From an uncultured Candidatus Saccharibacteria bacterium (GTDB lineage: Bacteria > Patescibacteriota > Dojkabacteria > SC72): a DNA stretch of 64,000 nucleotides. The stretch is from positions 319,877 through 383,876 of the forward strand of contig CAZSUV010000001.1 in NCBI GenBank assembly GCA_964610125.1. Direction: 5' to 3'. The notes beneath the pieces were generated by a model. It had not been told where the DNA came from. It saw nothing but the letters and a program-made list of their open reading frames with translations, and did not search any database. Of this stretch, positions 1 through 64,000 are shown one piece after another. The position numbers and the translations under genes were made by a program. Each line of letters opens with the position of its first letter. Within the stretch, counting starts at the first letter, position 1.

Positions 1-373
1 TACGGGAGATTTTAATGCGACTGTAAGAGGAAATGAAATTGTGGATGAATGTGTTGGGAAGGTATCAAAAGCAGTATTGGGAGCGGGTGGAACGGTAATC
101 ATAACTGCAGATCATGGAAATTGTGAGACGATGGTAAATAGGGTAACGGGGGAAATAGATATTGCGCATACAAATAACCCAGTTCCATTAACTATTCTTT
201 CGAATCCAAGTGAGATACAAACTAAAGTAGGTATTCCTATCGTTAAAGTTGGTACCGGCCCTAAAGCAAAAGCAACTGGATTATTAGCAGATTTAGCTCC
301 AACATGCTTAGGTGTATTGGGAAGCGATATCCCTGCAAATATGACAGGAGTTGATATTCGAAAGATGTTATAG
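1..373 (+). CDS. 2,3-bisphosphoglycerate-independent phosphoglycerate mutase, C-terminal fragment (5' end outside the window)
   Basis: The frame is open from position 2 with no upstream start. The translation ...IITADHGNCETM...NPVPL... matches the C-terminal region of the complete iPGM at 48511..50040 (IITADHGNVEEM...NPVPC). Confidence 0.6.
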   Translation, partial: TGDFNATVRGNEIVDECVGKVSKAVLGAGGTVIITADHGNCETMVNRVTGEIDIAHTNNPVPLTILSNPSEIQTKVGIPIVKVGTGPKAKATGLLADLAPTCLGVLGSDIPANMTGVDIRKML

Positions 374-1168
374 CAGATACCCGAAAATCAATATTAAGAT
401 TCCCAGAATTATTCTATATATTCCAAACGCAGATAACCATTTATCTCGGCTAATCCTTTTAAGCATGATTAGTGAGAAGCAACTAACCAAGAATGGGACA
501 AGAATTATAATTCCTAAGTTTACGAAACTTATTAAGGAGACATCTCCCATCGTTGGTATTCCTGTATCTTTGATTATCTTTATTATCTCCCATATTGGAG
601 CTCCAATTAAAACAGGAAGCCCTAGAATTAAACTGTATTCAAAAGCTGTGTATTTTTTTAATCCTAATCCAATTCCTGCAAGAGTTGTAATACCAGACCT
701 TGAAGTACCCGGTATTAAAGCTACAGCTTGTGCGAATCCCATGAGCAATGATTGTTGCCACGTAATATTTTCCATATCTTCGATCTTCCCGTCATCTTTT
801 TTGTTTTGAACTATGATCATTATAATTCCCCAGAAGATTAATGAAACAGCTATAATCCAGTTATCATGTAGTACCTCTTCAATCTTTGATTCAAAAAGAA
901 TTCCAAGAATTGCTGAAGGAATTACAGAAAGAAGGATTTTAAGATAGAAGCCCCACTTTTTTTTTGTGAAGAAATTTGTAAATAACTTTTCCCAGAAAAA
1001 TGCCAATATCGCTATAGTGGTACCAATATGTAGAGATGCTAATAGTAGGGTTGAAGTAGGTATTTCCATTACCTTTCCGAGAATAATTAGGTGGGCACTA
1101 CTAGATATTGGAAGTAATTCCGAAAACCCCTGAGTTATTGCGAGTAATAATAGTTTTATACTTTCCAT
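368..1168 (-). CDS. uppP: undecaprenyl-diphosphatase UppP/BacA
   Basis: N-terminus LAITQGFSELLPISSSAHLII is the UppP signature (QGxTEFLPISSSGHL). The protein is polytopic membrane, 266 aa. Confidence 0.85.
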   Translation of the reverse strand: MESIKLLLLAITQGFSELLPISSSAHLIILGKVMEIPTSTLLLASLHIGTTIAILAFFWEKLFTNFFTKKKWGFYLKILLSVIPSAILGILFESKIEEVLHDNWIIAVSLIFWGIIMIIVQNKKDDGKIEDMENITWQQSLLMGFAQAVALIPGTSRSGITTLAGIGLGLKKYTAFEYSLILGLPVLIGAPIWEIIKIIKDTGIPTMGDVSLISFVNLGIIILVPFLVSCFSLIMLKRISRDKWLSAFGIYRIILGILILIFGYLL

Positions 1169-1197
1169 TAATCTGATATTCTGAAGTAAGATATATT

Positions 1198-1905
1198 ATG
1201 TTAATATTTAATACCGTGATAGTCAAAAAATATATACAAACTATTATTCTTACTCTAATCCTTGTTGGATTTGTTTTTGTATCTCCAATTAAAGCTTCTA
1301 CTGAACCGTCATTCTCACTGTATCCAACAGGTGGTGTTGTAACTAACAAGAATAATGGGTTTACGGTAGATGTAATGATTGATTCTGGAGGGGAAGAACT
1401 AGTATCTGCAAGATTTGTCATTACATATGATCCTGCATATATAAAGGTAAAGAAAGCTGAAAAGAACAATGTTTTGTTTGCTCAGTGGCCTGATGATGAA
1501 ACCAGTATAGATAATACAAATGGCGTAGTTATGCTTACTGGATTCTCTCAATCAGGTACGGATACTTTGTATACGACAAAGGGAGAACCAGAAGTAATGG
1601 CACGTCTTTCATTTGAGGTAATTCAATTGGGAAAAACATCATTGGATTGGGAATTCTCTGGAAATGATGATAGCTTTAAATCTGTGATGTTAACCGATGG
1701 AAGTCCTCCAATAAATGTATTAAAAACCAAACCAGTATCGGCAACATTTACAATTGAGAAAGAGATTGTAAATACAGCTATTCCTTGGAATAGGTATGTA
1801 CTAATAGGGGGGATGGTATTCATCCTCTTTGGAGCTTTCATGATGTTCTCTAGACCTAAGGGTTTTGGTAAGAAAGGAACTGTAGTTATATATGAAGAAG
1901 AATAA
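1198..1905 (+). CDS. membrane-anchored exported protein of unknown function (possibly a cohesin-like beta-sandwich)
   Basis: N-terminal signal/TM LTLILVGFVFVSPIKAS and C-terminal TM YVLIGGMVFILFGAFMMF followed by a basic tail. No recognisable catalytic motif. Confidence 0.35.
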   Translation: MLIFNTVIVKKYIQTIILTLILVGFVFVSPIKASTEPSFSLYPTGGVVTNKNNGFTVDVMIDSGGEELVSARFVITYDPAYIKVKKAEKNNVLFAQWPDDETSIDNTNGVVMLTGFSQSGTDTLYTTKGEPEVMARLSFEVIQLGKTSLDWEFSGNDDSFKSVMLTDGSPPINVLKTKPVSATFTIEKEIVNTAIPWNRYVLIGGMVFILFGAFMMFSRPKGFGKKGTVVIYEEE

Positions 1906-3010
1906 TCCAGAAATTAAGGTTGCTCTTGTTACAGAATCTCTTTGGGGTATGGGTGGCGCAAATAGGGTATTAGAAACTTTTTCTAAAATGTATCATCAAG
2001 CTGATATATATGCACTGTTTGGGGACACTAGATCCCTTTCTTCTGAACTTCAAAAACACAGAATATATTTTTCAAATCTGAATAGAAGACCATTCATAAA
2101 ACAGTTGTACAGATATACCTATCACCTTTGGCCATTACATATTGAGAAATTTGATCTTAGCCAATATGACCTAGTTATATCCTCCTCTTCTAGTGTAGCC
2201 TTTGGAGTAATTACCCTAATGACATGTAAACACATCGCCTATGTTCATTCACCGATGAGATATCTTTGGGATCTTAAAGATGTAGGATTAAAAGGTTTTG
2301 GATTTTTTAAAAAGGCTCTAACCAATTTTATACTTGTATTCATAAGGTTGTGGGAAACCTCTGCTTCTTCCAGACCGGATGTGTTGATAGCCAATTCTAA
2401 GTTTGTTGGTAAACGTATTCAAAAATATTGGGGAAGAAAACCCGATGGAGTTCTTACTCCTCCAATTCATTTCTTTGAAGGTGTAATAAAAGAGAGAAAG
2501 GAAAGGGAGAAAAATGAAGGGGATAAATATATTGTAGCTGGTGCTCCATTTGAATTTAACAAAAAGGGAGAATTTCTACTTGAGTGTATGAAAGATTCGG
2601 ATGTTGTTTTGAAATTAATTGGTAGTGGATCTAAGGAACCGAAATTGAGGAGAAAATATTCTAAATACAAGAATATTCAATTCTTAGGAAAGATAACTGA
2701 TGAAGAGAAATGGGATGTGCTTTCTAAAGCTTCTGCGTTTGTTATGCCTGGAATTGAGGACTATGGTATCTTTCCTGTTGAAGCTATGTCTGCAGGTACT
2801 CCTGTGTTGGCTTACAAAGCTGGGGGTATTTTAGAGAACTTGGTTGAGGGTATTAATGGATATTTCTTTACGGAATGGGATAAGGAGAATTTTAACAATG
2901 GGCTTAAGGAAGTTCTAGATGAAAAATGGAATTACAAGAATATATCTGAATCGGTAAGGAAGAATAACAATACAGAGGATGTGTTTAAAAAGAAGTTTAT
3001 GGAGTATTAG
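1892..3010 (+). CDS. glycosyltransferase family 1 (GT4-like)
   Basis: C-terminal EAMSAGTPVLAYKAGG motif typical of GT-B retaining glycosyltransferases. 372 aa. Confidence 0.75.
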   Translation: MKKNNPEIKVALVTESLWGMGGANRVLETFSKMYHQADIYALFGDTRSLSSELQKHRIYFSNLNRRPFIKQLYRYTYHLWPLHIEKFDLSQYDLVISSSSSVAFGVITLMTCKHIAYVHSPMRYLWDLKDVGLKGFGFFKKALTNFILVFIRLWETSASSRPDVLIANSKFVGKRIQKYWGRKPDGVLTPPIHFFEGVIKERKEREKNEGDKYIVAGAPFEFNKKGEFLLECMKDSDVVLKLIGSGSKEPKLRRKYSKYKNIQFLGKITDEEKWDVLSKASAFVMPGIEDYGIFPVEAMSAGTPVLAYKAGGILENLVEGINGYFFTEWDKENFNNGLKEVLDEKWNYKNISESVRKNNNTEDVFKKKFMEY

Positions 3011-3059
3011 TTGAATGTGGTATGGGTTTTTGATATTATCATACTGTTCTTAATGTATT

Positions 3060-3135
3060 GCCGAGATAGCTCAGCTGGTAGAGCATTTGTCTGAAGAACA
3101 AAGGGTCCCCAGTCCGAACCTGGGTCTCGGCACCA
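3060..3135 (+). tRNA. tRNA-Phe (anticodon GAA), CCA encoded
   Basis: Hand-folded cloverleaf: acceptor GCCGAGA/TCTCGGC, D-arm GCTCAGCTGGTAGAGC, anticodon stem TTTGT/ACAAA with loop CTGAAGA, T-arm CCCAG-TCCGAAC-CTGGG. The T-loop reads TCC, not the usual TTC. Confidence 0.9.
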
Positions 3136-3139
3136 TTAT

Positions 3140-3216
3140 GCGAGAGTAGTTCAGTTGGCTAGAACGACACATTGCCAATGTGTAGGTCGCGGGTTCGAAC
3201 CCCGTCTCTCGCTCCA
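3140..3216 (+). tRNA. tRNA-Gly (anticodon GCC), CCA encoded
   Basis: Acceptor GCGAGAG/CTCTCGC, anticodon stem ACACA/TGTGT with loop TTGCCAA, T-loop TTCGAAC. Confidence 0.9.
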
Positions 3217-3224
3217 TATTCAAA

Positions 3225-3578
3225 ATGAAACAATTACCTATTAAACCTACAATAACGATTGAAGACCTTGATAAGGTGGATATTCGTGTTGGTACTATAG
3301 AGAAAGTTGAAGATATGCCTGAATCCAAAAAACTTGTTAGATTAACCGTAGATTTCGGAGAATTCAAAAGAAATATTCTTGTCGGAATGAAATTGGAGAG
3401 GGAAAACCCTAAAGAAATTGAGGGAAAACAAGCTCTATTTGTTGTAAACCTTGCCCCGAGAGAAATGCTTGGCGAAATTTCCGAAGGAATGATTTTTGAT
3501 ATTGGATACAGTAATGAAATTATTCCTGTACTATCTGAACCAGAAAAACCAGTTCCCAATGGATCTTGTGCTGGATAA
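3225..3578 (+). CDS. tRNA-binding domain protein (CsaA/Trbp111/EMAP-like OB fold)
   Basis: 117 aa. DIRVGTIEKVEDMPESKKLVRLTVDFGE...RNILVGMK resembles the tRNA-binding domain found at the MetRS C-terminus and in CsaA. It lies immediately downstream of two tRNAs. Confidence 0.65.
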   Translation: MKQLPIKPTITIEDLDKVDIRVGTIEKVEDMPESKKLVRLTVDFGEFKRNILVGMKLERENPKEIEGKQALFVVNLAPREMLGEISEGMIFDIGYSNEIIPVLSEPEKPVPNGSCAG

Positions 3579-3661
3579 ATTCAATTTAGTTAAATCATTT
3601 TCACTAGATTCTTACTACAGGTGGTAATAGAATATGCATATTAAATTAACACATTGACCAT

Positions 3662-4351
3662 ATGAATGATCTTCATACTGTTCAGATGCAAATACTTAGA
3701 GAATTAATATTCCATCCTAAATCAAAATTCTCTCAATTAAATATCGCAGGTATAACTAACGATCACTTCAGTTACCATATTAAAGTATTGATCGAAAAAG
3801 GATTAGTTAAAAAGGAAGGCAACAAATACTCATTAACTACAAAAGGAAAAATGTTCTCCTCAAAAATGGATACATCAAATATGACAACCGAGAAGCAACC
3901 AAAGGTAAGTGTATTAGTTAGACCAATATTGATAAAAGGAAACAAAAAGTACTATGCAGTGCAACAGAGATTAAAAGAACCATACTATGGCTACTATGGC
4001 TTTATGACTGGCAAAGTAAAATGGGGTGAGAAGATACTTGAAGCAGGAGCTCGAGAGTTGGATGAAGAGATGGGCTTACATGGTGATATGTCACTCGACT
4101 TCGAGCTACACGAAATGGTATATGACAAAGAGGGTAATATGTTAGAGGACAAATATTTCCATTGTATGACTGTAATCATTAAGGAAGATACATTAAGAAT
4201 AAAGGATGAGGGGTGTCAGAATAGTTGGATGACAAAGAAACAGTTCATGGAGATATCTCCAAAGTATCATAATGAGGTAGAGATATTTAATTGGTTTGAG
4301 AATAGGGAGAGGGATAATATTGAACAGACATACTTCATAGAAGGTTTCTAA
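3662..4351 (+). CDS. winged-helix plus NUDIX hydrolase fusion protein
   Basis: N-terminal HTH-like region. Nudix box GEKILEAGARELDEEMGL (Gx5Ex7REUxEExGU) at residues ~123-140. Confidence 0.6.
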   Translation: MNDLHTVQMQILRELIFHPKSKFSQLNIAGITNDHFSYHIKVLIEKGLVKKEGNKYSLTTKGKMFSSKMDTSNMTTEKQPKVSVLVRPILIKGNKKYYAVQQRLKEPYYGYYGFMTGKVKWGEKILEAGARELDEEMGLHGDMSLDFELHEMVYDKEGNMLEDKYFHCMTVIIKEDTLRIKDEGCQNSWMTKKQFMEISPKYHNEVEIFNWFENRERDNIEQTYFIEGF

Positions 4352-4893
4352 ATCAATATACTTCCAGTATATCCAATATATGCAAATATAATTGCTCTAA
4401 TAGTTTTTCCAAACATTACAGCTATTAAAAACTTCCACCATTTAATACCAAATGCACCAGCTACTAAACCAGCAACATCAAATAACGGATTAGGTATTAA
4501 AGCTAATACAAAGATTGCCCATAATCCATATTTTTTTATCCTAATCTCCATCTTTTTGTATACCTTACTAGATTTAACAATCCCACTCCCGCTATATCCG
4601 GCAAGATAGCCAACTAATTCACCTAAAGAAGAGGCAACGCCTACAGAAAGTCCAACTAAAAGAGGATTAGCCAATATTCCTCCAAGTAATATATTTAATG
4701 GAGCAAGGATAGGGACAGGGATTAGTACTGTAGCATTACCAAGGAACATTATTAAGAATGCTCCTAGGTATCCAAACTCTTCTAATTCTCTAATCTGTTT
4801 ATTAAACACAATTATTAAGACTGAGATAGTTAGAGAGGCTAGTAACATTAAGAGGTGTTTAATACCGAATTTTTCTTGTTTTGGTTCTTCCAT
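4348..4893 (-). CDS. DedA/VTT-family (YqaA-like) membrane protein
   Basis: 181 aa, four TM helices, glycine-rich VTT-like core LIPVPILAPLNILLGGILANP. Confidence 0.5.
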   Translation of the reverse strand: MEEPKQEKFGIKHLLMLLASLTISVLIIVFNKQIRELEEFGYLGAFLIMFLGNATVLIPVPILAPLNILLGGILANPLLVGLSVGVASSLGELVGYLAGYSGSGIVKSSKVYKKMEIRIKKYGLWAIFVLALIPNPLFDVAGLVAGAFGIKWWKFLIAVMFGKTIRAIIFAYIGYTGSILI

Positions 4894-4977
4894 ATTTCAT
4901 TATACTGAATATTTGGAAGAAGCCAATGAAACTGACGGGGTCTATGGTTTTTCCATAAACCCCATTTGGGTCAGTTT

Positions 4978-5442
4978 TTATTTTTCAAGAACACCGTCAT
5001 GGTTCCTGAAAGTATATTCTCCAAGCTGAAATGATTCTTGATTCTGTAATTGAATAATCATCCAGTGGATAAGGTGAGCGCCATCTCTTGCGATAATGCG
5101 TAGATCTTTTAGAGTGTTGCCAAATGCTTCTGCAGTCAAAGATTGATATGCTTTCCCCGAATCAGCGATGAGTACGAGAAGATTTGAATATATTACCTTG
5201 CTGAATTGTCCATCAGGGATAAACAATCCTTGATCTTCAAGTGATGCTTTATAGATACCTTCTTTAATGCCCACATTATTTTCTCTTGTAAAGGCTATTT
5301 TGCCTTGAGGCAAAAGAGCTAGAATGTTAGGGCCAAAAGCTTGGTCACCAGTTTCCCATCCTTTTTTGTGTAAAACCATAGGTGATGTGTCTGATGGTCC
5401 TTTTCTAAATACTACTGTTGCCAGTTCATAAACTTCGTTCAT
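4978..5442 (-). CDS. hypothetical protein
   Basis: 154-aa ORF with no recognisable motif. A hairpin (GGGGTCTATGG..CCATAAACCCC) lies just downstream at ~4937-4965. Confidence 0.3.
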   Translation of the reverse strand: MNEVYELATVVFRKGPSDTSPMVLHKKGWETGDQAFGPNILALLPQGKIAFTRENNVGIKEGIYKASLEDQGLFIPDGQFSKVIYSNLLVLIADSGKAYQSLTAEAFGNTLKDLRIIARDGAHLIHWMIIQLQNQESFQLGEYTFRNHDGVLEK

Positions 5443-5501
5443 TTTTAATCCTTAAAGAGCAATATTTGACGGTCTGAGATTATACCACACCTATAGTATA
5501 T

Positions 5502-6425
5502 TTGTATTCTTTAAAAAATCTGTTAATATTAACTATGAAATTAGCCACAAAACAAGCTAAATCAATACTAACACCAAGCAAACTCCCAGGTTCAGACTAT
5601 GTAGTAAATCCATATTCAGGATGTGCATTTGGATGTGTATATTGCTATGCAGAATTCACTAGAAAATTCACAGGCCACATGGATGATGAATGGGGTAAAT
5701 ATGTAGATGCAAAAATAAATACACCAGAGGTATTTGAAAAAGAAATAACCAATTTAACAAAGAAAGTAATTAAAAAGAATGAATTTAAAACAGGTAATAG
5801 ACCAGTTATATTCTTTGGATCTGTTACAGACCCATATCAGGGAGTAGAAGCAAAGTATGAATTAGTTAAGAAGTGTTTAGAAATCATAGCTAAATCAGAA
5901 ATTAAAAATGATATTGAAATATCATTACTAACAAAGTCTCCATTAGTTACTAGAGATATTGAAATACTAAAACAGATACCTAATTTAGAAGTAGGTATGA
6001 CGATATCGTCTATAGATGACAATATTAGTAGAATATTTGAATGTTATGCTCCTCCTAGTTCGTTAAGAATATTGGCTTTGAAGAAACTTAATGAGGCAGG
6101 TATAAAGACATATGCATTTGTAGGACCATTACTTCCTCATTTTGTTGCTAATGAAGAGAGTTTAAGAAAGTTGTTTAAAGCGATTAAAGATTCTGGAACT
6201 AAGAAGGTATGGGCTGAGCATATAAATCTAACAGGTAGTAAGATGGATAGGTTGATAGGTTTGGTTGGAGATCAATTAACAGAGGAGGAATTAAAACTTT
6301 TTAAAGAATCTCAGACGGATGAATATAAAAGAAAATTAAGTAATATGATATTAGGTATTGTAGATGAGTTAGGATTGGAGTTGGTAGGAAGGAAGGTGAT
6401 TGATCATATAAAGTTGGAGAAGTAG
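5502..6425 (+). CDS. radical SAM protein, SplB/DNA-repair-photolyase-like (COG1533-type)
   Basis: CAFGCVYCYA (CxxxCxxC) cluster preceded by VNPYSGC, as in spore-photoproduct-lyase-like enzymes. The true start may be Met at 5535. Confidence 0.6.
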   Translation: MYSLKNLLILTMKLATKQAKSILTPSKLPGSDYVVNPYSGCAFGCVYCYAEFTRKFTGHMDDEWGKYVDAKINTPEVFEKEITNLTKKVIKKNEFKTGNRPVIFFGSVTDPYQGVEAKYELVKKCLEIIAKSEIKNDIEISLLTKSPLVTRDIEILKQIPNLEVGMTISSIDDNISRIFECYAPPSSLRILALKKLNEAGIKTYAFVGPLLPHFVANEESLRKLFKAIKDSGTKKVWAEHINLTGSKMDRLIGLVGDQLTEEELKLFKESQTDEYKRKLSNMILGIVDELGLELVGRKVIDHIKLEK

Positions 6426-6457
6426 TAATTTCCAAGTGTCTTATAGTATAATCTCGG

Positions 6458-7078
6458 ATGAGCAAAAAGCTACTATTTCTCTATCCAATTGAAGAATACT
6501 GGAAATTCAACTTTTGTTTTACTGATTTTGAGAATAAACTTCAACTGCTGGAGGAAACTATTGATTGTAGATACCGGCAAAAAGGGTACGAGATCTACTA
6601 TCTTGTGATTGCAGATCGAGAAGTTTCGTGCCTGCATGTTTTGCCAGAAGATCACGTACTTGTTGATGAAGGCTCACATATAGAGAAATTCGTATATCCT
6701 AATCAATCACAGCTAATTTCAGCTCTTGGAGAAACAGAACATTTGGTGGTGGGTGGATTCCATGCTAATGATTGTGTAAAAAGAATTGCACAGGCAGGTA
6801 TCGACAATGGATTGGATACTTTAGTTGATATTGAATTAACAAACCATTTCCCATCGTATAGCTCAAAATTTTATTTTAAAAAAGAAGAATATAACTTGGC
6901 TAATCATATTCTTGCGGGTATGTATGAAGTGAATAAATACTCTCCAAAGTTTATTGATCGATGTGAGAAGTATGCGGAAGTATACTATCATCGAAATGAT
7001 TTTGTACCAACAATAACAATAGAGGATGTTGAAAGAAATGAGCAGATAGAGGATGAAGAATTTTTCTTCCCAAAATAA
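6458..7078 (+). CDS. hypothetical protein (weak isochorismatase/cysteine-hydrolase-like core)
   Basis: HLVVGGFHANDCVKRIAQAGID resembles the VVxGxxTxxCV strand-helix of isochorismatase-family hydrolases. This is weak. Confidence 0.3.
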   Translation: MSKKLLFLYPIEEYWKFNFCFTDFENKLQLLEETIDCRYRQKGYEIYYLVIADREVSCLHVLPEDHVLVDEGSHIEKFVYPNQSQLISALGETEHLVVGGFHANDCVKRIAQAGIDNGLDTLVDIELTNHFPSYSSKFYFKKEEYNLANHILAGMYEVNKYSPKFIDRCEKYAEVYYHRNDFVPTITIEDVERNEQIEDEEFFFPK

Positions 7079-7117
7079 TTTCTTTTCAATTATTCATATA
7101 TCATATACACTAGACAT

Positions 7118-7930
7118 ATGGATATTGATATACAAAAACAGCCCACTAATCATATAAAGGATAGAATATTCAGATTCAAACCAATCGCCTTTATTAAAAA
7201 GAATCTCCCCATATTCATTGTACTCTTTGTCTTTTTACTAACCCTCTTAGTAGGAATATGGAATATCAAAAAATATACCCTAACAGATCTTGAAGGCTTA
7301 GACATCCCAACTAATGTATCAACTTTGATAGATAAATACATGGAAGAGAAATTAATAGGAAGAAATTACTTCTCTTTTTCAACAACCTCATTTGAAAAAG
7401 ATATGCTCAAATCAGTACCATATATAAAGGAAGTAAATATTGAAAAAGTTATACCAAATAAATTGGAAATATTTGTAGATTTATACAGACCTGCAAGCAC
7501 AGCCTTACTGAGAGACACAGAGTGTTATCTCCTCTCTGGAGAAGGAGTAGTATTAGATACCATATGTAAAGAAGATCCAGCTAATTGTTGTAAAAACTAT
7601 GCCACAAACAACTCACTATATATCTTTACCTCTTCAGATGTAGATAGCTCTCCATTAACAAATGGAAAGCAAGGATTACTTATAATGGAAAGTATCTACA
7701 AAGTTGTTAAAGTGGTAAATACATATGGATATGAAATAAAGGGGATAACATTTGTAAGCAATATATTGGAAATCACCACTAAAACAGATCAATCTTTTAA
7801 ATTCAGTATGTCTGAAGACCTAGACCTACAGTTAGAAAGATACATCTCAGTTGCAAATAGGGTGAAAAGTGATAACCTTGAGTTCAAGTCGATAGATTTT
7901 CGTTTTGAAAGACCAGTATTAAAAAACTAA
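7118..7930 (+). CDS. ftsQ: cell division protein FtsQ/DivIB-like
   Basis: Single N-terminal TM (LPIFIVLFVFLLTLLVGIW) plus a ~230-aa extracytoplasmic domain, located immediately upstream of ftsA-ftsZ. The call rests mainly on gene order. Confidence 0.5.
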   Translation: MDIDIQKQPTNHIKDRIFRFKPIAFIKKNLPIFIVLFVFLLTLLVGIWNIKKYTLTDLEGLDIPTNVSTLIDKYMEEKLIGRNYFSFSTTSFEKDMLKSVPYIKEVNIEKVIPNKLEIFVDLYRPASTALLRDTECYLLSGEGVVLDTICKEDPANCCKNYATNNSLYIFTSSDVDSSPLTNGKQGLLIMESIYKVVKVVNTYGYEIKGITFVSNILEITTKTDQSFKFSMSEDLDLQLERYISVANRVKSDNLEFKSIDFRFERPVLKN

Positions 7931-7974
7931 TTCTTGCTAAAACTATGATAATTGATTATATTATTAGAAAGGAC

Positions 7975-8002
7975 TTGTCAATTTCTGGTCTTTTTATATA
8001 AT
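7975..8002 (+). promoter_or_regulatory. sigma70-like promoter upstream of ftsA (TTGTCA - 16 nt - TATAAT)
   Basis: -35 TTGTCA at 7975-7980 and -10 TATAAT at 7997-8002, about 35 nt upstream of the ftsA ATG. Confidence 0.4.
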
Positions 8003-8035
8003 TAATTAGTAAAATTAACTCTGCCTTTAAAAAAC

Positions 8036-9334
8036 ATGGCACGCAAAATAATAACAGCTATAGATCTAGGTTCCTCTAAAATTACAACAGTAATTTCTTC
8101 GGTTGAAGACAACCAAACCCCTTCCGTTATTGGTGTATGTTCACATCAAAGCAAAGGAATTAAAAAGGGTGTTGTAGTAAACATTGACGATGCTACTAAT
8201 GCAATATCAGAGAGTGTATTAGCTGCCGAAAGAATGGCGGGTGTTACGGTTTCTGATGTATATGTATCTATCAATGGTGAGCAAGTAACAAGCTTAAACA
8301 ACAAAGGTGTTGTAGCAGTTGCAGGTTCTGAAATTACGATAGATGATACATATAGAGCAATTGAAAATGCTAGAACATTGTCTTTACCAGATAACCTAAA
8401 TCCAATCCACATTATCCCTCGAGAATTCGTAGTAGATAATCAAGGTGGTATTAAGTACCCAATTGGAATGAGTGGTGGAAGGTTAGAAGTAGAAACACAT
8501 ATAATCACAGCCCCAAATTCATATTGGCAGAATATTAGAAAATGTGTAGAACAGGTAGGCTTAAATGTATATGATGTCATCTTTACAGGATGGGCATCCT
8601 CCCTTGCAGTATTAACAGAAACTGAAAAAGAGCTTGGTGTAACTATGCTAGATATGGGGTGTGGCACTACAAGTATTACGATATTTGAGGAAGGTTCCAT
8701 AATCTACAGTAGTTGTATTCCATTAGGTGGCAACAGTATTACAAGTGATATCGCAATTGGGCTTCAGGTATCCTTGGAAGAGGCTGAAAAAATTAAGCTG
8801 AATATGTCAGATATTTTGGATAATAAAGTAGCCGTTGCTAAGGGCAAGGGAATGGATTCAACGCCAGCACTTTTAAGAAGAAAAGACGAACCAAAAGAAA
8901 AGAAAATCAAGATAGATGATATTGATCTAAGTGGATATGGTATTGAAAAACGAATATCAAAGGCTACATTACAAGAAATTGTTGATGCAAGATGTGAGGA
9001 AATATTTGAAATGGCAAAAGAAAACGTATCCAAATCTGGATATAATATTGGTATGCCTGCTGGAATTGTTGTAACAGGTGGCACAGGGCTTTTAAGAAAT
9101 ATTACCAAAATAGTACAAGGTGTATTTGGAGTCTCTGCAAGAATTGGATATCCATCTGGATTGACCGGTATGATAGAGGAGATATCTGATCCTTCATACG
9201 CTTGTGTGCAAGGATTGATTAAACATGCAATGGACGATGATGTAGATATTAGCTCTGCAAATGATAAGAAAAAATCAAATGTAAAAGGATTTGTTGGAAA
9301 GCTAGGTGAGTGGATGAAATCTTTACTGCCTTAA
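8036..9334 (+). CDS. ftsA: cell division protein FtsA
   Basis: MARKIITAIDLGSSKITTVI actin-like N-terminus, 432 aa, upstream of ftsZ. Confidence 0.9.
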   Translation: MARKIITAIDLGSSKITTVISSVEDNQTPSVIGVCSHQSKGIKKGVVVNIDDATNAISESVLAAERMAGVTVSDVYVSINGEQVTSLNNKGVVAVAGSEITIDDTYRAIENARTLSLPDNLNPIHIIPREFVVDNQGGIKYPIGMSGGRLEVETHIITAPNSYWQNIRKCVEQVGLNVYDVIFTGWASSLAVLTETEKELGVTMLDMGCGTTSITIFEEGSIIYSSCIPLGGNSITSDIAIGLQVSLEEAEKIKLNMSDILDNKVAVAKGKGMDSTPALLRRKDEPKEKKIKIDDIDLSGYGIEKRISKATLQEIVDARCEEIFEMAKENVSKSGYNIGMPAGIVVTGGTGLLRNITKIVQGVFGVSARIGYPSGLTGMIEEISDPSYACVQGLIKHAMDDDVDISSANDKKKSNVKGFVGKLGEWMKSLLP

Positions 9335-9358
9335 ATAAATTTTAGTGTTTAAGACACA

Positions 9359-10573
9359 ATGTTAGTTACAACTAATGTAGATCCAGTAGCAAAAATTAAG
9401 GTAGTAGGAGTAGGTGGTGGTGGTTGTAATGCAATCAACACTATGATTACTGACTATGATATTCCAGGTGTGGATTTCATGGCCTTTAATACCGATGCAC
9501 AGGCATTAAAGATGTCTCAAGCTCCTGTTACATTGCAATTAGGTGAGGAATTAACACGTGGACTAGGAGTTGGTGGGAATCATGACATGGGTGCACAAGC
9601 AGCTGAAGAGAGCCTTGATCAAATACAAGAATTTCTAGAAGGTGCAAACATGGTATTCATCACTGCTGGTATGGGTGGTGGAACTGGAACAGGTGCAGCT
9701 CCAATCATTGCAGGTGTTGCTAAGAATATGGGAGCATTAACTGTAGCTGTAGTAACCAAACCGTTTGAATTTGAAGGTAACAAAAGAAAAGAGATAGCTG
9801 AAGAAGGTATTGCTGCTTTGAAAGACAAAGTTGATACATTGATTGTTGTTCCTAATCAAAGATTACTAGAAATTGTTGATGAGAGTGAAAAACTTTCATT
9901 CATTGATGCAATGAAGAAGGTAGATTCCGTATTAGCAGAAGGTGTGAACAGTATTTCCAATTTGATTAGTCAAACAGGATATATTAATGCAGACTTCAAT
10001 GATGCTAAATCTGTAATGCAGAATGCTGGTACAGCATTAATGGGAATTGGTAGAGCAAGTGGTGAGAATAGGGCTGAGAACGCAGCTAGAGCTGCTACAA
10101 CAAGCCCACTTCTTGATATGTCTATTGAGGGTGCAACTGGAGTTCTCTACAATGTAGTAGGCTCTGATTTAACACTCACGGAAATAAGTCAGGTATCTGA
10201 ATTAATCAAAGAAGCTGTCGATCCATCAGCAAATATTAAATTTGGAGCTCAAATTGACCCAAGTGCTGGTGATGTATTAACAATAACAATTGTTGCTACA
10301 GGTTTTGATGAAAATAAACAGGTATTTACTAAGAAGCAAAAAGGAGTAGATGAAAATGTAAGAACATTTGGGTTTAAGCCTAGAGCTGAGGAAGTAAAAC
10401 CAGAACCAGAAATTGATACCGATGAAGATGATGTATTAGAATCCTTTGAAAAAGCAAATCTTCAAGAAGAAGACGAGCAAGAGAAGGTAATACCTTCATT
10501 ACCAAAGAATAATTATGAAGATGGAGATGATCCTTTGGACATTCCAACCTTTATGAGAAGAAACAAACAATAG
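9359..10573 (+). CDS. ftsZ: cell division GTPase FtsZ
   Basis: Tubulin signature GGGTGTGAAPIIA and N-terminal VVGVGGGGCNAIN. Acidic C-terminal tail ending DIPTFMRR. Confidence 0.95.
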   Translation: MLVTTNVDPVAKIKVVGVGGGGCNAINTMITDYDIPGVDFMAFNTDAQALKMSQAPVTLQLGEELTRGLGVGGNHDMGAQAAEESLDQIQEFLEGANMVFITAGMGGGTGTGAAPIIAGVAKNMGALTVAVVTKPFEFEGNKRKEIAEEGIAALKDKVDTLIVVPNQRLLEIVDESEKLSFIDAMKKVDSVLAEGVNSISNLISQTGYINADFNDAKSVMQNAGTALMGIGRASGENRAENAARAATTSPLLDMSIEGATGVLYNVVGSDLTLTEISQVSELIKEAVDPSANIKFGAQIDPSAGDVLTITIVATGFDENKQVFTKKQKGVDENVRTFGFKPRAEEVKPEPEIDTDEDDVLESFEKANLQEEDEQEKVIPSLPKNNYEDGDDPLDIPTFMRRNKQ

Positions 10574-10588
10574 GTATTGTGTTAGAAT

Positions 10589-11926
10589 TTGTTATCTATG
10601 AATTCCCTAATAAATAAATCAAGGACATTTTTATCTATTGATTGGAAAATTCTATTCCCTACCATTTTGCTGTCAATATTAGGTTTGATAACCATTCTTT
10701 CGACAACCATTTTACCTGAGGGAGGGTATGGCGATTTAGGAATTGTTTGGAAACAGGTAATCTCATTGGGTATCGGTTTTATTCTTTTCTTTGTTATCTC
10801 CATCATAGATCTATCATATTTAAAGTATTGGCAAGTTATGCTAGTTGTATGGGTAGCTACAGTATTCCTTCTCGCTTTAACGTTAATAATTGGGCCTGAA
10901 ATAAATGGAGTTAAGCGATGGCTTTACATTGGTGGAACTCAAATACAACCATCTGAGATAGCTAAATTTGCAGTCATAGTTATAACTGCTGGAATATTCT
11001 CCATGCGAGGTAAGTTAAACGAACTAGTACTTTTTGCGATTACCTTTCTCTCTACCATTGCCTTCTTCATCCTCATATATCTCGAACCAGGAGGAAGTAT
11101 GTCTCTGCTAACATTAGCAATCTGGTTCCTAATGACTTTTTTGGCATTGAGTAACCCACTTAGAAATACATTATTAATATTAATCATAGCTAGTGTATCA
11201 GGTGGATTCTTGATTGCAGCTGTAACAGGGAATTGGATATGGTATCTAACAATTATACTGGGTATTGTACTCACGGTATTCATTCTGTATTCAAAGATTA
11301 ATTGGAAACCATTAGCAATTGGATCATTGGTATTAGGTCTTGTATTAGGAATTTTTTTCACAATCTCTTGGGATTCAATACTACATGACTATCAAAAAAA
11401 TCGAATCATTGCATTTATTAATCCTACAGAAGAAACTGTTTTAGAAGATGAAGGGTTCAACGTTAATCAGTCAAAGATTGCAATTGGGTCGGGCCAATTA
11501 CTAGGTAAAGGCTTCGGTAATGGAACTCAAAGTAAAAGAAATTTTCTACCTGAACATCAAACAGACTTCATATTTGCCTCCTTTGCAGAGGAGTTTGGTT
11601 TGGTAGGCAGTGTGTTTGTATTAGGGTTGTATGGGTTTTTAATAGTATATTGTTTTGTAGTTGCAATTAATGTTATTCAAAATCCATTGCATTCTCTAAT
11701 ATGTATTGGGGTTGGGATTAAGCTCCTTCTAGAGGTATTTATAAACCTAGGTACAAATATGGGAACTATACCTGCCACAGGTATACCATTACCGTTAATG
11801 AGTGCAGGAGGGACCATAACTATAATGACATTGGTGTGTTTGGGATTGGTTCAAAACATTGCAGTGAGACATAAGCAGGGGCATAGAGATAGAAGTGGGG
11901 AGATACTGGATGTATATGAGGATTAA
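10589..11926 (+). CDS. ftsW: SEDS-family peptidoglycan glycosyltransferase (FtsW/RodA)
   Basis: 10 TM helices. Conserved GSGQLLGKGFGNG...LPEHQTDFIFA...MSAGGT motifs of the FtsW/RodA/SpoVE family. Confidence 0.85.
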   Translation: MLSMNSLINKSRTFLSIDWKILFPTILLSILGLITILSTTILPEGGYGDLGIVWKQVISLGIGFILFFVISIIDLSYLKYWQVMLVVWVATVFLLALTLIIGPEINGVKRWLYIGGTQIQPSEIAKFAVIVITAGIFSMRGKLNELVLFAITFLSTIAFFILIYLEPGGSMSLLTLAIWFLMTFLALSNPLRNTLLILIIASVSGGFLIAAVTGNWIWYLTIILGIVLTVFILYSKINWKPLAIGSLVLGLVLGIFFTISWDSILHDYQKNRIIAFINPTEETVLEDEGFNVNQSKIAIGSGQLLGKGFGNGTQSKRNFLPEHQTDFIFASFAEEFGLVGSVFVLGLYGFLIVYCFVVAINVIQNPLHSLICIGVGIKLLLEVFINLGTNMGTIPATGIPLPLMSAGGTITIMTLVCLGLVQNIAVRHKQGHRDRSGEILDVYED

Positions 11927-11939
11927 TTTCTCCTATTTA

Positions 11940-11968
11940 TTGACATTTTAGCCATATTCCATTAAAAT
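11940..11968 (+). promoter_or_regulatory. sigma70-like promoter for rplU (TTGACA - 17 nt - TAAAAT). The transcript would be nearly leaderless.
   Basis: -35 TTGACA at 11940-11945 and -10 TAAAAT at 11963-11968. The rplU ATG is at 11977 with no SD sequence between. Confidence 0.35.
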
Positions 11969-11976
11969 CCTTACTC

Positions 11977-12333
11977 ATGACAGAAACAAAGAAAGAAACC
12001 AAAACAATAGAAAAATCAGTAGAAAACAAGTTTGCAGTAATCAAAATTGCAGGAACCCAATTAAAAGTATCCGAAGGACAGGAGTTTGAAGTAAGAAAAA
12101 TTGAAGGTAAAAAAGGTGATGTAATCGAAATAACAGACGTTCTTCTAATATCCGATGGTGATAAAGTAACACTTGGAACCCCAGTAATTGAGGGTGCTAA
12201 AGTAGTATTAGAAATCACTTCTCAGAAAAAAGGAGAAAAGGTTAACGGCTTCAAGTTTAGTGCAAAATCTAGAAATAGAACACACTTTGGAGCAAGACAG
12301 TTAATCACAAAAGTTCTTGTTAAGAAGATATAA
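11977..12333 (+). CDS. rplU: 50S ribosomal protein L21
   Basis: KFAVIKIAGTQLKVSEGQ matches the L21 N-terminal core (YAVIKTGGKQYKV). There is a short N-terminal extension. Confidence 0.85.
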   Translation: MTETKKETKTIEKSVENKFAVIKIAGTQLKVSEGQEFEVRKIEGKKGDVIEITDVLLISDGDKVTLGTPVIEGAKVVLEITSQKKGEKVNGFKFSAKSRNRTHFGARQLITKVLVKKI

Positions 12334-12338
12334 CTATA

Positions 12339-13526
12339 ATGTCCAAACAATATTTTTTCGAGGCAGGAAGTTTCCAAGATCTCTCATACACCGAGCTAGT
12401 TTCAGTTTTCAACCTCTATGGTGTTAGCAAAGATCGTATTCAAAGATTCACAGACAAAGTATTCATAGTTAGAGATAACGAAGTATCTGAGGAAATTGTA
12501 AAAAAGATTTACAACAGACTTGGAGGATTTGTTAGATATGGATATCTCTTAGATCAGGTAGATACATTCTTAGCAGAATATATTGCCAAAGGAACAAAAG
12601 TAACATTCGGTGTAAGTATTTTAGGTAATAGTCATTCCAAAGATCATGTCTTTTTAAGAAAACTTTCAAATGAATTGAAGGATGAGTTAAAAAGAAATGA
12701 AATATCATCAAGATTCATTAGACCATTAAGTGGAGAAACCGAACTCAATGCAGCTCAAGTGTTAAAAAATGAAATAATCGAAAAAGGTTTTGAACTATGT
12801 ATCATCAAGAGCGAAAATGCTGAAATATATGGTTGTACCATGGGAGTACAGGATATCGAAGGCTTTGCAATGCGAGACTATGATAGACCTCATACTGACG
12901 TAAAAATGGGGACATTACCTCCAAAACTTGCAAGAATGATGATCAATCTTGCTGGACTTAAGGAAGGAATCATATGGGATCCATTCTGTGGATCAGGAAC
13001 AATACCAATGGAGGCTGCAGTATTAGGATTTGATATATTGGGGTCAGATATTGATGAAAATGCACTAGAATATACCGAAAAGAATATTGAATGGGCATCA
13101 GACAAGGGATTAATTGGAATTATTAAGTATGATATTTTCCATTTAGATGTAAAAGAACCAGATAACCGAACATTGGCAAAATTGAGAAAAACACCAATAT
13201 CAGCTGTGGTTTGCGAACCATTCATGGGGCCACCTCAAAGAAGTACACTTTTTTCAGGTAAAGCAGAACTATTCCTCAAACGCGTAGAAGAGCTTTACAA
13301 AGGGCTTTTTGATATATTACAAGAAGTAACTCACGAAGGATTTATAGTTGTTATGATTATCCCTTCATACAAAACATCATGGGGTTGGAAAACAATCGGA
13401 GTAAGAGATATTGTTGGAAAACGATGGGAAGTACTAAATACTGAATTATCTGGTGGTAGGGACTTGAAGTGGAGCCGTAAAAATAGTATTATCACTAGGA
13501 ACATTTTCATATTACGCAGAAAATAA
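12339..13526 (+). CDS. SAM-dependent RNA methyltransferase, THUMP/COG0116 (RlmL-like) type
   Basis: DPFCGSGTIPMEAAVLG (motif I of the N6-adenine/m2G methyltransferase family) and the post-motif CEPFMGPP. It is inserted between rplU and rpmA. Confidence 0.6.
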   Translation: MSKQYFFEAGSFQDLSYTELVSVFNLYGVSKDRIQRFTDKVFIVRDNEVSEEIVKKIYNRLGGFVRYGYLLDQVDTFLAEYIAKGTKVTFGVSILGNSHSKDHVFLRKLSNELKDELKRNEISSRFIRPLSGETELNAAQVLKNEIIEKGFELCIIKSENAEIYGCTMGVQDIEGFAMRDYDRPHTDVKMGTLPPKLARMMINLAGLKEGIIWDPFCGSGTIPMEAAVLGFDILGSDIDENALEYTEKNIEWASDKGLIGIIKYDIFHLDVKEPDNRTLAKLRKTPISAVVCEPFMGPPQRSTLFSGKAELFLKRVEELYKGLFDILQEVTHEGFIVVMIIPSYKTSWGWKTIGVRDIVGKRWEVLNTELSGGRDLKWSRKNSIITRNIFILRRK

Positions 13527-13563
13527 ACTGAGTAATATATATATTAATTGTTAAGGTAGCACA

Positions 13564-13830
13564 ATGTCACATGTCGTAGGTGCAGCAAGCACATCAAACA
13601 ATGGCCATGTAGCAGGTAAAAGATTAGGTGTTAAGAAATTTGCTGGAGAGGCTGTAAGAGACGGAAATATTATTGTCAAACAAAAAGGTTCTGTATACCA
13701 TCCAGGTAAGAACGCTTATATGTCTAAAGACTACTCCATTCATGCAAATATTGATGGCTTCGTCCAGTTTAGAAGAATGACTGGTTTCAAAAGAGGACAA
13801 TACTTTGTAGATATTGTAGAATCAATCTAA
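13564..13830 (+). CDS. rpmA: 50S ribosomal protein L27
   Basis: GKRLGVKKFAGEAVRDGNIIVKQKGSVYHPGKN matches the L27 core. 88 aa. Confidence 0.9.
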   Translation: MSHVVGAASTSNNGHVAGKRLGVKKFAGEAVRDGNIIVKQKGSVYHPGKNAYMSKDYSIHANIDGFVQFRRMTGFKRGQYFVDIVESI

Positions 13831-14582
13831 TGGCTAAATCCAAGTTCGTACAGATCGAGAGTAAAAATGCTCTACTTGAGTTATTAAAAGAGGGTAGAGA
13901 TTTTGAAAGATTATATGTAGCAACAAGCGCCTTTAAAGATCCAATTACCAAAGAAATTGTAGAAATTGCAGCAGCTAGAAAGATCCCAATGTTGAAAGTT
14001 TCCAAGAAGATCATTAACAGACGTCTTCGAACTTCCACATCTGAGAGTGTTATTGGTTATATGTATTCTCAGAATAACTGGGAATTAGAGGAACTATTAA
14101 ATCATTTAACAGCAGATGGTAACAAACAACCATTTTTCCTTATTCTTGATGAATTAAAATATACCCAAAACATTGCAGCTATAATGAGATCTGCATTTGC
14201 TGCTGGTGTTAATGGCATTATTGTAAATCCTCAGGAAAAAGGTTTGGTAACTAACGAAACTATTAGAATATCCGAGGGTGCAGCAGAAAGAATTCCTCTA
14301 GTAGAGATGAGTCTTTTTGCAGCTATAAAAATCCTAAAGGATAACGATGTAAAGGTAGTAGGGGTACATATGCAGGGGGAGCACTACTTTGATGTAGATC
14401 TTAGAGGCCCAGTAGCATTAGTACTTGGAGCTGAAGATACTGGAATATCAAATGGTATTTTAGAAAGATGTGATGTATTAGCCTCAATCCCTATGCGTGA
14501 AGGTATCGGTTCATTGAATGTAAGTGCAACTGGTGCTGTAATGGTATATGAGAAGCTTAGACAGGAACTTAAAGGTTTCTAA
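13830..14582 (+). CDS. SpoU/TrmH-family 2'-O-ribose RNA methyltransferase (RlmB-like)
   Basis: C-terminal SPOUT motifs LVLGAEDTGISNGILERCDVLASIPM...GSLNVSATGAVMVYE. Confidence 0.75.
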   Translation: MAKSKFVQIESKNALLELLKEGRDFERLYVATSAFKDPITKEIVEIAAARKIPMLKVSKKIINRRLRTSTSESVIGYMYSQNNWELEELLNHLTADGNKQPFFLILDELKYTQNIAAIMRSAFAAGVNGIIVNPQEKGLVTNETIRISEGAAERIPLVEMSLFAAIKILKDNDVKVVGVHMQGEHYFDVDLRGPVALVLGAEDTGISNGILERCDVLASIPMREGIGSLNVSATGAVMVYEKLRQELKGF

Positions 14583-15430
14583 ATCAATTTCCCCATTAAG
14601 TCATTTAATTCCTCAAGTGAGTTGTATCTAATTACAACTTTTCCACCTTTTGTCATCTTAGTTATATGTGCTGTATATCCTAATTTCTGACTTAATTGCG
14701 TAGAGAATTTATCTGTTGTAGAATCAGTCTTTTTCCAACTTCTAGTTGTTGAACCTTTCCCGTAGTTAATCTTTCTAACTAAAGCTTCGGTTTCTCTTAC
14801 GCTCATTCCTCTTTTAATGACAAGATCTGCAGCAGCTATTAATGACACTCTGTCCTTAATACCAAGTAATGCTCTTGCATGTCCTTCACTTAGTTTCTCA
14901 TTCAAAACTTCTTCTTTAACTTCATCAGGGATATTGAGTAATCGAATCTTGTTTGTAATTGCGACTCTACTTAATCCCATTTTTTTAGCAATAATATCTT
15001 GAGAGATACCAAATTCATCCTGCATCTGTTTAAATGCATAGGCTTCTTCCAATGGATTAAGATCCTTTCTTTGAACGTTCTCGATGATTGCCAATTCAAG
15101 CATTTCTTGAGGGGAAGAATCTTTAAGCAGTACTGGCACTGTCTTCATTCCTGCCAATTGTGAAGCTCTAAGTCTTCTTTCTCCTGCAATCAAGAAATAT
15201 CTGTCTGAATTCTTGTCCTTAGTTATGATTAATGGTTGTATTACTCCATGTTCTCTGATTGAATCCGCTATCTCTATCAATTCCTCAGGATCAATATGCA
15301 TTCTTGGTTGATATGGATTGGGTTGAATATTGTTAATATCAAAGTTTTCAACAAACGAGTTGTTGGTATTTGCCATTTCATTGGAATTGATTAATGCTGC
15401 TAATCCTCTTCCTAATCCTTGTTCGTTCAT
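14579..15430 (-). CDS. parB: chromosome partitioning protein ParB/Spo0J
   Basis: MNEQGLGRGLAALI N-terminus and the ParB box GERRLRASQLAG. HTH MGLSRVAITNKIRLL. Confidence 0.85.
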   Translation of the reverse strand: MNEQGLGRGLAALINSNEMANTNNSFVENFDINNIQPNPYQPRMHIDPEELIEIADSIREHGVIQPLIITKDKNSDRYFLIAGERRLRASQLAGMKTVPVLLKDSSPQEMLELAIIENVQRKDLNPLEEAYAFKQMQDEFGISQDIIAKKMGLSRVAITNKIRLLNIPDEVKEEVLNEKLSEGHARALLGIKDRVSLIAAADLVIKRGMSVRETEALVRKINYGKGSTTRSWKKTDSTTDKFSTQLSQKLGYTAHITKMTKGGKVVIRYNSLEELNDLMGKLI

Positions 15431-15457
15431 TTTAGTAAATATATATTAATTTAATAC

Positions 15458-16246
15458 TTAAAACCTTGCTATGAACTCCTGGGCTAATTTTTTGTAAGCC
15501 AGAGCTCCTGTGGATTTGTCATCATATTGGAATATGGTTTTGCCATGGGATGGTGCTTCTGAAAGCCTAACATTTCGAGGTACTATGGATTTAAAGGCTG
15601 TATCTTTAAAGAAACTTAATACATCGTTAACTACACTTTCTGAAAGTTTGGTTCTACTGTCGTACATGGTTAATATGACGCCTCCAATTGTAAGATTGGG
15701 GTTTATGCCTTTTATGAGCTTTGTTGTCTCTAAGAGCAATCCTAGCCCCTCTAGTGCGAAGTATTCACACTGTATGGGGATGAGAACTTTGTCACATGCA
15801 CTTAATGCATTAATTGTGAGTAATCCAAGTGAAGGAGGACAGTCTATGATTACATAGTCAAAGTCATCTACTAGTGTAGAAAGTGCTTTCTTAAGCAATG
15901 TTTCTCTTGAGAGCATGTTAACCATTTCAATTTCTGCTCCTGCAAGACTTAAATGTGATGGTACTAAGAAGAGGTTAGGGGTAGAAGTTGATACAAATAC
16001 AGTTGAAATTGGAACTTTGTTGACTAATACATCATATATATTCTTGTATGGTGGTTGGTCAGTTGAAGTCCAATTCGTTTTATCAAATTGTTGTGTAAAT
16101 CCTAATCCTGACGAGAGGTTGGCCTGTGGATCTAAATCAATGAGAAGTACTTTCTTCTTCTTGAGTGCAAGACTTGCTCCAAGATTCATCGCAGTAGTTG
16201 TTTTACCAACTCCTCCTTTTTGATTAGCTATAACGAATGTTTTCAT
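15458..16246 (-). CDS. parA: chromosome partitioning ATPase ParA/Soj
   Basis: Deviant Walker A NQKGGVGKTTTAMNLG, 262 aa, immediately upstream of parB. Confidence 0.9.
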   Translation of the reverse strand: MKTFVIANQKGGVGKTTTAMNLGASLALKKKKVLLIDLDPQANLSSGLGFTQQFDKTNWTSTDQPPYKNIYDVLVNKVPISTVFVSTSTPNLFLVPSHLSLAGAEIEMVNMLSRETLLKKALSTLVDDFDYVIIDCPPSLGLLTINALSACDKVLIPIQCEYFALEGLGLLLETTKLIKGINPNLTIGGVILTMYDSRTKLSESVVNDVLSFFKDTAFKSIVPRNVRLSEAPSHGKTIFQYDDKSTGALAYKKLAQEFIARF

Positions 16247-16283
16247 ATGCTTCTTCTAATTTATCATGTTTCACACTCGCGGT

Positions 16284-16892
16284 CTAGAGGTTTGTGTATG
16301 TTTGATGTTGAGCAATTCTGAAGTTGCTGAAAGGAAAGTAAACGATCCATGCTTTCCCCTTGATATTCGCTTTCTCAATTGGCCCAAATGATCTTGAATC
16401 TGAACTGTGTTGTCGGTTATCTCCACATGCAAAGTATTTGCCTTCTGGTACTGTTATGGTTTCTCCCTCATGTAGATATTCACCACCATTGGAATATACT
16501 GATGCATCAAGATATCCTGATTCATCTAATTCTTTTCCATTTACATATATATGTCCATCTTTAAGCATTATCTGATCTCCTGGCAACCCAATTACTCTTT
16601 TGATGAAATCTTGGGTATCTGAATATTTGAATATTATGACGTCTCCTCGTTTTGGTTCTGAGAATTTGTATACCATTTTGTTTGCCATGAGGTATTCTCC
16701 ATCTTTGTATGTTGGATACATTGAGCTTCCAATGACTTCGTGTGGGGTCATAATGAAGAGGTAGAGTACTATGGAGATTACTAATGCAACGACTATTGTT
16801 TCTAGGAATGAGAGTAAGAATTGTCCTATGGATGTGAATGCTCCAGCTATTTTCTCTGTTCCTGTTACTTTTTGTTCTTCTGTTTCGTACAT
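16284..16892 (-). CDS. lepB: signal peptidase I
   Basis: Catalytic Ser box IGSSMYPTYKDGEY, Lys box and GDNRQHSSDSR. Confidence 0.85.
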   Translation of the reverse strand: MYETEEQKVTGTEKIAGAFTSIGQFLLSFLETIVVALVISIVLYLFIMTPHEVIGSSMYPTYKDGEYLMANKMVYKFSEPKRGDVIIFKYSDTQDFIKRVIGLPGDQIMLKDGHIYVNGKELDESGYLDASVYSNGGEYLHEGETITVPEGKYFACGDNRQHSSDSRSFGPIEKANIKGKAWIVYFPFSNFRIAQHQTYTNL

Positions 16893-16966
16893 TTATGGCA
16901 GATATACAATTTAATGTGTAGACTCTGAAATTGTACAATTTTTAGGGAGGTTTGACAAAGATTCAA

Positions 16967-17722
16967 TTATATTTTGAGTTTAAATCCACTTCTACTCCAA
17001 AACCATAATGGTGAATGTACATCTATTGGGTCTATACCAGAACCTTTAAGCGAATTTCTCCATCTAAGGGAGATATCTTCTCTTGATATCTTGTTAGCTT
17101 CTTCGTTACTGATTACACCTAGTTTAATTGAAGCTTGAATCACATGGGTATCAGGGGCAATTTCAATATACTCGCGATTTTTAAGTTTAATATCTGCATA
17201 TTCTTGGATAATATATGCCCAGTAATTAAATATTTTTGGTCCTGAAAGATATGGGAATGATTTCTTGTATTTATTTTGTACAATTTCTTTTAATTTAAGA
17301 AAATCATAATCAGTACTTTCTAGTAGCAAAGCTATACTTCCCCAGTTTTCATTGATTGTTTTTGATATTCTATTCCAAGTATCAATATGTTTGTTAGGTT
17401 GAAGTGCCAGTTTATACTTCAACAAATAATTTCTTAATATTTCAGTATTTAGTTGAGAAGCTGTTTCCATATTAAACACTGCTTTTGTTTCGGTATCTTC
17501 CCAAGTTTTTAATGCTGCTTCCCAAAGTTTGTAACTATTTCTTTGGTAGTTTAAAGCCATGGGAAGGGTAAAATACAAGAGTTTTTCTTCTTGAGTATTA
17601 AAAATAGGGTGAGATTCTTCGGGCATCGCAGTGTCTCCCAAAAGACCATCATTGTAAGCTTTCAAAAGTGTATTTACTCTCTTAATGAAGTCGTTGTTGG
17701 AGTTCATTATTAATAATAACAT
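16967..17722 (-). CDS. hypothetical protein (possible helix-hairpin-helix-like LSGPKIFNYWAYII segment)
   Basis: 251 aa. Only a weak resemblance to the HhH-GPD GxGPKxA element. No confident assignment. Confidence 0.3.
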   Translation of the reverse strand: MLLLIMNSNNDFIKRVNTLLKAYNDGLLGDTAMPEESHPIFNTQEEKLLYFTLPMALNYQRNSYKLWEAALKTWEDTETKAVFNMETASQLNTEILRNYLLKYKLALQPNKHIDTWNRISKTINENWGSIALLLESTDYDFLKLKEIVQNKYKKSFPYLSGPKIFNYWAYIIQEYADIKLKNREYIEIAPDTHVIQASIKLGVISNEEANKISREDISLRWRNSLKGSGIDPIDVHSPLWFWSRSGFKLKI

Positions 17723-17743
17723 GAATCCTGGGATTGAATAATA

Positions 17744-17816
17744 TACCGCTACGGGGGATCGAACCCCGGTTTACAGGATGAAAACCTGTTGTCCTAGACC
17801 ACTAGACGATAGCGGC
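17744..17816 (-). tRNA. tRNA-Glu (anticodon TTC)
   Basis: Reverse complement GCCGCTATCGTCTAGTGGTCTAGGAC..ACAGG-TTTTCAT-CCTGT..GGGGTTCGATCCCCCGTAGCGGTA. G1-U72 wobble. No CCA encoded. Confidence 0.85.
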
Positions 17817-17874
17817 ATAATTAACCAATATGGATTCTAACAAAATAATCTGTGTTTGTGAAGTAAGAAAGGCT

Positions 17875-18123
17875 TTACTTAGAATGTTGTCTTTCCTTTT
17901 CTAACTGTCTTAAAAGCTGTTGTTCTTCTGCAAATGTAGCTCTTTGATATTGATTTAACTCTTTGTCGAATACATATCGTCTTTTACATTTACACTCAAC
18001 CATGAATCTATTGTTTGAAAGATTCCCTAATCTTTTTGCACTTTCTAATGAATTGGTACAACCTACACAAAGCTTTCTCTCGAGCAAGACTGATTGAAAA
18101 GGTCTGATGATGAACTTGAACAT
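17875..18123 (-). CDS. small basic zinc-ribbon protein (CxxC...CxC)
   Basis: 82 aa with CVGC and CKC pairs and a basic, coiled C-terminus. It lies between two tRNA genes. Confidence 0.35.
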   Translation of the reverse strand: MFKFIIRPFQSVLLERKLCVGCTNSLESAKRLGNLSNNRFMVECKCKRRYVFDKELNQYQRATFAEEQQLLRQLEKERQHSK

Positions 18124-18145
18124 GTGTTAGTTAGTTATAAATAAG

Positions 18146-18231
18146 TGCCGGGGACAGGAGTTGAACCTGCAAGGGATATTACTCCCACTTGCTCCTAAGG
18201 CAAGCGCGTCTGCCAATTTCGCCACCTCGGC
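18146..18231 (-). tRNA. tRNA-Leu (anticodon TAG), long variable arm
   Basis: Reverse complement GCCGAGGTGGCGAAATTGGCAGACGCG-CTTGC-CTTAGGA-GCAAG-(variable arm)-GCAGGTTCAACTCCTGT-CCCCGGC-A. There is one A5.C68 acceptor mismatch. Confidence 0.8.
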
Positions 18232-18265
18232 ATATATACTTACAAGGGATATTCTACTAAAGATG

Positions 18266-18559
18266 CTAACTTTCTTCAATGTCACCAAATACTTTCCCAT
18301 ATACTTTCACAAATCCAGCTTCCTTGTGTTTAGCATTTCTTAAGACATCTTCTTGAGATAAAGACTCTTGAGGGATGTCTTCTCTTAATTCCGCAAACTT
18401 AACATGCGCTTTCATAGGTTGAACATCATCAGTATTAACATCCTTGAGAAGAGTAACTGATTCAAGTATTGTTTCCATCTGTGGTGTAAACTTTTCTAAC
18501 TCTTCAGGTGTAAGAGTAATTCTAGATAGCTCAGCTGTATGTTTAACATCTATTTTCAT
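18266..18559 (-). CDS. gatC: Asp/Glu-tRNA(Asn/Gln) amidotransferase subunit C
   Basis: 97 aa, MKIDVKHTAELSRITLTPEELEKF. Its stop overlaps the gatB start. Confidence 0.8.
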   Translation of the reverse strand: MKIDVKHTAELSRITLTPEELEKFTPQMETILESVTLLKDVNTDDVQPMKAHVKFAELREDIPQESLSQEDVLRNAKHKEAGFVKVYGKVFGDIEES

Positions 18560-20025
18560 TTCAGTAATTCCATTAATATATTCTTAACATCATTAGGATT
18601 AGATGCTCCTTTTGTAGCTTGCATAACCTGCCCAACCAAGAAACCCATTGTAGCTTCCTTACCACCTTTGTAATCAGCTACTGCCTTAGGATTATTGTCT
18701 AATACCTGTTTAATAATATCTTGGATATTACCAGCATTCTGTGAAGCATTCTTTTCAAACATATCTAATTCATCTGATATATCCTTGTTGTTTGAAATAC
18801 AGTCCTTTAACATCTCCTCAGCTTTACCCTTAGTAATCTTTCCCTCTTTAAACTTCATAATTAACAATGAAAGATCATTCATATCTATTTCTTTCTCCCC
18901 TTCTAAAGCGAATACTGTTCCCATTAACCAGTTAGCCGCTTCTTGAGCTGCAACTTTTGCTTCTAATTTCTCAGAGAGTAGGGTTTGTAACTTTTCAAAG
19001 TAGGAAGCATCTTTTCTAGAAGCAGATATAACTTCTGCAGCATACTGAGAAATACCCCAATCATTCATATATCTAGTTATCTTCTCATGTGGTAATTCAA
19101 TTAATTCTGATTTAACTCTTTCAATATCATCATTTGAAACTTCGATAACTGGAATATCTGGCTCTGGCATATATCTGTAGTCATCTGCAGTTTCTTTTGA
19201 TCTTTGGAATTCTGTTACATTTTTGTTTGCGTTCCAACCTCTCGTTTGCTGTATTGGTTTCTTTCCTTCTTCAAGCTCTTTGGTTAATCTTTCTACTTCA
19301 AATTCAATGGCTTTTTCAACTGCGGTTATAGAACCAATATTTTTAACTTCAACCTTTGGGTTTAATTCATAGTCTCCAATTGGTAATATTTTTCCATCTT
19401 TTTCTTCCCATCTTCCTTTTTCCTGAATAGAGATATTTGGTTCACATCTCATCTGTCCTTTCTCCATATCTGCGTCAGAGATATTCAAATATCTAGCTAT
19501 CTGCCTTACCTGGGTAGCAAAATCTTTTGCATCTTTAGCACTTCTAATACATGGTTTTGTAACGATCTCAATTAGTGGAACGCCTGATTTGTTGTAATCA
19601 ATTAGGGAGTAATCATTCTCGGATGTTGAAGAATGGTGTGTTGATTTCGCAACATCTTCTTCTTGATGGATTCTTTCAATTTTTACTTCAAAACCATTGG
19701 GTAATGTTACTGATCCATCAGAACAGATGGGATTCTTGTATTGACTAATCTGATATCCCTTTGGTAAATCAGGGTAGAAGTAGTGTTTTCGATCAAAATA
19801 TATTTCGTTTGCAATGGTACAGTTAGTAGCTAATCCCATTAATATACATAGTTCGATTGCGCGTTTGTTTGGTACTGGTAATGCTCCTGGTAATCCCATA
19901 CATACTGGGCATACATGAGTATTGGGCTCTTTCTGAAAGTAGCCAGTAGGGCATGTGCAAAACATTTTTGAATTGGTTTTGGTCTGTACATGTATTTCTA
20001 GACCAATTATTGTGTCATATTCCAT
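18556..20025 (-). CDS. gatB: Asp/Glu-tRNA(Asn/Gln) amidotransferase subunit B
   Basis: MEYDTIIGLEIHVQT...CPVCMGLPGALP GatB N-terminus. 489 aa with a GatB/YqeY C-terminal domain. Confidence 0.95.
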   Translation of the reverse strand: MEYDTIIGLEIHVQTKTNSKMFCTCPTGYFQKEPNTHVCPVCMGLPGALPVPNKRAIELCILMGLATNCTIANEIYFDRKHYFYPDLPKGYQISQYKNPICSDGSVTLPNGFEVKIERIHQEEDVAKSTHHSSTSENDYSLIDYNKSGVPLIEIVTKPCIRSAKDAKDFATQVRQIARYLNISDADMEKGQMRCEPNISIQEKGRWEEKDGKILPIGDYELNPKVEVKNIGSITAVEKAIEFEVERLTKELEEGKKPIQQTRGWNANKNVTEFQRSKETADDYRYMPEPDIPVIEVSNDDIERVKSELIELPHEKITRYMNDWGISQYAAEVISASRKDASYFEKLQTLLSEKLEAKVAAQEAANWLMGTVFALEGEKEIDMNDLSLLIMKFKEGKITKGKAEEMLKDCISNNKDISDELDMFEKNASQNAGNIQDIIKQVLDNNPKAVADYKGGKEATMGFLVGQVMQATKGASNPNDVKNILMELLK

Positions 20026-20045
20026 AGTCAGTAATGTTACCAGCT

Positions 20046-21125
20046 TTATGCGATTTCATCAAGGAAAACATCCCCTTCAGATGATTCTTTTGCAGAGATG
20101 TAATATGTGCCTCTTCCTTGTCCTTTGGCTTTTATATATCCCTTTTCTACCATATCTTGAAGGTCTCTGTATGAGGTCATGAATGAGATTCCCATCATCT
20201 TGGTATATTTATTCCTTGTTACTTTAAAGTTTACTGCAAGGTAATCCAAGAGCTTTATCTGTCTTGGATTGAGCAATACCTCTATGGCTCCCTGATTCTT
20301 TACCTTTTTAATATGTGTATCCTTGTATTCTCTAGATACCTCAATGGCATTGTAAGAAATGGTATACAGGAATGCTTCTAAGAACATTGTTAAATCGTGT
20401 TTGCCTTTGGAGAGCTTGAATGCAGAGGTTAGGTCATCTCCAAGGTACTCTAATGCTTTGGCATATGGGAAGATGTTGTCTGGATTGTAACCGTAGTTCT
20501 TTGCCAATATTTCCAATGTTAGAATTGCAGTCATTTGATTGCCTGCTAGGAATGGTGCTTTGTCTATGAACTCATACAGAAGAATTCCTAGTTTTATGAG
20601 GAAGTGGTTGTGATCTTTCCCATTCTTTACCCATTCGAATACATCATTGAAGTAGTCGTGTGGGTCTACATTTGGGTAGAAGTCTCTGAATTTGTACCAT
20701 GTGTCATATATTTCATTTGGTTTTTCACTAAATCCTCTGAGTTTAGCTAAATCCCAATCATCTGCAATGTTCTTCATCAATATCTTGTTTATGTGTGTGC
20801 TTAACTCTATTGAGGGTTTTAATGCGTTAGTTAATCCATATGAGTTTATGAAGTCTTTTACGTTTCTAAAGTTTGTGAATATTTTTAGATTTTTTCTTTG
20901 TGATGGTTGTTCTTGTCCTCTTTGTATTTGTAATGCTTTGTTGTAACCTACTGGGTATCCAATTATTTCTCCTAACTTCTCTGTGTCTTCTGCATCATAT
21001 TTCTCATGTAGTACTGTTTTGTATTTTTCTGGTAATGGGAAATGATTTATATCTGCTACTGCTAACTCATATTTGATGAGGTAATTGAGTATGAGGCTTG
21101 TTATTGTGTATTGTGGTGTTTTCAT
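20046..21125 (-). CDS. Fic/Doc-family protein with degenerate active-site motif and C-terminal winged helix
   Basis: APFLAGNQMTAI occupies the position of the canonical HPFx(D/E)GNGRxxR. The C-terminus NKYTKMMGISFMTSYRDLQDMVEKGYIKAKGQGRGTYY is the typical Fic-associated wHTH. The ORF-track start at 21203 runs antisense through tRNA-Thr, so I take Met at 21125. Confidence 0.5.
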   Translation of the reverse strand: MKTPQYTITSLILNYLIKYELAVADINHFPLPEKYKTVLHEKYDAEDTEKLGEIIGYPVGYNKALQIQRGQEQPSQRKNLKIFTNFRNVKDFINSYGLTNALKPSIELSTHINKILMKNIADDWDLAKLRGFSEKPNEIYDTWYKFRDFYPNVDPHDYFNDVFEWVKNGKDHNHFLIKLGILLYEFIDKAPFLAGNQMTAILTLEILAKNYGYNPDNIFPYAKALEYLGDDLTSAFKLSKGKHDLTMFLEAFLYTISYNAIEVSREYKDTHIKKVKNQGAIEVLLNPRQIKLLDYLAVNFKVTRNKYTKMMGISFMTSYRDLQDMVEKGYIKAKGQGRGTYYISAKESSEGDVFLDEIA

Positions 21126-21145
21126 CTGTGTATATATATTTAATA

Positions 21146-21218
21146 AGCTAATGGGTGGCCTCGAACCACCGACCTTTCCCTTACGAAGGGATTGCTCTAC
21201 CAACTGAGCTACATCAGC
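21146..21218 (-). tRNA. tRNA-Thr (anticodon CGT)
   Basis: Reverse complement GCTGATGTAGCTCAGTTGGTAGAGC..TCCCT-TCGTAAG-GGGAA..GGTGGTTCGAGGCCACC-CATTAGC-T. Confidence 0.85.
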
Positions 21219-21325
21219 TTAATGTAACGATATTGTAACAAGTGAGAGAGTATATCACAAGGCGAACATACAATTAATTGTGTTAAAGAGAAAAATATTT
21301 TTAAGTGAGGAAACTATTATTTGCG

Positions 21326-22243
21326 TTATTTTACTATTCCAATCCACTCATTGTTTCTACTAAAGTAATTGAATCCATCAGAGCTATCAGAAATAAAGTA
21401 TCCTATCCAACTGTTGGTTTTGTCAAAAACGATATAATTTGATTGATTATTTTTAATTGCATATCCTTGTTGTTGATTGTCTAAATTGTAAATTAATTTG
21501 ATTTCATCATTAGCATCAATAATATATCCTATTTTCTGGTTGTTTCTTTCAAAAAGAGAGAAACCATTAAAGTTTGGATTAAATGTTGGATTGATTACGT
21601 GATTAAAAACAGGGTTAATAGTATGGTTGTAAACAGGATTAATAGTGTGGTTGTACACAGGATTAATAGCGTGGTTATACACAGGATTAATAGCGTGGTT
21701 GTACACAGGATTAATAGCGTGGTTGTACACAGGGTTAATAGTGTGGTTGTACACAGGGTTAATAGTGTGGTTGTACACAGGGTTAATAGTGTGATTGTAC
21801 ACAGGGTTAATAGTGTGATTGTATACCGGATTTCTACCTTCTAAGTTTCTAGCAGGAGAACTAAGTATTTTTTGAGACACTAAAATAATTGCTTCGTATA
21901 TGTTAATTCCGGCAATTTCTGTATTTTTTAAATTCACAGCGGATTCTGTTACTTTTATAGTTCTGTTAAATGATGTTACAAAATGGTCTTCGGTAGAGAG
22001 AAAAGTTATTCTTGCGATACTGTTTAATTCTTCTCTAACAAGTGAATTTCGTATCTTCTCGAGCCAGTAATTCAGGATATTAATTCGGTTAGCACGATCA
22101 ATCCATGGACTACTGATAACAATTGTCCATTTATTGGCTTCTGAGTCTATTTTCATCAAAAGAAAGAGAGCGATTTCTCCTTTTTCTGTTGATATTTGTT
22201 TTATTAGATTTAATAATTTGTTTACCATTGTGTTGACATCCAT
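21326..22243 (-). CDS. octapeptide tandem-repeat protein (13x NPVYNH[TA]I) with an N-terminal globular domain and a C-terminal W-I-G-Y beta-repeat region
   Basis: Translation shows 13 consecutive NPVYNHTI/NPVYNHAI units. The C-terminus has three xWIGYxxD-like repeats. Start taken at Met 22243 (alternative 22228). The upstream part of the track ORF overlaps the HEPN gene. Confidence 0.5.
   Translation of the reverse strand: MDVNTMVNKLLNLIKQISTEKGEIALFLLMKIDSEANKWTIVISSPWIDRANRINILNYWLEKIRNSLVREELNSIARITFLSTEDHFVTSFNRTIKVTESAVNLKNTEIAGINIYEAIILVSQKILSSPARNLEGRNPVYNHTINPVYNHTINPVYNHTINPVYNHTINPVYNHAINPVYNHAINPVYNHAINPVYNHTINPVYNHTINPVFNHVINPTFNPNFNGFSLFERNNQKIGYIIDANDEIKLIYNLDNQQQGYAIKNNQSNYIVFDKTNSWIGYFISDSSDGFNYFSRNNEWIGIVK
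21599..21840. repeat. 24-bp tandem repeat, ~10 copies (ACAGGRTTAATAGYGTGRTTGTAC), coding for the octapeptide repeats
   Basis: Direct inspection: the repeat unit recurs with only G/A and C/T transitions. Confidence 0.9.
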
Positions 22244-22650
22244 GTATGAAACCCCCACCTTCTTGATGTGAGAGCTAATATTAATTCTCGAGATTGAATT
22301 TGAGAGTAAGTTCCAGAGGGTTGGTATCTTTGCTCTGGGCGCCATTGAGTTAATAATAACCAGTTAGTGTATAATTTTTTCTTTGAAATATTGGTTATAT
22401 TTACTTCTCTTTGTAATCCAGATAGTAGTAAGAGCCTATCGAAATCATGTGAACTAAAAATTGGTTTAAAGTCTCCAGTATCAGGATATTCTGAAATATT
22501 GAGATGTTTACATATACGTGCTTTTAAAGCTAGTTCTACCACATAGCCACATAAATATGCCGCTCCATCGTATAGCCCATTCCTATGCAGCACGCGTGCT
22601 TCTTTTAGCCTTACTTCGGCTAGAATTTTGAGATCATTATATTTAAGCAT
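22222..22650 (-). CDS. HEPN-domain protein
   Basis: LKEARVLHRNGLYDGAAYLCGYVVELALKARI...SSHDFDRLL closely parallels the HEPN consensus (A..LL..GLYDGAVF.AQQAAEKALKALL...THDL). Start set at Met 22650 because the track ORF N-terminus is antisense to tRNA-Gly. Confidence 0.6.
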   Translation of the reverse strand: MLKYNDLKILAEVRLKEARVLHRNGLYDGAAYLCGYVVELALKARICKHLNISEYPDTGDFKPIFSSHDFDRLLLLSGLQREVNITNISKKKLYTNWLLLTQWRPEQRYQPSGTYSQIQSRELILALTSRRWGFHTWMSTQW

Positions 22651-22676
22651 TTTCTTGATAAAAATATAATAATTCT

Positions 22677-22752
22677 TGGAGCGAGAGACGAGATTCGAAC
22701 TCGCGACATTCTCCTTGGGAAGGAGACATTCTACCAACTGAATTACTCTCGC
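22677..22752 (-). tRNA. tRNA-Gly (anticodon CCC), CCA encoded
   Basis: Reverse complement GCGAGAGTAATTCAGTTGGTAGAAT..CTCCT-TCCCAAG-GGAGA..GCGAGTTCGAATCTCGT-CTCTCGC-TCCA. Confidence 0.85.
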
Positions 22753-22771
22753 ATAATATTGTTATTCTACA

Positions 22772-22797
22772 AATAAAAAGGGACTATTTCTAGTCCC
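22772..22797. repeat. 26-bp hairpin repeat copy 1 (AATAAAAAGGGACTATTTCTAGTCCC), identical to 23969..23994
   Basis: Perfect 26/26 identity with the second copy. Internal inverted repeat GGGACTA/TAGTCCC with a 4-nt loop and flanking A-run/T-run, so it looks like a bidirectional terminator. Confidence 0.8.
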
Positions 22798-22857
22798 CAT
22801 GTTTTGGTAATGAGAATTATGTTGTATATTTTATTATTAATTTAGATTAATTGGGAT

Positions 22858-23970
22858 ATGAGCGATTTTGAATCATCAGAAGAAATAAATAATCAGCCCA
22901 TTGAAAATACTAATACAGATTCAATATTACAAAAATTTGCGAAAATGATTTCGCATAAATATACGACAGATATAAAGGATTCGACCTACCCAGAATTAGA
23001 GATTATAGATGAAAACTCCGATGGGAATATTCTTAGTAATTCAAATGAAAAAATTTTAATATCATCGGGATACGAAAGCGCGTTTGGATATAGTTCGGAG
23101 GGCTTTGCAGAAGATATAGCCAAACAAAAATCTATAGCGGATTTTGTGATTCAGAAGTTTGCTTGCAAGGGGAGAGGTGATTTCTTAGATGTGGGTTGTG
23201 GCTCAAATATACATATTGCTGATAGATTCGCCGAATCGGGAATACTTTCATTTGCAATTGATGCCCATCATCTTGATTCTTCCACTGGGGAAAGTCTATG
23301 GTCTGAACCAAGATTAAAAAATGTATCAGCCAATGGGGCTGAAATATATAGTGGTGATATTGCTGCGATTGAGGGTCAAAATAGCCAACTTAGTGGTCGA
23401 AAGTATGGGGCAGTACTTTTTAATGGTTCATGGGCTTCAGGTGGAAATAATTTCACTGTAGCTGGTGAAATCATGGAATTTAAACATTACGATAAAGGTG
23501 GCGATAGAAATGAACTTCTCCCATTCATGGATGAAGAAAAAAATAAAATACTGAAAGCATGTAAAGAGCATTTGACCCCAAATGGAGTTATGGGAATAAT
23601 TTCCTCAAGATATGCTTTTCATGGTGCGGGATACTCTTTTGACCAGTATCCTGATGAAAAACTTAGTTTTGTTGATCTATATTCCCGATTTATGGATTTA
23701 GGAGCCAAGAAAATTTATATTGTGGGACTATCCCAGGAAGGACTTGATAAACTCCTACCGAGAGAAGAAGAATTTGATGAAAAAACAAAAATTATCCGTA
23801 ATCAACTCAAATCATGTAAGAACCTCCCTATAGTTGATCTATATATTAATATTGGATCTGACCATGATGGATTCGAAAAAGAGCTAATAAAAAAGACATT
23901 GGGCAAAGTTGGAGAAATTCCTGCGTTGGATAAGATAGCAAGAATAGACGCTATATTTGCGGAGTTTTAA
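22858..23970 (+). CDS. class I SAM-dependent methyltransferase-like protein with acidic N-terminal region
   Basis: Motif I FLDVGCGSN, motif II-like AVLFNGSW and LTPNGVMGI. 370 aa. Confidence 0.4.
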   Translation: MSDFESSEEINNQPIENTNTDSILQKFAKMISHKYTTDIKDSTYPELEIIDENSDGNILSNSNEKILISSGYESAFGYSSEGFAEDIAKQKSIADFVIQKFACKGRGDFLDVGCGSNIHIADRFAESGILSFAIDAHHLDSSTGESLWSEPRLKNVSANGAEIYSGDIAAIEGQNSQLSGRKYGAVLFNGSWASGGNNFTVAGEIMEFKHYDKGGDRNELLPFMDEEKNKILKACKEHLTPNGVMGIISSRYAFHGAGYSFDQYPDEKLSFVDLYSRFMDLGAKKIYIVGLSQEGLDKLLPREEEFDEKTKIIRNQLKSCKNLPIVDLYINIGSDHDGFEKELIKKTLGKVGEIPALDKIARIDAIFAEF

Positions 23971-23994
23971 TAAAAAGGGACTATTTCTAGTCCC
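23969..23994. terminator. 26-bp hairpin repeat copy 2. Bidirectional intrinsic-terminator-like hairpin between the convergent MTase-like and YtxH genes.
   Basis: AAAAAGGGACTAtttcTAGTCCCTTTCTT: 7-bp stem, T-run on the + strand, A-run (T-run on the - strand) on the other side. It overlaps the TAA stop at 23968-23970. Confidence 0.6.
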
Positions 23995-24021
23995 TTTCTT
24001 AAATCAATATTAATCTATTGG

Positions 24022-24390
24022 TTATTTGTTAAACTCTGTCTTAACCATATCCCAATCATTTCGTAACTGAGTGCCTAATTTCTTAGCAGCTTCTGCAGTT
24101 ACAACACCATCCTGCTTAACCTCATCAATAACCTCATTAACTAAATCCATATACTTAGATTCATCTAACTTTGCTCCAAGTTTCTTTACATTAGCTAATT
24201 TCTTTTCCATCATCTTTCTTGTAGCTGTATACATATCAACAGCCTTCTCTGTATATTCCTTAGCTAACTTTTTAATATCCTCTTGTGTCTCCTTACCAGA
24301 CTTAGGTGCTAAAAGAATACCAGCTGCAGCTCCAGCGATAGCTCCAATGAATAGTCCTTTCAAAAATGAAAATGCTTTGTCTCCGTCCAT
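24022..24390 (-). CDS. YtxH-like (DUF948) membrane-associated protein
   Basis: N-terminal GLFIGAIAGAAAGILLAPKSGKETQEDIKK and a coiled acidic/basic C-terminus. 122 aa. Confidence 0.6.
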   Translation of the reverse strand: MDGDKAFSFLKGLFIGAIAGAAAGILLAPKSGKETQEDIKKLAKEYTEKAVDMYTATRKMMEKKLANVKKLGAKLDESKYMDLVNEVIDEVKQDGVVTAEAAKKLGTQLRNDWDMVKTEFNK

Positions 24391-24446
24391 ATGAATATAT
24401 TTAACAAATTATATATATCCATATTAGCTCAAGGAGAAAAAAATAG

Positions 24447-24551
24447 CTACTTCTTCTGTTTAGTCATTTTAACAATGAGATATGCAATGACTAAAAGTAA
24501 CAATGGGGTTACTACAGCTACTAAGATTGTTCCAAAAGATATCGTGTTCAT
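24447..24551 (-). CDS. possible 34-aa single-TM micropeptide (MNTISFGTILVAVVTPLLLLVIAYLIVKMTKQKK)
   Basis: Open frame in the 180-nt gap between YtxH and rnhB, not in the ORF track (<60 aa). No clear SD. Confidence 0.2.
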   Translation of the reverse strand: MNTISFGTILVAVVTPLLLLVIAYLIVKMTKQKK

Positions 24552-24568
24552 AGATATATGGTAACATA

Positions 24569-25222
24569 TTGAATATGGTATATCCAACATTAGATCTAGA
24601 AAAGAAACTTTGGAAAAAAGGTTTTAAAATTGTAGTAGGTATTGATGAAGCAGGAAGAGGACCTTTAGCAGGTCCTGTGGTGGCTGGATGTGTATGTATT
24701 ACTTCTCCTGATCAGGTTGTGGATATTGTAAGGGATAGTAAGAAGATGACTGAAAGACAGAGGAATGAGGCATTCGATCTCATTATGCAAAAATCCAAAG
24801 GGTATGGCGTAGGTATTGTTGATGCAAAACGTATAGACAAGGTTGGTATTAGGCAAGCTGTATTAGAAGCGATGACTAAGGCCGTGGAAGAGACGGAGAA
24901 GATGCTTAAACAAAGAGTGGAATATATCATTGCGGATGGAGGGATTATGTTGATTGAGGGATACAATATGGAGAGTATAAACAAGGGGGATTTAAATCAC
25001 TATTCCATAGCTGCGGGATCTGTATTGGCGAAAGTAACTAGAGACAGGATTATGAATCAGTATGCTAATCAATTTCCTAAATATGGGTTTGAAAAGCACG
25101 TAGGATATGGTACTAAATTACATATGGATATGATTAAGAAATATGGAGCATGTGAGATACATAGGATGAGTTTTGCGCCGTTTAATAGTAAACCTATTGA
25201 CGAGGGTTATAGGTCACTGTAA
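24569..25222 (+). CDS. rnhB: ribonuclease HII
   Basis: VGIDEAGRGPLAGPVV RNase HII catalytic motif. 217 aa. Confidence 0.9.
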   Translation: MNMVYPTLDLEKKLWKKGFKIVVGIDEAGRGPLAGPVVAGCVCITSPDQVVDIVRDSKKMTERQRNEAFDLIMQKSKGYGVGIVDAKRIDKVGIRQAVLEAMTKAVEETEKMLKQRVEYIIADGGIMLIEGYNMESINKGDLNHYSIAAGSVLAKVTRDRIMNQYANQFPKYGFEKHVGYGTKLHMDMIKKYGACEIHRMSFAPFNSKPIDEGYRSL

Positions 25223-25253
25223 GCTAGAAGTAGTAAATTCTACAATATCAAGT

Positions 25254-26276
25254 ATGGTTAATGATCCCAACATTGAACACAGTCAAGAGAGTAAGTGGAT
25301 ATTGGATAAAATTGTTGAAGGAACGCGTATTAACACTGTTTTTATATATCCATTTAACGAGCTTAGGGACAAAGAAACTGCCACAGTAGAGCTTTTTGAA
25401 GCTTTAGCTAACATGAATGTTTGCGAACCAGATGAGGTTGTTGATTGGGATAACATGGCCATACTTCTTTCAAAAGATACTGAGTTTGGATTGAGACTCC
25501 TTTTATTAGATAGAAAACTTACAGAAAAAGATGCATCAGTATTTAGTTTGAATATGCAAAAAGGCCTTTTTTATATTGGTATGCAAGTAGATACTGAAGG
25601 AAACATATTTTCTATTGTCTCTAATAATATCGATCCTGAATTTCGTTTAGCAGAAGTAAATATGATTGCGGGGCACCACATGTTGAATAATGCACTAATG
25701 GGAATAATTCTAAGAAATTCATACTTTGATCATACTGTTGATGGATATCCTTTTTTGAAGAAAGGAAAACCAGACTTAGAATACGATTTTGAGAATGTGG
25801 AAGGTGATGAAGAAGGGCATATCGTGAATAAAGATGGAAAGAAAAAACTTAAAAAAGAAATATTAAACGAAATAAAGGAATTGTTGAAGGGAAAGAGTTT
25901 AATACAGACTAACTTAACAAAAAAAGGATACGAAAGTTTTGATCTAAGTGAATCTTTTTTACGTGATTCTTTAGAAAGGTTAGGTTTCCCAAAAGAAAGA
26001 TTAGATTCTTTAAAGGCAAGGATATATGCCTATCATAGTGAAAAAGGAGAATTTGGGTTATTTCTTGTAGAGAAACAATTTAAAGATTCTGAGGTTATTG
26101 GCTCAAAAGAAATGCATTGTGGAATTGGGATTTCTGCCAAAGGGAAATTGAACTTTTATGTCTCAACAGATTATGGAGTTCAGGAGGAAATGGTGTCTGA
26201 GAAGGATGCAGGGTTGCGCTATTATGAATTTATCAATAGGTTGCTTTTCTGTGTTAGGTGTCTAAATAGTAAGTAG
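25254..26276 (+). CDS. hypothetical protein
   Basis: The long ORF (track 25173..26276) overlaps the rnhB 3' end, so I take Met at 25254. No recognisable motifs. Confidence 0.3.
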   Translation: MVNDPNIEHSQESKWILDKIVEGTRINTVFIYPFNELRDKETATVELFEALANMNVCEPDEVVDWDNMAILLSKDTEFGLRLLLLDRKLTEKDASVFSLNMQKGLFYIGMQVDTEGNIFSIVSNNIDPEFRLAEVNMIAGHHMLNNALMGIILRNSYFDHTVDGYPFLKKGKPDLEYDFENVEGDEEGHIVNKDGKKKLKKEILNEIKELLKGKSLIQTNLTKKGYESFDLSESFLRDSLERLGFPKERLDSLKARIYAYHSEKGEFGLFLVEKQFKDSEVIGSKEMHCGIGISAKGKLNFYVSTDYGVQEEMVSEKDAGLRYYEFINRLLFCVRCLNSK

Positions 26277-26336
26277 GTATTGTCAATAATTGATATCAAG
26301 GATATAATCTTCAGTTATTCATGTATTTATATACAT

Positions 26337-26410
26337 GGGCCGCTAGCTCATCCGGTTAGAGCAACTGCCTTTTAAGCAGTAGGTGCTGGGTCCGAGTCCC
26401 AGGCGGCTCA
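26337..26410 (+). tRNA. tRNA-Lys (anticodon TTT). Its 3' end is the integration site (attL) of an integrative element.
   Basis: GGGCCGCTAGCTCATCCGGTTAGAGC-ACTGC-CTTTTAA-GCAGT-AGGTG-CTGGG-TCCGAGT-CCCAG-GCGGCTC-A. The T-loop is TCC, not TTC. No CCA encoded. Confidence 0.85.
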
Positions 26411-27876
26411 CTTCCTGAAACATTTCCTATGGTGATATAGTCTTTAACTTCTTCTAGTACGGATTCTTGAGGTGTTGCAAATTTCTCTCCGTCAAACTGT
26501 AAACCTTCTGAAAATAGGAATTTTTGCAACTCGTTTTGAGATACAACATCCAATTCTGGCCATACAGAACACATATTCTTGAGAAAGTAGGTTGAATATT
26601 CAAGTAATTCATCGTTTTGTTCCTCAATAGGGGAATATTGTGCTATCTCAAATCCGATCTGCGCATACTCATCTTCAAGCTTATCAAGTTGTTCTTTTGC
26701 TATTCGTGGCGGAAGTATTCCATCTATGTTTTGCTGTGATATGGCGCTTTCCTGATTTGTAATTTGCTTTTGCCTTTCTTGCAGTATTTTTAAGTCTGTT
26801 TGATGGGCTTGTTCTTTCTCTTTCCAGTTTAGTTCTATTGCCTTTTTTGTTAGCTCTACGAGGCCCTCAGATAGGCTTACAGACGTAAGATATTCTTCAA
26901 AGGCTTCATGGACCTCTTTCCTTTTCAAGTTAACATTTTTACAAAAAGTACATTTGTAATATGGGTATTTATGTCTAGTCCAGTTTGCCGTCATTTTTCG
27001 GTTACAATGAGGGCACAAGATAGTACCTCTTAAAGGAAAATCTGGGTGTATTTTTCTATATACAGGGGGATTATGATTCTTACCATCGAGAATATCTTGT
27101 ACTAGGTCAAAGATTTTTGGTTCTATAATTGCGGGGAATGATCCTCTGATATATAAATCCATGTTTGGGATATTAATAAATCCTTTGTATATTGGTCTTC
27201 TAACTAATCGATGGAAACTAGAACGACCATACATTTTGTTATTATTATCCTTCAGTCCTATTTTATATGAATAAATTCGAGCATCTTCAATCGTATGCCC
27301 TCCTTCCGAAAGGTACTGAAAAATCTTCTTAATAATTTGTGCTTCTGTTTCATTCTGAATTAAGTTTGCCTTTCCTCTTCCTCCTGTTTGTATATATCCG
27401 TATGGAGCTGCATATACCCATCGTCCTTGTTTTAATGCTTCCATTGTCCCATTTCTTGCTCTCTCTCCTCTGATTTCATTATCCATCTGAGCAGAGGCTG
27501 CCATCATGGTCTCGAAGAAGCGTCCAGCTGGACTATCTTCAAGATTCTCCGTTAAGGAATGTATGCGAACATTATACCTTGCTAATAAAACTTTGAGACT
27601 TCCATAATCAAGTTGCTGTCTGGAGAGTCGATCTATTTTGTAAATTACGAGTGTATCAACAAGATTCTTATTTTTGCTAACAAAATCTAGTAGTTCTTTA
27701 AGTTTAGTTCGATTAATAGTTTTTGCACTCTCTCCATGTTCAATAAATTTCTTAACTATACATAGATCATTCTTTGAGGCAAATTCCTCGCACATTTTTT
27801 CTTGTGTTATCAAACTCAAGCCATTTTCTGCTTGCTCTTTAGTTGAAACACGGCAATAAATTATAATGTTCTTCAT
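26356..27876 (-). CDS. large serine recombinase (resolvase/invertase catalytic domain + recombinase domain + zinc ribbon)
   Basis: N-terminal IIYCRVSTKEQ (catalytic Ser). The recombinase domain includes a C-terminal CPHCNRKMTAN...YYKCTFC zinc ribbon. 506 aa. The 3' end reads into the tRNA-Lys/att region. Confidence 0.85.
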   Translation of the reverse strand: MKNIIIYCRVSTKEQAENGLSLITQEKMCEEFASKNDLCIVKKFIEHGESAKTINRTKLKELLDFVSKNKNLVDTLVIYKIDRLSRQQLDYGSLKVLLARYNVRIHSLTENLEDSPAGRFFETMMAASAQMDNEIRGERARNGTMEALKQGRWVYAAPYGYIQTGGRGKANLIQNETEAQIIKKIFQYLSEGGHTIEDARIYSYKIGLKDNNNKMYGRSSFHRLVRRPIYKGFINIPNMDLYIRGSFPAIIEPKIFDLVQDILDGKNHNPPVYRKIHPDFPLRGTILCPHCNRKMTANWTRHKYPYYKCTFCKNVNLKRKEVHEAFEEYLTSVSLSEGLVELTKKAIELNWKEKEQAHQTDLKILQERQKQITNQESAISQQNIDGILPPRIAKEQLDKLEDEYAQIGFEIAQYSPIEEQNDELLEYSTYFLKNMCSVWPELDVVSQNELQKFLFSEGLQFDGEKFATPQESVLEEVKDYITIGNVSGSEPPGTRTQHLLLKRQLL

Positions 27877-28049
27877 TTTTTCTTCCCCAAATTTTTAGAT
27901 CTTAAATATGATTCTATAACAATATTTGAGAGTCTTTCTACATTAGGAATAAGAAAAGGAATATCCTCCTCTGGAATCTTTAAGGATTTGGCTATAGCGA
28001 CTAACTTTTTATACTTTGCATCAAATGCAGGATCGAAACTAATAGGCAT
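27873..28049 (-). CDS. 58-aa ORF translationally coupled to the recombinase (ATGA overlap). Putative recombination directionality factor/excisionase-like protein.
   Basis: MPISFDPAFDAKYKKLVAIAKSLKIPEEDIPFLIPNVERLSNIVIESYLRSKNLGKKK. Its stop overlaps the recombinase ATG. The position relative to the recombinase is typical for Xis/RDF genes. Confidence 0.35.
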   Translation of the reverse strand: MPISFDPAFDAKYKKLVAIAKSLKIPEEDIPFLIPNVERLSNIVIESYLRSKNLGKKK

Positions 28050-28267
28050 CTAAACAAGCGTACTTATTTATTTTTCGTGCCTAACCTTGGTTAGACACAA
28101 GATGATGCATAAATCAGTTTTCTCCTTACATAAAAAGTTAGTTACCCGTCTCAGATGAGACATTTGTATCTTACAAAATTGCTTAAATGAAGTCAAAAGT
28201 GGAGAAATAATATTTTAATAGCAACATTTTTTTTGATCTTCCTGATGTGTATAAATGTTTAGAGTTT

Positions 28268-28511
28268 TGCTATAATTTATTTGACCTAAACCATATGAAT
28301 TTATGTGGCATGGTTACTAAAGATATTAGCTAATAACTAATATCTACAATCCAACACAATGGCAGAGGCGGGCTTCCGTTTCACTATCATTGTGTTGGTT
28401 ACAGACCGAAAGGTTTGTAGATACCCCGAAAGAGGTATCGGTGAGCGGGAGTCCACTTTCGCAAAGGTTGGCTCTTACTCGTAACCAACCTAAGTTATTA
28501 AAAAAAAGGCT
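28268..28511 (+). ncRNA. candidate structured 5' leader/ncRNA (riboswitch-like) upstream of the Zn-ribbon membrane protein gene
   Basis: Extended -10 TGCTATAAT at 28268-28276. Palindrome AGATATTAG..CTAATATCT (28321-28345). 11-bp perfect stem CCAACACAATG/CATTGTGTTGG (28349-28359/28389-28399). Two GAAA tetraloop hairpins (ACAGACC-GAAA-GGTTTGT; ATACCCC-GAAA-GAGGTAT). A CGCAAAG motif, then stem GGTTGG..CCAACC just before the RBS. Confidence 0.35.
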
Positions 28512-29693
28512 ATGGAGACACAATGTCCTAGCTGTAATAAGAGTGTAGACGTTTATGGTCCAGGAAGGCATAAATGCTCATGGTGTGGTGATTCTTTTAC
28601 TATTAGTGAGAAAAAATTCTCAACAATGAAAGAATCTTTTCGATCTGTCCATGCGACTAATTCTCCTTCTTTAATTTCTTCAGTTGCTGTGGTATTTCTT
28701 TGGATATTATCAGTACTTGGTTTCTTACTAGGCCTAGTATTCTTAGCGGGGAATGCTCTTTCAGGTGCTTTTGCCCTATGTTCTGCATTTATTATTCTCC
28801 CTCCCATCGCCAAATTACTTATCAAATTATTCCATCTCAGATTAATGTATGTTTTTATTGCATCCATTGCTTTGTTTGTAGCAGGCGCAATTATTCTAAG
28901 ATTTCCCCCAGTGAAATATTTTAACTCAGCCCAATCAAATAGTACTGAAACGCAGAGAATCATCCCTGGAAAAACAGAAATAACTACTGATGACCCAAGA
29001 CAAATCCTTTCATATGATTGTGTTAATGTTACAGCAATAAAAATAGGTGAAAAGGATATAGCACCTGCGAGTATTGAGCAAATCTGTAGTGGTAAATATC
29101 ACTTAAATTTACAAAGTGGGCTAAACTCTTACCATATAGAGATAACTACAAAGTCTGGGGTATTAACAGAAGATTTATCTGTTACTTTTGATGAGGTGAC
29201 ATACAATGCCAAACTGAAGGCAATTGCAGATGCAAAGGCACAAGCAGAGGCAGATGCAAAGGCTGCGGAAGAAGCTAAACTACAAGGATATGCAACAAGT
29301 TATTGTGCTAATAGAAAAACCGCAACGAGAAAATATGGGACATTTACGATATCGGATAAAGGTATTTCTGCTGAATTTTCAAAAGGCAAACAAGGACGAT
29401 ATCTAAAAATTGCTGACTGTAGAGCTATCATCGACACAATGATAGCTACAATGAAGAAAAGGGAAGGCTCTGTGAAGTCAGATATTCTTGATTTGATAAT
29501 AGCTGGAGAATACAAAATGGGGATGTATGAATATTATTTCTTTGCATCCGCGGGGAATCCTGATGATATAAATAACTCACAATATGGATCAAATGAGCAT
29601 GATCAAGTGATATATTACAAAGATTCTTATGGAATTAGTGCAAATTACTATTATTTTGATAATGGTGTTTTAACATCAACACAGGATTTCTAG
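28512..29693 (+). CDS. zinc-ribbon membrane protein with large extracytoplasmic domain (element cargo)
   Basis: N-terminal CPSCNKS...HKCSWCG zinc ribbon and three TM helices. The ~250-aa outer domain has an AKAQAEADAKAAEEAK linker and a Tyr/Asn-rich C-terminus. Confidence 0.5.
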   Translation: METQCPSCNKSVDVYGPGRHKCSWCGDSFTISEKKFSTMKESFRSVHATNSPSLISSVAVVFLWILSVLGFLLGLVFLAGNALSGAFALCSAFIILPPIAKLLIKLFHLRLMYVFIASIALFVAGAIILRFPPVKYFNSAQSNSTETQRIIPGKTEITTDDPRQILSYDCVNVTAIKIGEKDIAPASIEQICSGKYHLNLQSGLNSYHIEITTKSGVLTEDLSVTFDEVTYNAKLKAIADAKAQAEADAKAAEEAKLQGYATSYCANRKTATRKYGTFTISDKGISAEFSKGKQGRYLKIADCRAIIDTMIATMKKREGSVKSDILDLIIAGEYKMGMYEYYFFASAGNPDDINNSQYGSNEHDQVIYYKDSYGISANYYYFDNGVLTSTQDF

Positions 29694-29696
29694 TGC

Positions 29697-29714
29697 TGCA
29701 ACAACGTTGTTGCA
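29697..29714. repeat. 18-bp perfect palindrome TGCAACAACGTTGTTGCA immediately after the stop of the membrane protein gene
   Basis: Self-complementary by inspection. Possible terminator stem or operator. Confidence 0.6.
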
Positions 29715-29732
29715 AAGGCGTTTCGAATTTTT

Positions 29733-29841
29733 CGGTGCGTATAAAAAAGGGGATTTTTGAATAGCTTTTGACACTTTTCCGATGCGTATAAAAAGGGGAT
29801 TTGAGATAAGTTTTTACTTTTTCAGTGCATATAAAAAAGGA
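29733..29841. repeat. three direct repeats (~24 bp, period ~45 bp): CGGTGCGTATAAAAAAGGGGATTT / CCGATGCGTATAAAAAGGGGATTT / CAGTGCATATAAAAAAGGAACGGA, each preceded by a T-run
   Basis: Copies at 29733-29756, 29779-29802 and 29823-29841. Each contains a TATAAAA -10-like core. A TTGACA sits in spacer 1 at 29769-29774. Confidence 0.65.
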
Positions 29842-29949
29842 ACGGAATTTGGTTATTCAATATTTTCCCCCTAATCTTATGTGAGGCCTCTTTCGTTTGT
29901 TTAACAATTTGTACTTGTAAATTACATTTATTATCAATATAATCAAAGA

Positions 29950-30264
29950 ATGGAACCCAATAACGATCAAATCCAGGAAATACAACTTGCTGGGAAGAAG
30001 TTAGACTCCAATACCCAGGACATTTCAATAATAGAAGAATATGGAAAGAATCTTTTCTTAGAAAATGAAAAGTTTATTAAAGAAAAAGTTCCAGATAATT
30101 GGTTCGCAATTATAGACCCATTTAATGCTTTGCTTATTGCTTCGCCAGATACTGTAACGCTATATCAATATTCTCAGAAAAGAACATCTAATATGCTCTT
30201 TTACTTCGTTGGTCTGATAAAAAACAGTTTTAAGAATATGTACATATATGCAAGAAGAGATTAA
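29950..30264 (+). CDS. hypothetical protein (104 aa), overlapping the downstream protease gene by 17 nt
   Basis: ORF with start 100 nt downstream of the repeat trio. No recognisable motifs. Confidence 0.3.
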   Translation: MEPNNDQIQEIQLAGKKLDSNTQDISIIEEYGKNLFLENEKFIKEKVPDNWFAIIDPFNALLIASPDTVTLYQYSQKRTSNMLFYFVGLIKNSFKNMYIYARRD

Positions 30265-30727
30265 GCAACAAAGATTAGAATTCCCTGTCGCAGATAACTT
30301 TTCACCAGAAATTACAATTGAGGTTATTGGACTTTCAGGGGAGTCTAGGAAAGTTGTTGCTATAGTCGATACTGGATTCACAGGTTTTTTACAAATACCT
30401 TTGGCAATAGGAATTTCATGCAATTTAGCCCTTTGGAGTATTAGTACTTCCATCCTAGCAGATGGGAGCAGGGTTCGTAACCTTCAATGTTTTGGGAAAA
30501 TTCGTTTTGGAAACAAAGAACTAGCTAATATACTGACATTATCTGATACTGGAAACGACTGCTTATTAGGGGTGCAATTCCTCCAAGAGTTAAAGGGAGA
30601 ATTCATCTTATCACATGCCGAAAAGAAAGCGATTTTTTGTTTCCCAGAAGTTGAACAATTAAAAGATGGTCCTAAAGATAAAACGGCTGAAAGTGGTACG
30701 AAATCAAAGAAAGAAAAGAAAAAATAA
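30248..30727 (+). CDS. retropepsin-like (clan AA) aspartyl protease
   Basis: VAIVDTGFTGFLQIPL contains the D-T-G-(F/A) catalytic triad in a hydrophobic context. The later LLGVQFL is flap/dimerisation-like. Lys-rich C-terminal tail. 159 aa. Confidence 0.6.
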   Translation: MQEEIKQQRLEFPVADNFSPEITIEVIGLSGESRKVVAIVDTGFTGFLQIPLAIGISCNLALWSISTSILADGSRVRNLQCFGKIRFGNKELANILTLSDTGNDCLLGVQFLQELKGEFILSHAEKKAIFCFPEVEQLKDGPKDKTAESGTKSKKEKKK

Positions 30728-30749
30728 TTGAATCCCCTTTTGTGAAGAT

Positions 30750-31592
30750 TTACAGTGCTAATATGCTAGAAGGTTTTCCGAGGCAGCATTTTTTATACTT
30801 TAATCCACTTCCGCACGGGCAAGGGGAATTACGTCCGATTTTAGTTTTATTTCTAACAGTTGTTTGTATTGGTTCAACGCTTAAACACATATCGGCTATT
30901 TGAAAACCACTTGAATTTTTATATATATTGGCAGTAGGGCATACATATCCAGGCTCTAAAGTCTTTCTAACCTCATGGGCAATTTGCCTAATAGAACCTG
31001 CGATTACATCTACAAAATATGCTTTTTCTGTAGTATTGTTTCCAAACATTAATCCAAGTGAATTGAAATATTTCATATTTAGATATACCTCGTCAGTTAA
31101 CTCAGTATCTATATGAGCTCCACCATCTTGGTCTGCCACATTTAAGACTAAGTCTTTTCTTGTTAAGCCTTGTCCACTACTGTCGTTTATTACAACTGCA
31201 TTCCACCAGTCATTAAAATTAGCTTTCTTTATACCATCATGCGAAGGATCTTCATCTAAGAGAGGAATAGGATGCTTGAAACTTGGATCAATTATAGTGA
31301 GTCCATAGTGTGACATGGGAATTGAAATAGGATTCTTAACAATGTATGTGTCTAAAAAGTCCGTTGTTTCTAAAAGATTCATGCTTCCAAGAAGAGATTT
31401 GCTATTCCTAGTATCATGTAGCAAAAGCCTTAGCCTTGCTGCCATATTTTTAGCCTCTGCATAGGAACCCTCATCATAGCTTTTAATTGAGTTGTCTAGA
31501 AGCTCGAGTTGCTCCTTCAGATCATTTTGTAAATTTTCTGTAGTCTTTATATAGGTCATATTTGAAGTATAGGATATTTTTTTACATAACAA
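30750..31592 (-). CDS. SEC-C-motif (CPCGSG..KYKKCC) zinc-binding protein of unknown function
   Basis: C-terminal [15 protein letters not shown] is a textbook SecA-C-terminal-type SEC-C motif. The remaining ~250 aa have no recognised domain. The true start may be Met at 31559. Confidence 0.5.
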
Positions 31593-31790
31593 AAGATATG
31601 GGGCTAGGGAAGCAATATTCTCTCTAAAGATACTAGAGCGTAAGTAAGCTTATAGGGGCGTTGTTTTTGAAACTTCTCTAGCAGACAGAAGTATAATATG
31701 CTAATGCTGAAGTATACAATCGCAAAGTTATATATGAATCAAGCAGATGATCTAAATTTTAGAAGAAATGCCTATGAATAATAAATAAAA

Positions 31791-31830
31791 AAGACCTCAA
31801 ATGTGTAGTTTATGAGGTCTTTTTCTTAGG
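31791..31830. terminator. bidirectional intrinsic-terminator-like hairpin (AAAAAAGACCTCA..TGAGGTCTTTTTCTT)
   Basis: 9-bp stem AGACCTCAT/ATGAGGTCT flanked by an A-run and a T-run, in the 240-nt gap between divergent genes. Confidence 0.5.
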
Positions 31831-31904
31831 ACATGTATTTCGATAAACACATTGTACTAATGTTTTCCAATAACTTCAAGATTTTAATTTTAAGGGTTAC
31901 TACA

Positions 31905-32192
31905 ATGTCTGAATATAATATTTATGCGACTAGCAGAGTTTCAAGTACTCCAATCTATTCGGAGGAAGAAATATCTGGTTATTACTTTTGGTTAAACGGG
32001 GTCCAAAGGTATCTTTCTAAGGCGGATATGAGGAATGCGTATCGAGTTGGAGATCAATATTTTACCTATCGCTCTAATTCTCAGCCAAGAACGGCGTGTT
32101 CTTGGGAGATAAGCACTCGTAGAGAATGGTATCTAAAGAGTTATCCTAACAATACAAGTGCAGATAACCTTTTATCTTTGCCAATAATATAG
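31905..32192 (+). CDS. hypothetical protein (96 aa from Met 31905), last gene inside the element
   Basis: ORF only. Start chosen at the first Met after the terminator hairpin. Confidence 0.3.
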   Translation: MSEYNIYATSRVSSTPIYSEEEISGYYFWLNGVQRYLSKADMRNAYRVGDQYFTYRSNSQPRTACSWEISTRREWYLKSYPNNTSADNLLSLPII

Positions 32193-32399
32193 GTGGTAAG
32201 GGGCATTGAAATATATGCCCCTCCTATACAGTACTATTCCCATGCTGTATTTATACTCAGGCTTTCAGGTGTAATATTCAATCGCTTTAATAAAGATCCT
32301 AGGCTTAACAACCTTTCTGTAATTTGTTGCAAAACTTTTCCAGGCGGCTCACTTTCTCTCCATAGACTTATCCACATTCTTAACATATAATGATGATAT

Positions 32400-33716
32400 A
32401 TGGATATAAAATCTCAAACTACCCAAACCGATCTTTATTCTAAAGAGCTCATATTTCAAGGAGCACTAAGATTCTTCTTGCATATCCCAAAAGAAATAGA
32501 CAAAAAAGCATTCAAAATAGCTAAAGATATTCTTACAGAAATAGAAATATGGGAACTAGGATATGGGAATAAGAACTTTTCAAAGTTAAAAAACAATTCT
32601 ATTTTAGTAGGATATCTAGCATACAAATTTGGAGAACTCATAGGGTTAGACAAGAAGGAACTCTCAAATGTATATATTGCTGGATTAGTACAAGATATAG
32701 GTAAGATATATATGTGTGATGGGAATAAGGCATTGGCATATGAATATATAACCTCACCACTAAAGAAGGGGGAAAAAGGATTTGATGAAATAGCTAAAGC
32801 ATTAAAAAAATATCCATCTAAAACCAGAGAATATTTAGAAAAGAAAACCAAACTAAATGGATATATTGTAGATTCAGCAACTAACTACCATGCAATATAC
32901 AGTAATCTTTTTAAAGAGGGTTATCCTGATACAGACAAAGAAATATCTCAATTAGATACAGTACTTTGGTTTGCAGATAGTTTAAGTGCAATCTCATTTA
33001 GTAGTATTGATCAATTACAAAGAAACTACAGTAAGGACAGGTACATATCCCTCATAGAAGGTTTTGAATTACTAAGAGAACAAACTGAGGAGAAGATTCC
33101 AAAGTTCTGGGGTAAAGCCTCAAGCACTACACTCATGAGTTTAGCCTTTACCATGATTATGGGAATGGTTTCTACAAGTAAACTTCATGCTGCAAACTAT
33201 ACCTCTCAAGAGGTCATAGCTTTAGCAAACGAAGATAGGGCTACCTTGGGTTTAGAACCATTAAATGCAGATGAAAAGCTAATGCAAGCTGCAATGGACA
33301 AAGCAAAAGATATGTTTGAAAAAGGATATTGGAATCACTATGGTCCTAATGGAGAAACTCCATGGCAATTCATAAAGGGGAAAGGATATGAATACAAAAT
33401 AGCGGGAGAGAATTTGGCCAAGGGATATACTGATGTAAAAAGAATGAATCAGGCATGGTTGAATAGTACAACACACAGGGAGAATATCCTTAAACCAGAA
33501 TTTAATGAAATTGGTGTGGCAGTTGTAGATGGTACATTAGAAGGTCAAGATGTTACATTGGTAGTGCAAATGTTTGCGAAAGAAAAGGAACAAACAGAGG
33601 TTGTACAAGAGAAAAATAACGATTCATCTACATTGCAAAAGAAGACAGAAGAGGGAATGTTATTAAGTTTCCGAGATATCTTGGAAAGGATAAGGGAGAT
33701 ATTGAAAGGAGAATAA
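32400..33716 (+). CDS. membrane-anchored protein with C-terminal CAP/SCP (PR-1-like) domain
   Basis: GYWNHYGPNGETPWQFI...GENLAKGYTDVKRMNQAWLNSTTHRENIL...IGVAVVDG matches CAP-superfamily conserved blocks. Central TM LMSLAFTMIMGMVSTS. The N-terminal cytoplasmic half is unassigned. Confidence 0.5.
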   Translation: MDIKSQTTQTDLYSKELIFQGALRFFLHIPKEIDKKAFKIAKDILTEIEIWELGYGNKNFSKLKNNSILVGYLAYKFGELIGLDKKELSNVYIAGLVQDIGKIYMCDGNKALAYEYITSPLKKGEKGFDEIAKALKKYPSKTREYLEKKTKLNGYIVDSATNYHAIYSNLFKEGYPDTDKEISQLDTVLWFADSLSAISFSSIDQLQRNYSKDRYISLIEGFELLREQTEEKIPKFWGKASSTTLMSLAFTMIMGMVSTSKLHAANYTSQEVIALANEDRATLGLEPLNADEKLMQAAMDKAKDMFEKGYWNHYGPNGETPWQFIKGKGYEYKIAGENLAKGYTDVKRMNQAWLNSTTHRENILKPEFNEIGVAVVDGTLEGQDVTLVVQMFAKEKEQTEVVQEKNNDSSTLQKKTEEGMLLSFRDILERIREILKGE

Positions 33717-34634
33717 CTACCAAATTCTACCCTGATAGTCTTCGGTAAATAGTGTATTTCCCATTGTAGGATTCTGATAGTGTTCTTTACTTAGATATAT
33801 CCCATATGGATCTCTTTGTAATTCCTTTGCTCTAGTTTCAATATTTCTGCTTGCCTCCTCGAAGTGTAAATGTACTTCATCCCATGTTTCAAATTCTTTG
33901 ATATTTGGTCTTTCACAATTCTCTTTGTATGTTAGATCTCCCCATATGATAGATGATGATCCGGTATATCCAATTAGTTCTCCTTCTTCTACCCATTTAA
34001 CATATTTACTTCCTTTGAGATATTTAAGCTCTTCTTCGTTGTAAAGGTATGATTCTTTCTTTTCCAATTTCTCATTAAATGAATATCCATATAGCTTGGT
34101 TATCCATGGATACTGTTTTACCAAAACTAAGGTTTCAGCTATTTTCTTTTCTAATTTCTCCTTACTTACTTTCTTGTGTGATTTTTTGTACTTTCTTAAT
34201 ATCTCTTTTTCATAATCAATAGTTATTGGTTTGAATGTTCTTGCATATATACCGGGAGCAAATTTTGAAAGATGCCCATATTGAGTTATTCTTCCTCCTT
34301 TAATTCCACATACTTTTTCTGGATGGAATATTTGGATGAAATATCCCATTCCTCCTGAGATTGGTAGATTATTTGTAAGTTTTAATGTTTTGTTTTTATT
34401 TAATATTGGGTATCTGTGGTAACTTGCTATCAGGTAACCACTTGCACTGGCATATACTGGAGTTCCCCATTTGCATGCATAATCTATTCCTTTGTGAAAG
34501 TAGTGTCCGTGAACACTTAATTCCTGTTTTGAATAGAGGAATCCCTCGGTTATTCGGTAATCAGACTTAATGGGGTATTTTAAGTATTTAATATTCTTAA
34601 TATTTGGCTCGTATCTTTGTTTTATTGTAGCCAT
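33717..34634 (-). CDS. M23-family (LytM-like) metallopeptidase
   Basis: HKGIDYACKWGTPVYASASGYLIAS (HxxxD and GxxV motifs) and a downstream QYGHLSKF (HxH) motif. Confidence 0.6.
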   Translation of the reverse strand: MATIKQRYEPNIKNIKYLKYPIKSDYRITEGFLYSKQELSVHGHYFHKGIDYACKWGTPVYASASGYLIASYHRYPILNKNKTLKLTNNLPISGGMGYFIQIFHPEKVCGIKGGRITQYGHLSKFAPGIYARTFKPITIDYEKEILRKYKKSHKKVSKEKLEKKIAETLVLVKQYPWITKLYGYSFNEKLEKKESYLYNEEELKYLKGSKYVKWVEEGELIGYTGSSSIIWGDLTYKENCERPNIKEFETWDEVHLHFEEASRNIETRAKELQRDPYGIYLSKEHYQNPTMGNTLFTEDYQGRIW

Positions 34635-34661
34635 ATATCATTATATCACTTATACTATTCT

Positions 34662-35297
34662 ATGCTTCATTCCGATATTCTTAACGAATTCAACAGATTA
34701 CAAAATATATATGGTGAACCTACTTTAGATTCCATAATCAGTGGCGGTCAATATATTAATCCAGATATCTGTTTCATCTTCATGAATCCTACCGGTCGTA
34801 ATATTGCAGCTGAGAAATCATGGACATCTATTAAATCCCCATGGTTAGGTACAAAGAATGTATGGAATATATTTTCCAAATTAAATATGTTAGATGAAGA
34901 AATATATACAGAGATATTAAAAAGAAAACCAATGGAATGGGATTATGATTTTGCAAATAGGGTATATGAGGATATTACAAACAGAGGGATATATATAACT
35001 AATTTGGCTAAGTGTACGCAGTTAGATGCTAGACCATTACCAAATAAAATATTTAAAGAATATTTAGATCTGTTATTTAAGGAATTAGATATTGTTAAAC
35101 CAAAAAAGATTGTTACATTTGGAAATCAGGTGAGTAGTATATTCCTAGATACAAATATATCGGTATCTAGGGATAGAAAGAAGATATTTATGCATAATGA
35201 TATCTCTACATTACCAGTATATTATCCTGTAGGCCAAGGTAGAAGGAATATGGATTTAGCAGTAGAGGATATTGAGTGGTTTATGAATCAAGTGTAG
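34662..35297 (+). CDS. uracil-DNA glycosylase superfamily-like protein
   Basis: ICFIFMNPTGRNIA...SPWLGTKNVWNIF resembles the MUG/family-4 GINPG...PF motif A region. Motif B is weak. Confidence 0.35.
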   Translation: MLHSDILNEFNRLQNIYGEPTLDSIISGGQYINPDICFIFMNPTGRNIAAEKSWTSIKSPWLGTKNVWNIFSKLNMLDEEIYTEILKRKPMEWDYDFANRVYEDITNRGIYITNLAKCTQLDARPLPNKIFKEYLDLLFKELDIVKPKKIVTFGNQVSSIFLDTNISVSRDRKKIFMHNDISTLPVYYPVGQGRRNMDLAVEDIEWFMNQV

Positions 35298-35325
35298 AAT
35301 TAAATATAACTTAAGCAATTAAAAA

Positions 35326-35697
35326 ATGTATAACAGTATCTCTGCAGTCTTAATATGGTCTGAAGATTACAAAAAATTAGCCGATTGGTATCAAGAGAAG
35401 TTTGGTTTTGAAACTATTGAAGAGTTAAGCCATCCTAAAGATACAGGAATTGGATTAAGAGTTGGTACATCATACCTATGGGTAGGTAATCACTCTGAAG
35501 TACATGGTAAGAATCAAGATCCATTTAGAATAATGTTTAATATTGCTGTCGATTCAGTAGAAGCAAGTTTCAAAGATTTACAAAGTAAGGGTGTACATTT
35601 CATAGCTGAACCATTTAAAGCACCATTATCTGAAAAATACTTTGCAACTATGGAAGACTTAGATGGGAATACAGTTCAGTTAATTGGCCCTAGGTAG
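35326..35697 (+). CDS. VOC/glyoxalase-bleomycin-resistance family protein
   Basis: 123 aa with paired beta-alpha-beta-beta-beta modules (VLIWSEDYKKLADWY...; GVHFIAEPF). Confidence 0.55.
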   Translation: MYNSISAVLIWSEDYKKLADWYQEKFGFETIEELSHPKDTGIGLRVGTSYLWVGNHSEVHGKNQDPFRIMFNIAVDSVEASFKDLQSKGVHFIAEPFKAPLSEKYFATMEDLDGNTVQLIGPR

Positions 35698-35700
35698 TAT

Positions 35701-37143
35701 TTAGAGATTCAATACTACTCTCCCAACACCATCCTCTACACCTTGTCCAAGATGTAATAGTGTTTGTTCATCAAAATGTTTCCCTATGAACTGTATACCA
35801 GTAGGCATACCATTAGACAAACCAGAAGGAACTGTTAATCCAGGTAATCCAACCTCAGAACTCCCCTCAGCTAATACATCCGCTATCTCTCCAAACAATG
35901 GGTTATCGGCATCCTTGTCTCTTAGAGCAACCGATGGAGTAGTAGGGGCCACTATAGCATCATATTTACCTAATACATTCTCCAAATCTTCTCTAATTAA
36001 CTGTCTAACCTGTTCTGATTTTCTAAAATATTCATCTGCATATCCAGCTGAGAGTGAGAACGTCCCTGTCATTATTCTTCTCTTAGCCTCTTCACCGAAT
36101 CCTTCTCCACGAGTAGATTCGTAGAATATTTTTACATTTTCATTCTTACTACCTTCTAAACCATATCTAGTACCATCATACCTTGCTAAGTTTGAGGATA
36201 CTTCGCTCCTACAAGTAATGGTATATACTGCCATTCCAAATTTAGGATCCATGATATGTACTTCTTCAATGATTGCTCCTAAATCCCTTAATATCTTTAT
36301 ACTATTCTCAAAATTCTTCCTTACCCCTTCTTCAAGATCTAAATCTAGATATTCTTTTGGTAGTGCTAACCTCATCCCCTTTATTTTGTTTACATCTAAT
36401 TGTGCAAGGTAATCCTGTGTTGAGAGTTTTGAAGATGTAAAATCATGTGGATCATATCCAGCAATTATACTTAATATATATGCCGCATCCTTAACAGTCT
36501 TAACTATTGGTCCTGGGCAATCTAAAGATGATCCCATTGCCAATACTCCATACCTTGGTACTCTTCCGTATGTTGGCTTTAGTCCTACAGTTCCACACCA
36601 TGAGGATGGTAATCTAATGGAGCCTGCAGTTTCAGTTCCTAGAGAGCCTGTACATAGGTCTGCAGCGATTGCAGCAGCAGAACCTCCACTTGATCCTCCT
36701 GGTAGAGTTTCTTTGTTCCAAGGGTTTCTAGTAGGTCCATAGTAGGATGTAATTGTTGAAGATCCATGACAGAACTGATCAAGATTGGTTTTTCCAAGGA
36801 TTATAGCTTCTTCATTTAAAATTCTTTTAGTTACGGTTGATTCATATACTGGGGTATATCCATCTAGTATGTGTGATGCACATGTGGTTAATATATTTTT
36901 TGTAGAGAATACATCTTTAACTGCAATTGGTATTCCTGCTAATTTCTTGTCTTTTAATGTTTCGAAATTGTTGTCAAAATCAGAAGCTTTTTTTAATGCG
37001 TTTTCTGCATCTACTGTGATATATGCGTTGAGTTCTTTGTCTAACTTTCCAATTCTTTGGAGGTAGTAATTAGTGGCTTCTGTGGCGGATATGTTTTTTG
37101 TGAGTAGTTTTTCCCTGAGTTCTGTAATACTAAGATTTTCCAC
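35701..37143 (-). CDS. gatA: Glu-tRNA(Gln) amidotransferase subunit A (amidase signature family)
   Basis: MENLSITELREKLL..., the GGSSGGSAAAIAA amidase signature and the catalytic Ser-cisSer-Lys context. 480 aa. It is unlinked from gatCB. Confidence 0.9.
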   Translation of the reverse strand: MENLSITELREKLLTKNISATEATNYYLQRIGKLDKELNAYITVDAENALKKASDFDNNFETLKDKKLAGIPIAVKDVFSTKNILTTCASHILDGYTPVYESTVTKRILNEEAIILGKTNLDQFCHGSSTITSYYGPTRNPWNKETLPGGSSGGSAAAIAADLCTGSLGTETAGSIRLPSSWCGTVGLKPTYGRVPRYGVLAMGSSLDCPGPIVKTVKDAAYILSIIAGYDPHDFTSSKLSTQDYLAQLDVNKIKGMRLALPKEYLDLDLEEGVRKNFENSIKILRDLGAIIEEVHIMDPKFGMAVYTITCRSEVSSNLARYDGTRYGLEGSKNENVKIFYESTRGEGFGEEAKRRIMTGTFSLSAGYADEYFRKSEQVRQLIREDLENVLGKYDAIVAPTTPSVALRDKDADNPLFGEIADVLAEGSSEVGLPGLTVPSGLSNGMPTGIQFIGKHFDEQTLLHLGQGVEDGVGRVVLNL

Positions 37144-37181
37144 CTGTTGTGTAAGAATATATTAATTACTATGCAATTCTA

Positions 37182-37949
37182 TCAAAGAATCCACAAAATG
37201 AGAATGGATATGGTTGCTGATACTAATGTTCCTACTATGGTTTGCATAATGGTATGTTTTTTCAATATAACCCTAGAGGCTGCAATGAGTGGTGTAAAGA
37301 GAAATATCAATGGTAAAGCTGTTGCATATGGAAATAGATAGAGTAATGTGAAGAATAGTAAGGTTGAGTATGTCATATGTCCGCTCATTTTCCAATACAG
37401 GGTGACTATGGTTAATACACATGTGGAAACAAAGATGGCCAATGTGATATGGATAAGGGTGGTGTCTTTTACAAGGAATGTGGTTAGTAAGAAGAGCAGT
37501 AAATATCCAATGGTTGTGATTGTGAAGTAGAGTGGTCTTTCTTCTCGTTTGGTGAATTCGTAGTCGGAGATTTTTCCCATTTTTCTCAATATGACGAATG
37601 GGGCTATGGTTATAACGAAATACAAAAATGGAAAGAGGAGTTTGTAAATGATATTTGTGTCAGATACCATGAAGGCAATGGTAGGAACTAATATCATTGT
37701 TAGAAAGCCATTGAAGAGTTCTGAGATGATTCTTGCGATTTTGGGTAGTAGATTCTTTTTCATATATCTGACTATTGTAGCGTAGATGTTGGTAGAAAAA
37801 AAGGCACAGATGTCTGTGCCTTTTCTGAGACTAAATATATTCCCTATTTTATATTTTTCTCTTTTTCTTCTTCCTCTTTTCTTCTTCGTGCAATCAAGAA
37901 GATTATGAAGGCTAGAAGTGTTGCCCCACCGATTACATATATCCACCAT
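37182..37949 (-). CDS. polytopic membrane protein of unknown function
   Basis: Six predicted TM helices. The N-terminal ~35 codons of the track ORF overlap the giant gene and are probably not translated (likely start MKKNLLPKIAR). Confidence 0.4.
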   Translation of the reverse strand: MVDICNRWGNTSSLHNLLDCTKKKRGRRKREKYKIGNIFSLRKGTDICAFFSTNIYATIVRYMKKNLLPKIARIISELFNGFLTMILVPTIAFMVSDTNIIYKLLFPFLYFVITIAPFVILRKMGKISDYEFTKREERPLYFTITTIGYLLLFLLTTFLVKDTTLIHITLAIFVSTCVLTIVTLYWKMSGHMTYSTLLFFTLLYLFPYATALPLIFLFTPLIAASRVILKKHTIMQTIVGTLVSATISILILWIL

Positions 37950-40900
37950 GGGATTGTTTTACCTTTGGTTGTATCTGTATTTGTGTCTTGAGCACCTTTA
38001 ACTTCTTCAGTATTTGGAGTTGTTACAGGTGATGTAGTTTCTGTTGCTGGAGGAGTTGTTTCCTCTGTAGTTGCACCCTGTACTTGTCCTTCAGGTGCTT
38101 GAGGTACTGCTGCTACAACAATGCTTGCTGCATATGGGTTGTTTCCTGTAACTACTGTATTAGAGTCACTTTGGTTTCCTGCTTTATCTACAACATAGTA
38201 TGTAAATATATGTGAACCAACACCAAGAGTATTGATAAGGGATGTTACATTCCAGTTGTAAAGGATACCTGTTATTGGGGTACAAACTAATGGATTTGCA
38301 TCAAGTGTATAGCATACCTGATCTAAATCAGTATTATCACTTAATGCTAGCAATCTTGGAGTTGTATCACCTGTTGTGAATGAAAGTGCTGCTAATACTT
38401 GTGCTTCTGGTTTTGTATTATCTACAACTAAACCGGTAAGGGTTTTAACTGTGGTATTTCCACTGTTATCCTCAGCTGTTACAGTTACATTGTATGTACC
38501 ATCTGCAAGATCAAATGTTCCATTGTTGACGTCTAAGCTCCATGTTGAAGCTCCGAGTACTGCATCTGAGGTTATTCCACTTCCAAAGTCTAATGTAACT
38601 TTCTTAACATCAGAGAGACTGTCTGAAACAGTTCCATTTACTGCAAATATGCCTGCAATTGGGAGAGTCACGGAAGGATTTAAAATTGCTAATTCTGGAT
38701 TGGTTTTGTCTATCTTTATAACTACGTCTTTTGAAGTTTCAGAGTTTCCAGCATTATCGATTGAATAGTATGAAACTGTATTTTCACCTTCTGAGGAGAT
38801 AACTACAGAGTCACCCTCGGTATATTCTGACCCATTTAATGAATAGAATGTTTTTGCGCATTCACTTCCATCATCTGAGCATGTGAGTCCGGCTGTTACA
38901 TCTGTCTTATGCCAAAGAGAATCTGTTCCGGAAATTGTAGTTACAGGTGCTGTCCAATCTATATTTATTTTACAACTGCTCTCAATCCCTGAATCATTAA
39001 CTAATGCCCATGGAGACATATTTCCAGCTTTATCTACGGCTCTCACTTGGAATCCATATGTTCCTTCTGATGGAATTGTCCACCATGAGGAGTCAAATGA
39101 ATTAGTTGGCATAATACTGCTTGTTAATCCAGCTGAACCGTCCGGTGCGTTATATGAAGAGTACTCATAATGGTCTAAGTTTGCATCCTCGCTAGGATTC
39201 CAGTACTCGCTTACGTGCTTTGTATTTGAATATCCGTTACATTGGATAGCTTTTGCGTTATCCAAATCCATGAAGTAAAGATTGGTTGGTGTTGTAGGGG
39301 CAACAGTATCTAATGTTACATTCCATATATTACTCCAATTACTGTAATTACCTGCCGCATCCTTAGCTCTTACTTGCCAGTACCAAGTTCCATCAGGAGC
39401 TCCGGATGAGTGAATCATAGCTGTTGGTAGAATATCTGATTTCCAAAGTCCTGTTGTTAATACCCCTCCAGATTGTGTTGGGTTCATAGATGATTGGAAT
39501 TCATATGTAAGTGCTGAAGCATCGGTTGAAGCATTCCAAGTAAAATCGAAGTTGTTAGTTGGGATTATTGAGTTATTTGGAAGTCCATTTGTTGGAACTG
39601 TAGGTGCTGTTGTATCTATTACAAATGGCCCAGCATGTGTTGTAGAAGTTATATTTCCAACATTATCAATTGTTCTGATATTGAAATACCAAACACCATC
39701 AGAAAGAGGGCGACTAGTTACATGGTTAGCATCTGCTGATAACCAATTGAAGAAGCCAATATTTGGGGTTTCTTGTGTGTGAGAGAATGAATAGTAATAG
39801 CCTGATACGCCACTTCCATTACCATCGTTTGCGCCACTAAATGAAATATCAATCGTTTTGTCTCTATTTGGAGTTAATGTATGTGATGTTGAACTTACTG
39901 TTGGGTCTATTGGATTTTGGCTATCCCATATGAATGAATCTGAAGTACCTGCTATAGCTGTATCTTGAACTTGATCCCATGCGTATGGGGTTACAGTATA
40001 GGTAACTCCATTATCCATCATTGAAGATGGTAATAGCTTTGCTAATACCCAATTTTCACCAAAAAGAATAGTATTTTGAGTTCCAAATGAGCTAGACCAG
40101 CTACTATTTCCTACCCAATATCTATTATCACTACTTCTTTGCATTGTTATATTTACATCTGTAACATTACTTACAGAATCAGATGCTGTACCAGCTATTA
40201 GTGGTAAATCATTTGGTCCATAGAAATGATCTGCAATATTTACTTTTGATTTTGCATATTCTTTATCTACTTCTCTTTCTGTAACTCGTGATGTTGCAGA
40301 GTTACCAGCATTGTCTTGAATCTTTGCCTGAATGTCTAAGTCTTCGCTATTGAAGAGTATTGAGCTTGGTACACTGAAGGTACAGCTACTTGCAGTATAT
40401 GTTCCTGTGTTCCATGAGTGGCCATTATTAAGAGTGTATTGGCATGATGTATTATTTATTCCACTTAGAGTGTCATTAACAAGTACTGAAATATTGAATC
40501 CATTGTATCCATTAACATATCTACCAAAATAATCTTGACTAATTTGAATATTTCCAAATGTTGGTTTTCTGGTATCAAATACAATGTTATCCATTTCTGG
40601 GCTATGCTCTGTATTTCCAGCTTGATCTGTTGCTTCTGCTTTTACATCAAATGTACCTTGGAATGGTGGTGTCCATGTTGTAGTAGGCCATACAAAGGTA
40701 TTGCTATTTGAGGAGTTATCCATGTGCTTAAACTTACCCCATGTGTTTCCAGTGCCACTGATTCGGTAATATAGATCTACACCTGTTACACCATTTGAAT
40801 CGGTGGATGTCCCATTTATGACTATTCCAGAATTATGGTATGTGTTTGCTTGAGTTTGAATGAACTGCGATACTGGTGCAAGATTATCTACAGTAAACTT

Positions 40901-43900
40901 CAATCCTAGTACATCTCTAAATTGATTTATTGAAGGTATATCTTTTCTTGTTGCGTTATCATATACCTGATGTGCCATGTAATATGTTCCATCTGGAAGT
41001 GTTGCTACACAATCTGTGAATTGTCTCTGAGTTGTTAGTGTGAATGGATTTCCAGAGAGTGTTACTAGGTTTGGTGCTTGTCTCCAACCACAGTATGAGA
41101 GTTTTCCATTCTGTGAGAATGCGAAGGATCCATCATTTTGAGCTTGGAATATTACAAATGAATCCTGGTATAGACCTGAAGATGGATTGCTATCAGTATA
41201 TGCTCCTGTGAAGGACAATTGGCTTACATTTTTTACAAATGCTTGCGCTCCTAATACTGCGATACCATCTTTAAAGTGTGTATATGTTGCGGTTGGTGCT
41301 TGGGTATCAATAACTACATCCTTTGTCACAACTGTTACATTTCCTGCAAAATCAGTAAGAGTTAAGGTAACAGGGTAGGTACCATCAGGGAAAACTTGTC
41401 CAAATGCAGGTGATGTCCAAGTTCCATTTGTGAATTGTAAATTCTGGTTGTAACCATTCAATGCAATATTTATACTTGCTACACCAACGTTATCAGAGTA
41501 TGTACCCTTGAACATCGGAGAATTGCTATTGGTTTTGAAATTGTTAATTGTATAGTCTTGTGCTCCTACAACATAGTAGAGACTGTCAATGCTTCCACTT
41601 GGTGCGGTGGTGTCTACGTTAAACTGAACTCTTGGTGCCCAGTTTGGATTCCCAGCAAGGTCGTATGCCCATGCTGCAATTTCATATCTGCCTTCTGAAA
41701 GATTACAACTTCCACCATTATTTATTGTTGCTGTCCAATTGGTTCCATCAAATATCGTTGGGATTGATGTACATCCTGAAACTAATGTTTTTACTGCCCC
41801 GACTACTTTGTATATATGCATTGATGCAGATTGAATTCCTGTCTGAGCGTCAGATGCTGAGATATCAATTTTTACATTTCCCTTGAAAGATTGATCAGCT
41901 ACGGGATTAACTACATTAACAGTAGGTCTTGTTTTGTCTAATGTGATATTACAGTAGTTACTCCACTGTGATCTTCCTTCATAACTATCCAAAGTATTAT
42001 TTGAGTTGGAATCTATATATGCTCTGACTCTTGTTTTCCATAGTCCTTCAATACCAGTACTAGAACCAAAGGTTGCAAATGGAGTATTTGTTATACTTCC
42101 AGCATCAAAGTAACTAATTCCACCTGTTGGGAATGTTACTTCTCTTTGATATTTTATATTTAATCCACTTACACTTGACCAGTTCTGGGAAACGCTATTT
42201 TCATTTGTATATACTGTGCCTGTAGAACATGTTAAGTCTAAAGGAGTTTCATTTGGTGTGGTAGATTTTGAAGCCACATTCCATCCAAGGTTGATAGGGG
42301 TTCCGATTCTTAAATACAACACCCTTGTAAATCCATTATCAACTGAGTCATATTGGTCTGTAGTATCAACAACTGAAACAGCTTTTCTAATATCATCCAT
42401 CCATATTGCTTTAAATTCTGTATGATGGCTCGTACCTAAGACAGTTAATTTTGCTTCAGTAGTTACTCCTCCGCCAAGGTCGAGATTTATTCCTCCCCAG
42501 GTATTGTTTGATGTTGTTATATTATTTACAGTAACTGTAGATCCATTAACAACAATACCTGCACTGCCATTATTTTGAACAGTTACTTTATCTAAAAGAA
42601 TATTCTTTGCAACATAGATATTTATTCCATGTAGATTTGTAGAACTAATTCCATCTACAGTAAGATTTTTTAATGTAACATCATCATGGGCAATTGAAAT
42701 TGCAGCATTATTTGAATTATCAGTTTTTGTAAATGTGCTATATATACTGTGATTGTTTCCATCCAATGTTAACGCTTTGTTAATATTGAATCTCGATGCC
42801 ACATGTACATCACTTAAGAAGTGTATTGTTCCACCTGCAGCAACTCTTGCAAGTGCTGGTACTATGGATGAATATGGATGGAATCTTCCTCCCAAATCTG
42901 AGGTATAGGCCGTACTTTCATCTACATATACATCCGAAAGTACTGCTGGAGATACTCTTTGATCTTCAATAACTGCATCGTTATTTGCTTCGCTAAGGGA
43001 TGAAACATTTGTGTAATATGATGAACTTGTTGCTGAGAGAATTGCAATATCATATACATTTGTATTTACTCCAGTACCCCAAGTATTGTTCGTAAATGTC
43101 ATATTACCCTGTTCAACTACCCAACCTTTTGTACTGTATACATAGTTGTTTAATATATTTCCTGTTGTAACACCGCTAATGTATGCAGGCTGTCTAAGAT
43201 TATGGATAGTATTGTTTTGAATCAAAAGCCCACTATGCCCACCACTTATAACCATAGCTCTGCTAACCTCTGGATCACCAATCACAAATTGTCCACTGAT
43301 TTGGTTATTTGTAATTGATATATCATTTGCATTAATCCAGATAATATTCTGCTCTCCTGTTTTATCTGTCTTTTGTATATTAAAGCCTGAAATTGTGTTC
43401 CCGTTTGCACTCATTACGAATCTATAACCAGTTCCAGAAACTTGAATTACAGGATTTCCAATTCCCATTAATGTGACATTTGGGGTATCCATATTTACTA
43501 CAGAATTCAAAACATATGTTCCTGTGTTTACACGAATTGTATCTCCAGCAACAGCTGAATCAACAGCCTCTTGAATGGTATTGTAACATCGATCTCCTAC
43601 ACTTACTGTTAGCCCTGAAGCAGAGCAATCTGTCGAAACTGGATTTGGAAGCGTAACTACAAATATTGTGAAGTGATTAAGGTCTTCTATTTTTAATGAC
43701 TTTCCATTGTCTACAACATTACTAATATCTTTGACGTTATCCTTTGCTAATTCATTAACATTCTCAGCATATACAACCTTTTTGCTATCTCCTGTTTTAG
43801 GCAATGTAAGGTCATATTTAAATGTGCCATCAACCATATCTGTAGTTATGTCATATGCGACATTTGATGAAGCATTTGTAGCCTTAACCTGCTCATCAGT

Positions 43901-44218
43901 TAAATATATGGTTTTAATAGTAAGAGTACTGGATGTAGATGGTAATTTTGAGAATGTAACTGTAACCGCAGGGTTAATAGGATATTCATAAGTGATTCCC
44001 GTAACAACAGGAAGCGATGTAGTGGCAGATTCCCCAGATGTAATCCATGAAGGATCAGATACTCCAGTTGGAAGAATATCCTTACTTTCATCTACAGTTG
44101 TTGCAGCATCCTCCACAGGTATAAGGGATTCTATAGCTAAAAGAGGTTGGGCAAATGTAAACAAAATGAGGAACATGGAGGTAAACAACCTCAAACCGAA
44201 AGTAGAAGATCTCTTCAT
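37844..44218 (-). CDS. giant (2124-aa) secreted cell-surface protein with N-terminal signal peptide, beta-helix/Ig-like repeat regions and a C-terminal TM anchor
   Basis: Signal peptide MKRSSTFGLRLFTSMFLILFTFAQPLLA. Asn/Thr/Ser-rich repeats of the NNTI..N type (right-handed beta-helix-like) and many TxDxAGN-like Ig/cadherin-like blocks. The C-terminus has a TPPATETTSPVTTP linker, the TM IPWWIYVIGGATLLAFIIFLIA and the tail RRRKEEEEKEKNIK. Confidence 0.8.
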   Translation of the reverse strand: MKRSSTFGLRLFTSMFLILFTFAQPLLAIESLIPVEDAATTVDESKDILPTGVSDPSWITSGESATTSLPVVTGITYEYPINPAVTVTFSKLPSTSSTLTIKTIYLTDEQVKATNASSNVAYDITTDMVDGTFKYDLTLPKTGDSKKVVYAENVNELAKDNVKDISNVVDNGKSLKIEDLNHFTIFVVTLPNPVSTDCSASGLTVSVGDRCYNTIQEAVDSAVAGDTIRVNTGTYVLNSVVNMDTPNVTLMGIGNPVIQVSGTGYRFVMSANGNTISGFNIQKTDKTGEQNIIWINANDISITNNQISGQFVIGDPEVSRAMVISGGHSGLLIQNNTIHNLRQPAYISGVTTGNILNNYVYSTKGWVVEQGNMTFTNNTWGTGVNTNVYDIAILSATSSSYYTNVSSLSEANNDAVIEDQRVSPAVLSDVYVDESTAYTSDLGGRFHPYSSIVPALARVAAGGTIHFLSDVHVASRFNINKALTLDGNNHSIYSTFTKTDNSNNAAISIAHDDVTLKNLTVDGISSTNLHGINIYVAKNILLDKVTVQNNGSAGIVVNGSTVTVNNITTSNNTWGGINLDLGGGVTTEAKLTVLGTSHHTEFKAIWMDDIRKAVSVVDTTDQYDSVDNGFTRVLYLRIGTPINLGWNVASKSTTPNETPLDLTCSTGTVYTNENSVSQNWSSVSGLNIKYQREVTFPTGGISYFDAGSITNTPFATFGSSTGIEGLWKTRVRAYIDSNSNNTLDSYEGRSQWSNYCNITLDKTRPTVNVVNPVADQSFKGNVKIDISASDAQTGIQSASMHIYKVVGAVKTLVSGCTSIPTIFDGTNWTATINNGGSCNLSEGRYEIAAWAYDLAGNPNWAPRVQFNVDTTAPSGSIDSLYYVVGAQDYTINNFKTNSNSPMFKGTYSDNVGVASINIALNGYNQNLQFTNGTWTSPAFGQVFPDGTYPVTLTLTDFAGNVTVVTKDVVIDTQAPTATYTHFKDGIAVLGAQAFVKNVSQLSFTGAYTDSNPSSGLYQDSFVIFQAQNDGSFAFSQNGKLSYCGWRQAPNLVTLSGNPFTLTTQRQFTDCVATLPDGTYYMAHQVYDNATRKDIPSINQFRDVLGLKFTVDNLAPVSQFIQTQANTYHNSGIVINGTSTDSNGVTGVDLYYRISGTGNTWGKFKHMDNSSNSNTFVWPTTTWTPPFQGTFDVKAEATDQAGNTEHSPEMDNIVFDTRKPTFGNIQISQDYFGRYVNGYNGFNISVLVNDTLSGINNTSCQYTLNNGHSWNTGTYTASSCTFSVPSSILFNSEDLDIQAKIQDNAGNSATSRVTEREVDKEYAKSKVNIADHFYGPNDLPLIAGTASDSVSNVTDVNITMQRSSDNRYWVGNSSWSSSFGTQNTILFGENWVLAKLLPSSMMDNGVTYTVTPYAWDQVQDTAIAGTSDSFIWDSQNPIDPTVSSTSHTLTPNRDKTIDISFSGANDGNGSGVSGYYYSFSHTQETPNIGFFNWLSADANHVTSRPLSDGVWYFNIRTIDNVGNITSTTHAGPFVIDTTAPTVPTNGLPNNSIIPTNNFDFTWNASTDASALTYEFQSSMNPTQSGGVLTTGLWKSDILPTAMIHSSGAPDGTWYWQVRAKDAAGNYSNWSNIWNVTLDTVAPTTPTNLYFMDLDNAKAIQCNGYSNTKHVSEYWNPSEDANLDHYEYSSYNAPDGSAGLTSSIMPTNSFDSSWWTIPSEGTYGFQVRAVDKAGNMSPWALVNDSGIESSCKINIDWTAPVTTISGTDSLWHKTDVTAGLTCSDDGSECAKTFYSLNGSEYTEGDSVVISSEGENTVSYYSIDNAGNSETSKDVVIKIDKTNPELAILNPSVTLPIAGIFAVNGTVSDSLSDVKKVTLDFGSGITSDAVLGASTWSLDVNNGTFDLADGTYNVTVTAEDNSGNTTVKTLTGLVVDNTKPEAQVLAALSFTTGDTTPRLLALSDNTDLDQVCYTLDANPLVCTPITGILYNWNVTSLINTLGVGSHIFTYYVVDKAGNQSDSNTVVTGNNPYAASIVVAAVPQAPEGQVQGATTEETTPPATETTSPVTTPNTEEVKGAQDTNTDTTKGKTIPWWIYVIGGATLLAFIIFLIARRRKEEEEKEKNIK

Positions 44219-44408
44219 GAATTAAAAAGACATTTAATTTATGTTAAGAAGTTTTACTTTGAAAATAGTCGCCGCAAAACCTCTCTGTACAGATCGGTTT
44301 CGCCATTAGCTCCTCTTGATTCATATAGCGACCAAAACGAAATCAAGTATCAATGCCCCTGTCCCATAATAATATATCTTTTGAAATATGAAAGTCAATA
44401 TCTTTTCA

Positions 44409-46595
44409 TTATGAACCCTTGGAGACAATCATTAACCTATGCAAAGCTCTCGTCATACCAACATAGAGAAGTCTCCATGTTAATTCAGTATCAGGGTACA
44501 AAGTATCATTCATATCCATAATTATTACAGAATCAAACTCCAAACCTTTGGCCTGTTCTATTGGTAAGATGAGAACACCCTCTTTGTAATCACTCTCAGT
44601 ATAGTTAACAACATCCCTCCCAATATATTCCTCGTACTTATCCAATATATTGTAAATTTCCACCGCATGATTCTTGTCCCTACACAGCACCGCGCAAGTA
44701 ACTGCACCTTTTTCAAACTGCAATTTAATCTTCTCAACCACAACCTTGATATCCTTTTCCGATGATTTACTAAAATCATTAGGAAGATATATATTCTCAA
44801 CTGGGTCACCATGTCTAAGTACAGCCTCAGGAAGTTTGTAACCCTCTGGGAATCTGTTCTTAAATATCTCATTAGCATAGTCAATGATCTCAACTGTAGT
44901 TCTGTAACATCTCTGAAGTTGATGATATGAAGTCTCTTTTCTAGTCATCTGATCAGTAATTTCTATTACTCCTTGCCAGTTCTTAATATAGAAAGGAGGG
45001 ATAATGGATTGTGCCAAATCTCCAGCAATGGTTAGATTACCATTCTTAGCAACATTAAGTAGTGTAGCTAGCTGAATGTAACTAATATCTTGAGCTTCAT
45101 CGACCATGATATAGTCACGTTCGATGGATTTAGTACCATATATCTTTTGATGGATGTAAACCATTGGAGCTAGATCTTCTATTCGGTAGAATGTGTTTTT
45201 TCCAGAAGCCGACATTGATTGGAGAGTATATCTTCCGCATTCAGGATTAATGAGACTTGTTCTAAAGAGTTTTTTGTAGAGAGCATATATATTTATACTT
45301 CTATTAAAATAGCTCAATATTTCTCGCTTTTTCTCAATATCATCATTGAAATATGAATCAACATATCCATTCTTAGCTTGGTCAAACTGTCTTTGGGCAA
45401 ATGCAAAATCTACAGAAAGCCCTAATCTTTCTTCCATATCAATATTGGGGAACTGTTCTTTGAGTTCGTAGTATCTCTTAGCAATTCTTTCTTTTCTAGA
45501 GTAGGGGATATGATCAAGAAGGTTCGATTCAAATTCTTCAAAATATTTATCCAATATATTCAAAAATTCTATGGATCCCTTAAATTCTTTAAACCGCAAA
45601 TTCTCTTCAAGTGGCGATATTGTGTAGTTATCTGTCCAACCCAATATCTTCTTCCCCCAGAACATATATGTTTGAGTATCTACTCTTTCAATACCTAAAT
45701 CAGGAAGAACATCAGAAACATAGTCGATGAACATTTGGTTTGGAGCAATGATTAGAGAGTTTCCAGCCCTAATACTTTCTTTATGTGCATAGAAGAGGTA
45801 CGCAAGTCTGTGTAGGAGGATTGTAGTTTTACCACTACCTGCAACTCCTTGTATTAACACAGGCCTATTTATCTCTTCTCTAATAATTTCATTTTGTTGA
45901 GCTTGAATTGTAGATACAATATCTTGAAGTTTTTGACCAAGTCTTTCATTTAATTGAGCAAGTAAGAATGCATCTGCTGCAGCATTGCCTGACTTTGCAT
46001 CATATATCCCTCTAATTCGTGCTCTAGATATTTGGAATTGTCTCTTCTGTTGTAAATCACCCTTCCTTTTCCCAACTGGTGCTACAAATGCCACGTTATC
46101 TGTTGGTCCGGAATTTTCGTAGTAAAGGTTTGCAATTGGTGCTCTCCAGTCTGTAATTATTGGAATATGGGTTTCTTCATCCATTAATGCAAACTTCCCA
46201 ATGTAGAGTATTAATGGCTTCTTGGTAATGCTGTCATATGGTGTGAATACAATCTTTCCAAAATATGGTGAATCTAAAGCAATTAGTTCTGTATTAATAC
46301 GATCAACCAATTCATTTATCTGTCTTAATATCTGATTGTATGCTCCTTTAGCCTCCTTGATGTCGTCTTCACCGGATTCCATGTTGATGATCTCAATCTG
46401 GTGCTCAAGCTCGGCTTCTAATCTATCTAATCTAGGCAAAAGCTGTTTGATGAGTAATGCTTTTCTTTTGGTTACCTCTTGCAACTTAGGATATTCCTCC
46501 TGTTCAAGGGGGGATATGTTAGAGAGGTCAGAAAATGAAGCCACTTCATCCAGATCCTTGTGTAAAGGATTCAGATATTTTTTGAATGATTGCAT
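44409..46595 (-). CDS. helD: UvrD-family helicase, HelD (helicase IV)-like
   Basis: N-terminal coiled region with ITDWRAPIANLYY (HelD N-domain-like). Walker A GVAGSGKTTILLHRLAYL. The rest of the UvrD/REP core includes the Q/D-E box MVDEAQD. Confidence 0.7.
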   Translation of the reverse strand: MQSFKKYLNPLHKDLDEVASFSDLSNISPLEQEEYPKLQEVTKRKALLIKQLLPRLDRLEAELEHQIEIINMESGEDDIKEAKGAYNQILRQINELVDRINTELIALDSPYFGKIVFTPYDSITKKPLILYIGKFALMDEETHIPIITDWRAPIANLYYENSGPTDNVAFVAPVGKRKGDLQQKRQFQISRARIRGIYDAKSGNAAADAFLLAQLNERLGQKLQDIVSTIQAQQNEIIREEINRPVLIQGVAGSGKTTILLHRLAYLFYAHKESIRAGNSLIIAPNQMFIDYVSDVLPDLGIERVDTQTYMFWGKKILGWTDNYTISPLEENLRFKEFKGSIEFLNILDKYFEEFESNLLDHIPYSRKERIAKRYYELKEQFPNIDMEERLGLSVDFAFAQRQFDQAKNGYVDSYFNDDIEKKREILSYFNRSINIYALYKKLFRTSLINPECGRYTLQSMSASGKNTFYRIEDLAPMVYIHQKIYGTKSIERDYIMVDEAQDISYIQLATLLNVAKNGNLTIAGDLAQSIIPPFYIKNWQGVIEITDQMTRKETSYHQLQRCYRTTVEIIDYANEIFKNRFPEGYKLPEAVLRHGDPVENIYLPNDFSKSSEKDIKVVVEKIKLQFEKGAVTCAVLCRDKNHAVEIYNILDKYEEYIGRDVVNYTESDYKEGVLILPIEQAKGLEFDSVIIMDMNDTLYPDTELTWRLLYVGMTRALHRLMIVSKGS

Positions 46596-46657
46596 TCGAA
46601 ATTTGGGCTAGAAATTACAGGGAGAAATGATACAGGATATGGTGATACAAGTCAAAT

Positions 46658-47278
46658 TTAAGTCATCTTCAAACCTAAAGTTGGCTGGCTAAAGTTATTG
46701 CTATTTAACTTCTTTTTCTCAGAACATTTCCTAACTTTAGAAAAAACCACTGCTATACGCTTTTCATTATCGGTATCATTTTGTTCCTTTGAATATTTTA
46801 AGGCAGAGAGTAATAGCTGTTCTTCAAGTCTACAAAGTAAAAAGCCATTTCCAGGATTCTGCTCGAGTGTATGAGTAATATGCCTCAAGAGTATTTCGGC
46901 ATTAATGCCAATAGGGGATGAGGCTATATCAATCAGCGTATCTTCTGGTAGGCCATATGTATCTACATCTACAAGTGTAGCTAGTTGACTTAATCTGTCT
47001 TTGTTTAATGTAAGAAACATTATTGTTGTACTGGGTGCTAATGTTCTAATTTCTGTAGCTGCAGAAAAGATTCCAATTCTCTCTCGAAGAGTTTGAACAG
47101 GAAGATTGGTTAATTGAGGAGCTAGCTGTTGTACTAGTACTTCACTAAGCCCCAATTCATCTAAAACCGGTTGTGTTGATTGAGCATATTCCAAAAGAGA
47201 TGGTTGGCACTCTATATTTTCTTTATTATTAAGACTCATAGTGTGTAGAATTATATCACAACACATCTTGAAATCCAC
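46658..47278 (-). CDS. hypothetical protein
   Basis: 206-aa ORF with no recognisable motif. Confidence 0.3.
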   Translation of the reverse strand: MDFKMCCDIILHTMSLNNKENIECQPSLLEYAQSTQPVLDELGLSEVLVQQLAPQLTNLPVQTLRERIGIFSAATEIRTLAPSTTIMFLTLNKDRLSQLATLVDVDTYGLPEDTLIDIASSPIGINAEILLRHITHTLEQNPGNGFLLCRLEEQLLLSALKYSKEQNDTDNEKRIAVVFSKVRKCSEKKKLNSNNFSQPTLGLKMT

Positions 47279-47316
47279 TCTCTTCTCAATATTTTGTAAA
47301 TAGGATATATTTAACT

Positions 47317-47865
47317 ATGAGTAACCAATTAAAACTTCTTCTTTACATAGTCTTCGTAGTAGCAATATTTTGGTTTGTACAATCAAAATTTCATATATTT
47401 GATATTAAATTAGGGAATATTACTCAAGAAGAATCTAACCAATCAAAAGAAAAGACAAATACTAATGTAACGCCTACAAATTATGTAGAAATTGTTCTTG
47501 GTGCGAATAAATCTGTGAAAGTAAATGTTGAATTAGCAGATTCTGAAAGTGAAAGACAAGCAGGATTGTCGTTTAAAAAATATTTAGGTGATTATGACGG
47601 AATGCTTTTTGTCTTTAATACTGAAACTAACACACCGTTCTGGATGAAGGATATGCAAATACCAATTGATATGATATTCTTTGATTCGCAAGGGTTTATA
47701 GTGGATATGAAGGAGGCTCAAGCCCCTTGCACAGCCACATATTGTCCCTCAATATATTCAGTGAAAAGCTACATGTACGTTTTGGAAGTTAATTCTGGAT
47801 TTGTAGAAAGAAATGGAATAGTTATTGGTGGAAGTATGGTTTTGCACATTGAATCTTTAAATTAA
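47317..47865 (+). CDS. DUF192 (COG1430) family secreted protein
   Basis: N-terminal TM/signal. GLSFKKYLGDYDGMLFVF...TPFWMKDMQIPIDMIFFD matches the DUF192 conserved core. Confidence 0.6.
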   Translation: MSNQLKLLLYIVFVVAIFWFVQSKFHIFDIKLGNITQEESNQSKEKTNTNVTPTNYVEIVLGANKSVKVNVELADSESERQAGLSFKKYLGDYDGMLFVFNTETNTPFWMKDMQIPIDMIFFDSQGFIVDMKEAQAPCTATYCPSIYSVKSYMYVLEVNSGFVERNGIVIGGSMVLHIESLN

Positions 47866-47878
47866 GTAACATAGACAA

Positions 47879-48514
47879 ATGATTCAGACATTGATTGATT
47901 GGTTAGTAAATATTATTAAGACAATTGGGTATCCAGGGGTAATGCTTTCGATGTTCATTGAAAGTTTCTTTGCTCCAATACCAAGTGAACTCATTCTTCC
48001 TTTCTCTGGTTTTGTTGCTTCAAATGGATCATTAAATATATATTTAACAATAGTTTTAGCCTCTGTTGCGGCGTATTTAGGTACTCTACCATTCTACTTC
48101 ATTGGTAAATGGGGAAAAGAGAAAGTTGATCTATTCTTTAGAAAATTTGGGAAATATCTATTTATCAAAGAAGAGGATTTGGACAAAGGTTATGCAATTT
48201 TTGCAAAGCATGGAAACAAAGTGGTATTTTTCGGCAGATTAATCCCTATTGTTAGGACGATTATATCTTTCCCAGCGGGTGTGGCGAATATGAATTTTGC
48301 GCTATTTAGTGTATATACATTGGCTGGAACTTTGATATGGTCTTCATTATTGGCTGGTGCGGGATATATGCTTGGAGATAACTGGGATGTTGTAGGTGGA
48401 TATATATCAAAATATGAAAAAGTAATCATTGTTATTGGAATATTGTTTGTAGTCTTGTTTATAGCCAAGGGAATCTACGATCTTGTTAAGCGAAAGCAAG
48501 TGAAGAAAGTCTAG
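47879..48514 (+). CDS. DedA-family membrane protein
   Basis: YPGVMLSMFIESFFAPIPSELILPFSGF...FFGRLIPIVRTIISFPAG matches DedA/VTT conserved motifs. Confidence 0.7.
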   Translation: MIQTLIDWLVNIIKTIGYPGVMLSMFIESFFAPIPSELILPFSGFVASNGSLNIYLTIVLASVAAYLGTLPFYFIGKWGKEKVDLFFRKFGKYLFIKEEDLDKGYAIFAKHGNKVVFFGRLIPIVRTIISFPAGVANMNFALFSVYTLAGTLIWSSLLAGAGYMLGDNWDVVGGYISKYEKVIIVIGILFVVLFIAKGIYDLVKRKQVKKV

Positions 48515-50040
48515 GTAGTTCTAATTAGAGACTGACCATTCATTTCGCTTGGTTTGGTAATCCCCATTATATCCAATACCGTTGGTGCAATATCCTTTAA
48601 TGAACCATATGGCAAGAACCTATTGGTTATATTTGTTCCTGCAATTATGCATGGAACAGGATTTAACGAATGCTCCGTATCTACAGTACCATTTTCTAGG
48701 TTTATCATTTCTTCTACATTTCCATGGTCTGCGGTTATGATCACCGCTCCTCCTTGACTCAAAAATTGGTTAACCAATTGGTGGGTACAGTAATCTACAG
48801 TTTGTACTGCCTTTATGCCTGCATTTAAAACTCCTGTATGCCCAACCATGTCAGCGTTAGCGAAATTAACGAGTGTAAAGTCATATGATTTACCTGCAAT
48901 AGCTTTTGAAAGTACACTTAACAATTGTGGGGCGCTCATTTCTGGTTTTAAATCGTAGGTTGTAACCTGTGGAGATGGTATAGCGACCTGATCCTCATTG
49001 GCATATACTACAGAAGCTCCACCGTTGAAGAAGTATGTTACGTGAGGAAACTTTTCAGTCTCTGCAATTCTTAGTTGTCTGAAACCAACCGAATCAATTA
49101 CTTTCCCAAGTGGAAGATTAACATACTGTTTAGGAAATACTACATGTGTAGGAAATCCTTTACTGTATTCAACCATACCTACAAAGAAGAGATTTTGTAT
49201 ATTGTCTCTTTTGAAATTACTAAAATCAGGAGCTGCGAATGCTTGTGCCAATTGTAGTGCTCTATCTGGGCGGAAATTTAAAAAGACTATGACATCATTG
49301 GTTTGTACCTTGCTTTCATTGATTACAATTGGTTCCATGAATTCATCTGTTACACCTTTTTGGTAATATGTATCAATGGCTTCTCCATATGTTGCGAATT
49401 TCTGTCCGATATTTCTAGTAAGTAAGAAGTAGGCTCTTTGAGTTCTATCCCATTGATTATTCCTATCCATTGCAAAATATCTTCCAACTATTGTTCCAAT
49501 CTTTCCTATCCCTTTGTCCATACAATAGTTATCCATATCCGTGAGATACTTAAGCGCGGCATTAGGGGGAGTGTCTCTTCCATCGGTGAAAGCATGGATA
49601 TATGTTTTGTTTTCAAAATTTGATTTAGCAAGGAAATCTATGGCAGCCTTGAAATGATCTATGTGAGAATGAGTAGATCCATCGCTTAGTAACCCAATCA
49701 AATGAATGTTACTTTTGTAGGTTTGGGCATGTGCCAGTGCTGCTCTTAGAGTGTCGTTTGTATATATCAACCCCTTAGCTATGGCGTTGTTAATTCTTGG
49801 TAGGGTTTGTGCCACTACATTACCTGCTCCAAGGTTCAAATGCCCAACTTCACTGTTTCCTCTAACATTTTTAGGTAGTCCGACCGCTTCCCCAGAGGCC
49901 AGAAGGTATGTATGTGGGTATATATTCCAGAGTGTAGAAAGTTTCTGTGGATTGGCCAAAGTTACTGCGTTACCGCTATTTTTAGGGGCTGCACCGAGGC
50001 CATCTAATACGATCATTAGGACTTTTTGTTTAGCATTCAT
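48511..50040 (-). CDS. gpmI: 2,3-bisphosphoglycerate-independent phosphoglycerate mutase
   Basis: MNAKQKVLMIVLDGLGAAP... and AIITADHGNVEEM, the full alkaline-phosphatase-like iPGM architecture. 509 aa. Confidence 0.9.
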   Translation of the reverse strand: MNAKQKVLMIVLDGLGAAPKNSGNAVTLANPQKLSTLWNIYPHTYLLASGEAVGLPKNVRGNSEVGHLNLGAGNVVAQTLPRINNAIAKGLIYTNDTLRAALAHAQTYKSNIHLIGLLSDGSTHSHIDHFKAAIDFLAKSNFENKTYIHAFTDGRDTPPNAALKYLTDMDNYCMDKGIGKIGTIVGRYFAMDRNNQWDRTQRAYFLLTRNIGQKFATYGEAIDTYYQKGVTDEFMEPIVINESKVQTNDVIVFLNFRPDRALQLAQAFAAPDFSNFKRDNIQNLFFVGMVEYSKGFPTHVVFPKQYVNLPLGKVIDSVGFRQLRIAETEKFPHVTYFFNGGASVVYANEDQVAIPSPQVTTYDLKPEMSAPQLLSVLSKAIAGKSYDFTLVNFANADMVGHTGVLNAGIKAVQTVDYCTHQLVNQFLSQGGAVIITADHGNVEEMINLENGTVDTEHSLNPVPCIIAGTNITNRFLPYGSLKDIAPTVLDIMGITKPSEMNGQSLIRTT

Positions 50041-50119
50041 AGGCAGTTGTATATATATTCTGGCATATTTTCGAAATTTATTCTATAATTGCACCTGGTT
50101 TAAATATTATTACAGAAAA

Positions 50120-50506
50120 ATGGACAAAAACATATTAAAAAATATAGAGGAAGGTCAACTACAAAACAGACCTGATGTGATGGTAGGGGACACCGTTAAG
50201 TTACATCTTAAAATCAAAGAAGGCAACAAGGAAAGAGTCCAGATCTTTGAAGGAGTTGTCATATCTATGAAGGGTGCTGGTATTGATGCGTCCATTACTG
50301 TAAGAAAAATATCATATGGTGTTGGTGTTGAAAAGATTCTTCCTATGCATTCTCCTGTTTTACAGAAGATTGAGATTGTTAAGAGAGGTACTGTTAGAAG
50401 AGCTAAGTTATACTTCTTAAGAGACAGAATTGGTAAGAGAGCTTTGAAGGTTAACAAGATTAAATCTATATACTTAACTGATGAAGTAGCTGTTCCTGAA
50501 GTTTGA
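50120..50506 (+). CDS. rplS: 50S ribosomal protein L19
   Basis: MDKNILKNIEEGQLQNRPDVMVGDTVKLHLKIKEGNKERVQIFEGVVISMKG... matches L19. The long track ORF 49751..50506 upstream of this Met is antisense to gpmI and is not real. Confidence 0.85.
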   Translation: MDKNILKNIEEGQLQNRPDVMVGDTVKLHLKIKEGNKERVQIFEGVVISMKGAGIDASITVRKISYGVGVEKILPMHSPVLQKIEIVKRGTVRRAKLYFLRDRIGKRALKVNKIKSIYLTDEVAVPEV

Positions 50507-50605
50507 GAGGCTGCTGAAGAGGTTGTTACAGAAGTTCCTGTTGAGGAATCTGTTGAAGTAGTTGAAGAAAAGACAGAAGCTTAGTATCATTAAAAATACT
50601 ATCTT

Positions 50606-50682
50606 GCGGGGGTAGTTCAATTGGTTAGAATGTCTGTTTTCCAAACAGAGGGTTGCGGGTTCGAGCCCCGTCCCCCGCTCCA
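50606..50682 (+). tRNA. tRNA-Gly (anticodon TCC), CCA encoded
   Basis: GCGGGGG-TAGTTCAATTGGTTAGAAT-GTCTG-TTTTCCAA-ACAGA-GGGTT-GCGGGTTCGAGCCCCGT-CCCCCGC-TCCA. Confidence 0.85.
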
Positions 50683-50746
50683 AATTTAGTAGATTAGAAT
50701 ATCATTCCCCTGTAACTTATCCACAATTTGTAATATAATCCTTTGT

Positions 50747-51316
50747 ATGCAAGACGCAGATGTCCCTATGTGGGATAAAGGAGATAAAACTGATGACTAC
50801 GCAAAAGGCGGAGGTGGATTCCCCATGTTTGGAATGGGTAGTGAAAAAGGGGAAAAATCATCTGCCATAGAAGAAGTATACGAGTTAGTTTTAGGGAGAA
50901 AACCAACCTCAAGAGAACAGTCCTACTACAGATATTCTTCAGCTAAGAAAGAAGAAATATTAAAGAAGCTATTAAATAGCGATGAACACAAGGAAGTTAT
51001 TAAAAAAGGGCGAGATTATCCCGAATTAGAAGACCGAGAGAAACTAGGCCAAAGTACAATATTGAAATTAAAACATAGCATTGATGATCAACAAGGAGAG
51101 GTAAATGAAATGAAATCAATGTTAGAAGAGAAGAATAGGGAAATAGCTACATTGAGGGAAGAAAAGAATATCCCATTTGTAACTCAATCATTCCTAGAAG
51201 GTAAAGGAAATATATATTATAGTGATACAACATTTAAACCAGCTCAAACAGAATCTAGATTACCACAATCTTGGTTAGACAAACTATCTTACTTCATACA
51301 AAAAATATCAAAATGA
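50747..51316 (+). CDS. hypothetical coiled-coil protein
   Basis: Gly-rich N-terminus, then charged heptad-like segments. Its stop overlaps the next ATG (ATGA). Confidence 0.35.
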   Translation: MQDADVPMWDKGDKTDDYAKGGGGFPMFGMGSEKGEKSSAIEEVYELVLGRKPTSREQSYYRYSSAKKEEILKKLLNSDEHKEVIKKGRDYPELEDREKLGQSTILKLKHSIDDQQGEVNEMKSMLEEKNREIATLREEKNIPFVTQSFLEGKGNIYYSDTTFKPAQTESRLPQSWLDKLSYFIQKISK

Positions 51317-51516
51317 CTCCAAAACTATTTGCTAAAAGATTAAAACAAGCTAGAGAAGAATATGGTTATTCTCAAAAACAATTGGGATTGAGAATAGGGT
51401 TGTCAGATAAATCAATAAGTATATATGAAAAGGGCCAAGTATATCCTCCAGTTTCAAACCTGATTAGAATTGCTAAGGAATTAAAGAAAGATATTGATTT
51501 CTTTCTTAAAGACTAA
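51313..51516 (+). CDS. XRE-family helix-turn-helix transcriptional regulator (67 aa)
   Basis: FAKRLKQAREEYGYSQKQLGLRIGLSDKSISIYEKGQVYPPVSNLIRIAKEL is a typical Cro/C1-type HTH. Start taken at Met 51313. Confidence 0.6.
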   Translation: MTPKLFAKRLKQAREEYGYSQKQLGLRIGLSDKSISIYEKGQVYPPVSNLIRIAKELKKDIDFFLKD

Positions 51517-52142
51517 CGAGGTGGTGTTAACCAAACCTTTGTCTTCTTTAAAACCTTCTTAGAAAGCTCAATTCCTCCCCATATTGCTAAACCAGAGACA
51601 CCAAGTAATACTAAAACCTCAATAACTACCAATATTGTATATTCAGGGGTAATAGGTTGAGATACTAAACTATTACTAAGTGTTAATGAGTTATTTACAG
51701 TATTTGTATAGTTAGTATCAAATTGCCAAGAAACTACACTCGCAGTAATCTTGTACTCTCCACTCATACTTGGCTTTATGATTGCTTTGTATTTTGATTC
51801 TACGTCCTTAGTAACACTCACAAACTCCTTATGTCTAGGAGTAATTTTAATGGTAGAAGAACTATCCCAAATAATTTGTGTCTTAGCAGAATCAATATGT
51901 GGAACAATGGTTAAAGTATATGTAATACTCTTATCCAAAGGTGATTGCACACCCTCTGTAAGTGTAAGATCAAAATACTTATTTGTAGCCCTAGTAGTAT
52001 TTTCATCAACTGTAGTCTCAAGGGTATATTCTCCTGATGTAGTATCTTCAGTTTCTGTTGTAACCTCTTGAGCATTAACAAAAGAAGATGAAAAAGCAGA
52101 AAAGATTATTAAAAGAGTTAGAACGGATAGTATTTTTTTCAT
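51513..52142 (-). CDS. secreted, C-terminally membrane-anchored surface protein
   Basis: Signal peptide MKKILSVLTLLIIFSAFSSSFVNA and C-terminal TM ILVVIEVLVLLGVSGLAIWGG. Thr-rich. Confidence 0.45.
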   Translation of the reverse strand: MKKILSVLTLLIIFSAFSSSFVNAQEVTTETEDTTSGEYTLETTVDENTTRATNKYFDLTLTEGVQSPLDKSITYTLTIVPHIDSAKTQIIWDSSSTIKITPRHKEFVSVTKDVESKYKAIIKPSMSGEYKITASVVSWQFDTNYTNTVNNSLTLSNSLVSQPITPEYTILVVIEVLVLLGVSGLAIWGGIELSKKVLKKTKVWLTPPR

Positions 52143-52555
52143 TTTAATATCCTATGTATACTCATGTTATATATTTTGTATGCTTCTTCAGCTTCATTTT
52201 CGCTTACATCAAGATCGTCATGCACAATCCGATTTCTTAGTTTATGTGCTTCCCAAAGTCTATCATATTCAGCTCGTTTAAATCTTTTATTTATCAATTT
52301 AAGATTATCTCCACATAGTTTAGTATTACTTAATCGATATTGAAGGGCTTTTGAAAGAATATTGTCTAGTTTTATGACTGTATCCCTTCTTCTAGCTAGG
52401 TCATCACTACTAGCACCTGCTTTAAGGGCCTCTAAGCTATTTAGCATGCGCGAAATACTCTTCTGCCTCTCTTTCCTAGTTCCTGAAGCAACCATGATGA
52501 AAAGGGCTGCTACGGCTATTAAGATCAATATTGTTATTATTACTGCATTATCCAT
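52139..52555 (-). CDS. small N-terminally anchored protein with an R-N-x3-H (HEPN-like?) motif
   Basis: TM IITILILIAVAALFIMVA, then an alpha-helical domain containing AHKLRNRIVHDDLD. The HEPN-like resemblance is weak. Confidence 0.3.
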   Translation of the reverse strand: MDNAVIITILILIAVAALFIMVASGTRKERQKSISRMLNSLEALKAGASSDDLARRRDTVIKLDNILSKALQYRLSNTKLCGDNLKLINKRFKRAEYDRLWEAHKLRNRIVHDDLDVSENEAEEAYKIYNMSIHRILK

Positions 52556-54440
52556 TTTGTTTTGGTTTTATCTTGTTAGATATGAAATATATCAAATATA
52601 CTACACCAGCGAATGTGAGTAAGGATATGGCTTTAGTTATTATTTGAATATATACAGGTGTTTTAATATTAGTATCAGATGCTGAAAGCACGGATTCAGA
52701 ATAGTCTTCATTAGAGAATTCAATATTTAAAGAGATATTTGAAATATCTGAAGTATTAGGAATATTTAATTGAAGGGTGGCACTCTGAGTAGGTAGGATG
52801 ACTTGAGAATTAATATTATTAACAGGATCTATATATTTTTTAATATCCGCAATGTTTGATTCACCAATAGTATAGTTGTTTATGGCGATATTACCAGTAT
52901 TAGTAATATTTAAGAGCCCTTTGATATATTTTGATATTGTATTGTTGTTATCAAATACCAATTGAGTATTGAATTTCAATTCTGGGGTTATTTCTTCCTG
53001 CGAGCTAGAAACTACTTTAAAGTCTGAATCTTTGTAGAAAGTAAGCTTAGGTGCAGAAGGGGATTTACCTCGTTTTAATATTGCAATATGGTCAAAGAAA
53101 GCATTTCCATACAAAGGTTTTGTAGAGTAATCTTCAAGAAATGGGTCCATTGTAATCCATCGTTTTTGAACAAAATCATAGGCTTCAACCCAGTAGCTGT
53201 AAAATCCATCAGAGGTATATCCCGAAATATTTGATACAAAACCAATGACTTGTCTTGTTGGGATACCATATTTACGTAAAATTGTTACTAGGAAGTCAGT
53301 ATAGTCAGAAGGAGTTGCTTCGTTGGGATTGGCTACTAAGTTGTCAAAACCTACGCGACTATCTGTAATTACACCATCTGCAAGATTTTTTTGTGGGTTG
53401 AGTCGCTCTACGGTATATTGATACAGATATTTGTAGACCAATTCTTGTTTACCTTCCTCTAAATCTTTTACATTAGTAAATCCATCGGTTATATCTAGCC
53501 CTTTATTCTTTAAATATGTAATTATTCTTAGGAATTCTATTTTCTCAGTTGTTTTCCAGTATCCATGATTGGTAATTAAAAATGCTTCAGTAGAATTTTC
53601 GTCGGTGATTGGATTGCGTTTTAAGATATGTCCATTAATCTTACAATCAATCGTGCTTTCTGGACCAACTATATATTTGAAAATATAGTTGCCATCCTCA
53701 TCTTGCTCTGCGATGTTTGGGAGTGGATCGAGTTTGTCCCAAACTATTGTCTGAGTAGTACTGTCTGAAGGTAATATTAGCTCAAAGGTTTGATTTTGAT
53801 CTGAGAGTGAGTTAGTAAAGGTTTTTGATACTGTAAACTCATATGAAATGGCTTTGCCAAAAAGCATTGCTATACTAGAGTAGAGTGGCTTTAAAATTGT
53901 GATTTGATAGTTATCATCTACACTCTTTATATTCTGTATTGCATCAGAGGTCCAAAGTGGTTCACCTTTTGCTTTGGGGTATGTCAAGACCACACTGTTT
54001 GTAACTGCATCCTGTACTGAAGAAACAATATTTAATGATTCTGATGAAGTTATATTAGTATGGTATGTGATTCTTAAGGTTATTGGTGCATTGCTTCTAA
54101 CAAGTGAGTTATTGAAATCTACTAAAATATCTGTTCCTCCACTTCGTTTGTAGTTAGTACATCCTAATGGTTTTGATGATGTTACATTGTAGCATTCGGC
54201 GGTGATATTCTCCTGTGGGATTGTGGTAGTAAAGTAGGATATTACCCGTGGTGTATTTGCAGAGATGGTTATTAGGGCTTGTGTATCAATAGTGGTGTCA
54301 CTAATTCCATGAATAAAGTCGGAGGTAAGAGTGAATTGTTCTTCTACTGCATGAATATTTTGTGAGGAAAGGAGAAGGAAGGAGATTACAAGGCTAAATA
54401 GCAACGGAATTTTCTTTAAATAGCCAGTCAAATTTCTCAT
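52548..54440 (-). CDS. large exported, C-terminally anchored protein with a degenerate transglutaminase-like core
   Basis: Signal peptide and C-terminal TM. LRKYGIPTRQVIGFVS and YSYWVEAYDFVQKRWITMDPF align to the transglutaminase-like blocks (GIPARxVxGY; HAWxEVY..W..xDPT), but the catalytic Cys and His positions are not conserved. Confidence 0.45.
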   Translation of the reverse strand: MRNLTGYLKKIPLLFSLVISFLLLSSQNIHAVEEQFTLTSDFIHGISDTTIDTQALITISANTPRVISYFTTTIPQENITAECYNVTSSKPLGCTNYKRSGGTDILVDFNNSLVRSNAPITLRITYHTNITSSESLNIVSSVQDAVTNSVVLTYPKAKGEPLWTSDAIQNIKSVDDNYQITILKPLYSSIAMLFGKAISYEFTVSKTFTNSLSDQNQTFELILPSDSTTQTIVWDKLDPLPNIAEQDEDGNYIFKYIVGPESTIDCKINGHILKRNPITDENSTEAFLITNHGYWKTTEKIEFLRIITYLKNKGLDITDGFTNVKDLEEGKQELVYKYLYQYTVERLNPQKNLADGVITDSRVGFDNLVANPNEATPSDYTDFLVTILRKYGIPTRQVIGFVSNISGYTSDGFYSYWVEAYDFVQKRWITMDPFLEDYSTKPLYGNAFFDHIAILKRGKSPSAPKLTFYKDSDFKVVSSSQEEITPELKFNTQLVFDNNNTISKYIKGLLNITNTGNIAINNYTIGESNIADIKKYIDPVNNINSQVILPTQSATLQLNIPNTSDISNISLNIEFSNEDYSESVLSASDTNIKTPVYIQIITKAISLLTFAGVVYLIYFISNKIKPKQNG

Positions 54441-55128
54441 ATTTTCTTAATATTTGTTTTATTACAGGAGTCTTTGGGGTAATTCCATAGTTTAATATTA
54501 TCTTATCCCAATCTAATTTTTCAGGTTCATTAACAATCTTGTAGTAAGGATTTCGAACAGTTTCCTGTTTGGCATTCTTTCTAATAATATAATAGGCTAA
54601 TCCGTTCTTATCATCAAGCACAACATCAGGGCTTGCATTTATGCTTAAGAATTCAGCAAATATGAGATTTGAATTCTGTCTTGTATTAACAATTACTGCA
54701 CTATATCCAGCTGGAATTATTACTTTTTGCTCTTTTTTAGCTACAATTCTAATTATCCTATTATCTTTTGGATTTCGGTATCTTTGCATCAATATTGTTG
54801 CTCCTCCATATACAATATCTATTAATCTTGCATATTTAGAGCATCTTGTGGCTCTTGTTTTTACGAATTCAATACCTGCTAGGTTAGGTTTAAGTACGAC
54901 AAAGTTAATCTGTAGGTCTTTGGAAGAATAGAGATTATCTAAATCCAAGTGTTTGTATTTTTTGTAAAATACGTCAGGGCATGTAAGCTCTTTGTTTAAG
55001 AGTTGTGGGCGGATATCATCTATGGAGACAGAGACTACTTCCTTGAAGCTTAAGTCTTTTATTTGTAAATCTTCACCATCATAGACTAAAGGAAAACCTG
55101 AAGTCTTTTTTAGGTCAATTTTTGCCAT
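54394..55128 (-). CDS. hypothetical protein
   Basis: 244-aa ORF. No confident domain. Confidence 0.3.
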   Translation of the reverse strand: MAKIDLKKTSGFPLVYDGEDLQIKDLSFKEVVSVSIDDIRPQLLNKELTCPDVFYKKYKHLDLDNLYSSKDLQINFVVLKPNLAGIEFVKTRATRCSKYARLIDIVYGGATILMQRYRNPKDNRIIRIVAKKEQKVIIPAGYSAVIVNTRQNSNLIFAEFLSINASPDVVLDDKNGLAYYIIRKNAKQETVRNPYYKIVNEPEKLDWDKIILNYGITPKTPVIKQILRKYEKFDWLFKENSVAI

Positions 55129-55152
55129 AGCTAGTATTATACCACATCACTT

Positions 55153-55440
55153 TTATTCCCTAGAGAAGGATTTGAGGAGCTCAGAGAGTATAAAGGCCGC
55201 TATCATAAAGAAAACGAGAGCTACGATAGGGGTTAGCGAGAGTGTAAATCTATCTATCTGTATTGCGTTTGTAGTTATACCCTCAAATGGTTTTACAAAG
55301 ATATCACTTGTATTCATAATCCAGCTTACGATTGTATTTTGAATGTTTGCGTTAATAATTGATAATACAATTCGAGTAATTATTAGTGCTTCTACAAGCA
55401 TTGTTGCGGTGTATACAAGTCTGATTAATAGTTTTAACAT
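55153..55440 (-). CDS. YggT-family small membrane protein
   Basis: 95 aa. Two TM segments with an LVEALIITRIVLS...IVALVFFMIAAFIL organisation typical of YggT/Ycf19. Confidence 0.5.
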   Translation of the reverse strand: MLKLLIRLVYTATMLVEALIITRIVLSIINANIQNTIVSWIMNTSDIFVKPFEGITTNAIQIDRFTLSLTPIVALVFFMIAAFILSELLKSFSRE

Positions 55441-55442
55441 GG

Positions 55443-56192
55443 TTATAGATTATCAAGATTATCTGCGTAATAGTCAAGTTCTTTCATAAATCGAGAAACT
55501 GTGTTTGCCCAAACATGCGATGTTCCTTCTGCACATGGTGGACAATATGCGGGTTCAATTTCAAATGGTGTAAGAGTTACTCCGTATCCCTGAGAAAGTC
55601 CTCGAGTAATTTCTTTAATTCCATCTGTCCATGTCGCGAACACACTCCATCCATTTGCGTTCTTGTTAATTCCTCTCCATCCCCATGCATTGTTTGAATT
55701 CCCTCCTGGGGTAATATTCCCAAATGCAGATTCTACTCCAGAAATTGAAGCTACAAGCCTCCAATCTAGCCCATATCTGTCCGCTTCTGTGACAAACACA
55801 TTAGAATACTGTGCCATTGGTGAATGATAGTCGGTTAAAAATTTATTCATTGCCAATATTCTTGGATCAACTGTTAGAAATCGTGATACTCCAGATTTCT
55901 TTGCATCGGCGATATTAGTAGAAAGAGTGTATTCTGGAGAATAAATATGGATATCAAATACTGGAGAAAGAGAGTTGATTTGAGTTTGAGAATTTTCTTG
56001 CGAGACTTTCTCTATGGCATCAACCATAATCTTTTCGTAGTGTGGCGATACAAAGATATAGTACAGAACAAGTACTATGGCTACCATCAGTGCTCTAGTA
56101 ATTCTAGAGTGATATAAAGACTGAATAGACAACTGTTTTAACTTAATACCTATTAGTTCTGTCATAATATCCAGTATAACAGAAAGGGGCAA
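55443..56192 (-). CDS. N-terminally anchored exported protein of unknown function (possible cell-wall hydrolase fold)
   Basis: TM ALMVAIVLVLYYIFV. Trp/Gly-rich C-terminal domain (NNAWGWRGINKNANGWSVFATWTDG) with a CPPCAEG segment. Confidence 0.3.
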   Translation of the reverse strand: MPLSVILDIMTELIGIKLKQLSIQSLYHSRITRALMVAIVLVLYYIFVSPHYEKIMVDAIEKVSQENSQTQINSLSPVFDIHIYSPEYTLSTNIADAKKSGVSRFLTVDPRILAMNKFLTDYHSPMAQYSNVFVTEADRYGLDWRLVASISGVESAFGNITPGGNSNNAWGWRGINKNANGWSVFATWTDGIKEITRGLSQGYGVTLTPFEIEPAYCPPCAEGTSHVWANTVSRFMKELDYYADNLDNL

Positions 56193-56200
56193 TATTTGTT

Positions 56201-59200
56201 ATGTTTACTCATCTACATTTACATACAGAGTACTCTTTGTTGGATGCTACTATTAGAATTCCAGCACTGATTCAGAAACTTCAAGATTCAGGTATGACCT
56301 CTTGCGCTATCACGGACCATGGGAATATGTACGGCGCATTCAAATTCAAAAATGCAATGACTGAAGCTGGCCTTAAACCTATCATTGGTTGTGAGATATA
56401 TGTTGCACCAAGGGGCATGGATTTGAAGGAATTTGGAATAGATAACAAATATAATCACCTGATATTGCTTGCTAAGAATCTCGAGGGTTACAAAAACTTA
56501 ATGAAGATTGTATCCATTGCCCATATGGACGGCTTCTATTACAAACCCAGAATAGATTTTGAAACACTTTCAAAATATACAAAGGATATCGTCTGTACAT
56601 CTGCATGTTTAGCTGGCCCAATATCTCGACCATTGTTGGAAAGTAATTACAATCTAGCTCTAGAAACTGCAAAAAAGTATTCTGAAGCATTTAAGGATAA
56701 CTTCTATATCGAAATTCAAAGAAACGGTATGGAGGAGCAGGAGAAAGTTAATGAAGGATTAATAAAGATTTCAAAAGAGCTAAATCTCCCTCTTGTAGCT
56801 ACGTGTGATGCCCACTATTTAAATAAAGAAGATGCAGCAATACAGGAAATTCTTTGGTGCATCAGTGATGGGACTACAATGGATGATCCTAAAAAGCGGG
56901 CTATGCCGACCAACGAGTTCTATGTTAAAACCCCCGATGAGATGAATGAACTCTTCAGGGATATCCCTGAAGCTATTGAGAATACTCAAAAAATATCGGA
57001 TATGATCGAGGAATATGAAATGTCCTTTGGAAGAATTGAACCCCACTATTTAGATCTTCCAGAAGGAGAAACTACATCTACATTCCTTCATAAGGTAACA
57101 TTTGAGGGTGCTAAGGAGAAATATGGTGAGATAACTAAAGAATTGGAAGAAAGATTGGAATATGAACTTAAAGTCATAGGTGACAAAGGTTACAATGATT
57201 ACTTCCTTGTTGTCCGTGACTTTGTTAAGTTCTGTAGAGATAACGGTATTGTAGTAAGTATGAGAGGCTCAGGTTGTGGATCGGCAGTAGCATATTGTAT
57301 TGATATTACAAATATTGAGCCAATCGGATGGGAACTGTACTTTGAAAGGTTCTTGAATCCTGAGAGAGAATCTCCGCCAGATTTTGATATTGATATTGCA
57401 GATAAAAGAAGAGGGGAATTGATTGAATATACAATACAAAAATATGGAGCGGATAACGTAAAACAAATTGGTACCTTTAGTAAGCTTCAAACAAGACAAG
57501 CCATAAAGGATGTGGGGAGAGTTTTAGGCATTGATTTAGCAATAACCAATAAACTTGCGAAGATGGTCGAAATAGTCTTTGGTAAAGCCAAGGATATTGA
57601 TTACATGATTGAACATAATCCAGAATTTGCTGAATTAATCAATTCTTCGGATAAAACACTTGAGCTTAAAGAAATTGTTAAAAAAGTTTCTGGTATTGCG
57701 CGAGGGACTTCCACTCATGCTTGTGGTGTCATAGTTGCACCTGAACCAGTTGTGAACTTCTGCCCGATACAGAGAGATTCGCATGGTGGTGGTATTGGTA
57801 TGACACAGTATGAAATGGCAGATGCAGAAGCTACTGGCTTAATGAAATTTGACTTCCTAGGTCTAAGAAATCTTAACGTAATAGGTGAGGCTGTAAAAAA
57901 AGTTGAAGTAAATACAGGTACAAAATTGAACCTAAGAACACTTGATAAGCATGACGAAGCGTCATTCAAGGTAATGCAAGAAGGACATACCGTAGGAATA
58001 TTCCAAATGGAAAGTGAAGGTATGAAACGTGTTGTTAAATCAGTATTTCCAGAGACTCTTGAAGACGTCTGCTACATATTGGCCGCATATCGCCCCGGTC
58101 CTATGCAGTTCATCTCAGAATATGTTGATGTAAAAAGGGGTAAGAAAAAAGTCGAATATATATTCCCAGAACTAGAACCAATTCTTTGTGTTACCAATGG
58201 TGTTATCACTTACCAGGAGCATATTATGAGTATTGTAAAAGAAATTGGCGGATATACCATGGGCAATGCAGCCGCATTAATGAAACTGATGAGTAAGAAA
58301 AAATTTGACAAAGTTGAGCATGAAAAACCAATATTCATGGAAGGTGCAATGAAGAAAGGTTTTGATGAAACTAAACTCAATGAACTCTGGGAAAAATTAC
58401 TTTTGTTTGCAAACTACGGTTTTAACAAAGCCCACAGTGCATCATATGCTACTGTTTCTTACTGGACTGCATATCTCAAGGCCCACTATCCATTGGAATT
58501 CATGGCGGCCCTTTTGGAAGGAGACCTAGATAACTTTGATCGTGTCATTATTGATCTTGATGAATGTGAACGATTGAATATAGATGTGCTTCCTCCGACT
58601 ATTAATGAAAGTAATTACTACTTTAAAGTGGAAGGAGACCACGCGATTAGATTTGGATTAGGAGGTATAAAGAATGTTGGTGAGGACATAGTTAAGGCAG
58701 TCGTAGAGGAGAGAAAAAAGAATGGAGAATACAAGCATTTAGATGATTTTGTTCATAGACTATTTCAATCTGTTACTAAACGATCTATCGAATATATGAT
58801 TATGGCTGGTACTATGGATTCATTTGGTGATAGGAATACCCTGCTTCAATTAGTTCCCAATATTTATGAAAAGGAAAAGGTAAGAAACAAGTCATTAACA
58901 CTGGGGCAGATAGATATATTTTCATTAGATCAAGATGCCTCAAAGAAGGAAGAGACTGTTGGTATGACACCATTGCCGAATATAGAAAAAACACCTGTAT
59001 CCCAAGCATTGGCATGGGAAAAAGAACTCCTAGGTTTGTACTTCTCTAGCCATCCATTAGATGCATTCCAAGAATTCTTTGAAAGTAAAAATGTTATATC
59101 CATTCGTGACGCACTTGAAAACAAGAAGAACAACGACATGGTTATACTTGGGGTTATGGTAGACAAGATTAGAAAGATTTCTACTAAGAAGGGTGATATG

Positions 59201-59596
59201 ATGGCATTTTTAACAGTTGAAGATAAATCGGCTACCTCGGACGCTATTGTATTCCCTCGTACATATCAGGAATTGAAAGACACGTTAGTAGAAAACAAAC
59301 CTATGCTTCTTGCAGGAAAAATAAATGTTAAGGAAGGTGAAAAAAGTATTATTGTCGAGAAGGCTAAATATATTGATGAGGTTAAATGTAAATCTGAATT
59401 TGAGGGTGTTACATTTAGAATAAAACCGACACATACGGAAGAAGAGATTGCCCAATTAAAGGCCTTTATAGCCAATTCGGAAGGCGATTTAGCAGTAAAG
59501 ATAATCGTTGATAACGGAGAAAGCAAGAAAACGGTTATGCTGGCTAAAAAAATCCCGATGAATGAAGAAACAAAGAAATGGTTAAGGAAGTTCTAA
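56201..59596 (+). CDS. dnaE: DNA polymerase III alpha subunit
   Basis: PHP-domain start MFTHLHLHTEYSLLDATIRIP, 1131 aa, with palm/fingers and a C-terminal OB region. Confidence 0.95.
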   Translation: MFTHLHLHTEYSLLDATIRIPALIQKLQDSGMTSCAITDHGNMYGAFKFKNAMTEAGLKPIIGCEIYVAPRGMDLKEFGIDNKYNHLILLAKNLEGYKNLMKIVSIAHMDGFYYKPRIDFETLSKYTKDIVCTSACLAGPISRPLLESNYNLALETAKKYSEAFKDNFYIEIQRNGMEEQEKVNEGLIKISKELNLPLVATCDAHYLNKEDAAIQEILWCISDGTTMDDPKKRAMPTNEFYVKTPDEMNELFRDIPEAIENTQKISDMIEEYEMSFGRIEPHYLDLPEGETTSTFLHKVTFEGAKEKYGEITKELEERLEYELKVIGDKGYNDYFLVVRDFVKFCRDNGIVVSMRGSGCGSAVAYCIDITNIEPIGWELYFERFLNPERESPPDFDIDIADKRRGELIEYTIQKYGADNVKQIGTFSKLQTRQAIKDVGRVLGIDLAITNKLAKMVEIVFGKAKDIDYMIEHNPEFAELINSSDKTLELKEIVKKVSGIARGTSTHACGVIVAPEPVVNFCPIQRDSHGGGIGMTQYEMADAEATGLMKFDFLGLRNLNVIGEAVKKVEVNTGTKLNLRTLDKHDEASFKVMQEGHTVGIFQMESEGMKRVVKSVFPETLEDVCYILAAYRPGPMQFISEYVDVKRGKKKVEYIFPELEPILCVTNGVITYQEHIMSIVKEIGGYTMGNAAALMKLMSKKKFDKVEHEKPIFMEGAMKKGFDETKLNELWEKLLLFANYGFNKAHSASYATVSYWTAYLKAHYPLEFMAALLEGDLDNFDRVIIDLDECERLNIDVLPPTINESNYYFKVEGDHAIRFGLGGIKNVGEDIVKAVVEERKKNGEYKHLDDFVHRLFQSVTKRSIEYMIMAGTMDSFGDRNTLLQLVPNIYEKEKVRNKSLTLGQIDIFSLDQDASKKEETVGMTPLPNIEKTPVSQALAWEKELLGLYFSSHPLDAFQEFFESKNVISIRDALENKKNNDMVILGVMVDKIRKISTKKGDMMAFLTVEDKSATSDAIVFPRTYQELKDTLVENKPMLLAGKINVKEGEKSIIVEKAKYIDEVKCKSEFEGVTFRIKPTHTEEEIAQLKAFIANSEGDLAVKIIVDNGESKKTVMLAKKIPMNEETKKWLRKF

Positions 59597-59611
59597 TGGT
59601 ATAATATACCC

Positions 59612-61075
59612 ATGAATGAAGCTATACAAAGAAAATTAGAAACACTTCCACATAAACCAGGAGTATATCGATTCCTAGATAAGGAAGGAACAATACTTTA
59701 CATAGGGAAAGCCATAAACCTCTACAACAGAGTAAGGTCTTACTTTAACAGTGATTTGTATGACAGACCAAGAATCAAACAAATGATGCCATTAGTAGTG
59801 GATTTAGAAGTCATAGAAACAAATAATGAAATAGAATCGTTAGTATTAGAATCAGCCCTCATAAAGAAATATAACCCTTTGTACAATACAGATCTAAAAG
59901 ATGATAAATCATACGCATGGATATACATATCAACTAAAGACAAATTCCCAACTGTAAAAATTGTAAGAACCCTTAATGAAAAAGAATACAAAAAAGGAGA
60001 ACTCTTTGGTCCATACCCAAGTGGATTAGCTACTAAAAGAATCTTTACATACCTTAGAAAGCTCTACCCATTCTGTAACTGTTGCCAAGAAAATACAAAA
60101 GAATCCCTTTACTACTTCTTAGGGCTTTGCCCAGGGCCATACCAAGGTCATATTACTGAAAAAGATTACAGAAAAAATATTAATGAAATTATTAAATTTC
60201 TGAAAGGTAGAAAAAAAGGACAAATTCAACAATTAGAAAAGGAAATGAGAGTATATTCTTCTGAAAAACAGTATGAAAAGGCAGCGAAACTAAGAGATAG
60301 AATTAACGACCTTAAATATCTTGGGGAAAAAATTGAATTTACATACTTTGATACTGAAGAGGACTACAAAACCAGAAGAAGGAATACATTAAAAAAGAAT
60401 TTTGATGGATTAAGAATAGAGCTCGGTATCGAAGATCTAAATCGTATTGAATGTTATGACATTTCTAATATCTCTGGAAAGGAAGCGTATGGCTCTATGG
60501 TTGTAGCTCAGGATGGTGAAATCAAACGAAGTGAATATCGAATATTCAAAATCAAGTCTATGGATACCCCAAATGATCCAGCAATGTTAACTGAAGTATT
60601 GACTAGAAGATTTGCGAACAAGGAATTTAGTATTTTTCCAAATATTGTCCTTATAGATGGTGGTAAATCTCAATTGGGTGTTGTTAAAAGAGCTATCCCT
60701 GAAGGGATATTCATATTAGGTATATCAAAGGGTAAAAGACACAGGCGCAAAGGCGGAAGATTAATAGATGAGTTCTGGGGAATGTATGGGGATGATATTC
60801 AGCAGCTGGATATACAGAATAGGAGTATATTGATTGATTTGAGAGATGAGGCACATAGGTTTGCAATATTACATCACAGAAAGGCTAGGTCTAGAGATAG
60901 CCAAGCCTCTCCGTTAGAAACTATACCAGGAGTCGGCAAGGTTAGAAGGAAAGCTCTAATGAGTGCATTTGGGAGTATAGAGAATATTAAAAAGGGTAGT
61001 GTGGAGGAATTAGAGAAAGTGTTAGGGAACAAGAAAGCAGCCGAGCAGGTTATTAAACATTTTAAAACTTCTTAG
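59612..61075 (+). CDS. uvrC: excinuclease ABC subunit C (compact form)
   Basis: GIY-YIG KPGVYRFLDKEGTILYIGKAINLYNRVRSYF, UVR domain (QLEKEMRVYSSEKQYEKAAKLRDRINDL), RNase-H-like endonuclease region and a C-terminal HhH IPGVGKVRRKALMSAFGSIENI. 487 aa. Confidence 0.8.
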   Translation: MNEAIQRKLETLPHKPGVYRFLDKEGTILYIGKAINLYNRVRSYFNSDLYDRPRIKQMMPLVVDLEVIETNNEIESLVLESALIKKYNPLYNTDLKDDKSYAWIYISTKDKFPTVKIVRTLNEKEYKKGELFGPYPSGLATKRIFTYLRKLYPFCNCCQENTKESLYYFLGLCPGPYQGHITEKDYRKNINEIIKFLKGRKKGQIQQLEKEMRVYSSEKQYEKAAKLRDRINDLKYLGEKIEFTYFDTEEDYKTRRRNTLKKNFDGLRIELGIEDLNRIECYDISNISGKEAYGSMVVAQDGEIKRSEYRIFKIKSMDTPNDPAMLTEVLTRRFANKEFSIFPNIVLIDGGKSQLGVVKRAIPEGIFILGISKGKRHRRKGGRLIDEFWGMYGDDIQQLDIQNRSILIDLRDEAHRFAILHHRKARSRDSQASPLETIPGVGKVRRKALMSAFGSIENIKKGSVEELEKVLGNKKAAEQVIKHFKTS

Positions 61076-62279
61076 TATCTTGTGGTTTTATATTTTCCAA
61101 TATGAAATCAAAGAATGGATTATGCATTATATTGGAGTCGAGTACATATACAATGTTGTTGTAACTGTCTGAAATGACCGCTACTTCACGATCCTCAGAA
61201 TTAGTACTGATTGTTCCTCTTAACCCCGCTCCAAAGTTGGTGGAGATTACATATGTATTTATAACCCCCCATCTGTCCTCAGAAGATGTATTTAATGATG
61301 TAACGTAATCATTTAAAGCATAATCCAATGCTCTTGTTCCAGCTTTGTCTACAGGCACAAGATTTAGTTTTTCTTCAGTTCCAATCTTCGAAAGAGAAAG
61401 CTGTTGTAATGAAGCATCATATGCTGATGATTTGTAAGCAATTATATATTCCTTCGGTACTTGTAATATCCAAGGGAAATCAGGTAAAAGATCTTGAGAC
61501 TCGTCATCTGTAAGTAGTAGCTCCATATCTGTTTGTTGTTTTACACGGTCTGCTAAACCATTTTGTGCCTCTGCTATAGTTATGGTTTCGTACCAGATAT
61601 CATTGTATTTAGAATATATTCTTAATCCCACGTTATCCTTTGTCCAGTACTGTCCATATTCTTTGTCTGGCACTTCCATTGCTACCATTTGTACAAACTG
61701 CCAGCCTAGGGTTGGAAGGTGTTGGGTATAGAATTCGAAGGCATCATCAATATGAGTATTGTTGGGTAATCTGTATGCTGAATTTCCATTACTTAGGAAA
61801 TTTTTTACTGAATCTTGATTGGTGCTGGTTTGGAATATGAAGACTGAATTTGGGTATGCAGGTATGTGTTCTAAACCGGTTACGTATGTTAGTTCTTGGT
61901 TAGCTTCTTTGTTTCTAAGGTTGTTTATGAACATTACTGCGAAGTATCCTACGACTAATAGTAAGCATCCTAAGAAGAAATATACTGAGAATTTTGGAAT
62001 GGCGATAGGGGATCTTCTTCTTGGGCTATTACTTGTTGTTGCTTGTTTTATTTTTCTAAATATATTTGGTTTTGATGTTCTTATGGGTTTTACTGTTGAT
62101 GCTTTTTTAGGCATATATACTCGTGCATCTTTTCTAAAGGTTGTTTTTCGGGGCTTTCTTAGATTCATATCTTTTATTATATATGGTTTGGGAGTTACAA
62201 GTATAGATATTTTTGTAGTATAATCTGCGAGATTTAATGCGGGATCGTCTAATGGTAGGACATTGGCCTTTGAAGCCAA
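61062..62279 (-). CDS. hypothetical N-terminally anchored protein
   Basis: Basic/Pro-rich N-terminus, a single TM VYFFLGCLLLVVGYFAVMFI and a ~280-aa outer domain. Confidence 0.35.
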   Translation of the reverse strand: MASKANVLPLDDPALNLADYTTKISILVTPKPYIIKDMNLRKPRKTTFRKDARVYMPKKASTVKPIRTSKPNIFRKIKQATTSNSPRRRSPIAIPKFSVYFFLGCLLLVVGYFAVMFINNLRNKEANQELTYVTGLEHIPAYPNSVFIFQTSTNQDSVKNFLSNGNSAYRLPNNTHIDDAFEFYTQHLPTLGWQFVQMVAMEVPDKEYGQYWTKDNVGLRIYSKYNDIWYETITIAEAQNGLADRVKQQTDMELLLTDDESQDLLPDFPWILQVPKEYIIAYKSSAYDASLQQLSLSKIGTEEKLNLVPVDKAGTRALDYALNDYVTSLNTSSEDRWGVINTYVISTNFGAGLRGTISTNSEDREVAVISDSYNNIVYVLDSNIMHNPFFDFILENIKPQDTKKF

Positions 62280-62311
62280 GTATCATAGTTCGAATCTATG
62301 TCCCGCAACCA
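62238..62311 (+). tRNA. tRNA-Gln (anticodon TTG), CCA encoded
   Basis: TGCGGGA-TCGTCTAATGGTAGGAC-ATTGGC-CTTTGAA-GCCAAG-TAT-CATAG-TTCGAAT-CTATG-TCCCGCA-ACCA. U1-A72 as in many bacterial tRNA-Gln. Confidence 0.8.
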
Positions 62312-62369
62312 GTTCATTGTAATCCATGGCTATTCCCTTTTCTGTTTTAATTCTATATTCAAAACTGAA

Positions 62370-62876
62370 ATGATTAGTAAAAAGGTTATTGTTAATGATT
62401 TGATGCAGAAGAATTACACCTATTACTTGACTAAGCCAATTGGATTAGATTTTCAAATTGATTTCACCCCTGAATTGACCCCAAAAGAGATGTTAGAACT
62501 TGGAGTATTTGGTGGGAAGTATATGACGGATTGTACAGAAGAATTTCCAAAAGATTGGTTTGTTAATGCAAAACTTTGTCACTCTAAGCATGATCCTGAA
62601 TTAAACTTTTTCCATATTAATGCTAGTCAACCACTTTCTGTATGGAGAGAGAAGGGTTGGATTCATCCCGATGATCCTAGGGGTTGGTTCCAGTGGTATT
62701 GTAGATACTATATGGGTAGAAGGCATGAGGATGATATTAGACAGATAAAGAGATGGAAAGCAATGAAGAGGCATGTTGCTCAGATTAAGAATAACTGTGA
62801 CAAAGGGGATATGAATTGTAGAAGAAAACAGAGGCAAGCGTTGTTACATTGGGCTTATGATAGTAGGAAGTTCTAG
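62370..62876 (+). CDS. hypothetical conserved protein (Trp/Cys-rich, WFQWYCRYYMGRR motif)
   Basis: The ORF-track start overlaps tRNA-Gln, so I take Met at 62370. No confident family. Confidence 0.35.
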   Translation: MISKKVIVNDLMQKNYTYYLTKPIGLDFQIDFTPELTPKEMLELGVFGGKYMTDCTEEFPKDWFVNAKLCHSKHDPELNFFHINASQPLSVWREKGWIHPDDPRGWFQWYCRYYMGRRHEDDIRQIKRWKAMKRHVAQIKNNCDKGDMNCRRKQRQALLHWAYDSRKF

Positions 62877-62880
62877 AACG

Positions 62881-63813
62881 CTACCTATAAAACAGATAAA
62901 CAATCAACACCATATACGATATCAATATAAACAACCCCTCTTTCTTACTAATATAGAATTTCTTTCCTATCAAAGCAGCGGCTACCAATGCTAAATTATA
63001 CAAAACCAATATAACCAATTCATAAATATAATCATTAAAAGGAAGAGTAGTAACAAAAGAAGAAATACCAATAATAAAGAACAAATTAAAGAAATTAGAA
63101 CCAATAATATTACCCAAACTCAAGGCATCTTTACCCTTCTTAAGTGCAACAACTGAAACAATTAACTCAGGTAATGAAGAACCAATAGCCAATATTGTAA
63201 ATCCTGCAAAGCCCTCTGAAATATGTAATAACCCTGCAAGATCAATAGCAGAATCCACTGCAAATTTACCACCCCCCGCAATTAATCCAATACTTAAAAC
63301 AATTAACAACGGGTGAATCCTAGTGTGAGTCGGAGCGCTATCCATACCCTTACCTTTCTCTCTAAAATATACAAGTACAAAATATGCTGCAAATATTGCC
63401 AGTAGTACTAACCCTGCAATCCAATTAATCTGTCCTCTAGTGAAGTAAAGTATTACGAGGAATATTACTACACTAAGTACAGAAAGTGGGATATCAAATT
63501 TTAGATTAGCTTTATTAATCTTTATAGCCCCAAACAGAGCAGTAATTGCAAGTATAAAGCCGATATTAGCAATACAGCTACCGATTATATTACTTGTAGA
63601 AACTGCAACGTTGCCCTGAGATGCAGCTACAAAACTAATTATGAATTCTGGCAGGGAAGTTCCAAACGCAACAATGGTTATACCAATCAAAAATTCTGGT
63701 ATGTGATATTTTCTAGCAAGTGCAGAGGATTGGTTGATGAATAACTCCGCCCCTTGTACAAGTGCATAGATACTCGCAACAAGTATCCCAATATTTAGAA
63801 TAAATGACCACAT
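62881..63813 (-). CDS. Na+/Ca2+ exchanger (CaCA/YrbG-type) membrane protein
   Basis: Two alpha-repeat regions: GTSLPEFIISFVAASQGNVAVSTSNIIGSCIANIGFIL and GSSLPELIVSVVALKKGKDALSLGNIIGSNFFNLFFIIG. Confidence 0.8.
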   Translation of the reverse strand: MWSFILNIGILVASIYALVQGAELFINQSSALARKYHIPEFLIGITIVAFGTSLPEFIISFVAASQGNVAVSTSNIIGSCIANIGFILAITALFGAIKINKANLKFDIPLSVLSVVIFLVILYFTRGQINWIAGLVLLAIFAAYFVLVYFREKGKGMDSAPTHTRIHPLLIVLSIGLIAGGGKFAVDSAIDLAGLLHISEGFAGFTILAIGSSLPELIVSVVALKKGKDALSLGNIIGSNFFNLFFIIGISSFVTTLPFNDYIYELVILVLYNLALVAAALIGKKFYISKKEGLFILISYMVLIVYLFYR

Positions 63814-63825
63814 AATATATTTTTA

Positions 63826-63975
63826 CTAAAGCAGTTTTAATTTAGCCATTGCAGCTTTTGTTGCCTCTTCACCAATCTTTATTAACTCTGATGGATCTTC
63901 GGCTATCGCGGTAATAGGAAGATTAGGATCTACACTAAGATTAAGAGCAACATCAGCTTGTTTCATACTTGCCAT
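63826..63975 (-). CDS. possible 49-aa ORF (MASMKQADVALNLSVDPNLPITAIAEDPSELIKIGEEATKAAMAKLKLL), 13 nt upstream of the exchanger gene
   Basis: Open frame found by hand translation of the window end. Not in the ORF track. Confidence 0.2.
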   Translation of the reverse strand: MASMKQADVALNLSVDPNLPITAIAEDPSELIKIGEEATKAAMAKLKLL

Positions 63976-64000
63976 TGATAAATTATAAAGAGATGTATCA

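Follow-up and report, generated by a model that had tools for sequence, protein, structure and literature searches.

What does a HEPN-domain protein do with a downstream partner built around an octapeptide array, when the two genes are enclosed by tRNA genes? The question was raised by a locus in a 64,000-nucleotide stretch of DNA from an uncultured Candidatus Saccharibacteria bacterium (contig CAZSUV010000001.1), referred to here as the window. An earlier note, made from the letters alone, had placed just two genes on one strand between tRNA-Thr and tRNA-Gly. The same layout was found by us: just two sizeable ORFs occupy the pocket and, like the tRNAs, are encoded on the minus strand. In the direction of transcription, the features are as follows.

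22677..22752, minus strand: tRNA-Gly(CCC), upstream of the HEPN gene (ARAGORN)
22222..22650, minus strand: HEPN-domain gene, 142 aa (PF05168, HEPN-T type)
22241..22260, minus strand: coupling junction, with the Shine-Dalgarno-like AGGTGGGGG at 22252-22260 and an ATG at 22241-22243 (sequence)
21833..22243, minus strand: partner N-terminal alpha/beta domain, ~125 aa plus linker (alignments, AlphaFold2 model)
21569..21832, minus strand: partner octapeptide array, 11 tandem units of 24 nt or 8 aa (sequence, Tandem Repeats Finder)
21326..21568, minus strand: partner C-terminal beta domain, ~80 aa, ending EWIGIVK, with the stop codon (model)
21145..21219, minus strand: tRNA-Thr(CGT), the downstream boundary of the cassette (ARAGORN)

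The HEPN gene shares its strand with tRNA-Gly(CCC) and starts 26 nt downstream of it; the search for terminator-like sites found none in this interval. A promoter-like site (22792-22764) and a hairpin precede tRNA-Gly(CCC), and another promoter-like site (21260-21232) lies near tRNA-Thr(CGT). As anticipated in the earlier note, the second gene begins close to the HEPN stop: the ATG at 22241-22243 falls inside the 3' end of the HEPN gene, giving an overlap of 22 nt, and an alternative ATG at 22226-22228 would shorten it to 7 nt. The 22-nt overlap was also called at L012, L015, L017, L262 and L345, and partner homologues start with MDKETMV or MAEKVMV. The suggestion that the tRNA-bracketed pocket is a defence or toxin island found no counterpart at the window locus. 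The GC content is flat and att-like direct repeats are absent; an island integrated at the tRNAs was rejected on these grounds. In two relatives (L004 and L005), tRNA-Gly(CCC) likewise lies upstream of the cassette, and the cargo between them differs among relatives. An empty-site comparison through the neighbouring 370-aa gene yielded no metagenomic relatives of that gene.

The upstream product carries the strings GLYDGAAY, ELALKARI and SHDFDRLL, from which it had been read as a clear HEPN protein, and this assignment survived the profile searches. PF05168 scored 28.1 bits (cut-off 22) on the window protein, where the match spans just the first half of the domain, and it matched 46 of 46 family members with a best E value of 4.4e-11. 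The family alignment revealed invariant R14, E17, Y27, D28, G29, E39, K43, H68, W103, R108, Y109, and W142. Inspection of this alignment for Rx4-6H, which had been proposed as a check, showed that the motif is absent: the invariant R108 is followed by Y109 with no His within 4-6 residues, although the upstream H68 is kept. The earlier label of RNase toxin was therefore upheld for its HEPN part and not for its RNase motif. Without Rx4-6H, toxic RNase activity has to be inferred rather than taken as given, and the protein may be catalytically inert. HEPN-T/AF0298-like proteins likewise lack the motif His, while the basic residue and another, strongly conserved upstream His are retained (PMC3710099); they stand alone or are associated with or fused to MNT (PMC3710099, Anantharaman et al. 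2013), and in a genome-scale screen, toxicity was observed for HEPN proteins that lack the motif (PMC3710099). The cassette HEPN resembles this group in its PF05168 match, its motif Arg, its missing motif His and its N-terminal conserved His (H68), but it is tied to another, unannotated partner instead of MNT. Further searches linked it to phrog_5737 (E 6e-19), and the PADLOC candidate PDC-M28A weakly matched 43 of the 46 family members. A sequence-profile search of the PDB detected no related solved structure. A peptide-pattern search of IMG/VR gave no confirmed member, while the family is represented in PHROGs and in one GenBank phage.

The pairing extends far beyond the window. The HEPN family comprises more than 500 metagenomic loci. 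In 75 of the 76 metagenomic loci with sufficient downstream sequence, a partner N-domain gene lay directly 3' of HEPN on the same strand, usually with an overlap of 22 nt; the partner was short in 52 loci, long in 14 and cut by the contig end in 9. The co-occurrence in other genomes, on which the earlier reading had been made to depend, is thus present. An overlapping downstream gene also accompanied 7 of 7 HEPN proteins looked up (100-47% identity), as well as the HEPN gene at genome locus L107. In the reverse search, HEPN was found upstream of two of three distant partners, and L263 contains an orphan partner without HEPN. The architecture of the window locus was seen again in many unrelated contigs and does not reflect chance. 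The pair is strongly conserved, and the carriers of the two-gene cassette, bacteria, plasmids and phages, number in the hundreds.

The partner indeed has the predicted N-terminal domain of ~125 aa, which is common to the window protein and to stand-alone HEPN partners of ~130 aa. Most partners are of this size and lack repeats; the repeat-bearing partner is a derived form. The family was recovered with an alignment of seven sequences from neighbouring loci, since a word-index search with the N-domain alone missed it. No sequence match to the N-domain was found in Pfam, NCBIfam, PADLOC or the PDB. The pairing had not been recognised in the earlier note; likewise, Pfam, NCBIfam, PADLOC, PHROGs, PDB sequences and the literature searched contained no description of the partner family; queries on octapeptide repeats in toxin-antitoxin systems, on HEPN in the Candidate Phyla Radiation and on HEPN in Thiomargarita returned nothing relevant. 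The Pfam scan of the partner showed no HTH, RHH or AbrB DNA-binding domain. Antitoxins commonly, though not always, use such a domain for autoregulation, and its lack, unlike in typical type II antitoxins, counts against a toxin-antidote cassette.

Small, co-oriented, overlapping or closely spaced genes that are paired across unrelated genomes and mobile elements are what is generically expected of a two-gene toxin-antitoxin system, and the cassette has these features. Our preferred reading, held with slightly less than even confidence, is that the cassette is a conserved, translationally coupled toxin-antidote or defence-type system of a non-MNT kind. The upstream HEPN-T protein would be the effector, probably acting on RNA at a non-canonical site that R108 and H68 would make up. 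The downstream partner would bind it through the family-specific alpha/beta N-domain and restrain it by direct protein-protein contact. Restraint by nucleotidylation is not expected, because the partner lacks nucleotidyltransferase motifs.

The roles may also be reversed, with the downstream protein as the effector or toxin and HEPN as the antidote, regulator or substrate-binding subunit, in the canonical type II order. The upstream gene holds the usual antitoxin position, and HEPN domains are known to serve nucleotidyltransferases as partner subunits without catalytic activity (PMC3710099). The missing Rx4-6H would agree with such a role, and so would the RelE/ParE-like toxin-fold domains on which the C-terminal module sits in most family members. 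This fusion to what is usually a toxin fold speaks against the cassette model, in that the repeat protein could by analogy be the effector; the effector-first order assumed by that model is, moreover, the reverse of that in MNT-HEPN and most type II pairs. Conservation points the other way. HEPN changed less than the partner in three comparisons (81, 63 and 59% identity vs 58, 44 and 38%), and its invariant polar residues R14, E17, D28, E39, K43, H68, R108, and Y109 are typical of an active or binding site. In the partner N-domain alignment, invariant polar residues are few and a catalytic motif could not be recognised, and the orphan partner in L263 is easier to tolerate if it is an antidote than if it is a toxin. 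We consider the reversed assignment unlikely.

Could the two proteins instead be a housekeeping complex that binds RNA or nucleotides, for instance in the handling of tRNA or rRNA, and whose genes are co-transcribed with translation genes? The window cassette is flanked by two tRNAs on its own strand, and tRNA-Gly is not followed by a terminator; the L017/L018 cassette is inserted between ffh and rpsP-rimM-trmD-rplS, there is no compositional anomaly, and non-catalytic HEPNs that bind RNA, such as MtlR, have been described (PMC3710099). The position of the window and L017 cassettes within tRNA and ribosomal-protein gene strings would fit a housekeeping RNA role as well. However, the flanking genes differ at nearly every locus examined. 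One relative's cassette adjoins an IS-type transposase and an integrase, another lies among PIN genes and a STAND ATPase, and a third (the L107 context) directly follows a DNA methylase gene; the insertion between ffh and rpsP also counts among these mobile or conflict-type contexts. HEPN is also encoded on a small Acinetobacter plasmid, where BrnT/BrnA adjoin it, and by a Klebsiella phage; the ORFs downstream of these two copies gave no match to the partner HMM, and their hhalign alignments were collinear and not significant. The cassette has a patchy distribution, and one of the copies carries a frameshift. Such contexts, near mobile elements and other toxin-antitoxin genes, and such patchiness are hallmarks of mobile, dispensable modules; they render the housekeeping role rather improbable and favor the toxin-antidote or defence-type cassette.

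HEPN-MNT systems (type VII, HepT/MntA) are regarded as among the most abundant toxin-antitoxin types, and AMPylation, which targets a Tyr of the HepT toxin, is the paradigm of their neutralisation. The cassette resembles them in having two small co-oriented, overlapping genes for a HEPN protein of ~140 aa and an alpha/beta partner of ~130 aa, in its mobility and patchy spread, and in the conserved Tyr next to the motif Arg. It had been asked whether the N-terminal 125 aa of the partner are a cryptic MNT or antitoxin fold. The AlphaFold2 model of the N-domain (pLDDT 89) displayed the topology H-E-E-h-H-h-E-H-E-E. The best PDB matches of two models in Foldseek were MNT chains (7ae2_B, 7ae9_E/F/G/H, 7aer_A, and 6m6u_A), with probabilities of 0.6-0.8, E values of ~0.02 and TM-scores of 0.28-0.41, none of them significant. 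The profile methods were negative. In agreement with the earlier note, the partner lacks the nucleotidyltransferase motifs GS and DxD, which are not formed by the residues conserved in its family either, and Pfam NTP_transf_2 matched 0 of 103 family members; the PDB profile search was empty, and hhalign against one bona fide MNT (found in L312) gave a probability of 0.1%. A cryptic MNT was thus rejected, the Foldseek resemblance being weakly suggestive at most.

A degenerate, dead MNT that acts by sequestration only, in a decayed type VII system, would account for the identity of these best matches, which come from HEPN-MNT complexes, and for the invariant Y109, which recalls the AMPylated Tyr of HepT. 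We attach a low probability to it: apart from the failed profile comparisons and the non-significant structural matches, the GS-bearing helix between strands 1 and 2 is missing from the model, and the gene order is the opposite of that in MNT-HEPN. HEPN comes first in each of the 75 paired loci, as it does in the window, whereas the MNT gene is normally located 5' of the HEPN gene (PMC3710099). Taken with the absence of the GS and DxD motifs and of Rx4-6H, this reversed order means that neutralisation by AMPylation is not expected in the cassette.

The C-terminal part of the partner differed in detail from its first description. An octapeptide array is present, although in place of 13 NPVYNH(T/A)I repeats it contains 11 in-register units at residues 133-220 of the 300-aa form: nine NPVYNH(T/A)I, then NPVFNHVI, then NPTFNPNF, with the consensus NPxxNxxI. 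Tandem Repeats Finder reported a period of 24, 9.3 copies and 94% matches; at the DNA level the central units are near-identical and the edge units diverged. The region that follows is beta-rich as stated, but instead of three xWIGYxxD repeats it forms eight modelled strands in four hairpin repeats, two of which contain WIG. The full-length model reached a pLDDT of 93.5. The array scored 96-98, a confidence that near-perfect repeats can inflate, and by DSSP it has almost no regular secondary structure. The units are predicted to form a regular, solenoid-like rod, neither alpha nor beta, which leads into the four-hairpin domain.

Repeat number, which the earlier note proposed to compare among strains, does not behave as a strain-variable feature and stays near 11 across very divergent sequences: exactly 11 units occurred in 60 of 150 representatives (<50% identity), and the maximum was 12. 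Complete metagenomic long forms with imperfect units, which can be regarded as reliably assembled, also have 11. Lower counts coincide with contig breaks and with perfect-repeat arrays prone to assembly collapse, so that real variation among close strains may still exist. A hypervariable contingency or linker region of incidental length and no defined structure is very improbable: although near-identical central units (94%) resemble recently homogenised arrays, some relatives have 3 to at least 6 units and short-read contigs break within the array, the 11-unit mode and its sharp bound include arrays in which all units differ, the low counts belong to collapse-prone perfect repeats, and the units of different phyla share Asn (positions 1 and 5), Pro (position 2) and an aliphatic residue (position 8) in a region that is confidently modelled. 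Pentapeptide-repeat, hexapeptide and RTX beta-roll proteins are short-period solenoids with conserved Asn and aliphatic positions and a fixed unit number. The array shares with them the short tandem units, the conserved positions, the regular predicted conformation and the fixed number, but it differs in its 8-aa period and NPxxNxxI consensus, in matching no Pfam repeat family and no structure in the PDB or BFVD, and in its near lack of beta structure.

The module made of the array and the beta domain is mobile. Because the C-domain alignment was too divergent to serve as a locus query, module loci were sought with a degenerate DNA pattern that spanned four full repeat units and ran into a fifth. 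Many unrelated repeats were among its matches, which were filtered with HMMs. The beta domain was found in 219 clusters (50% identity) at E<=1e-3, and 103 of 138 complete module-bearing proteins have an N-domain other than the HEPN-partner domain. RelE/ParE-like domains are among these other N-domains (Pfam ParE_toxin in 5 of 83 module proteins with a non-HEPN-partner N-domain, best E 5e-5); in this sister architecture, the fusion protein is paired with a 2-TM protein. The module is also placed behind signal peptides. In the HEPN partners, (NPxxNxxI)x11 and the beta domain were gained in a subclade centred on Patescibacteria-like genomes, which includes the window. Known short-repeat families (pentapeptide, hexapeptide, RTX, WG/KWG beta repeats) were not recovered: Pfam gave no family at E<=1 on the window partner, the sole NCBIfam match was a non-significant RcGTA_tape (E 0.07, 12.8 bits vs a cut-off of 220), no repeat family recurred at E<=0.01 among 83 other module-bearing proteins, and no PDB or BFVD structure matched the module below E 0.03.

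As a portable domain, the module most likely serves self-assembly or the binding of a ligand or trigger. L275 and L277, which encode the same partner sequence with a coiled coil as the C-extension in place of the module, point to an assembly role. In fused CapRel-type systems, a toxin-antitoxin protein carries an additional C-terminal domain for sensing or regulation. By functional analogy, the cassette would likewise combine a toxin-antidote-type domain with a separate C-terminal domain that may sense a trigger or control assembly. There is no relation in sequence or fold, and the extra domain of the cassette sits on a separate partner, occurs on secreted proteins as well and is not hypervariable. 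The C-domain has not diverged faster than the N-domain; a fast-evolving phage sensor is thereby disfavoured, and the role of a hypervariable sensor was rejected. Returning to the non-MNT toxin-antidote or defence-type cassette, we tentatively suggest, with more doubt than for the cassette itself, that the ~125-aa domain represents a new class of non-enzymatic HEPN antidotes distinct from MNT, and that the module is an undescribed fold, a portable assembly or trigger-binding device carried in several phyla by secreted proteins and by two or more unrelated toxin-system domains, namely those of the HEPN partner and of the RelE/ParE-like type.

The 11-unit NP-octapeptide and beta-hairpin module has neither a Pfam entry nor a structural match in the PDB or BFVD, and with its presence in at least 219 sequence clusters, on cytoplasmic toxin-type and on secreted proteins, it merits structure determination. 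Short-read assemblies systematically break or collapse at the array, so that module genes are under-called in metagenomes. The cassette itself represents a large, widespread HEPN family that lacks the canonical RNase motif and is locked to an unannotated partner in the opposite order. On its HEPN protein, the alternative active site that has been proposed for HEPN could be put to the test. If the two proteins are a true toxin-antidote pair, they would constitute a second way of controlling HEPN effectors.

Only two sizeable ORFs lie between tRNA-Thr and tRNA-Gly in the window, both on the minus strand like the tRNAs. The calls for this region, and one ARAGORN call elsewhere, are as follows.

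3140-3251, minus strand: tRNA-Ser(tga) call overlapping tRNA-Gly(gcc) on the plus strand, probably a false positive
20046-21113, minus strand: Fic/DOC and HTH protein, 355 aa (Fic/DOC 24.2 bits, cut-off 24)
21145-21219, minus strand: tRNA-Thr(cgt), ARAGORN
21326-22345, minus strand: ORF region of gene 2 (the partner)
21569-21832, minus strand: octapeptide array, in-register count (nine NPVYNH(T/A)I, NPVFNHVI, NPTFNPNF)
22222-22650, minus strand: ORF of gene 1 (HEPN), 142 aa, containing the strings quoted in the earlier note
22677-22752, minus strand: tRNA-Gly(ccc), ARAGORN
22858-23970, plus (opposite) strand: unannotated 370-aa ORF without a Pfam match, on the other side of the cassette
24022-24390: next ORF, 122 aa; the identical contig L002 lists this gene as YtxH

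On identical Logan contigs, gene 2 was called from the ATG at 22228 (300 aa, 7-nt overlap). Read from the ATG at 22243, which has a suitably spaced AGGTGGGGG upstream, gene 2 overlaps the HEPN gene by 22 nt. The same five extra residues open homologues of gene 2, and a 22-nt overlap was also called in the loci L012, L015, L017, L262, and L345. For these reasons, gene 2 likely spans 21326-22243 and encodes 305 aa. GC content was flat over the cassette region (~0.30-0.38). Neither att-like direct repeats around the cassette nor a terminator-like site between tRNA-Gly and the HEPN start was found. The Fic/DOC protein, directly 3' of tRNA-Thr and with a C-terminal HTH-like region, could be a further toxin-type or AMPylating protein beside the cassette; gatB also lies downstream. 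The 370-aa ORF carries a DVGCGSN stretch reminiscent of SAM-methyltransferase motif I. The identical contigs L001-L003 conserve it at the same place beside the cassette, and a pattern scan returned no metagenomic relatives. RNase HII follows the YtxH-labelled gene.

The HEPN-like similarity proposed earlier survived profile search. The window protein exceeded the gathering score of PF05168, with a match confined to the first half of this profile, and all 46 aligned relatives matched PF05168 as well (best E 4.4e-11). The word index gave at least 271 hits to the family, and at least 530 metagenomic loci were confirmed; the family also matched phrog_5737 (E 6e-19). Its named sources are Patescibacteria, Omnitrophica, Beggiatoa, and Candidatus Parabeggiatoa, with more distant copies in a Klebsiella phage and an Acinetobacter johnsonii plasmid. 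The invariant residues in the family alignment are R14, E17, Y27, D28, G29, E39, K43, H68, W103, R108, Y109, and W142, and the Rx4-6H motif is absent from it. The family fits the HEPN-T/AF0298-like variant of Anantharaman et al. (PMC3710099), in which the motif His is missing, a basic residue is retained, a second conserved His lies upstream, and an alternative active site has been proposed. Toxicity in a screen was nevertheless noted for HEPNs without the motif (PMC3710099). Sequence profiles revealed no related solved structure.

The pairing of the two genes is conserved. An overlapping downstream gene was present for all seven HEPN proteins looked up (100% to 47% identity). HMMs were then run on the best 80 metagenomic HEPN loci, 76 of which extend 150 nt or more downstream; in 75 of these the partner N-domain gene followed directly on the same strand, and in one it did not, so the two genes co-occur in other genomes. 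In the reverse direction, HEPN was found upstream of two of three distant partners, the third being an orphan adjoining a PIN-like gene. One of these two HEPN copies (L260, 2056-2519) is split by a frameshift, which reflects either gene decay or a long-read indel error; its downstream partner is intact. The distant HEPNs of the A. johnsonii plasmid pAJ4131 (L345, 2492-3291) and Klebsiella phage Kp4864-1 (L346, 2453-3288), at 34-38% identity, precede overlapping ORFs of 134 aa (annotated overlap 22 nt) and about 123-140 aa, respectively. These ORFs resemble each other, and their alignment to the partner family is collinear but non-significant; the two loci may belong to an early-diverging branch of this cassette. 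RefSeq labels the plasmid copy 'HEPN domain-containing protein' and 'hypothetical protein'.

The genes flanking the cassette differ at almost every locus and include a transposase and integrase, PIN genes and a STAND ATPase, a DNA methylase, ffh and rpsP, and BrnT/BrnA for a plasmid copy. In L017/L018, a HEPN and short-partner cassette (3001-3779) begins 4 nt after ffh (SRP54), just 5' of rpsP-KH-rimM-trmD-rplS, and thereby lies within a translation-gene string that is one of the best conserved. Where HEPN is 81% identical, in the nearest relatives, tRNA-Gly(CCC) again lies upstream, separated from the cassette by an EamA gene, or by an unannotated gene and an APH-family gene. The region beside this tRNA is therefore variable, though without classical island marks.

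Stand-alone partners of ~130 aa are the majority (52/75). Long partners, in which the N-domain is followed by NPxxNxxI units and a beta domain, are concentrated in the nearest HEPN relatives (54% identity or higher). The partner-family search gave 112 proteins, all with the source name 'hypothetical protein' and none with a Pfam domain; Pfam and PADLOC scans of 103 members and a PDB profile search yielded nothing consistent for the N-domain. Its AlphaFold2 model from the 103-sequence alignment is confident (pLDDT 89, pTM 0.82) and runs helix, beta-hairpin, helices, strand, helix, beta-hairpin. Two loci with an identical partner sequence (L275, 1649-2275; L277, 3392-4024) carry a ~70-aa coiled coil, with a weak FlxA-like Pfam match, in place of the repeats and beta domain. 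This replacement suggests that the C-terminal extension serves assembly.

The window array holds 11 in-register units rather than the 13 repeats counted in the earlier note. Tandem Repeats Finder gave period 24, 9.3 copies, and 94% matches; at the DNA level, the edge units are diverged and the central ones almost identical. Exactly 11 units, by in-register count, occurred in 60 of the best 150 divergent representatives, with a maximum of 12, and many of these arrays are made up of non-identical units. Where a metagenomic long form is complete and its units are imperfect, the count is also 11. Perfect-repeat arrays show 7-9 units, and contigs frequently stop or run into Ns within the array, indicating assembly collapse. 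These counts make the array a domain of fixed length rather than a variable linker. Short-read contigs stopping or N-filled exactly within the array were L001-L003, L004, L006-L009, L013, L014, and L019/L020. Metagenome assemblies systematically cut short or collapse such octapeptide-array genes, which also escaped the word-index protein search. The full-length partner model reached pLDDT 93.5 (repeat region 96-98), values to be read cautiously on near-perfect repeats. The repeat region has nearly no DSSP helix or strand except periodic one-turn helices, the C-domain forms eight strands in four hairpins, and the model had no significant structural match in PDB or BFVD.

In three comparisons, identity was 81/63/59% for HEPN versus 58/44/38% for the partner N-domain; HEPN evolves more slowly than its partner. 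The C-domain (63/46/38%) diverges at the N-domain rate, and we therefore rejected the module of 11 units and beta domain as a hypervariable sensor.

This module is portable. The C-terminal 96 aa, used as the query of an exhaustive search, gave 219 clusters at 50% identity. Among the best 150, the HEPN-partner N-domain occurred on 9, a different N-domain with a RelE/ParE-like reading on about 103, and no N-domain or a short leader on 26. ParE_toxin was the sole recurrent Pfam match among members with this different N-domain (5/83, best E 5e-5). An N-terminal hydrophobic leader, read as a putative signal peptide, was present on P0259 and P0269 (2 of 150) and on many genome-scan proteins. The scan placed the module in Bacteroidota (Puia, Flavihumibacter, Flavipsychrobacter, Agriterribacter, Paludibacter), Verrucomicrobiota, Kofleriaceae, Palleronia marisminoris, and Acetobacter. 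Most Bacteroidota copies have the leader and some are tandem paralogues; the Paludibacter copy is leaderless. These signal-peptide-like leaders imply a possible extracytoplasmic role in such versions. The Bacteroidota contigs L050, L074, L079, L115, and L140 carry leader-bearing modules in tandem paralogue pairs with eleven units all different, one leader being lipoprotein-like.

The RelE/ParE-like-module genes have an overlapping upstream gene in 3/3 loci, forming a sister two-gene system.

L021, 6619-7823, minus strand: sister two-gene system
L038, 3612-4699, plus strand: sister two-gene system
L208, 4400-5460, minus strand: sister two-gene system

The small upstream protein (85-130 aa as called; no Pfam family) has a conserved C-terminal DYCxAYxRS...IPxxIE motif and hydrophobic stretches that we read as probably membrane-spanning. 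The downstream protein joins the RelE/ParE-like domain to the same 11-unit NP-octapeptide/beta module; one copy lies on an IMG/VR contig, adjoining a CI/LexA-type repressor. Given the overlapping upstream gene, both architectures follow one plan: upstream a small protein, either HEPN or the putative membrane protein, and downstream an adaptor-domain-module fusion.

The evidence best supports a mobile cassette of the HEPN toxin-antidote or defence type. We infer that HEPN would be the toxic component, and that the partner N-domain would control it via binding, not nucleotidylation; the module would contribute assembly or ligand binding. Three main rivals were considered. With reversed polarity, the repeat protein would be the effector, a reading favored by the gene order and, by analogy, by the RelE/ParE-like module fusions. 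A housekeeping RNA-related complex would suit the tRNA context in the window and the ribosomal-gene context in L017. The last is a decayed MNT system (MNT, minimal nucleotidyltransferase, the usual HEPN partner in type VII toxin-antitoxin systems); the partner lacks MNT features. The partner domain and NP-octad module have no entry in Pfam, NCBIfam, PADLOC, or PHROGs, and our literature search found no description of either. The cassette is a variant of the known HEPN two-gene modules.

Follow-up and report, generated by a model that had tools for sequence, protein, structure and literature searches.

Results

Genes and features at the tRNA-Lys locus

The window, by which we mean the whole stretch of 64,000 nucleotides analysed here, carries the following features at and downstream of a tRNA-Lys gene (coordinates, strand, description):

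26337..26411, plus: tRNA-Lys(UUU), the integration target (ARAGORN and Rfam, tRNA-Lys(ttt)), with attB at its 3′ end
26399..26413, plus: attL core, a direct repeat of 15 bp that comprises the final 13 nt of tRNA-Lys and 2 further nt
26356..27876, minus: large serine recombinase (LSR), integrated-form ORF, 506 aa (Pfam, PHROGs)
27873..28049, minus: 58-aa ORF, translationally coupled to the recombinase through an ATGA overlap with its start codon
28268..28276, plus: extended −10 promoter (TGCTATAAT), 7 nt upstream of the LOOT RNA
28283..28480, plus: LOOT RNA, with the Rfam RF03000 match at 28283–28439 and a conserved structured extension to about 28480
28512..29693, plus: 393-aa protein with Zn ribbon, multiple TM segments and ectodomain, directly downstream of LOOT
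29707..29841, plus: three imperfect direct repeats of ~45 bp upstream of the 104-aa gene, with boxes GTGCRTATAAAAARGG at 29735, 29782 and 29825
29950..30727, plus: two-gene cassette with a 17-nt overlap, encoding a 104-aa protein and a 159-aa putative clan AA aspartic protease (DTG)
30750..31592, minus: SEC-C-motif protein, 269–280 aa (SEC-C 3.7e-9), with an N-terminal domain matching phrog_7805
31786..31826, no strand: hairpin GACCTCA...TGAGGTC with A-run and T-run flanks, read from the sequence, in the second non-coding region
31860..32192, plus: 110-aa protein (96–119 aa depending on the start codon) with weak similarity to DUF3892 and phrog_8224
32237..32339, minus: detached recombinase 3′ end, 34 codons (KVLQQITERLLSLGSLLKRLNITPESLSINTAWE), in frame with the core
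32340..32354, plus: attR core, the second copy of the 15-mer, an exact repeat

The repeat CCAGGCGGCTCACTT has exactly two exact copies, at 26399–26413 and 32340–32354, whereas 0.02 matches are expected with up to two mismatches and two copies arose in 0 of 100 shuffles. The first-pass annotation had pointed out the second copy and had proposed an integrative element in tRNA-Lys with a large serine recombinase; both hold, the element being precisely bounded, and the ORFs were found as it had listed them. [quoted passage not shown] Comparison with sister elements would place the crossover in the final CTCA of the gene (26408–26411). The GC content of the element is the same as that of its flanks, which is compatible with long residence and with a native mobilome alike. 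The hairpin at 31786–31826 looks like a bidirectional terminator.

Empty sites and excised forms in relatives

In two close relatives (L013 and L011) the CAP gene begins no more than about 100 bp after the tRNA-Lys gene, and the sequence at the junction corresponds to the window from 32355 onward, the very arrangement that had been suggested as a check for an empty site. The flanks are 95% identical to those of the window for both RNase HII and the CAP protein in L013 and 93% identical for the CAP protein in L011; attB is likewise uninterrupted in L012 and L014. Excised forms are represented by (i) a 77%-identical sister (L077) with a joined attP junction, composed of the left arm of the window attR, the core and the right arm of the window attL, (ii) a further sister, L078, which also shows an excised or attP form, and (iii) a sister circle of 3,699 bp (L079–85), assembled as identical rotations in 7 samples. 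Look-ups of the exact window element for circular or empty forms returned integrated contigs only, and since every contig found for it is integrated, its own excision was not observed. Decayed remnants occupy the same tRNA-Lys site in L009 and L015. The empty sites, the attP junction and the free circle in relatives show that elements of this kind are mobile.

These sequences belong to a family of Dojkabacteria elements of 3.7–7.5 kb with a backbone of a large serine recombinase and a small coupled ORF. In the window lineage this backbone is the recombinase, the coupled 58-aa ORF and a divergently transcribed LOOT RNA gene. The cargo is exchanged within the family for a restriction-modification system, nucleases and membrane proteins; two members (L086, 7.5 kb, and L087, 6.6 kb) occupy the same tRNA-Lys/RNase HII locus with other cargo and their own att repeats. 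L087 and L078 encode a gene resembling the terminase small subunit (phrog_4102 at 1.7e-19 and 7.4e-16, respectively) directly upstream of the small ORF and the integrase gene; genes for a large terminase or a capsid are missing from both. An HTH domain forms the centre of the phrog_4102 match, and the gene may encode a regulator instead of a terminase.

The recombinase gene extends across its attachment site

The recombinase shows Resolvase (PF00239, 7.6e-32), Recombinase (PF07508, 3.7e-10) and Zn_ribbon_recom (PF13408, 1.6e-7) domains and matches the phrog_95 integrase at 3.6e-79; a search with integrase models had been suggested earlier for 26356–27876. The ORF runs across the att core, placing attP inside the 3′ end of the gene, a feature that the first-pass annotation had overlooked. 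Residues 488–492 (SEPPG) are encoded by the core, and the 14 residues 493–506 (TRTQHLLLKRQLL) are antisense tRNA-Lys. The detached tail at the far end of the element would rejoin the gene only on the excised circle, yielding a protein of 526 aa, and integration would thus exchange a conserved, selected C-terminal helix of ~34 aa for the 14 antisense-tRNA residues. In six elements the tail beyond the core continues the reading frame without a stop codon, its motif LLSLGSLLKRL is preserved through synonymous changes (including Ser AGC to TCC/TCA), and the variable columns of the tail alignment distribute over the codon positions as 10/8/16 of 22. The integrase ORF and its detached tail are intact and, judged from this alignment, under purifying selection.

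Antisense-tRNA peptide ends are found in 76 of the 120 closest LSR homologues, the remainder having a common terminal helix, and LSR genes at metagenomic loci run at their 3′ ends into genes for tRNA-Glu, -Gly, -Leu, -Asn and -Met. No close relative of the recombinase came up in a scan of IMG/VR. The AF2 model of the recombinase of a sister (P0003) contains a long coiled coil at residues 338–413. In the AlphaFold model of the attP form the tail is predicted as a helix with pLDDT below 52 and undocked, and the model thus points to no mechanism.

A recombination directionality factor (RDF) translationally coupled to the integrase would be an unusual arrangement. The 58-aa ORF, kept in five of the six sister elements compared and absent from the 3.7-kb circle, matches no family in Pfam, NCBIfam, PADLOC or PHROGs; it is a weak candidate for a directionality or regulatory factor.

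The LOOT RNA often lies next to recombinases of this family

The first of the two non-coding regions contains a LOOT RNA that is transcribed divergently from the recombinase operon. It covers the full model (positions 1–121) with 49.0 bits against an Rfam gathering score of 46.4 and folds with a z-score of −6.8; a sister copy, also covering the full model, reaches 79.7 bits, and the layout of promoter and LOOT is the same in L086. An additional hairpin of ~30 nt and a conserved extension about 25–40 nt beyond the 3′ end of the model set the window copy apart from RF03000 (Weinberg et al. 2017, PMC5737381). The literature searched gave neither a function nor a genomic association for LOOT. The 3.7-kb circle has no LOOT.

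Of the metagenomic loci with sufficient flank, roughly half have LOOT next to a recombinase of this LSR family, and LOOT often lies within CPR prophages. LOOT loci often include a large terminase (12 loci) or TerS-like genes (11 loci), which assigns both LOOT and the LSR family to CPR prophages, and the layout of LSR, LOOT and downstream membrane protein also adjoins terminase genes in the larger LOOT loci. The genes downstream of LOOT encode an N-terminal TM segment in at least 26 of 63 loci. We rejected LOOT as the leader of one gene family: the downstream genes vary, and the Zn-ribbon protein follows in only 2 of the 63 loci.

The cargo is mosaic

At its N-terminus the 393-aa protein carries a CxxC...CxxC motif, after which come hydrophobic segments, in line with its earlier description as a Zn-ribbon membrane protein, and a 32%-identical homologue is present in the decayed element L015. 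The ~45-bp repeats behind its gene, whose boxes are found in none of the other loci fetched, are possible operator or iteron-like sites. The 159-aa protein matches TIGR03698 at 3.7e-11 with a score of 43.3, below the family cut-off of 57.35, and its DTGFTGF motif is invariant across 8 homologues. The first-pass annotation had read the 104-aa protein as fused to a retropepsin-like protease; the TIGR03698 match, below cut-off as it is, is consistent with a protease, but the two genes overlap by 17 nt as an operon and are not fused. A programmed frameshift between them was considered and discarded: the overlap, in +1, is kept as one between operon genes, and both ORFs have start codons of their own. 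The pair recurs with the same overlap in unrelated mobile contexts and is the sole portable cassette among the mosaic cargo.

The SEC-C protein, correctly recognised from its motif at the outset, is a member of a widespread family of unknown function. An IMG/VR scan with it gave almost exclusively motif matches of 20–30 aa, the only full-length match being L017 at 30%; when PDB sequences were searched with the 393-aa protein, the 159-aa protein, the SEC-C protein and the SEC-C family profile, SEC-C motif matches were likewise all that was returned. PADLOC found no system-specific match in the cargo, only hits of the 20–30-aa SEC-C motif to the PDC-S12 and E2 models. No cargo protein could be assigned to a system with PADLOC, Pfam or NCBIfam, but the claim that none of the cargo corresponds to anything described needs amending, the first non-coding region being the Rfam family LOOT. 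That the cargo forms a self-contained, co-occurring module does not stand: six sister elements carry cargo entirely unlike that of the window element, and the 104-aa and protease genes alone are found together again elsewhere.

Pfam, NCBIfam, PHROGs and PADLOC recognised no replication, virion or conjugation families in the window element, in keeping with the initial view that it is neither a prophage nor an ICE. Terminase, portal, capsid and tail genes were absent (Pfam and NCBIfam gave none, and the PHROGs matches are the integrase and families of unknown function only), as were relaxase, oriT, coupling protein and type IV secretion genes among the seven ORFs (Pfam, NCBIfam) and TerS-like, capsid-remodelling, primase and repressor genes (Pfam, NCBIfam, PHROGs). 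Rep, primase and partition genes were found in no family member examined, the window element included. Judged by context, the cargo may have a role in defence or superinfection exclusion; most likely it represents lysogenic-conversion or defence-type 'moron' genes, comprising the LOOT-led membrane protein, the protease cassette, the SEC-C protein and the small protein.

Discussion

We are confident that 26399–32354 is a 5.9-kb, LSR-driven, site-specific integrative element of a Dojkabacteria genome (candidate division WS6, CPR) with interchangeable accessory cargo. On the circle, the recombinase gene would be complete and encode a 526-aa protein with a conserved amphipathic helix at its end. 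The long form would recombine attP with the last nucleotides of tRNA-Lys and so regenerate the tRNA, while integration would cut off the last 34 codons and leave the resident copy with a 506-aa product and an antisense-tRNA end; excision, possibly aided by the 58-aa protein, would restore the full gene. Transfer between cells would not be self-encoded, and a helper phage would be the likeliest vehicle. More tentatively, and with the balance of probability against it, attP within the gene might act, throughout this widespread CPR family of large serine recombinases, as a built-in sensor of the integration state, giving two isoforms that differ in direction, activity or stability, and LOOT might be a functional backbone component of these recombinase elements and phages, with a role, for example, in controlling the lysogenic state or the divergent promoters of int and cargo. 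Since the isoforms would differ, one being full-length with the helix and the other helix-less with a tRNA-derived tail, directionality would then be set in part by the state of the DNA.

A dependence on phages could go further. The element might be a phage satellite that has its LSR/LOOT integration and lysogeny module in common with temperate CPR phages and relies on a helper phage for packaging and transfer. In favour are the TerS-like gene in two sisters that have no large terminase or capsid genes and the terminase and TerS-like genes of LOOT loci; the size range of 3.7–7.5 kb and the missing Rep gene fit dependence on a helper. We nevertheless consider this rather unlikely, as the window element itself has no TerS-like, capsid-remodelling, primase or repressor gene, no helper phage was identified, and the HTH-centred phrog_4102 match may denote a regulator. 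It is improbable that the region is instead the inert stump of a degraded prophage, a lysogeny module with morons that has lost its mobility: a stump would account for the layout of LSR, LOOT and membrane protein next to terminase genes in larger loci and for an exact element found only integrated, at a site where truly decayed copies exist, but both att cores are perfect, the integrase ORF and its tail are intact and under purifying selection, sisters of the same small size are seen as attP junction and circle, and the consistent lack of virion genes across the family does not resemble random deletion end-points.

The assembly of the 3,699-bp sister as an isolated closed circle in 7 samples suggests that the free form predominates there, and could be taken to mean that the circle replicates as an integrative plasmid with host functions, using the iteron-like repeats at 29707–29841 or the promoter-driven, structured LOOT RNA as origin or primer. 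We doubt this strongly: the family has no Rep, primase or partition genes, the repeats are unique to the window element and not diagnostic alone, and the 3.7-kb circle lacks LOOT. A chance 15-mer in ordinary chromosome, for which nothing speaks except the unremarkable GC content, is already refuted by the expectation of 0.02 matches and by empty sites and an attP junction that end exactly at the repeat. The site-specific integrative element with exchangeable cargo is the reading that we retain.

Mobile elements of CPR/Patescibacteria are poorly known, and the element adds a family of very small integrative elements that is precisely delimited and comparatively validated. Its members use one tRNA-Lys hotspot to carry restriction-modification systems, nucleases and surface proteins from one Dojkabacteria genome to another. 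In the literature searched we found no earlier report of a serine integrase with attP inside its own coding region, nor of such an element carrying a LOOT RNA. The attP-crossing gene, conserved across a large family, possibly represents a new control of serine-integrase directionality or stability, which is relevant since these enzymes are widely used in genome engineering. For the orphan LOOT RNA, recombinase-bearing prophages and mini-elements of CPR bacteria provide the first genomic context, and with this context hypotheses on its function are narrowed.

Comparison with known systems

The recombinase has the same architecture as those of phiC31, Bxb1, A118/LI, TP901-1, SPbeta and SCCmec Ccr, namely a catalytic Ser in YCRVSTKEQ, a recombinase domain and a zinc ribbon with an inserted coiled coil. 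Short att sites are a further common property, and unidirectional integration with a separate excision factor is expected for all of them. Unlike these elements, the window element has attP inside the recombinase coding region and hence a C-terminus that depends on the integration state, targets the extreme 3′ end of a tRNA gene, and measures 5.9 kb with no phage or conjugation genes. The Tycheposons of Prochlorococcus (10.1101/2020.12.28.424599) are likewise small, tRNA-targeting elements with variable cargo in a streamlined genome, some of them satellite-like and a minority with large serine recombinases; most, however, use tyrosine recombinases and many carry replication genes, whereas the window family has none and comes from CPR bacteria.

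Integrases of the archaeal SSV type (PMC8371274) also have attP in the integrase gene, which is partitioned on integration, but these are tyrosine recombinases whose genes are left as two large inactive parts; the recombinase gene of the window element gives up no more than its last 34 codons, and its reading frame continues open into the tRNA gene. In the integration-dependent immunity of the cluster G/N/P mycobacteriophages (Broussard & Hatfull; PMC3694055), attP similarly lies in a coding region and the lysogen expresses an isoform of a regulatory protein with a replaced C-terminus. There, the repressor is split by a tyrosine integrase and a degradation tag is lost, whereas in the window element the serine recombinase itself is split and loses a conserved amphipathic helix.

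A compact integrative element in tRNA-Lys

The segment between 26399 and 32354 is a compact integrative element, driven by a large serine recombinase (LSR) and inserted in tRNA-Lys, as the first-pass annotation had proposed. The 15-mer CCAGGCGGCTCACTT occurs in the window in two exact copies, at 26399–26413 (attL core) and 32340–32354 (attR core), with a spacing of 5,941 bp. Only 0.02 matches are expected by chance with two mismatches allowed and no shuffled sequence gave two copies, bearing out the earlier judgement that the repeat is improbable by chance. The GC content of the segment (~0.35) is the same as that of its flanks and does not distinguish it. Comparison of the cores of sister elements, which carry the same recombinase clade, places the crossover presumably within CTCA, the last four tRNA nucleotides. 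The ORFs between the repeats are those listed previously, and the assignment of an LSR with a coupled 58-aa ORF to the tRNA-proximal end is upheld by domain and phrog_95 matches and by the ATGA overlap of the two frames.

Features of the element and its attachment site (window positions)
26337–26411, +: tRNA-Lys(UUU), called by both ARAGORN and Rfam
26356–27876, −: LSR ORF, 506 aa (Resolvase 7.6e-32, Recombinase 3.7e-10, Zn_ribbon_recom 1.6e-7; phrog_95 integrase 3.6e-79)
overlapping the LSR start codon (ATGA): 58-aa ORF
28268–28276: extended −10 promoter TGCTATAAT, 7 nt upstream of LOOT
28283–28439, +: LOOT RNA, RF03000 (49.0 bits; gathering score 46.4)
29735–29840: three boxes GTGCRTATAAAAARGG at ~45-bp spacing, upstream of the 104-aa/protease cassette and unique to the window element
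31786–31826: hairpin resembling a bidirectional terminator, ending the second non-coding region (31593–31832)

Empty, decayed and occupied sites

We located the tRNA-Lys genes of relatives with a 29-nt probe for the tRNA 3′ half, which matched nine GTDB genomes labelled candidate division WS6, Dojkabacteria, Saccharibacteria, Patescibacteria or uncultured bacterium. The site is empty in L013, whose flanking RNase HII and CAP-domain proteins are each ~95% identical to their window counterparts, and in L011 (CAP protein 93% identical), the CAP gene following within ~100 bp after tRNA-Lys. The sequence after the tRNA in empty-site genomes, TTTTTCACTCTCTAGACTTATCCACATCC, corresponds to the window from 32355 on, TCTCTCCATAGACTTATCCACATTC, which is the uninterrupted junction that the first-pass annotation had anticipated. 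The more distant genomes L012 and L014 are empty too. Only 32 codons of the recombinase 3′ end are left in L009, and L015 holds a 91-codon remnant together with a homologue (32% identical) of the 393-aa cargo protein. Given empty, decayed and occupied sites, the locus is a recurrent target at which decayed copies coexist with intact ones. Between RNase HII and tRNA-Lys, the window encodes a 340-aa protein (25254–26276) that matches no family; it has no tblastn match in L013 and a 46%-identical copy in L009, so the upstream side of tRNA-Lys is variable too.

Mobile relatives share a backbone and differ in cargo

The recombinase clade comprises ~20 close relatives (57–81% identity). Sisters integrated at the same RNase HII/tRNA-Lys locus have their own att repeats and wholly different cargo.

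Integrated sisters and their cargo
L086, 7.5 kb: 1002-aa, OB-fold, 429-aa and 144-aa proteins
L087, 6.6 kb: MutH-like nuclease and C5 methylase, SDH protease, TerS-like protein
L092: NYN RNase and small proteins

The JGI contig L077 contains the joined junction AACCTTTCTGTAATTTGTTGCAAAATAATT-CCAGGCGGCTCACTT-CCTGAAACATTTCC, that is, the left arm of the window attR, the core and the right arm of the window attL, and therefore carries attP, the junction of the excised circle. Seven samples (L079–L085; Logan SRR25528439-75) each yielded a 3,729-bp contig whose ends overlap by 30 bp. These contigs differ only in the point at which one and the same 3,699-bp circle is opened; its sole products are the recombinase (with attP-form tail), two TM/Cys-rich membrane proteins and a 98-aa protein, and it holds no Rep gene. 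A further circle of 6,715 bp (L078; Logan ERR10503158) has two directly oriented attP-like 'core + tail' copies, which enclose a cassette of NucS_C/MrcB_N nuclease, MazG-like protein, 77-aa ORF and HNH, a layout which suggests that cargo accretes at att sites.

Common to the relatives are the recombinase and the small coupled ORF, with the motif IP.L...KLSNIIIDSYI. Since nothing else is conserved, the window element belongs to a family of mini integrative elements and its cargo set is not a conserved system. The earlier proposal of one self-contained cargo module is not supported, given the completely different cargo of the sisters; the cargo is a swappable mosaic.

The recombinase reading frame crosses attP

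The window LSR ORF crosses the core (AGT GAG CCG CCT GG, read as SEPPG) and beyond it reads antisense tRNA-Lys, TRTQHLLLKRQLL, up to a stop, an ending common to most clade members. Past the core, the three proteins encoded on attP or circle contigs run on differently (IILQQITERLLGLGSLLKRLSITPTNL..., KVLQLIIEKLLSLGSLLKRLNITHKDL... and TVLQQFIKSLLLLGSILKRLNKVSNYL...), and the same tail, KVLQQITERLLSLGSLLKRLNITPESLSINTAWE, is encoded in the window beside attR, from 32339 down to 32237, in frame with the core. All six elements examined keep this tail open and in frame, and they retain its core motif despite numerous synonymous substitutions (Ser AGC/TCC/TCA, Leu TTG/CTC/CTT/CTA, Gly GGA/GGC/GGT), and 10, 8 and 16 of 22 columns vary at the three codon positions, respectively; together, these patterns point to selection on the tail peptide over and above any on a binding site in the DNA. 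AlphaFold models the tail as an undocked helix (residues 493–513) whose pLDDT stays under 52.

Among the 120 best homologues (33–81% identical), 76 end in antisense-tRNA peptide, for example ..RGIEPLLPG or ..TGLEPATSSVQMRRSTR, and most of the others have a terminal amphipathic helix resembling FW(D/N)(E/Q)I..EL..L..IL. LSR 3′ ends in metagenomic loci overlap tRNA-Glu, -Gly, -Leu, -Asn and -Met genes. The attP-within-int architecture is family-wide, and the recombinase C-terminus would change on integration.

The clade member P0013 (565 aa, 47 contigs) has a third tail type, neither tRNA-Lys antisense nor helix, and may have integrated at a different site. Pipelines also call a gene for a 50-aa ORF (32234–32386, −) whose start lies on the host side of attR and whose frame passes attR to enter the detached recombinase tail; the call is probably spurious, but such an ORF could express the tail peptide by itself.

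LOOT RNA in CPR prophages and LSR elements

Two conspicuous non-coding regions had been noted in the element, of which the first is now assigned to LOOT RNA (+ strand), and the second holds a terminator-like hairpin and a promoter candidate. The LOOT region folds far better than its shuffles (z = −6.8). In a sister (L086, 81% identical), LOOT scores higher (79.7 bits) and is preceded by the same promoter; the extension TCGGTGAGCGGGNGNCCACTT past the Rfam model is conserved in both.

Searching with a pattern of invariant LOOT segments, we obtained over 120 matches in JGI metagenomes (80 fetched) and two in IMG/VR, and analysed the neighbours of these 80 + 2 loci. The LSR-family HMM matches 27 of the 82 loci; the proportion is 18 of 36 where the upstream flank of LOOT measures 2 kb or more, and one of 60 in control viral loci (886 kb in total). 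As in the window, the LSR is upstream of and divergent from LOOT in 20 of these 27 loci (binomial p = 1e-7), and LOOT scored above the gathering score in all 20 LSR-positive loci re-tested (54–105 bits). Further recurrent neighbours are N6/N4 methylases (13 loci), large terminase (12), TerS-like HTH proteins (11), DUF5659 (9) and Zn-ribbon-TM-OB-fold proteins (6); the first gene downstream varies in family, and its product mostly begins with a TM segment or signal peptide. LOOT thus belongs to CPR prophages and LSR elements, where it is located on the lysogeny side between int and a membrane 'moron'. Five other members of the element family have no LOOT, so it is not needed for recombination. 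The searchable literature yielded no functional statement on LOOT. A second layout occurs in L106, L121, L173 and L168, where LOOT shares its strand with a shorter LSR-like ORF and follows it at 41–44 nt; the ORF as called in L168 overlaps LOOT.

Cargo genes and the second non-coding region

The 393-aa protein combines a zinc ribbon at its N-terminus with several TM segments and an ectodomain, and matches no family or PDB entry. Its gene is led by LOOT and divergent from int, a position that may resemble that of phage superinfection-exclusion or conversion genes. The 159-aa protease has an invariant DTGFTGF motif and a TIGR03698 match below cut-off. Its pairing with the 104-aa protein, with the same 17-nt overlap, recurs in L218 (3300–4080), a Prim-Pol-bearing element, and in L220 (5445–6186), adjoining an IS1595 transposase and a diversity-generating retroelement (DGR; RVT_1 + bAvd), the upstream partners being 36% identical to the window 104-aa protein. 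This pair with its clan AA protease forms a portable two-gene cassette, possibly toxin-antitoxin-like. The 110-aa protein gave weak matches only. In the second non-coding region, a sigma-70-like promoter candidate (TTGAAA...TATAAT, around 31668–31697, +) would allow a small + strand transcript of ~120 nt.

Alternative readings of the element

Profile searches of the element's proteins found no prophage-, ICE/IME- or plasmid-defining genes, in agreement with the earlier view that it is neither prophage nor ICE. Two sisters carry a TerS-like gene (phrog_4102; L087:9350–9733, 1.7e-19; L078:2203–2529, 7.4e-16; terminase-small-subunit-like) immediately ahead of the small ORF and int, and neither has a large terminase. 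Because of these genes, and of the backbone that the element family shares with CPR prophages, transfer by a helper phage is the most plausible route for the family. For the window element, a phage satellite is a tentative and rather unlikely reading, since it lacks a TerS-like gene.

Decay from a prophage to a stump is improbable, as the core and ORF are intact, the tail appears selected and the sisters are mobile. We give equally little credence to an autonomously replicating integrative plasmid, for which the isolated 3.7-kb circle is the single argument and against which stands the lack of Rep. A compact LSR-driven integrative element is the reading we retain.

Other features of the window

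A c-di-GMP-II-GAG riboswitch match (RF03169; 44283–44368, −) barely reaches the gathering score (40.8 vs 40 bits). At 3140–3251, ARAGORN gives two overlapping tRNAs, tRNA-Gly(gcc) (+) and tRNA-Ser(tga) (−); the latter is probably spurious, since Rfam supports tRNA-Gly(gcc) only.

Relation to known systems

The elements constitute the first well-bounded mini-element family in Dojkabacteria; their value lies also in the genomic context they supply for LOOT RNA and in a family-wide attP-within-int architecture that would alter the recombinase C-terminus. The literature searched contained no report of a serine integrase with attP inside its own gene. The nearest precedents are two: (i) the archaeal SSV-type integrases, whose genes are split (PMC8371274), and (ii) mycobacteriophages with integration-dependent immunity, in which attP lies within the repressor gene (PMC3694055), whereas here it lies within the recombinase gene.

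Follow-up and report, generated by a model that had tools for sequence, protein, structure and literature searches.

A divergent LOOT RNA in an integrative element of Patescibacteria, proposed as a two-state 5′ leader of accessory genes

What lies in the long intergenic region between a divergent recombinase operon and the cargo gene that follows it in an integrated element? In the window analyzed here (the whole 64,000-nt stretch of DNA), this region contains only short overlapping ORFs of 39 to 75 aa, in agreement with a sequence-only reading that had found no credible ORF and had proposed a structured noncoding leader. The setting is as follows, in window coordinates.

26399–32357, no strand: integrated element of ~5.9 kb at tRNA-Lys, with an 18-nt direct repeat
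26356–28049, minus strand: divergent operon of a large serine recombinase (26356–27876) and a 58-aa ORF (27873–28049)
28512–29693, plus strand: downstream gene of 393 aa; a CxxC...CxxC zinc ribbon at the N terminus, then hydrophobic segments; no Pfam family

The direct repeat (26399–26416/32340–32357) is identical at 17 of 18 positions and duplicates the 3′ end of tRNA-Lys (26337–26411). The recombinase harbors the Pfam domains Resolvase, Recombinase, and Zn_ribbon_recom, and its nearest relatives are found in Moraniibacteriota, Paceibacterota, and Buchananbacteria loci, which together with the distribution of LOOT relatives (below) suggests a CPR origin for the window. Among 5.8 billion proteins, just two, both distant, are homologous to the 393-aa protein.

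We compared the whole window, on both strands, with 4227 Rfam families; the sequence-only reading had suggested such a comparison for 28250–28520. Positions 28283–28439 (plus strand) match the LOOT family (RF03000) with 49.0 bits, 2.6 bits above the gathering score of 46.4 (E = 3.4e-6), and an extended LOOT model (R1) scores 59.7 bits (E = 7.8e-16) over 28283–28472 and detects a single copy in the window. LOOT is also the sole match in a cmscan search of 27900–28700 at E ≤ 10, with no riboswitch family, those for c-di-GMP included, among the hits; BLASTN of 28050–28520 against 50,697 phage records returned no match. In aligning the window copy, the Rfam model skips 45 positions, passing over the central hairpin and an inserted hairpin by a local end; the extra hairpin at 28321–45 accounts for its failure to align the central one. 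Elsewhere the agreement is close: both strands of the receptor loop (28285–91 and 28308–14) match every upper-case base of the LOOT consensus, the two GAAA-capped 3′ hairpins align with high posterior probability, and the central hairpin (28351–62/28387–98 plus 28365–71/28376–82) has the same bipartite architecture as the consensus. By score, by its CCUAAAC...GCAUGG loop, by this bipartite central hairpin, and by two consecutive GNRA hairpins, 28283–~28460 (plus strand) encodes a divergent and previously unlisted member of the established LOOT family; it is the most divergent of the copies that we recovered and has no close relative. The parts of this RNA and its surroundings, all on the plus strand, are listed below.

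28268–28276: extended −10, TGCTATAAT
28283–28315: P1/P2 hairpin from the Rfam LOOT alignment (P1, 28283–86/28312–15; P2, 28291–97/28302–08)
28287–90/28309–11: invariant internal loop UAAA/CAU, by sequence a CCUAAA_CAUGG variant of the 11-nt GAAA tetraloop receptor
28321–28345: optional hairpin inserted in J2/3 (stem, 9 bp; loop, 7 nt), which the LOOT consensus lacks
28351–28398: central hairpin P3 from the MFE fold, with P3a formed by X (28351–62) and X′ (28387–98)
28365–71/28376–82: inner hairpin P3b, 7 bp, loop GCUU
28400–28419: P4, 8-bp hairpin with a GAAA cap (28408–11), from the Rfam alignment and the MFE fold
28420–28439: P5, 6-bp hairpin plus C27–G32 (last two digits of the positions), with a GAAA cap (28428–31) and one C·A mismatch
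28443–28459: 3′ strand of P6, which pairs with 28365–28381 (16 bp, one mismatch) and lies past the end of the Rfam model
28443–28480: P8, a local 15-bp hairpin from the MFE fold (28443–59/28464–80, loop CGCA at 28460–63)
28466–71/28485–90: terminal stem GGUUGG/CCAACC, the GGUUGG strand of which overlaps the P8 3′ strand
28517–28525: GACACAAUG, a candidate copy of X (X-copy) in codons 2–5 of the 393-aa gene

The minimum free energy of 28283–28515 is −82.9 kcal/mol, versus −52.1 ± 4.5 kcal/mol for dinucleotide shuffles (z = −6.8; 0/200 as good), which together with the LOOT match bears out the proposal of a structured noncoding leader directly upstream of the membrane-protein gene. All the parts read from the letters are found again, some at slightly shifted coordinates. 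What had been called a perfect palindrome at 28321–28345 is a 9-bp inverted repeat (28321–29/28337–45) around a 7-nt loop; a relative (L077) carries a different hairpin at the same place of insertion. The 11-bp perfect stem is indeed found at 28351–61/28388–98 (12 bp with G62·U87), and its loop is 26 nt rather than 29 nt long and holds a 7-bp hairpin. The back-to-back GAAA hairpins are real, with boundaries at 28400–28419 and 28420–28439 rather than 28402–20 and 28423–40. The GGTTGG/CCAACC stem is likewise present and ends ~15 nt before AAGG (28506–09) and the ATG (28512), instead of abutting the ribosome-binding site. The CGCAAAG motif lies, as noted, at 28460–66, where it constitutes the P8 loop and first stem bases. 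The MFE fold also contains a long-range closing helix (28311–17/28480–86), which we do not put forward because nothing like it occurs elsewhere in the family.

We recovered ~225 LOOT relatives, and the covariation among homologous leaders that the sequence-only reading had sought is found in every helix. The relatives were collected with a search pattern that fixes CCUAAACC and GGCAUGG; the Rfam consensus, which is independent of this search, likewise gives both in upper case. Overall, 91.6% of cells in the family are paired, compared with 63.1% in shuffled and 40–47% in slid alignments, and the covariation score is 0.743 versus 0.213, with 0/500 shuffles as high. P2 covaries across the family. 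P3a is 93% paired, all 11 of its 11 pairs show changes on both sides, and its X:X′ duplexes are far more stable with their own partners (−19.1 kcal/mol) than with permuted ones (−7.5 kcal/mol). P4 is 97.5% paired, with 8/8 pairs covarying and a nearly invariant GAAA loop, and P5 is 96.7% paired. Beyond the Rfam model, RNAalifold selects the additional helix P6, the core of which is 96.6–98.8% paired with compensatory changes, although the model used to build the alignment lacks P6. P6 is GC-rich, encloses ~60 nt, competes with P3b, and is followed in most relatives by UUUUUGU-like runs. The adjoining U-run shows covariation with an A-rich strand upstream of it, AU pairs giving way to GC and CG. 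In the window, the P6 partner comprises the P3b 5′ strand, the loop, and more (duplex energy of −31.2 kcal/mol from hand pairing and energy evaluation), and the tail after P6 is only CUUUC. P8, an alternative partner of the P6 3′ strand, has a duplex energy of −17.9 kcal/mol in the window and is only modestly enriched in the family (own, −12.0, versus permuted, −9.8; at or below −12 kcal/mol in 50% versus 26.5% of loci). The helices retain G·U pairs and GNRA loops, a signature of RNA and not DNA, and conserved unpaired bases are almost absent outside the receptor and the GNRA tetraloops.

The receptor provides a structural rationale for these invariant bases. An identical CCUAAAC...GCAUGG element is found at J6a/6b (P6a/J6a-6b/P6b) in three group I introns (Intron_gpI hits). 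The wild-type 11-nt receptor is CCUAAG_UAUGG, and variants at the positions that differ have been documented (10.1101/2024.03.11.584472). LOOT shares with it the CC/GG closing pairs, the UAA core, and AUGG, with GAAA partners available in P4 and P5, whereas it has A/C (CCUAAA_CAUGG) where the canonical receptor has a G·U pair. Judged from its sequence, this invariant CCUAAAC/GCAUGG loop is an 11-nt-type GAAA tetraloop receptor; a GAAA loop may dock into it at P1/P2, and P4 or P5 could supply that loop. The c-di-GMP-I (GEMM) likeness suspected earlier was not borne out, as cmscan of 27900–28700 at E ≤ 10 returned neither RF01051 nor any other c-di-GMP model, and is probably explained by this generic tetraloop-receptor pair, which GEMM-I also uses. 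GEMM-I resembles LOOT in docking a GNRA tetraloop in a receptor helix and in lying upstream of surface or membrane protein genes, but its helix topology is different.

LOOT (RF03000) traces to Weinberg et al. 2017 (PMC5737381). Rfam 14 (PMC7779021) counts it among the metagenome-based RNAs, and Rfam types the family as Gene; sRNA. In the literature searched, LOOT figures only in the Rfam listings and in a CaCoFold remark on 28 "cross-covariations." Relative to the Rfam description, the window copy shares the CCUAAAC/GCAUGG 5′ hairpin, the long central hairpin, and the two adjoining GNRA hairpins, and differs by a 25-nt hairpin inserted 5′ of the central hairpin. The family as analyzed here reaches ~20–35 nt further 3′ (helix P6), behaves as a 5′ leader and not a free sRNA, and occurs in CPR genomes, not only in unassigned metagenome sequence. 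Named Patescibacteria (CPR) lineages supply 72 of the 109 genome copies; LOOT relatives are not marine orphans, and their host range is CPR/Patescibacteria.

Across the family the usual order is a promoter, LOOT, ~30 nt, and then the ATG of a variable accessory gene, often with a divergent large serine recombinase next to it in CPR genomes. A same-strand ORF of at least 60 aa begins no more than 100 nt after P6 in 125 of 133 loci, with a median gap of 29 nt (53 nt between RNA and gene in the window). The downstream genes of ~130 relatives are functionally unrelated and include DUF4352, DUF5655, PG-binding proteins, methylases, proteases, and small membrane proteins; cargo similarity between elements stops at the ATG. 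The expectation that the stems would be conserved alongside the downstream gene is thus reversed: the loci of the two homologues of the 393-aa protein have short upstream regions without LOOT, and the RNA is kept before many different genes. A serine recombinase is present in 57 of 170 LOOT loci, upstream and divergent in 45 of these 57. When only the nearest 2.5 kb are considered, 11 of 38 loci have it upstream and one has it downstream; it is also the top Pfam family of the nearest upstream ORFs (24/129), often 190–650 nt away. By its constant position and orientation, LOOT is placed as a leader directly 5′ of variable accessory genes; its fold and placement are observed, and what it does there is inferred.

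A promoter directly upstream would fit this placement. The extended −10 reported earlier at 28268–28276 is present, and we likewise found no good −35, with TGTATA at 28248–53 matching 3/6; a promoter scan missed the TGCTATAAT site. Among relatives, TGnTAnnnT ends 5–50 nt upstream of CCUAAACC in 70 of 165, versus 10 of 165 in a control window, with a peak 20–30 nt upstream; the box in the window copy is nearer to P1 than that of any relative. The predicted transcription start, ~28283, coincides with the first base of P1.

At the other end, X recurs at the start of the downstream gene in about a quarter of loci. An exact X repeat of at least 9 nt is found downstream in 38 of 158 relatives (24%, versus 2.4% in controls), and in 33 of these 38 the ATG follows the repeat by 0–8 nt; duplexes between X′ and downstream sequence pass the 5th percentile of permuted pairs in 42 of 161 loci. 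In the window copy, AACCAAC (28483–89) repeats the first half of X and can also pair with X′, and ACACAAUG repeats the second half, with 9 bp complementary to X′ (28388–96). The X-copy here comes in two short pieces (7 nt and 9 nt), lies in part within the coding sequence, and is weaker than in relatives, and for this copy a translational mask would be a weak proposal. These alternative pairings reach the translation start, in keeping with the earlier suggestion that the terminal stem would suit an expression platform. Replacement of the Shine–Dalgarno (SD) sequence was considered and rejected: SD-like motifs are equally rare upstream of LOOT-led ORFs (16%), upstream of other ORFs (15%), and in random windows (13%), with no difference in frequency between loci with and without an X-copy.

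We propose, at about an even chance of being right, that LOOT is a cis-acting, ligand-independent 5′ leader with two folds that gates accessory-gene expression. In the first fold, which would form first during transcription, P3a and P3b are paired and the 3′ strand is parked in P8; X would mask X′, leaving the start region open. In the second fold, P6 would take the P3b 5′ strand, and X′, once freed, would pair with the X-copy at the start codon and close the start. Transcription may in addition be attenuated by P6 with the U-rich tail behind it, and docking of the P4 GAAA loop in the P1/P2 receptor would determine the architecture as a whole. The switch might be kinetic or set by Mg2+ or a protein, options that we favor over a metabolite sensor because a ligand pocket is not evident, and would limit or time expression of the cargo of the element, much of which is membrane or surface proteins. 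Some nucleotides belong to both P6 and P3b, no linker separates P6 from X, and a steric argument suggests that P3a and P6 could not coexist; P3a with a partial P6 may, alternatively, form one compact pseudoknot. Little energy separates the two folds (median ΔΔG of −3.5 kcal/mol favoring P6 when nested folds are compared and tertiary contacts ignored); MFE folds computed without constraints consist mainly of local tail hairpins and are unable to show the conflict between P3a and P6. Attenuators, riboswitch expression platforms, and metastable leaders (hok mRNA and the MS2 maturation-gene leader) likewise use mutually exclusive helices, here P3b/P6/P8 and X:X′ versus X′:X-copy. As in metastable leaders, the first-made fold of LOOT would differ from the most stable one, and the chain of helices ends at the start codon. 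Unlike these systems, LOOT has no leader peptide, identified ligand or tRNA, or antisense partner, and its sequestering sequence, rather than being an anti-SD, is specific to each element and occurs a second time at the start site.

Other readings account for part of these data. A free-standing, trans-acting sRNA that ends at P6 and a U-rich tail, with X′ or the whole RNA acting on other molecules such as the neighboring mRNA, would agree with the Rfam type and with a GC-rich P6 followed by UUUUUGU-like runs that could terminate efficiently, and the complementarity of X′ to the adjacent gene start in ~25% of loci could also work in trans. We regard it as unlikely: in 125 of 133 loci the co-oriented ORF follows P6 too closely for a promoter of its own to fit between, and the "U-tract" covaries as a helix strand, unlike a plain tail, and is reduced to CUUUC in the window. 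A small-molecule riboswitch, for c-di-GMP or another ligand, with P6, P8, and the X-copy as platform, would draw on the same leader position and mutually exclusive helices, on a tetraloop-receptor architecture as in GEMM-I, and on a c-di-GMP-II-GAG aptamer at another place in the window. This reading is nonetheless very unlikely, because the receptor module accounts for the invariant nucleotides and the downstream genes of ~130 relatives are unrelated and share no pathway; in addition, no riboswitch family matched at E ≤ 10, almost no unpaired nucleotide is conserved beyond the receptor and GNRA loops, and LOOT travels with mobile elements. A processive antitermination or transcript-stabilizing leader, which like the phage HK022 put RNA would act on RNA polymerase or the 5′ end so that cargo operons are expressed, fits the predicted location at the extreme 5′ end of mobile-element cargo transcripts, the compact, tetraloop-receptor stabilized fold without a ligand pocket, and the diversity of downstream genes. 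No sequence or structure similarity to the put or EAR families was detected, however, and X-copies at start codons and the competition between P3 and P6 would be left unexplained, which makes this reading highly improbable.

The strong positional linkage to upstream divergent large serine recombinase genes, in a layout like the intI-Pc-attI integron platform, raises the further prospect that LOOT works with the recombinase, as an RNA cofactor or guide, in the control of integration and excision, or as a DNA recombination or inversion site made from X, X′, and the X-copy. Guide RNAs have precedent in IS110 and IS605 elements. As in the integron platform and in systems with the IS110 bridge RNA or the IS605/IscB omega RNA, a recombinase in LOOT loci diverges from a promoter-bearing noncoding module that is followed by variable cargo; the enzyme, in contrast, is a serine and not a tyrosine or DEDD/RuvC recombinase, attC-like repeats at cargo ends and att complementarity are lacking, and most copies are not recombinase-adjacent. 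Such a role is very doubtful, given that only ~30% of LOOT copies adjoin a recombinase, that local alignments in the window of LOOT with attL/attR and their flanks are no better than shuffles, that X is repeated elsewhere in only two of 170 8-kb loci, that G·U pairs and GNRA loops are the signature of an RNA and not a DNA site, and that no inverted variants occur among ~225 copies. Two narrower candidates were rejected: a guide function of P3b (AGGCGGGCUUCC), the resemblance of which to the att core (AGGCGGCTCACTTCC) failed against shuffles, and a cassette or att arrangement, with further X copies in only those two loci.

Listed in Rfam since 2017–2020 as a metagenome-only "sRNA" without host, context, or function, LOOT is anchored by the window copy in a genome and inside a delimited integrative element. 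The family gains a CPR/Patescibacteria host range, a fixed genomic role in leading accessory genes at their 5′ side, in many cases with a large serine recombinase nearby, a tetraloop and receptor that rationalize its invariant bases, and the missing 3′ helix that would turn a static fold into a two-state switch. Its function is now directly testable by compensatory mutagenesis, and a revision of the Rfam model and type annotation is suggested. A general gene-control device of CPR mobile elements would be of practical interest because CPR bacteria are nearly uncultured. It is quite unlikely that LOOT is the RNA component of a widespread class of Patescibacteria serine-recombinase elements on which their own biology depends, making cargo expression follow whether the element is integrated or excised, or serving as a cofactor or regulator of the large serine recombinase; serine recombinases offer no precedent for either role. 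In a weaker version, LOOT could be a ligand-free, "self-timing" leader in which the X sequence duplicated at the start codon gives each element a private translational lock.

As an observation apart from LOOT, a c-di-GMP-II-GAG aptamer located elsewhere in the window indicates that this genome uses riboswitches.

The structured stretch upstream of the 28512 gene matches LOOT RNA (RF03000) at 28283-28439 on the plus strand (49.0 bits, gathering score 46.4, E 3.4e-6; cmscan with Rfam 15, entire window), and 28283-28515 folds to -82.9 kcal/mol vs. -52.1 ± 4.5 in dinucleotide shuffles (z = -6.8). The sequence features listed here by an earlier, sequence-only reading were all found, with coordinates off by 0-3 nt, and are given with the neighboring genes and two further helices, P6 (long-range) and P8 (a local hairpin).

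Features around the LOOT RNA (window coordinates)
26337-26411, tRNA-Lys
26356-27876, minus strand, large serine recombinase, 506 aa (Resolvase, Recombinase and Zn_ribbon_recom domains)
27873-28049, minus strand, 58-aa ORF, upstream of LOOT with the recombinase
28050-28511, intergenic region between the 58-aa ORF and the 393-aa ORF
28268-76, promoter box TGCTATAAT
28321-45, inverted repeat, 9 bp
28351-61 / 28388-98, perfect 11-bp stem with an inner hairpin
28365-81 with 28443-59, P6, 16 bp, one mismatch
28400-19 and 28420-39, two GAAA-capped hairpins
28443-59 / 28464-80, P8, strong, loop CGCA
28460-66, CGCAAAG
28466-71 / 28485-90, GGTTGG / CCAACC
28512-29693, plus strand, 393-aa protein, N-terminal CxxC...CxxC, then hydrophobic segments

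The Rfam alignment of this copy covers the 5' hairpin, with its CCUAAACC...GGCAUGG loop, as well as the two tetraloop hairpins on the 3' side, and omits 45 central model positions, because an extra hairpin at 28321-45 precedes the central hairpin and cannot be placed by the model; visual inspection locates the bipartite central hairpin at 28351-98. The observation holds up, and its explanation is a new, divergent copy of LOOT, a known but functionally orphan family. The likeness to c-di-GMP-I (GEMM) also noted for the region is not supported, since a permissive cmscan of 27900-28700 (E ≤ 10) returned only noise beyond LOOT, with riboswitch families and c-di-GMP models absent. LOOT was described from metagenomes (PMC5737381) and is entered in Rfam as a "metagenomic-based" sRNA (PMC7779021). 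CaCoFold reports 28 "cross-covariations" for it (PMC7657543), and Rfam 15 added two base pairs; we found no other published comment on the family.

Relatives were gathered with a DNA pattern made from the conserved LOOT bases, which matched at least 120 times in GTDB species genomes, at least 120 times in a metagenome collection and in a few IMG/VR contigs, three viral-contig matches scoring 72-82 bits against Rfam LOOT; matches in genomes such as those of Serratia and Pectobacterium do not represent LOOT. R1, a covariance model from 100 sequences lengthened by 34 nt on the 3' side, recovers at least about 225 copies among the matches listed, one per locus and mostly at 75-135 bits, and finds a sole copy in the window at 28283-28472 (59.7 bits, E 7.8e-16). 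Among the matches listed, named Patescibacteria/CPR lineages (Saccharibacteria, Paceibacterota, Doudna-, Morani-, Uhr- and Kaiser-bacteria, and others) account for 72 of 109 R1-positive genome loci, unclassified genomes for 17, small MAGs labeled "uncultured Gammaproteobacteria" for 15 and short contigs with other labels for 5. The Gammaproteobacteria-labeled carriers comprise L052, L078, L088 (OZ246416.1) and about 12 more MAGs, one such genome being an 886-kb chromosome with three LOOT copies; either the label of these small genomes is doubtful or the family extends past CPR. Metagenome sources, judged from contig names, include groundwater and activated sludge.

In a model-based alignment of 83 sequences, standard pairs occupy 91.6% of cells vs. 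63.1% when shuffled and 40-47% when partners are slid, and the covariation score is 0.743 vs. 0.213, with 0 of 500 shuffles as high. Paired cells amount to 94% in hairpin P2, 93% in P3a (the outer central stem, with both-sided changes at all 11 pairs), 97.5% in P4 and 96.7% in P5; across the family alignment, GAAA on P4 is near-invariant and the P5 cap is GNRA. A small extra hairpin, GNRA- or UUCG-capped, lies immediately 5' of P1 in L012, L032, L041 and L083, and in L077, as in the window copy, a further hairpin separates P1/P2 from P3.

Three group I introns (68-75 bits) among the false-positive pattern matches carry the same CCUAAAC/GCAUGG sequence as the invariant LOOT loop at P6a/J6a-6b/P6b, the classical receptor site. 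Because the identical sequence occupies this intron position, the LOOT loop is, by sequence, an 11-nt-type GAAA tetraloop receptor, and the receptor, GAAA on P4 and GNRA on P5 together account for essentially all conserved LOOT bases. Group I introns with this receptor variant at J6a/6b are found in large IMG/VR contigs (L018 6457-7253, L022 5827-6131 and L024 7813-8609), with tandem pairs in L018 and L024. In the canonical receptor, CCUAAG_UAUGG, the G.U position is documented to vary (10.1101/2024.03.11.584472).

On the extended alignment, RNAalifold selected P6, the 5' side of which is the segment immediately 3' of X (the 5' arm of P3a, 28351-62 in the window), consisting of an A-rich stretch, the 5' strand of the inner stem P3b and the loop, and the 3' side of which is the sequence past P5, including the "U-tract." Pairing in its core reaches 97-99%, and compensatory exchanges are numerous (e.g., AU 68 / GC 26 at one column pair); the model behind the second alignment was built without P6. 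Since P6 takes the P3b 5' strand and adjoins X without a linker, P6 and the Rfam fold should be mutually exclusive. On steric grounds, pseudoknot stacking of a 17-bp P6 with the helix of X and X' (the 3' arm of P3a, 28387-98) appears impossible, and a pseudoknot of P6 with X' paired to a downstream repeat of X would be possible, with one loop of 8-12 nt and another of at least about 14 nt. Constrained folding places P6 and the Rfam fold no more than a few kcal/mol apart, with P6 favored (median ddG -3.5). P8, formed by the P6 3' strand with the spacer, is modestly enriched in the family; in the window it explains the CGCAAAG motif and competes with the terminal stem GGTTGG/CCAACC.

A same-strand ORF of at least 60 aa begins within 100 nt past the P6 end in 125 of 133 loci with sufficient flank, at a median of 29 nt, which leaves no room for a second promoter; by this layout, LOOT takes the position of a leader. 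An extended -10 (TGnTAnnnT) ends 5-50 nt 5' of the RNA in 70 of 165 loci vs. 10 of 165 for a control window, and is unusually near, at 8 nt, in the window. The first downstream genes are very diverse (DUF4352, DUF5655, PG_binding_1, N6_N4 methylase, trypsin-like proteases, bPH_2, zinc ribbons, Ltp lipoprotein and others), with a TM-like segment in 77 of 131. An exact 9-16 nt repeat of X, often plus the AAAAUCC joiner, occurs downstream in 38 of 158 loci (control rate 2.4% with arms taken from other loci), and ATG follows it by 0-8 nt in 33 of these 38 (background 23%). X varies by locus (CCUACGCGAAU, CCACAACGACAU, ACCGCUACAGUG and others), and related backbones with the same X lead different genes, the likeness stopping at the ATG. 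As X recurs at the start region, X' may pair with either. The window X-copy is in two pieces, AACCAAC (28483-89) and ACACAAUG (28518-25, codons 3-5), so that its link to the start site is only suggestive. Replacement of the SD by the X-copy was tested and rejected.

The last 13 bases of tRNA-Lys (26399-26411) plus 5 more form an 18-nt direct repeat that recurs at 32340-57 (17 of 18 identical) and thus delimits an integrated element of ~5.9 kb, containing the recombinase, LOOT and a few unannotatable genes; for a serine integrase, a direct repeat of 18 nt is unusually long. The recombinase ORF overlaps the tRNA gene by 56 nt, and once the element is integrated the host therefore encodes roughly the final 14 codons of the enzyme. 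Only two homologues of the 393-aa protein, both distant, were found among 5.8 billion proteins, and LOOT is absent at both loci, where upstream regions are short. Three tandem diverged repeats of ~45 nt each (...TTTTTCGGTGCGTATAAAAAAGGG) lie at 29707-29841 between this gene and the following ORF, and a 159-aa element ORF (30248-30727, plus strand) with no match in a Pfam search carries a VAIVDTGFTG motif, which we take to be reminiscent of retropepsin-type aspartic proteases.

Across CPR genomes, LOOT is enriched beside serine recombinases. In a tblastn search of 170 strictly defined loci, 57 have a homologue of the window recombinase, upstream and divergent in 45 of the 57 and often 190-650 nt from LOOT; where at least 2.5 kb is available on each side, a recombinase is upstream in 11 of 38 loci and downstream in 1. 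Large serine recombinase domains are also the top Pfam families among nearest upstream ORFs (24 of 129), followed by DNA methylases, ParB_N and tyrosine integrases. Many loci, among them L033, L053, L081, L090, L138 and L226, hold a second non-coding segment that is conserved (AATGACAGAAC ... GCTATGCAGAA ... GCGATAGGGT), ~200 nt upstream of LOOT, in the gap that separates LOOT from the start codon of the divergent recombinase. This segment could represent the operator or 5' UTR of the recombinase, or else an att site, and is missing from the window, where the 58-aa ORF takes its place.

We infer that LOOT RNA serves as a 5' leader with two states. The first to form would be P3a plus P3b, with the P6 3' strand parked in P8 and the start region left accessible; P6, being more stable, would then release X', which would shut off the start region, and transcription may be attenuated as well. 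Of the sequence-only reading, a structured leader that carries an expression platform is supported in outline, and the riboswitch and c-di-GMP part is not supported. Because there is neither a conserved pocket nor a pathway common to the regulated genes, we favor a switch, either kinetic or set by Mg2+ or protein, through which expression of the element's cargo would be limited, and the same two observations lower the weight of a true riboswitch. We likewise give less weight to LOOT as a partner of the recombinase, whether acting as RNA or as DNA; the guide form of this idea is unsupported, as LOOT has no similarity to att and X is not repeated elsewhere in the loci; less weight also goes to a free sRNA terminating at P6 and to an antitermination or stabilizing leader. 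The host range, leader role, tetraloop receptor, missing 3' helix, start-site repeat and recombinase linkage go beyond the literature found, and these family-level results make the RNA experimentally tractable.

Elsewhere in the window, a c-di-GMP-II-GAG aptamer match (RF03169; 44283-44368, minus strand; 40.8 bits vs. a gathering score of 40) lies 64 nt 5' of the start (44218) of a gene for a 2124-aa Big-domain surface protein (37844-44218, minus strand), and, although borderline in score, its placement makes it a candidate for c-di-GMP control of this giant adhesin-like protein. In an ORF at 21326-22345 (minus strand), the octapeptide NPVYNH(T/A)I is repeated ~11 times in tandem.
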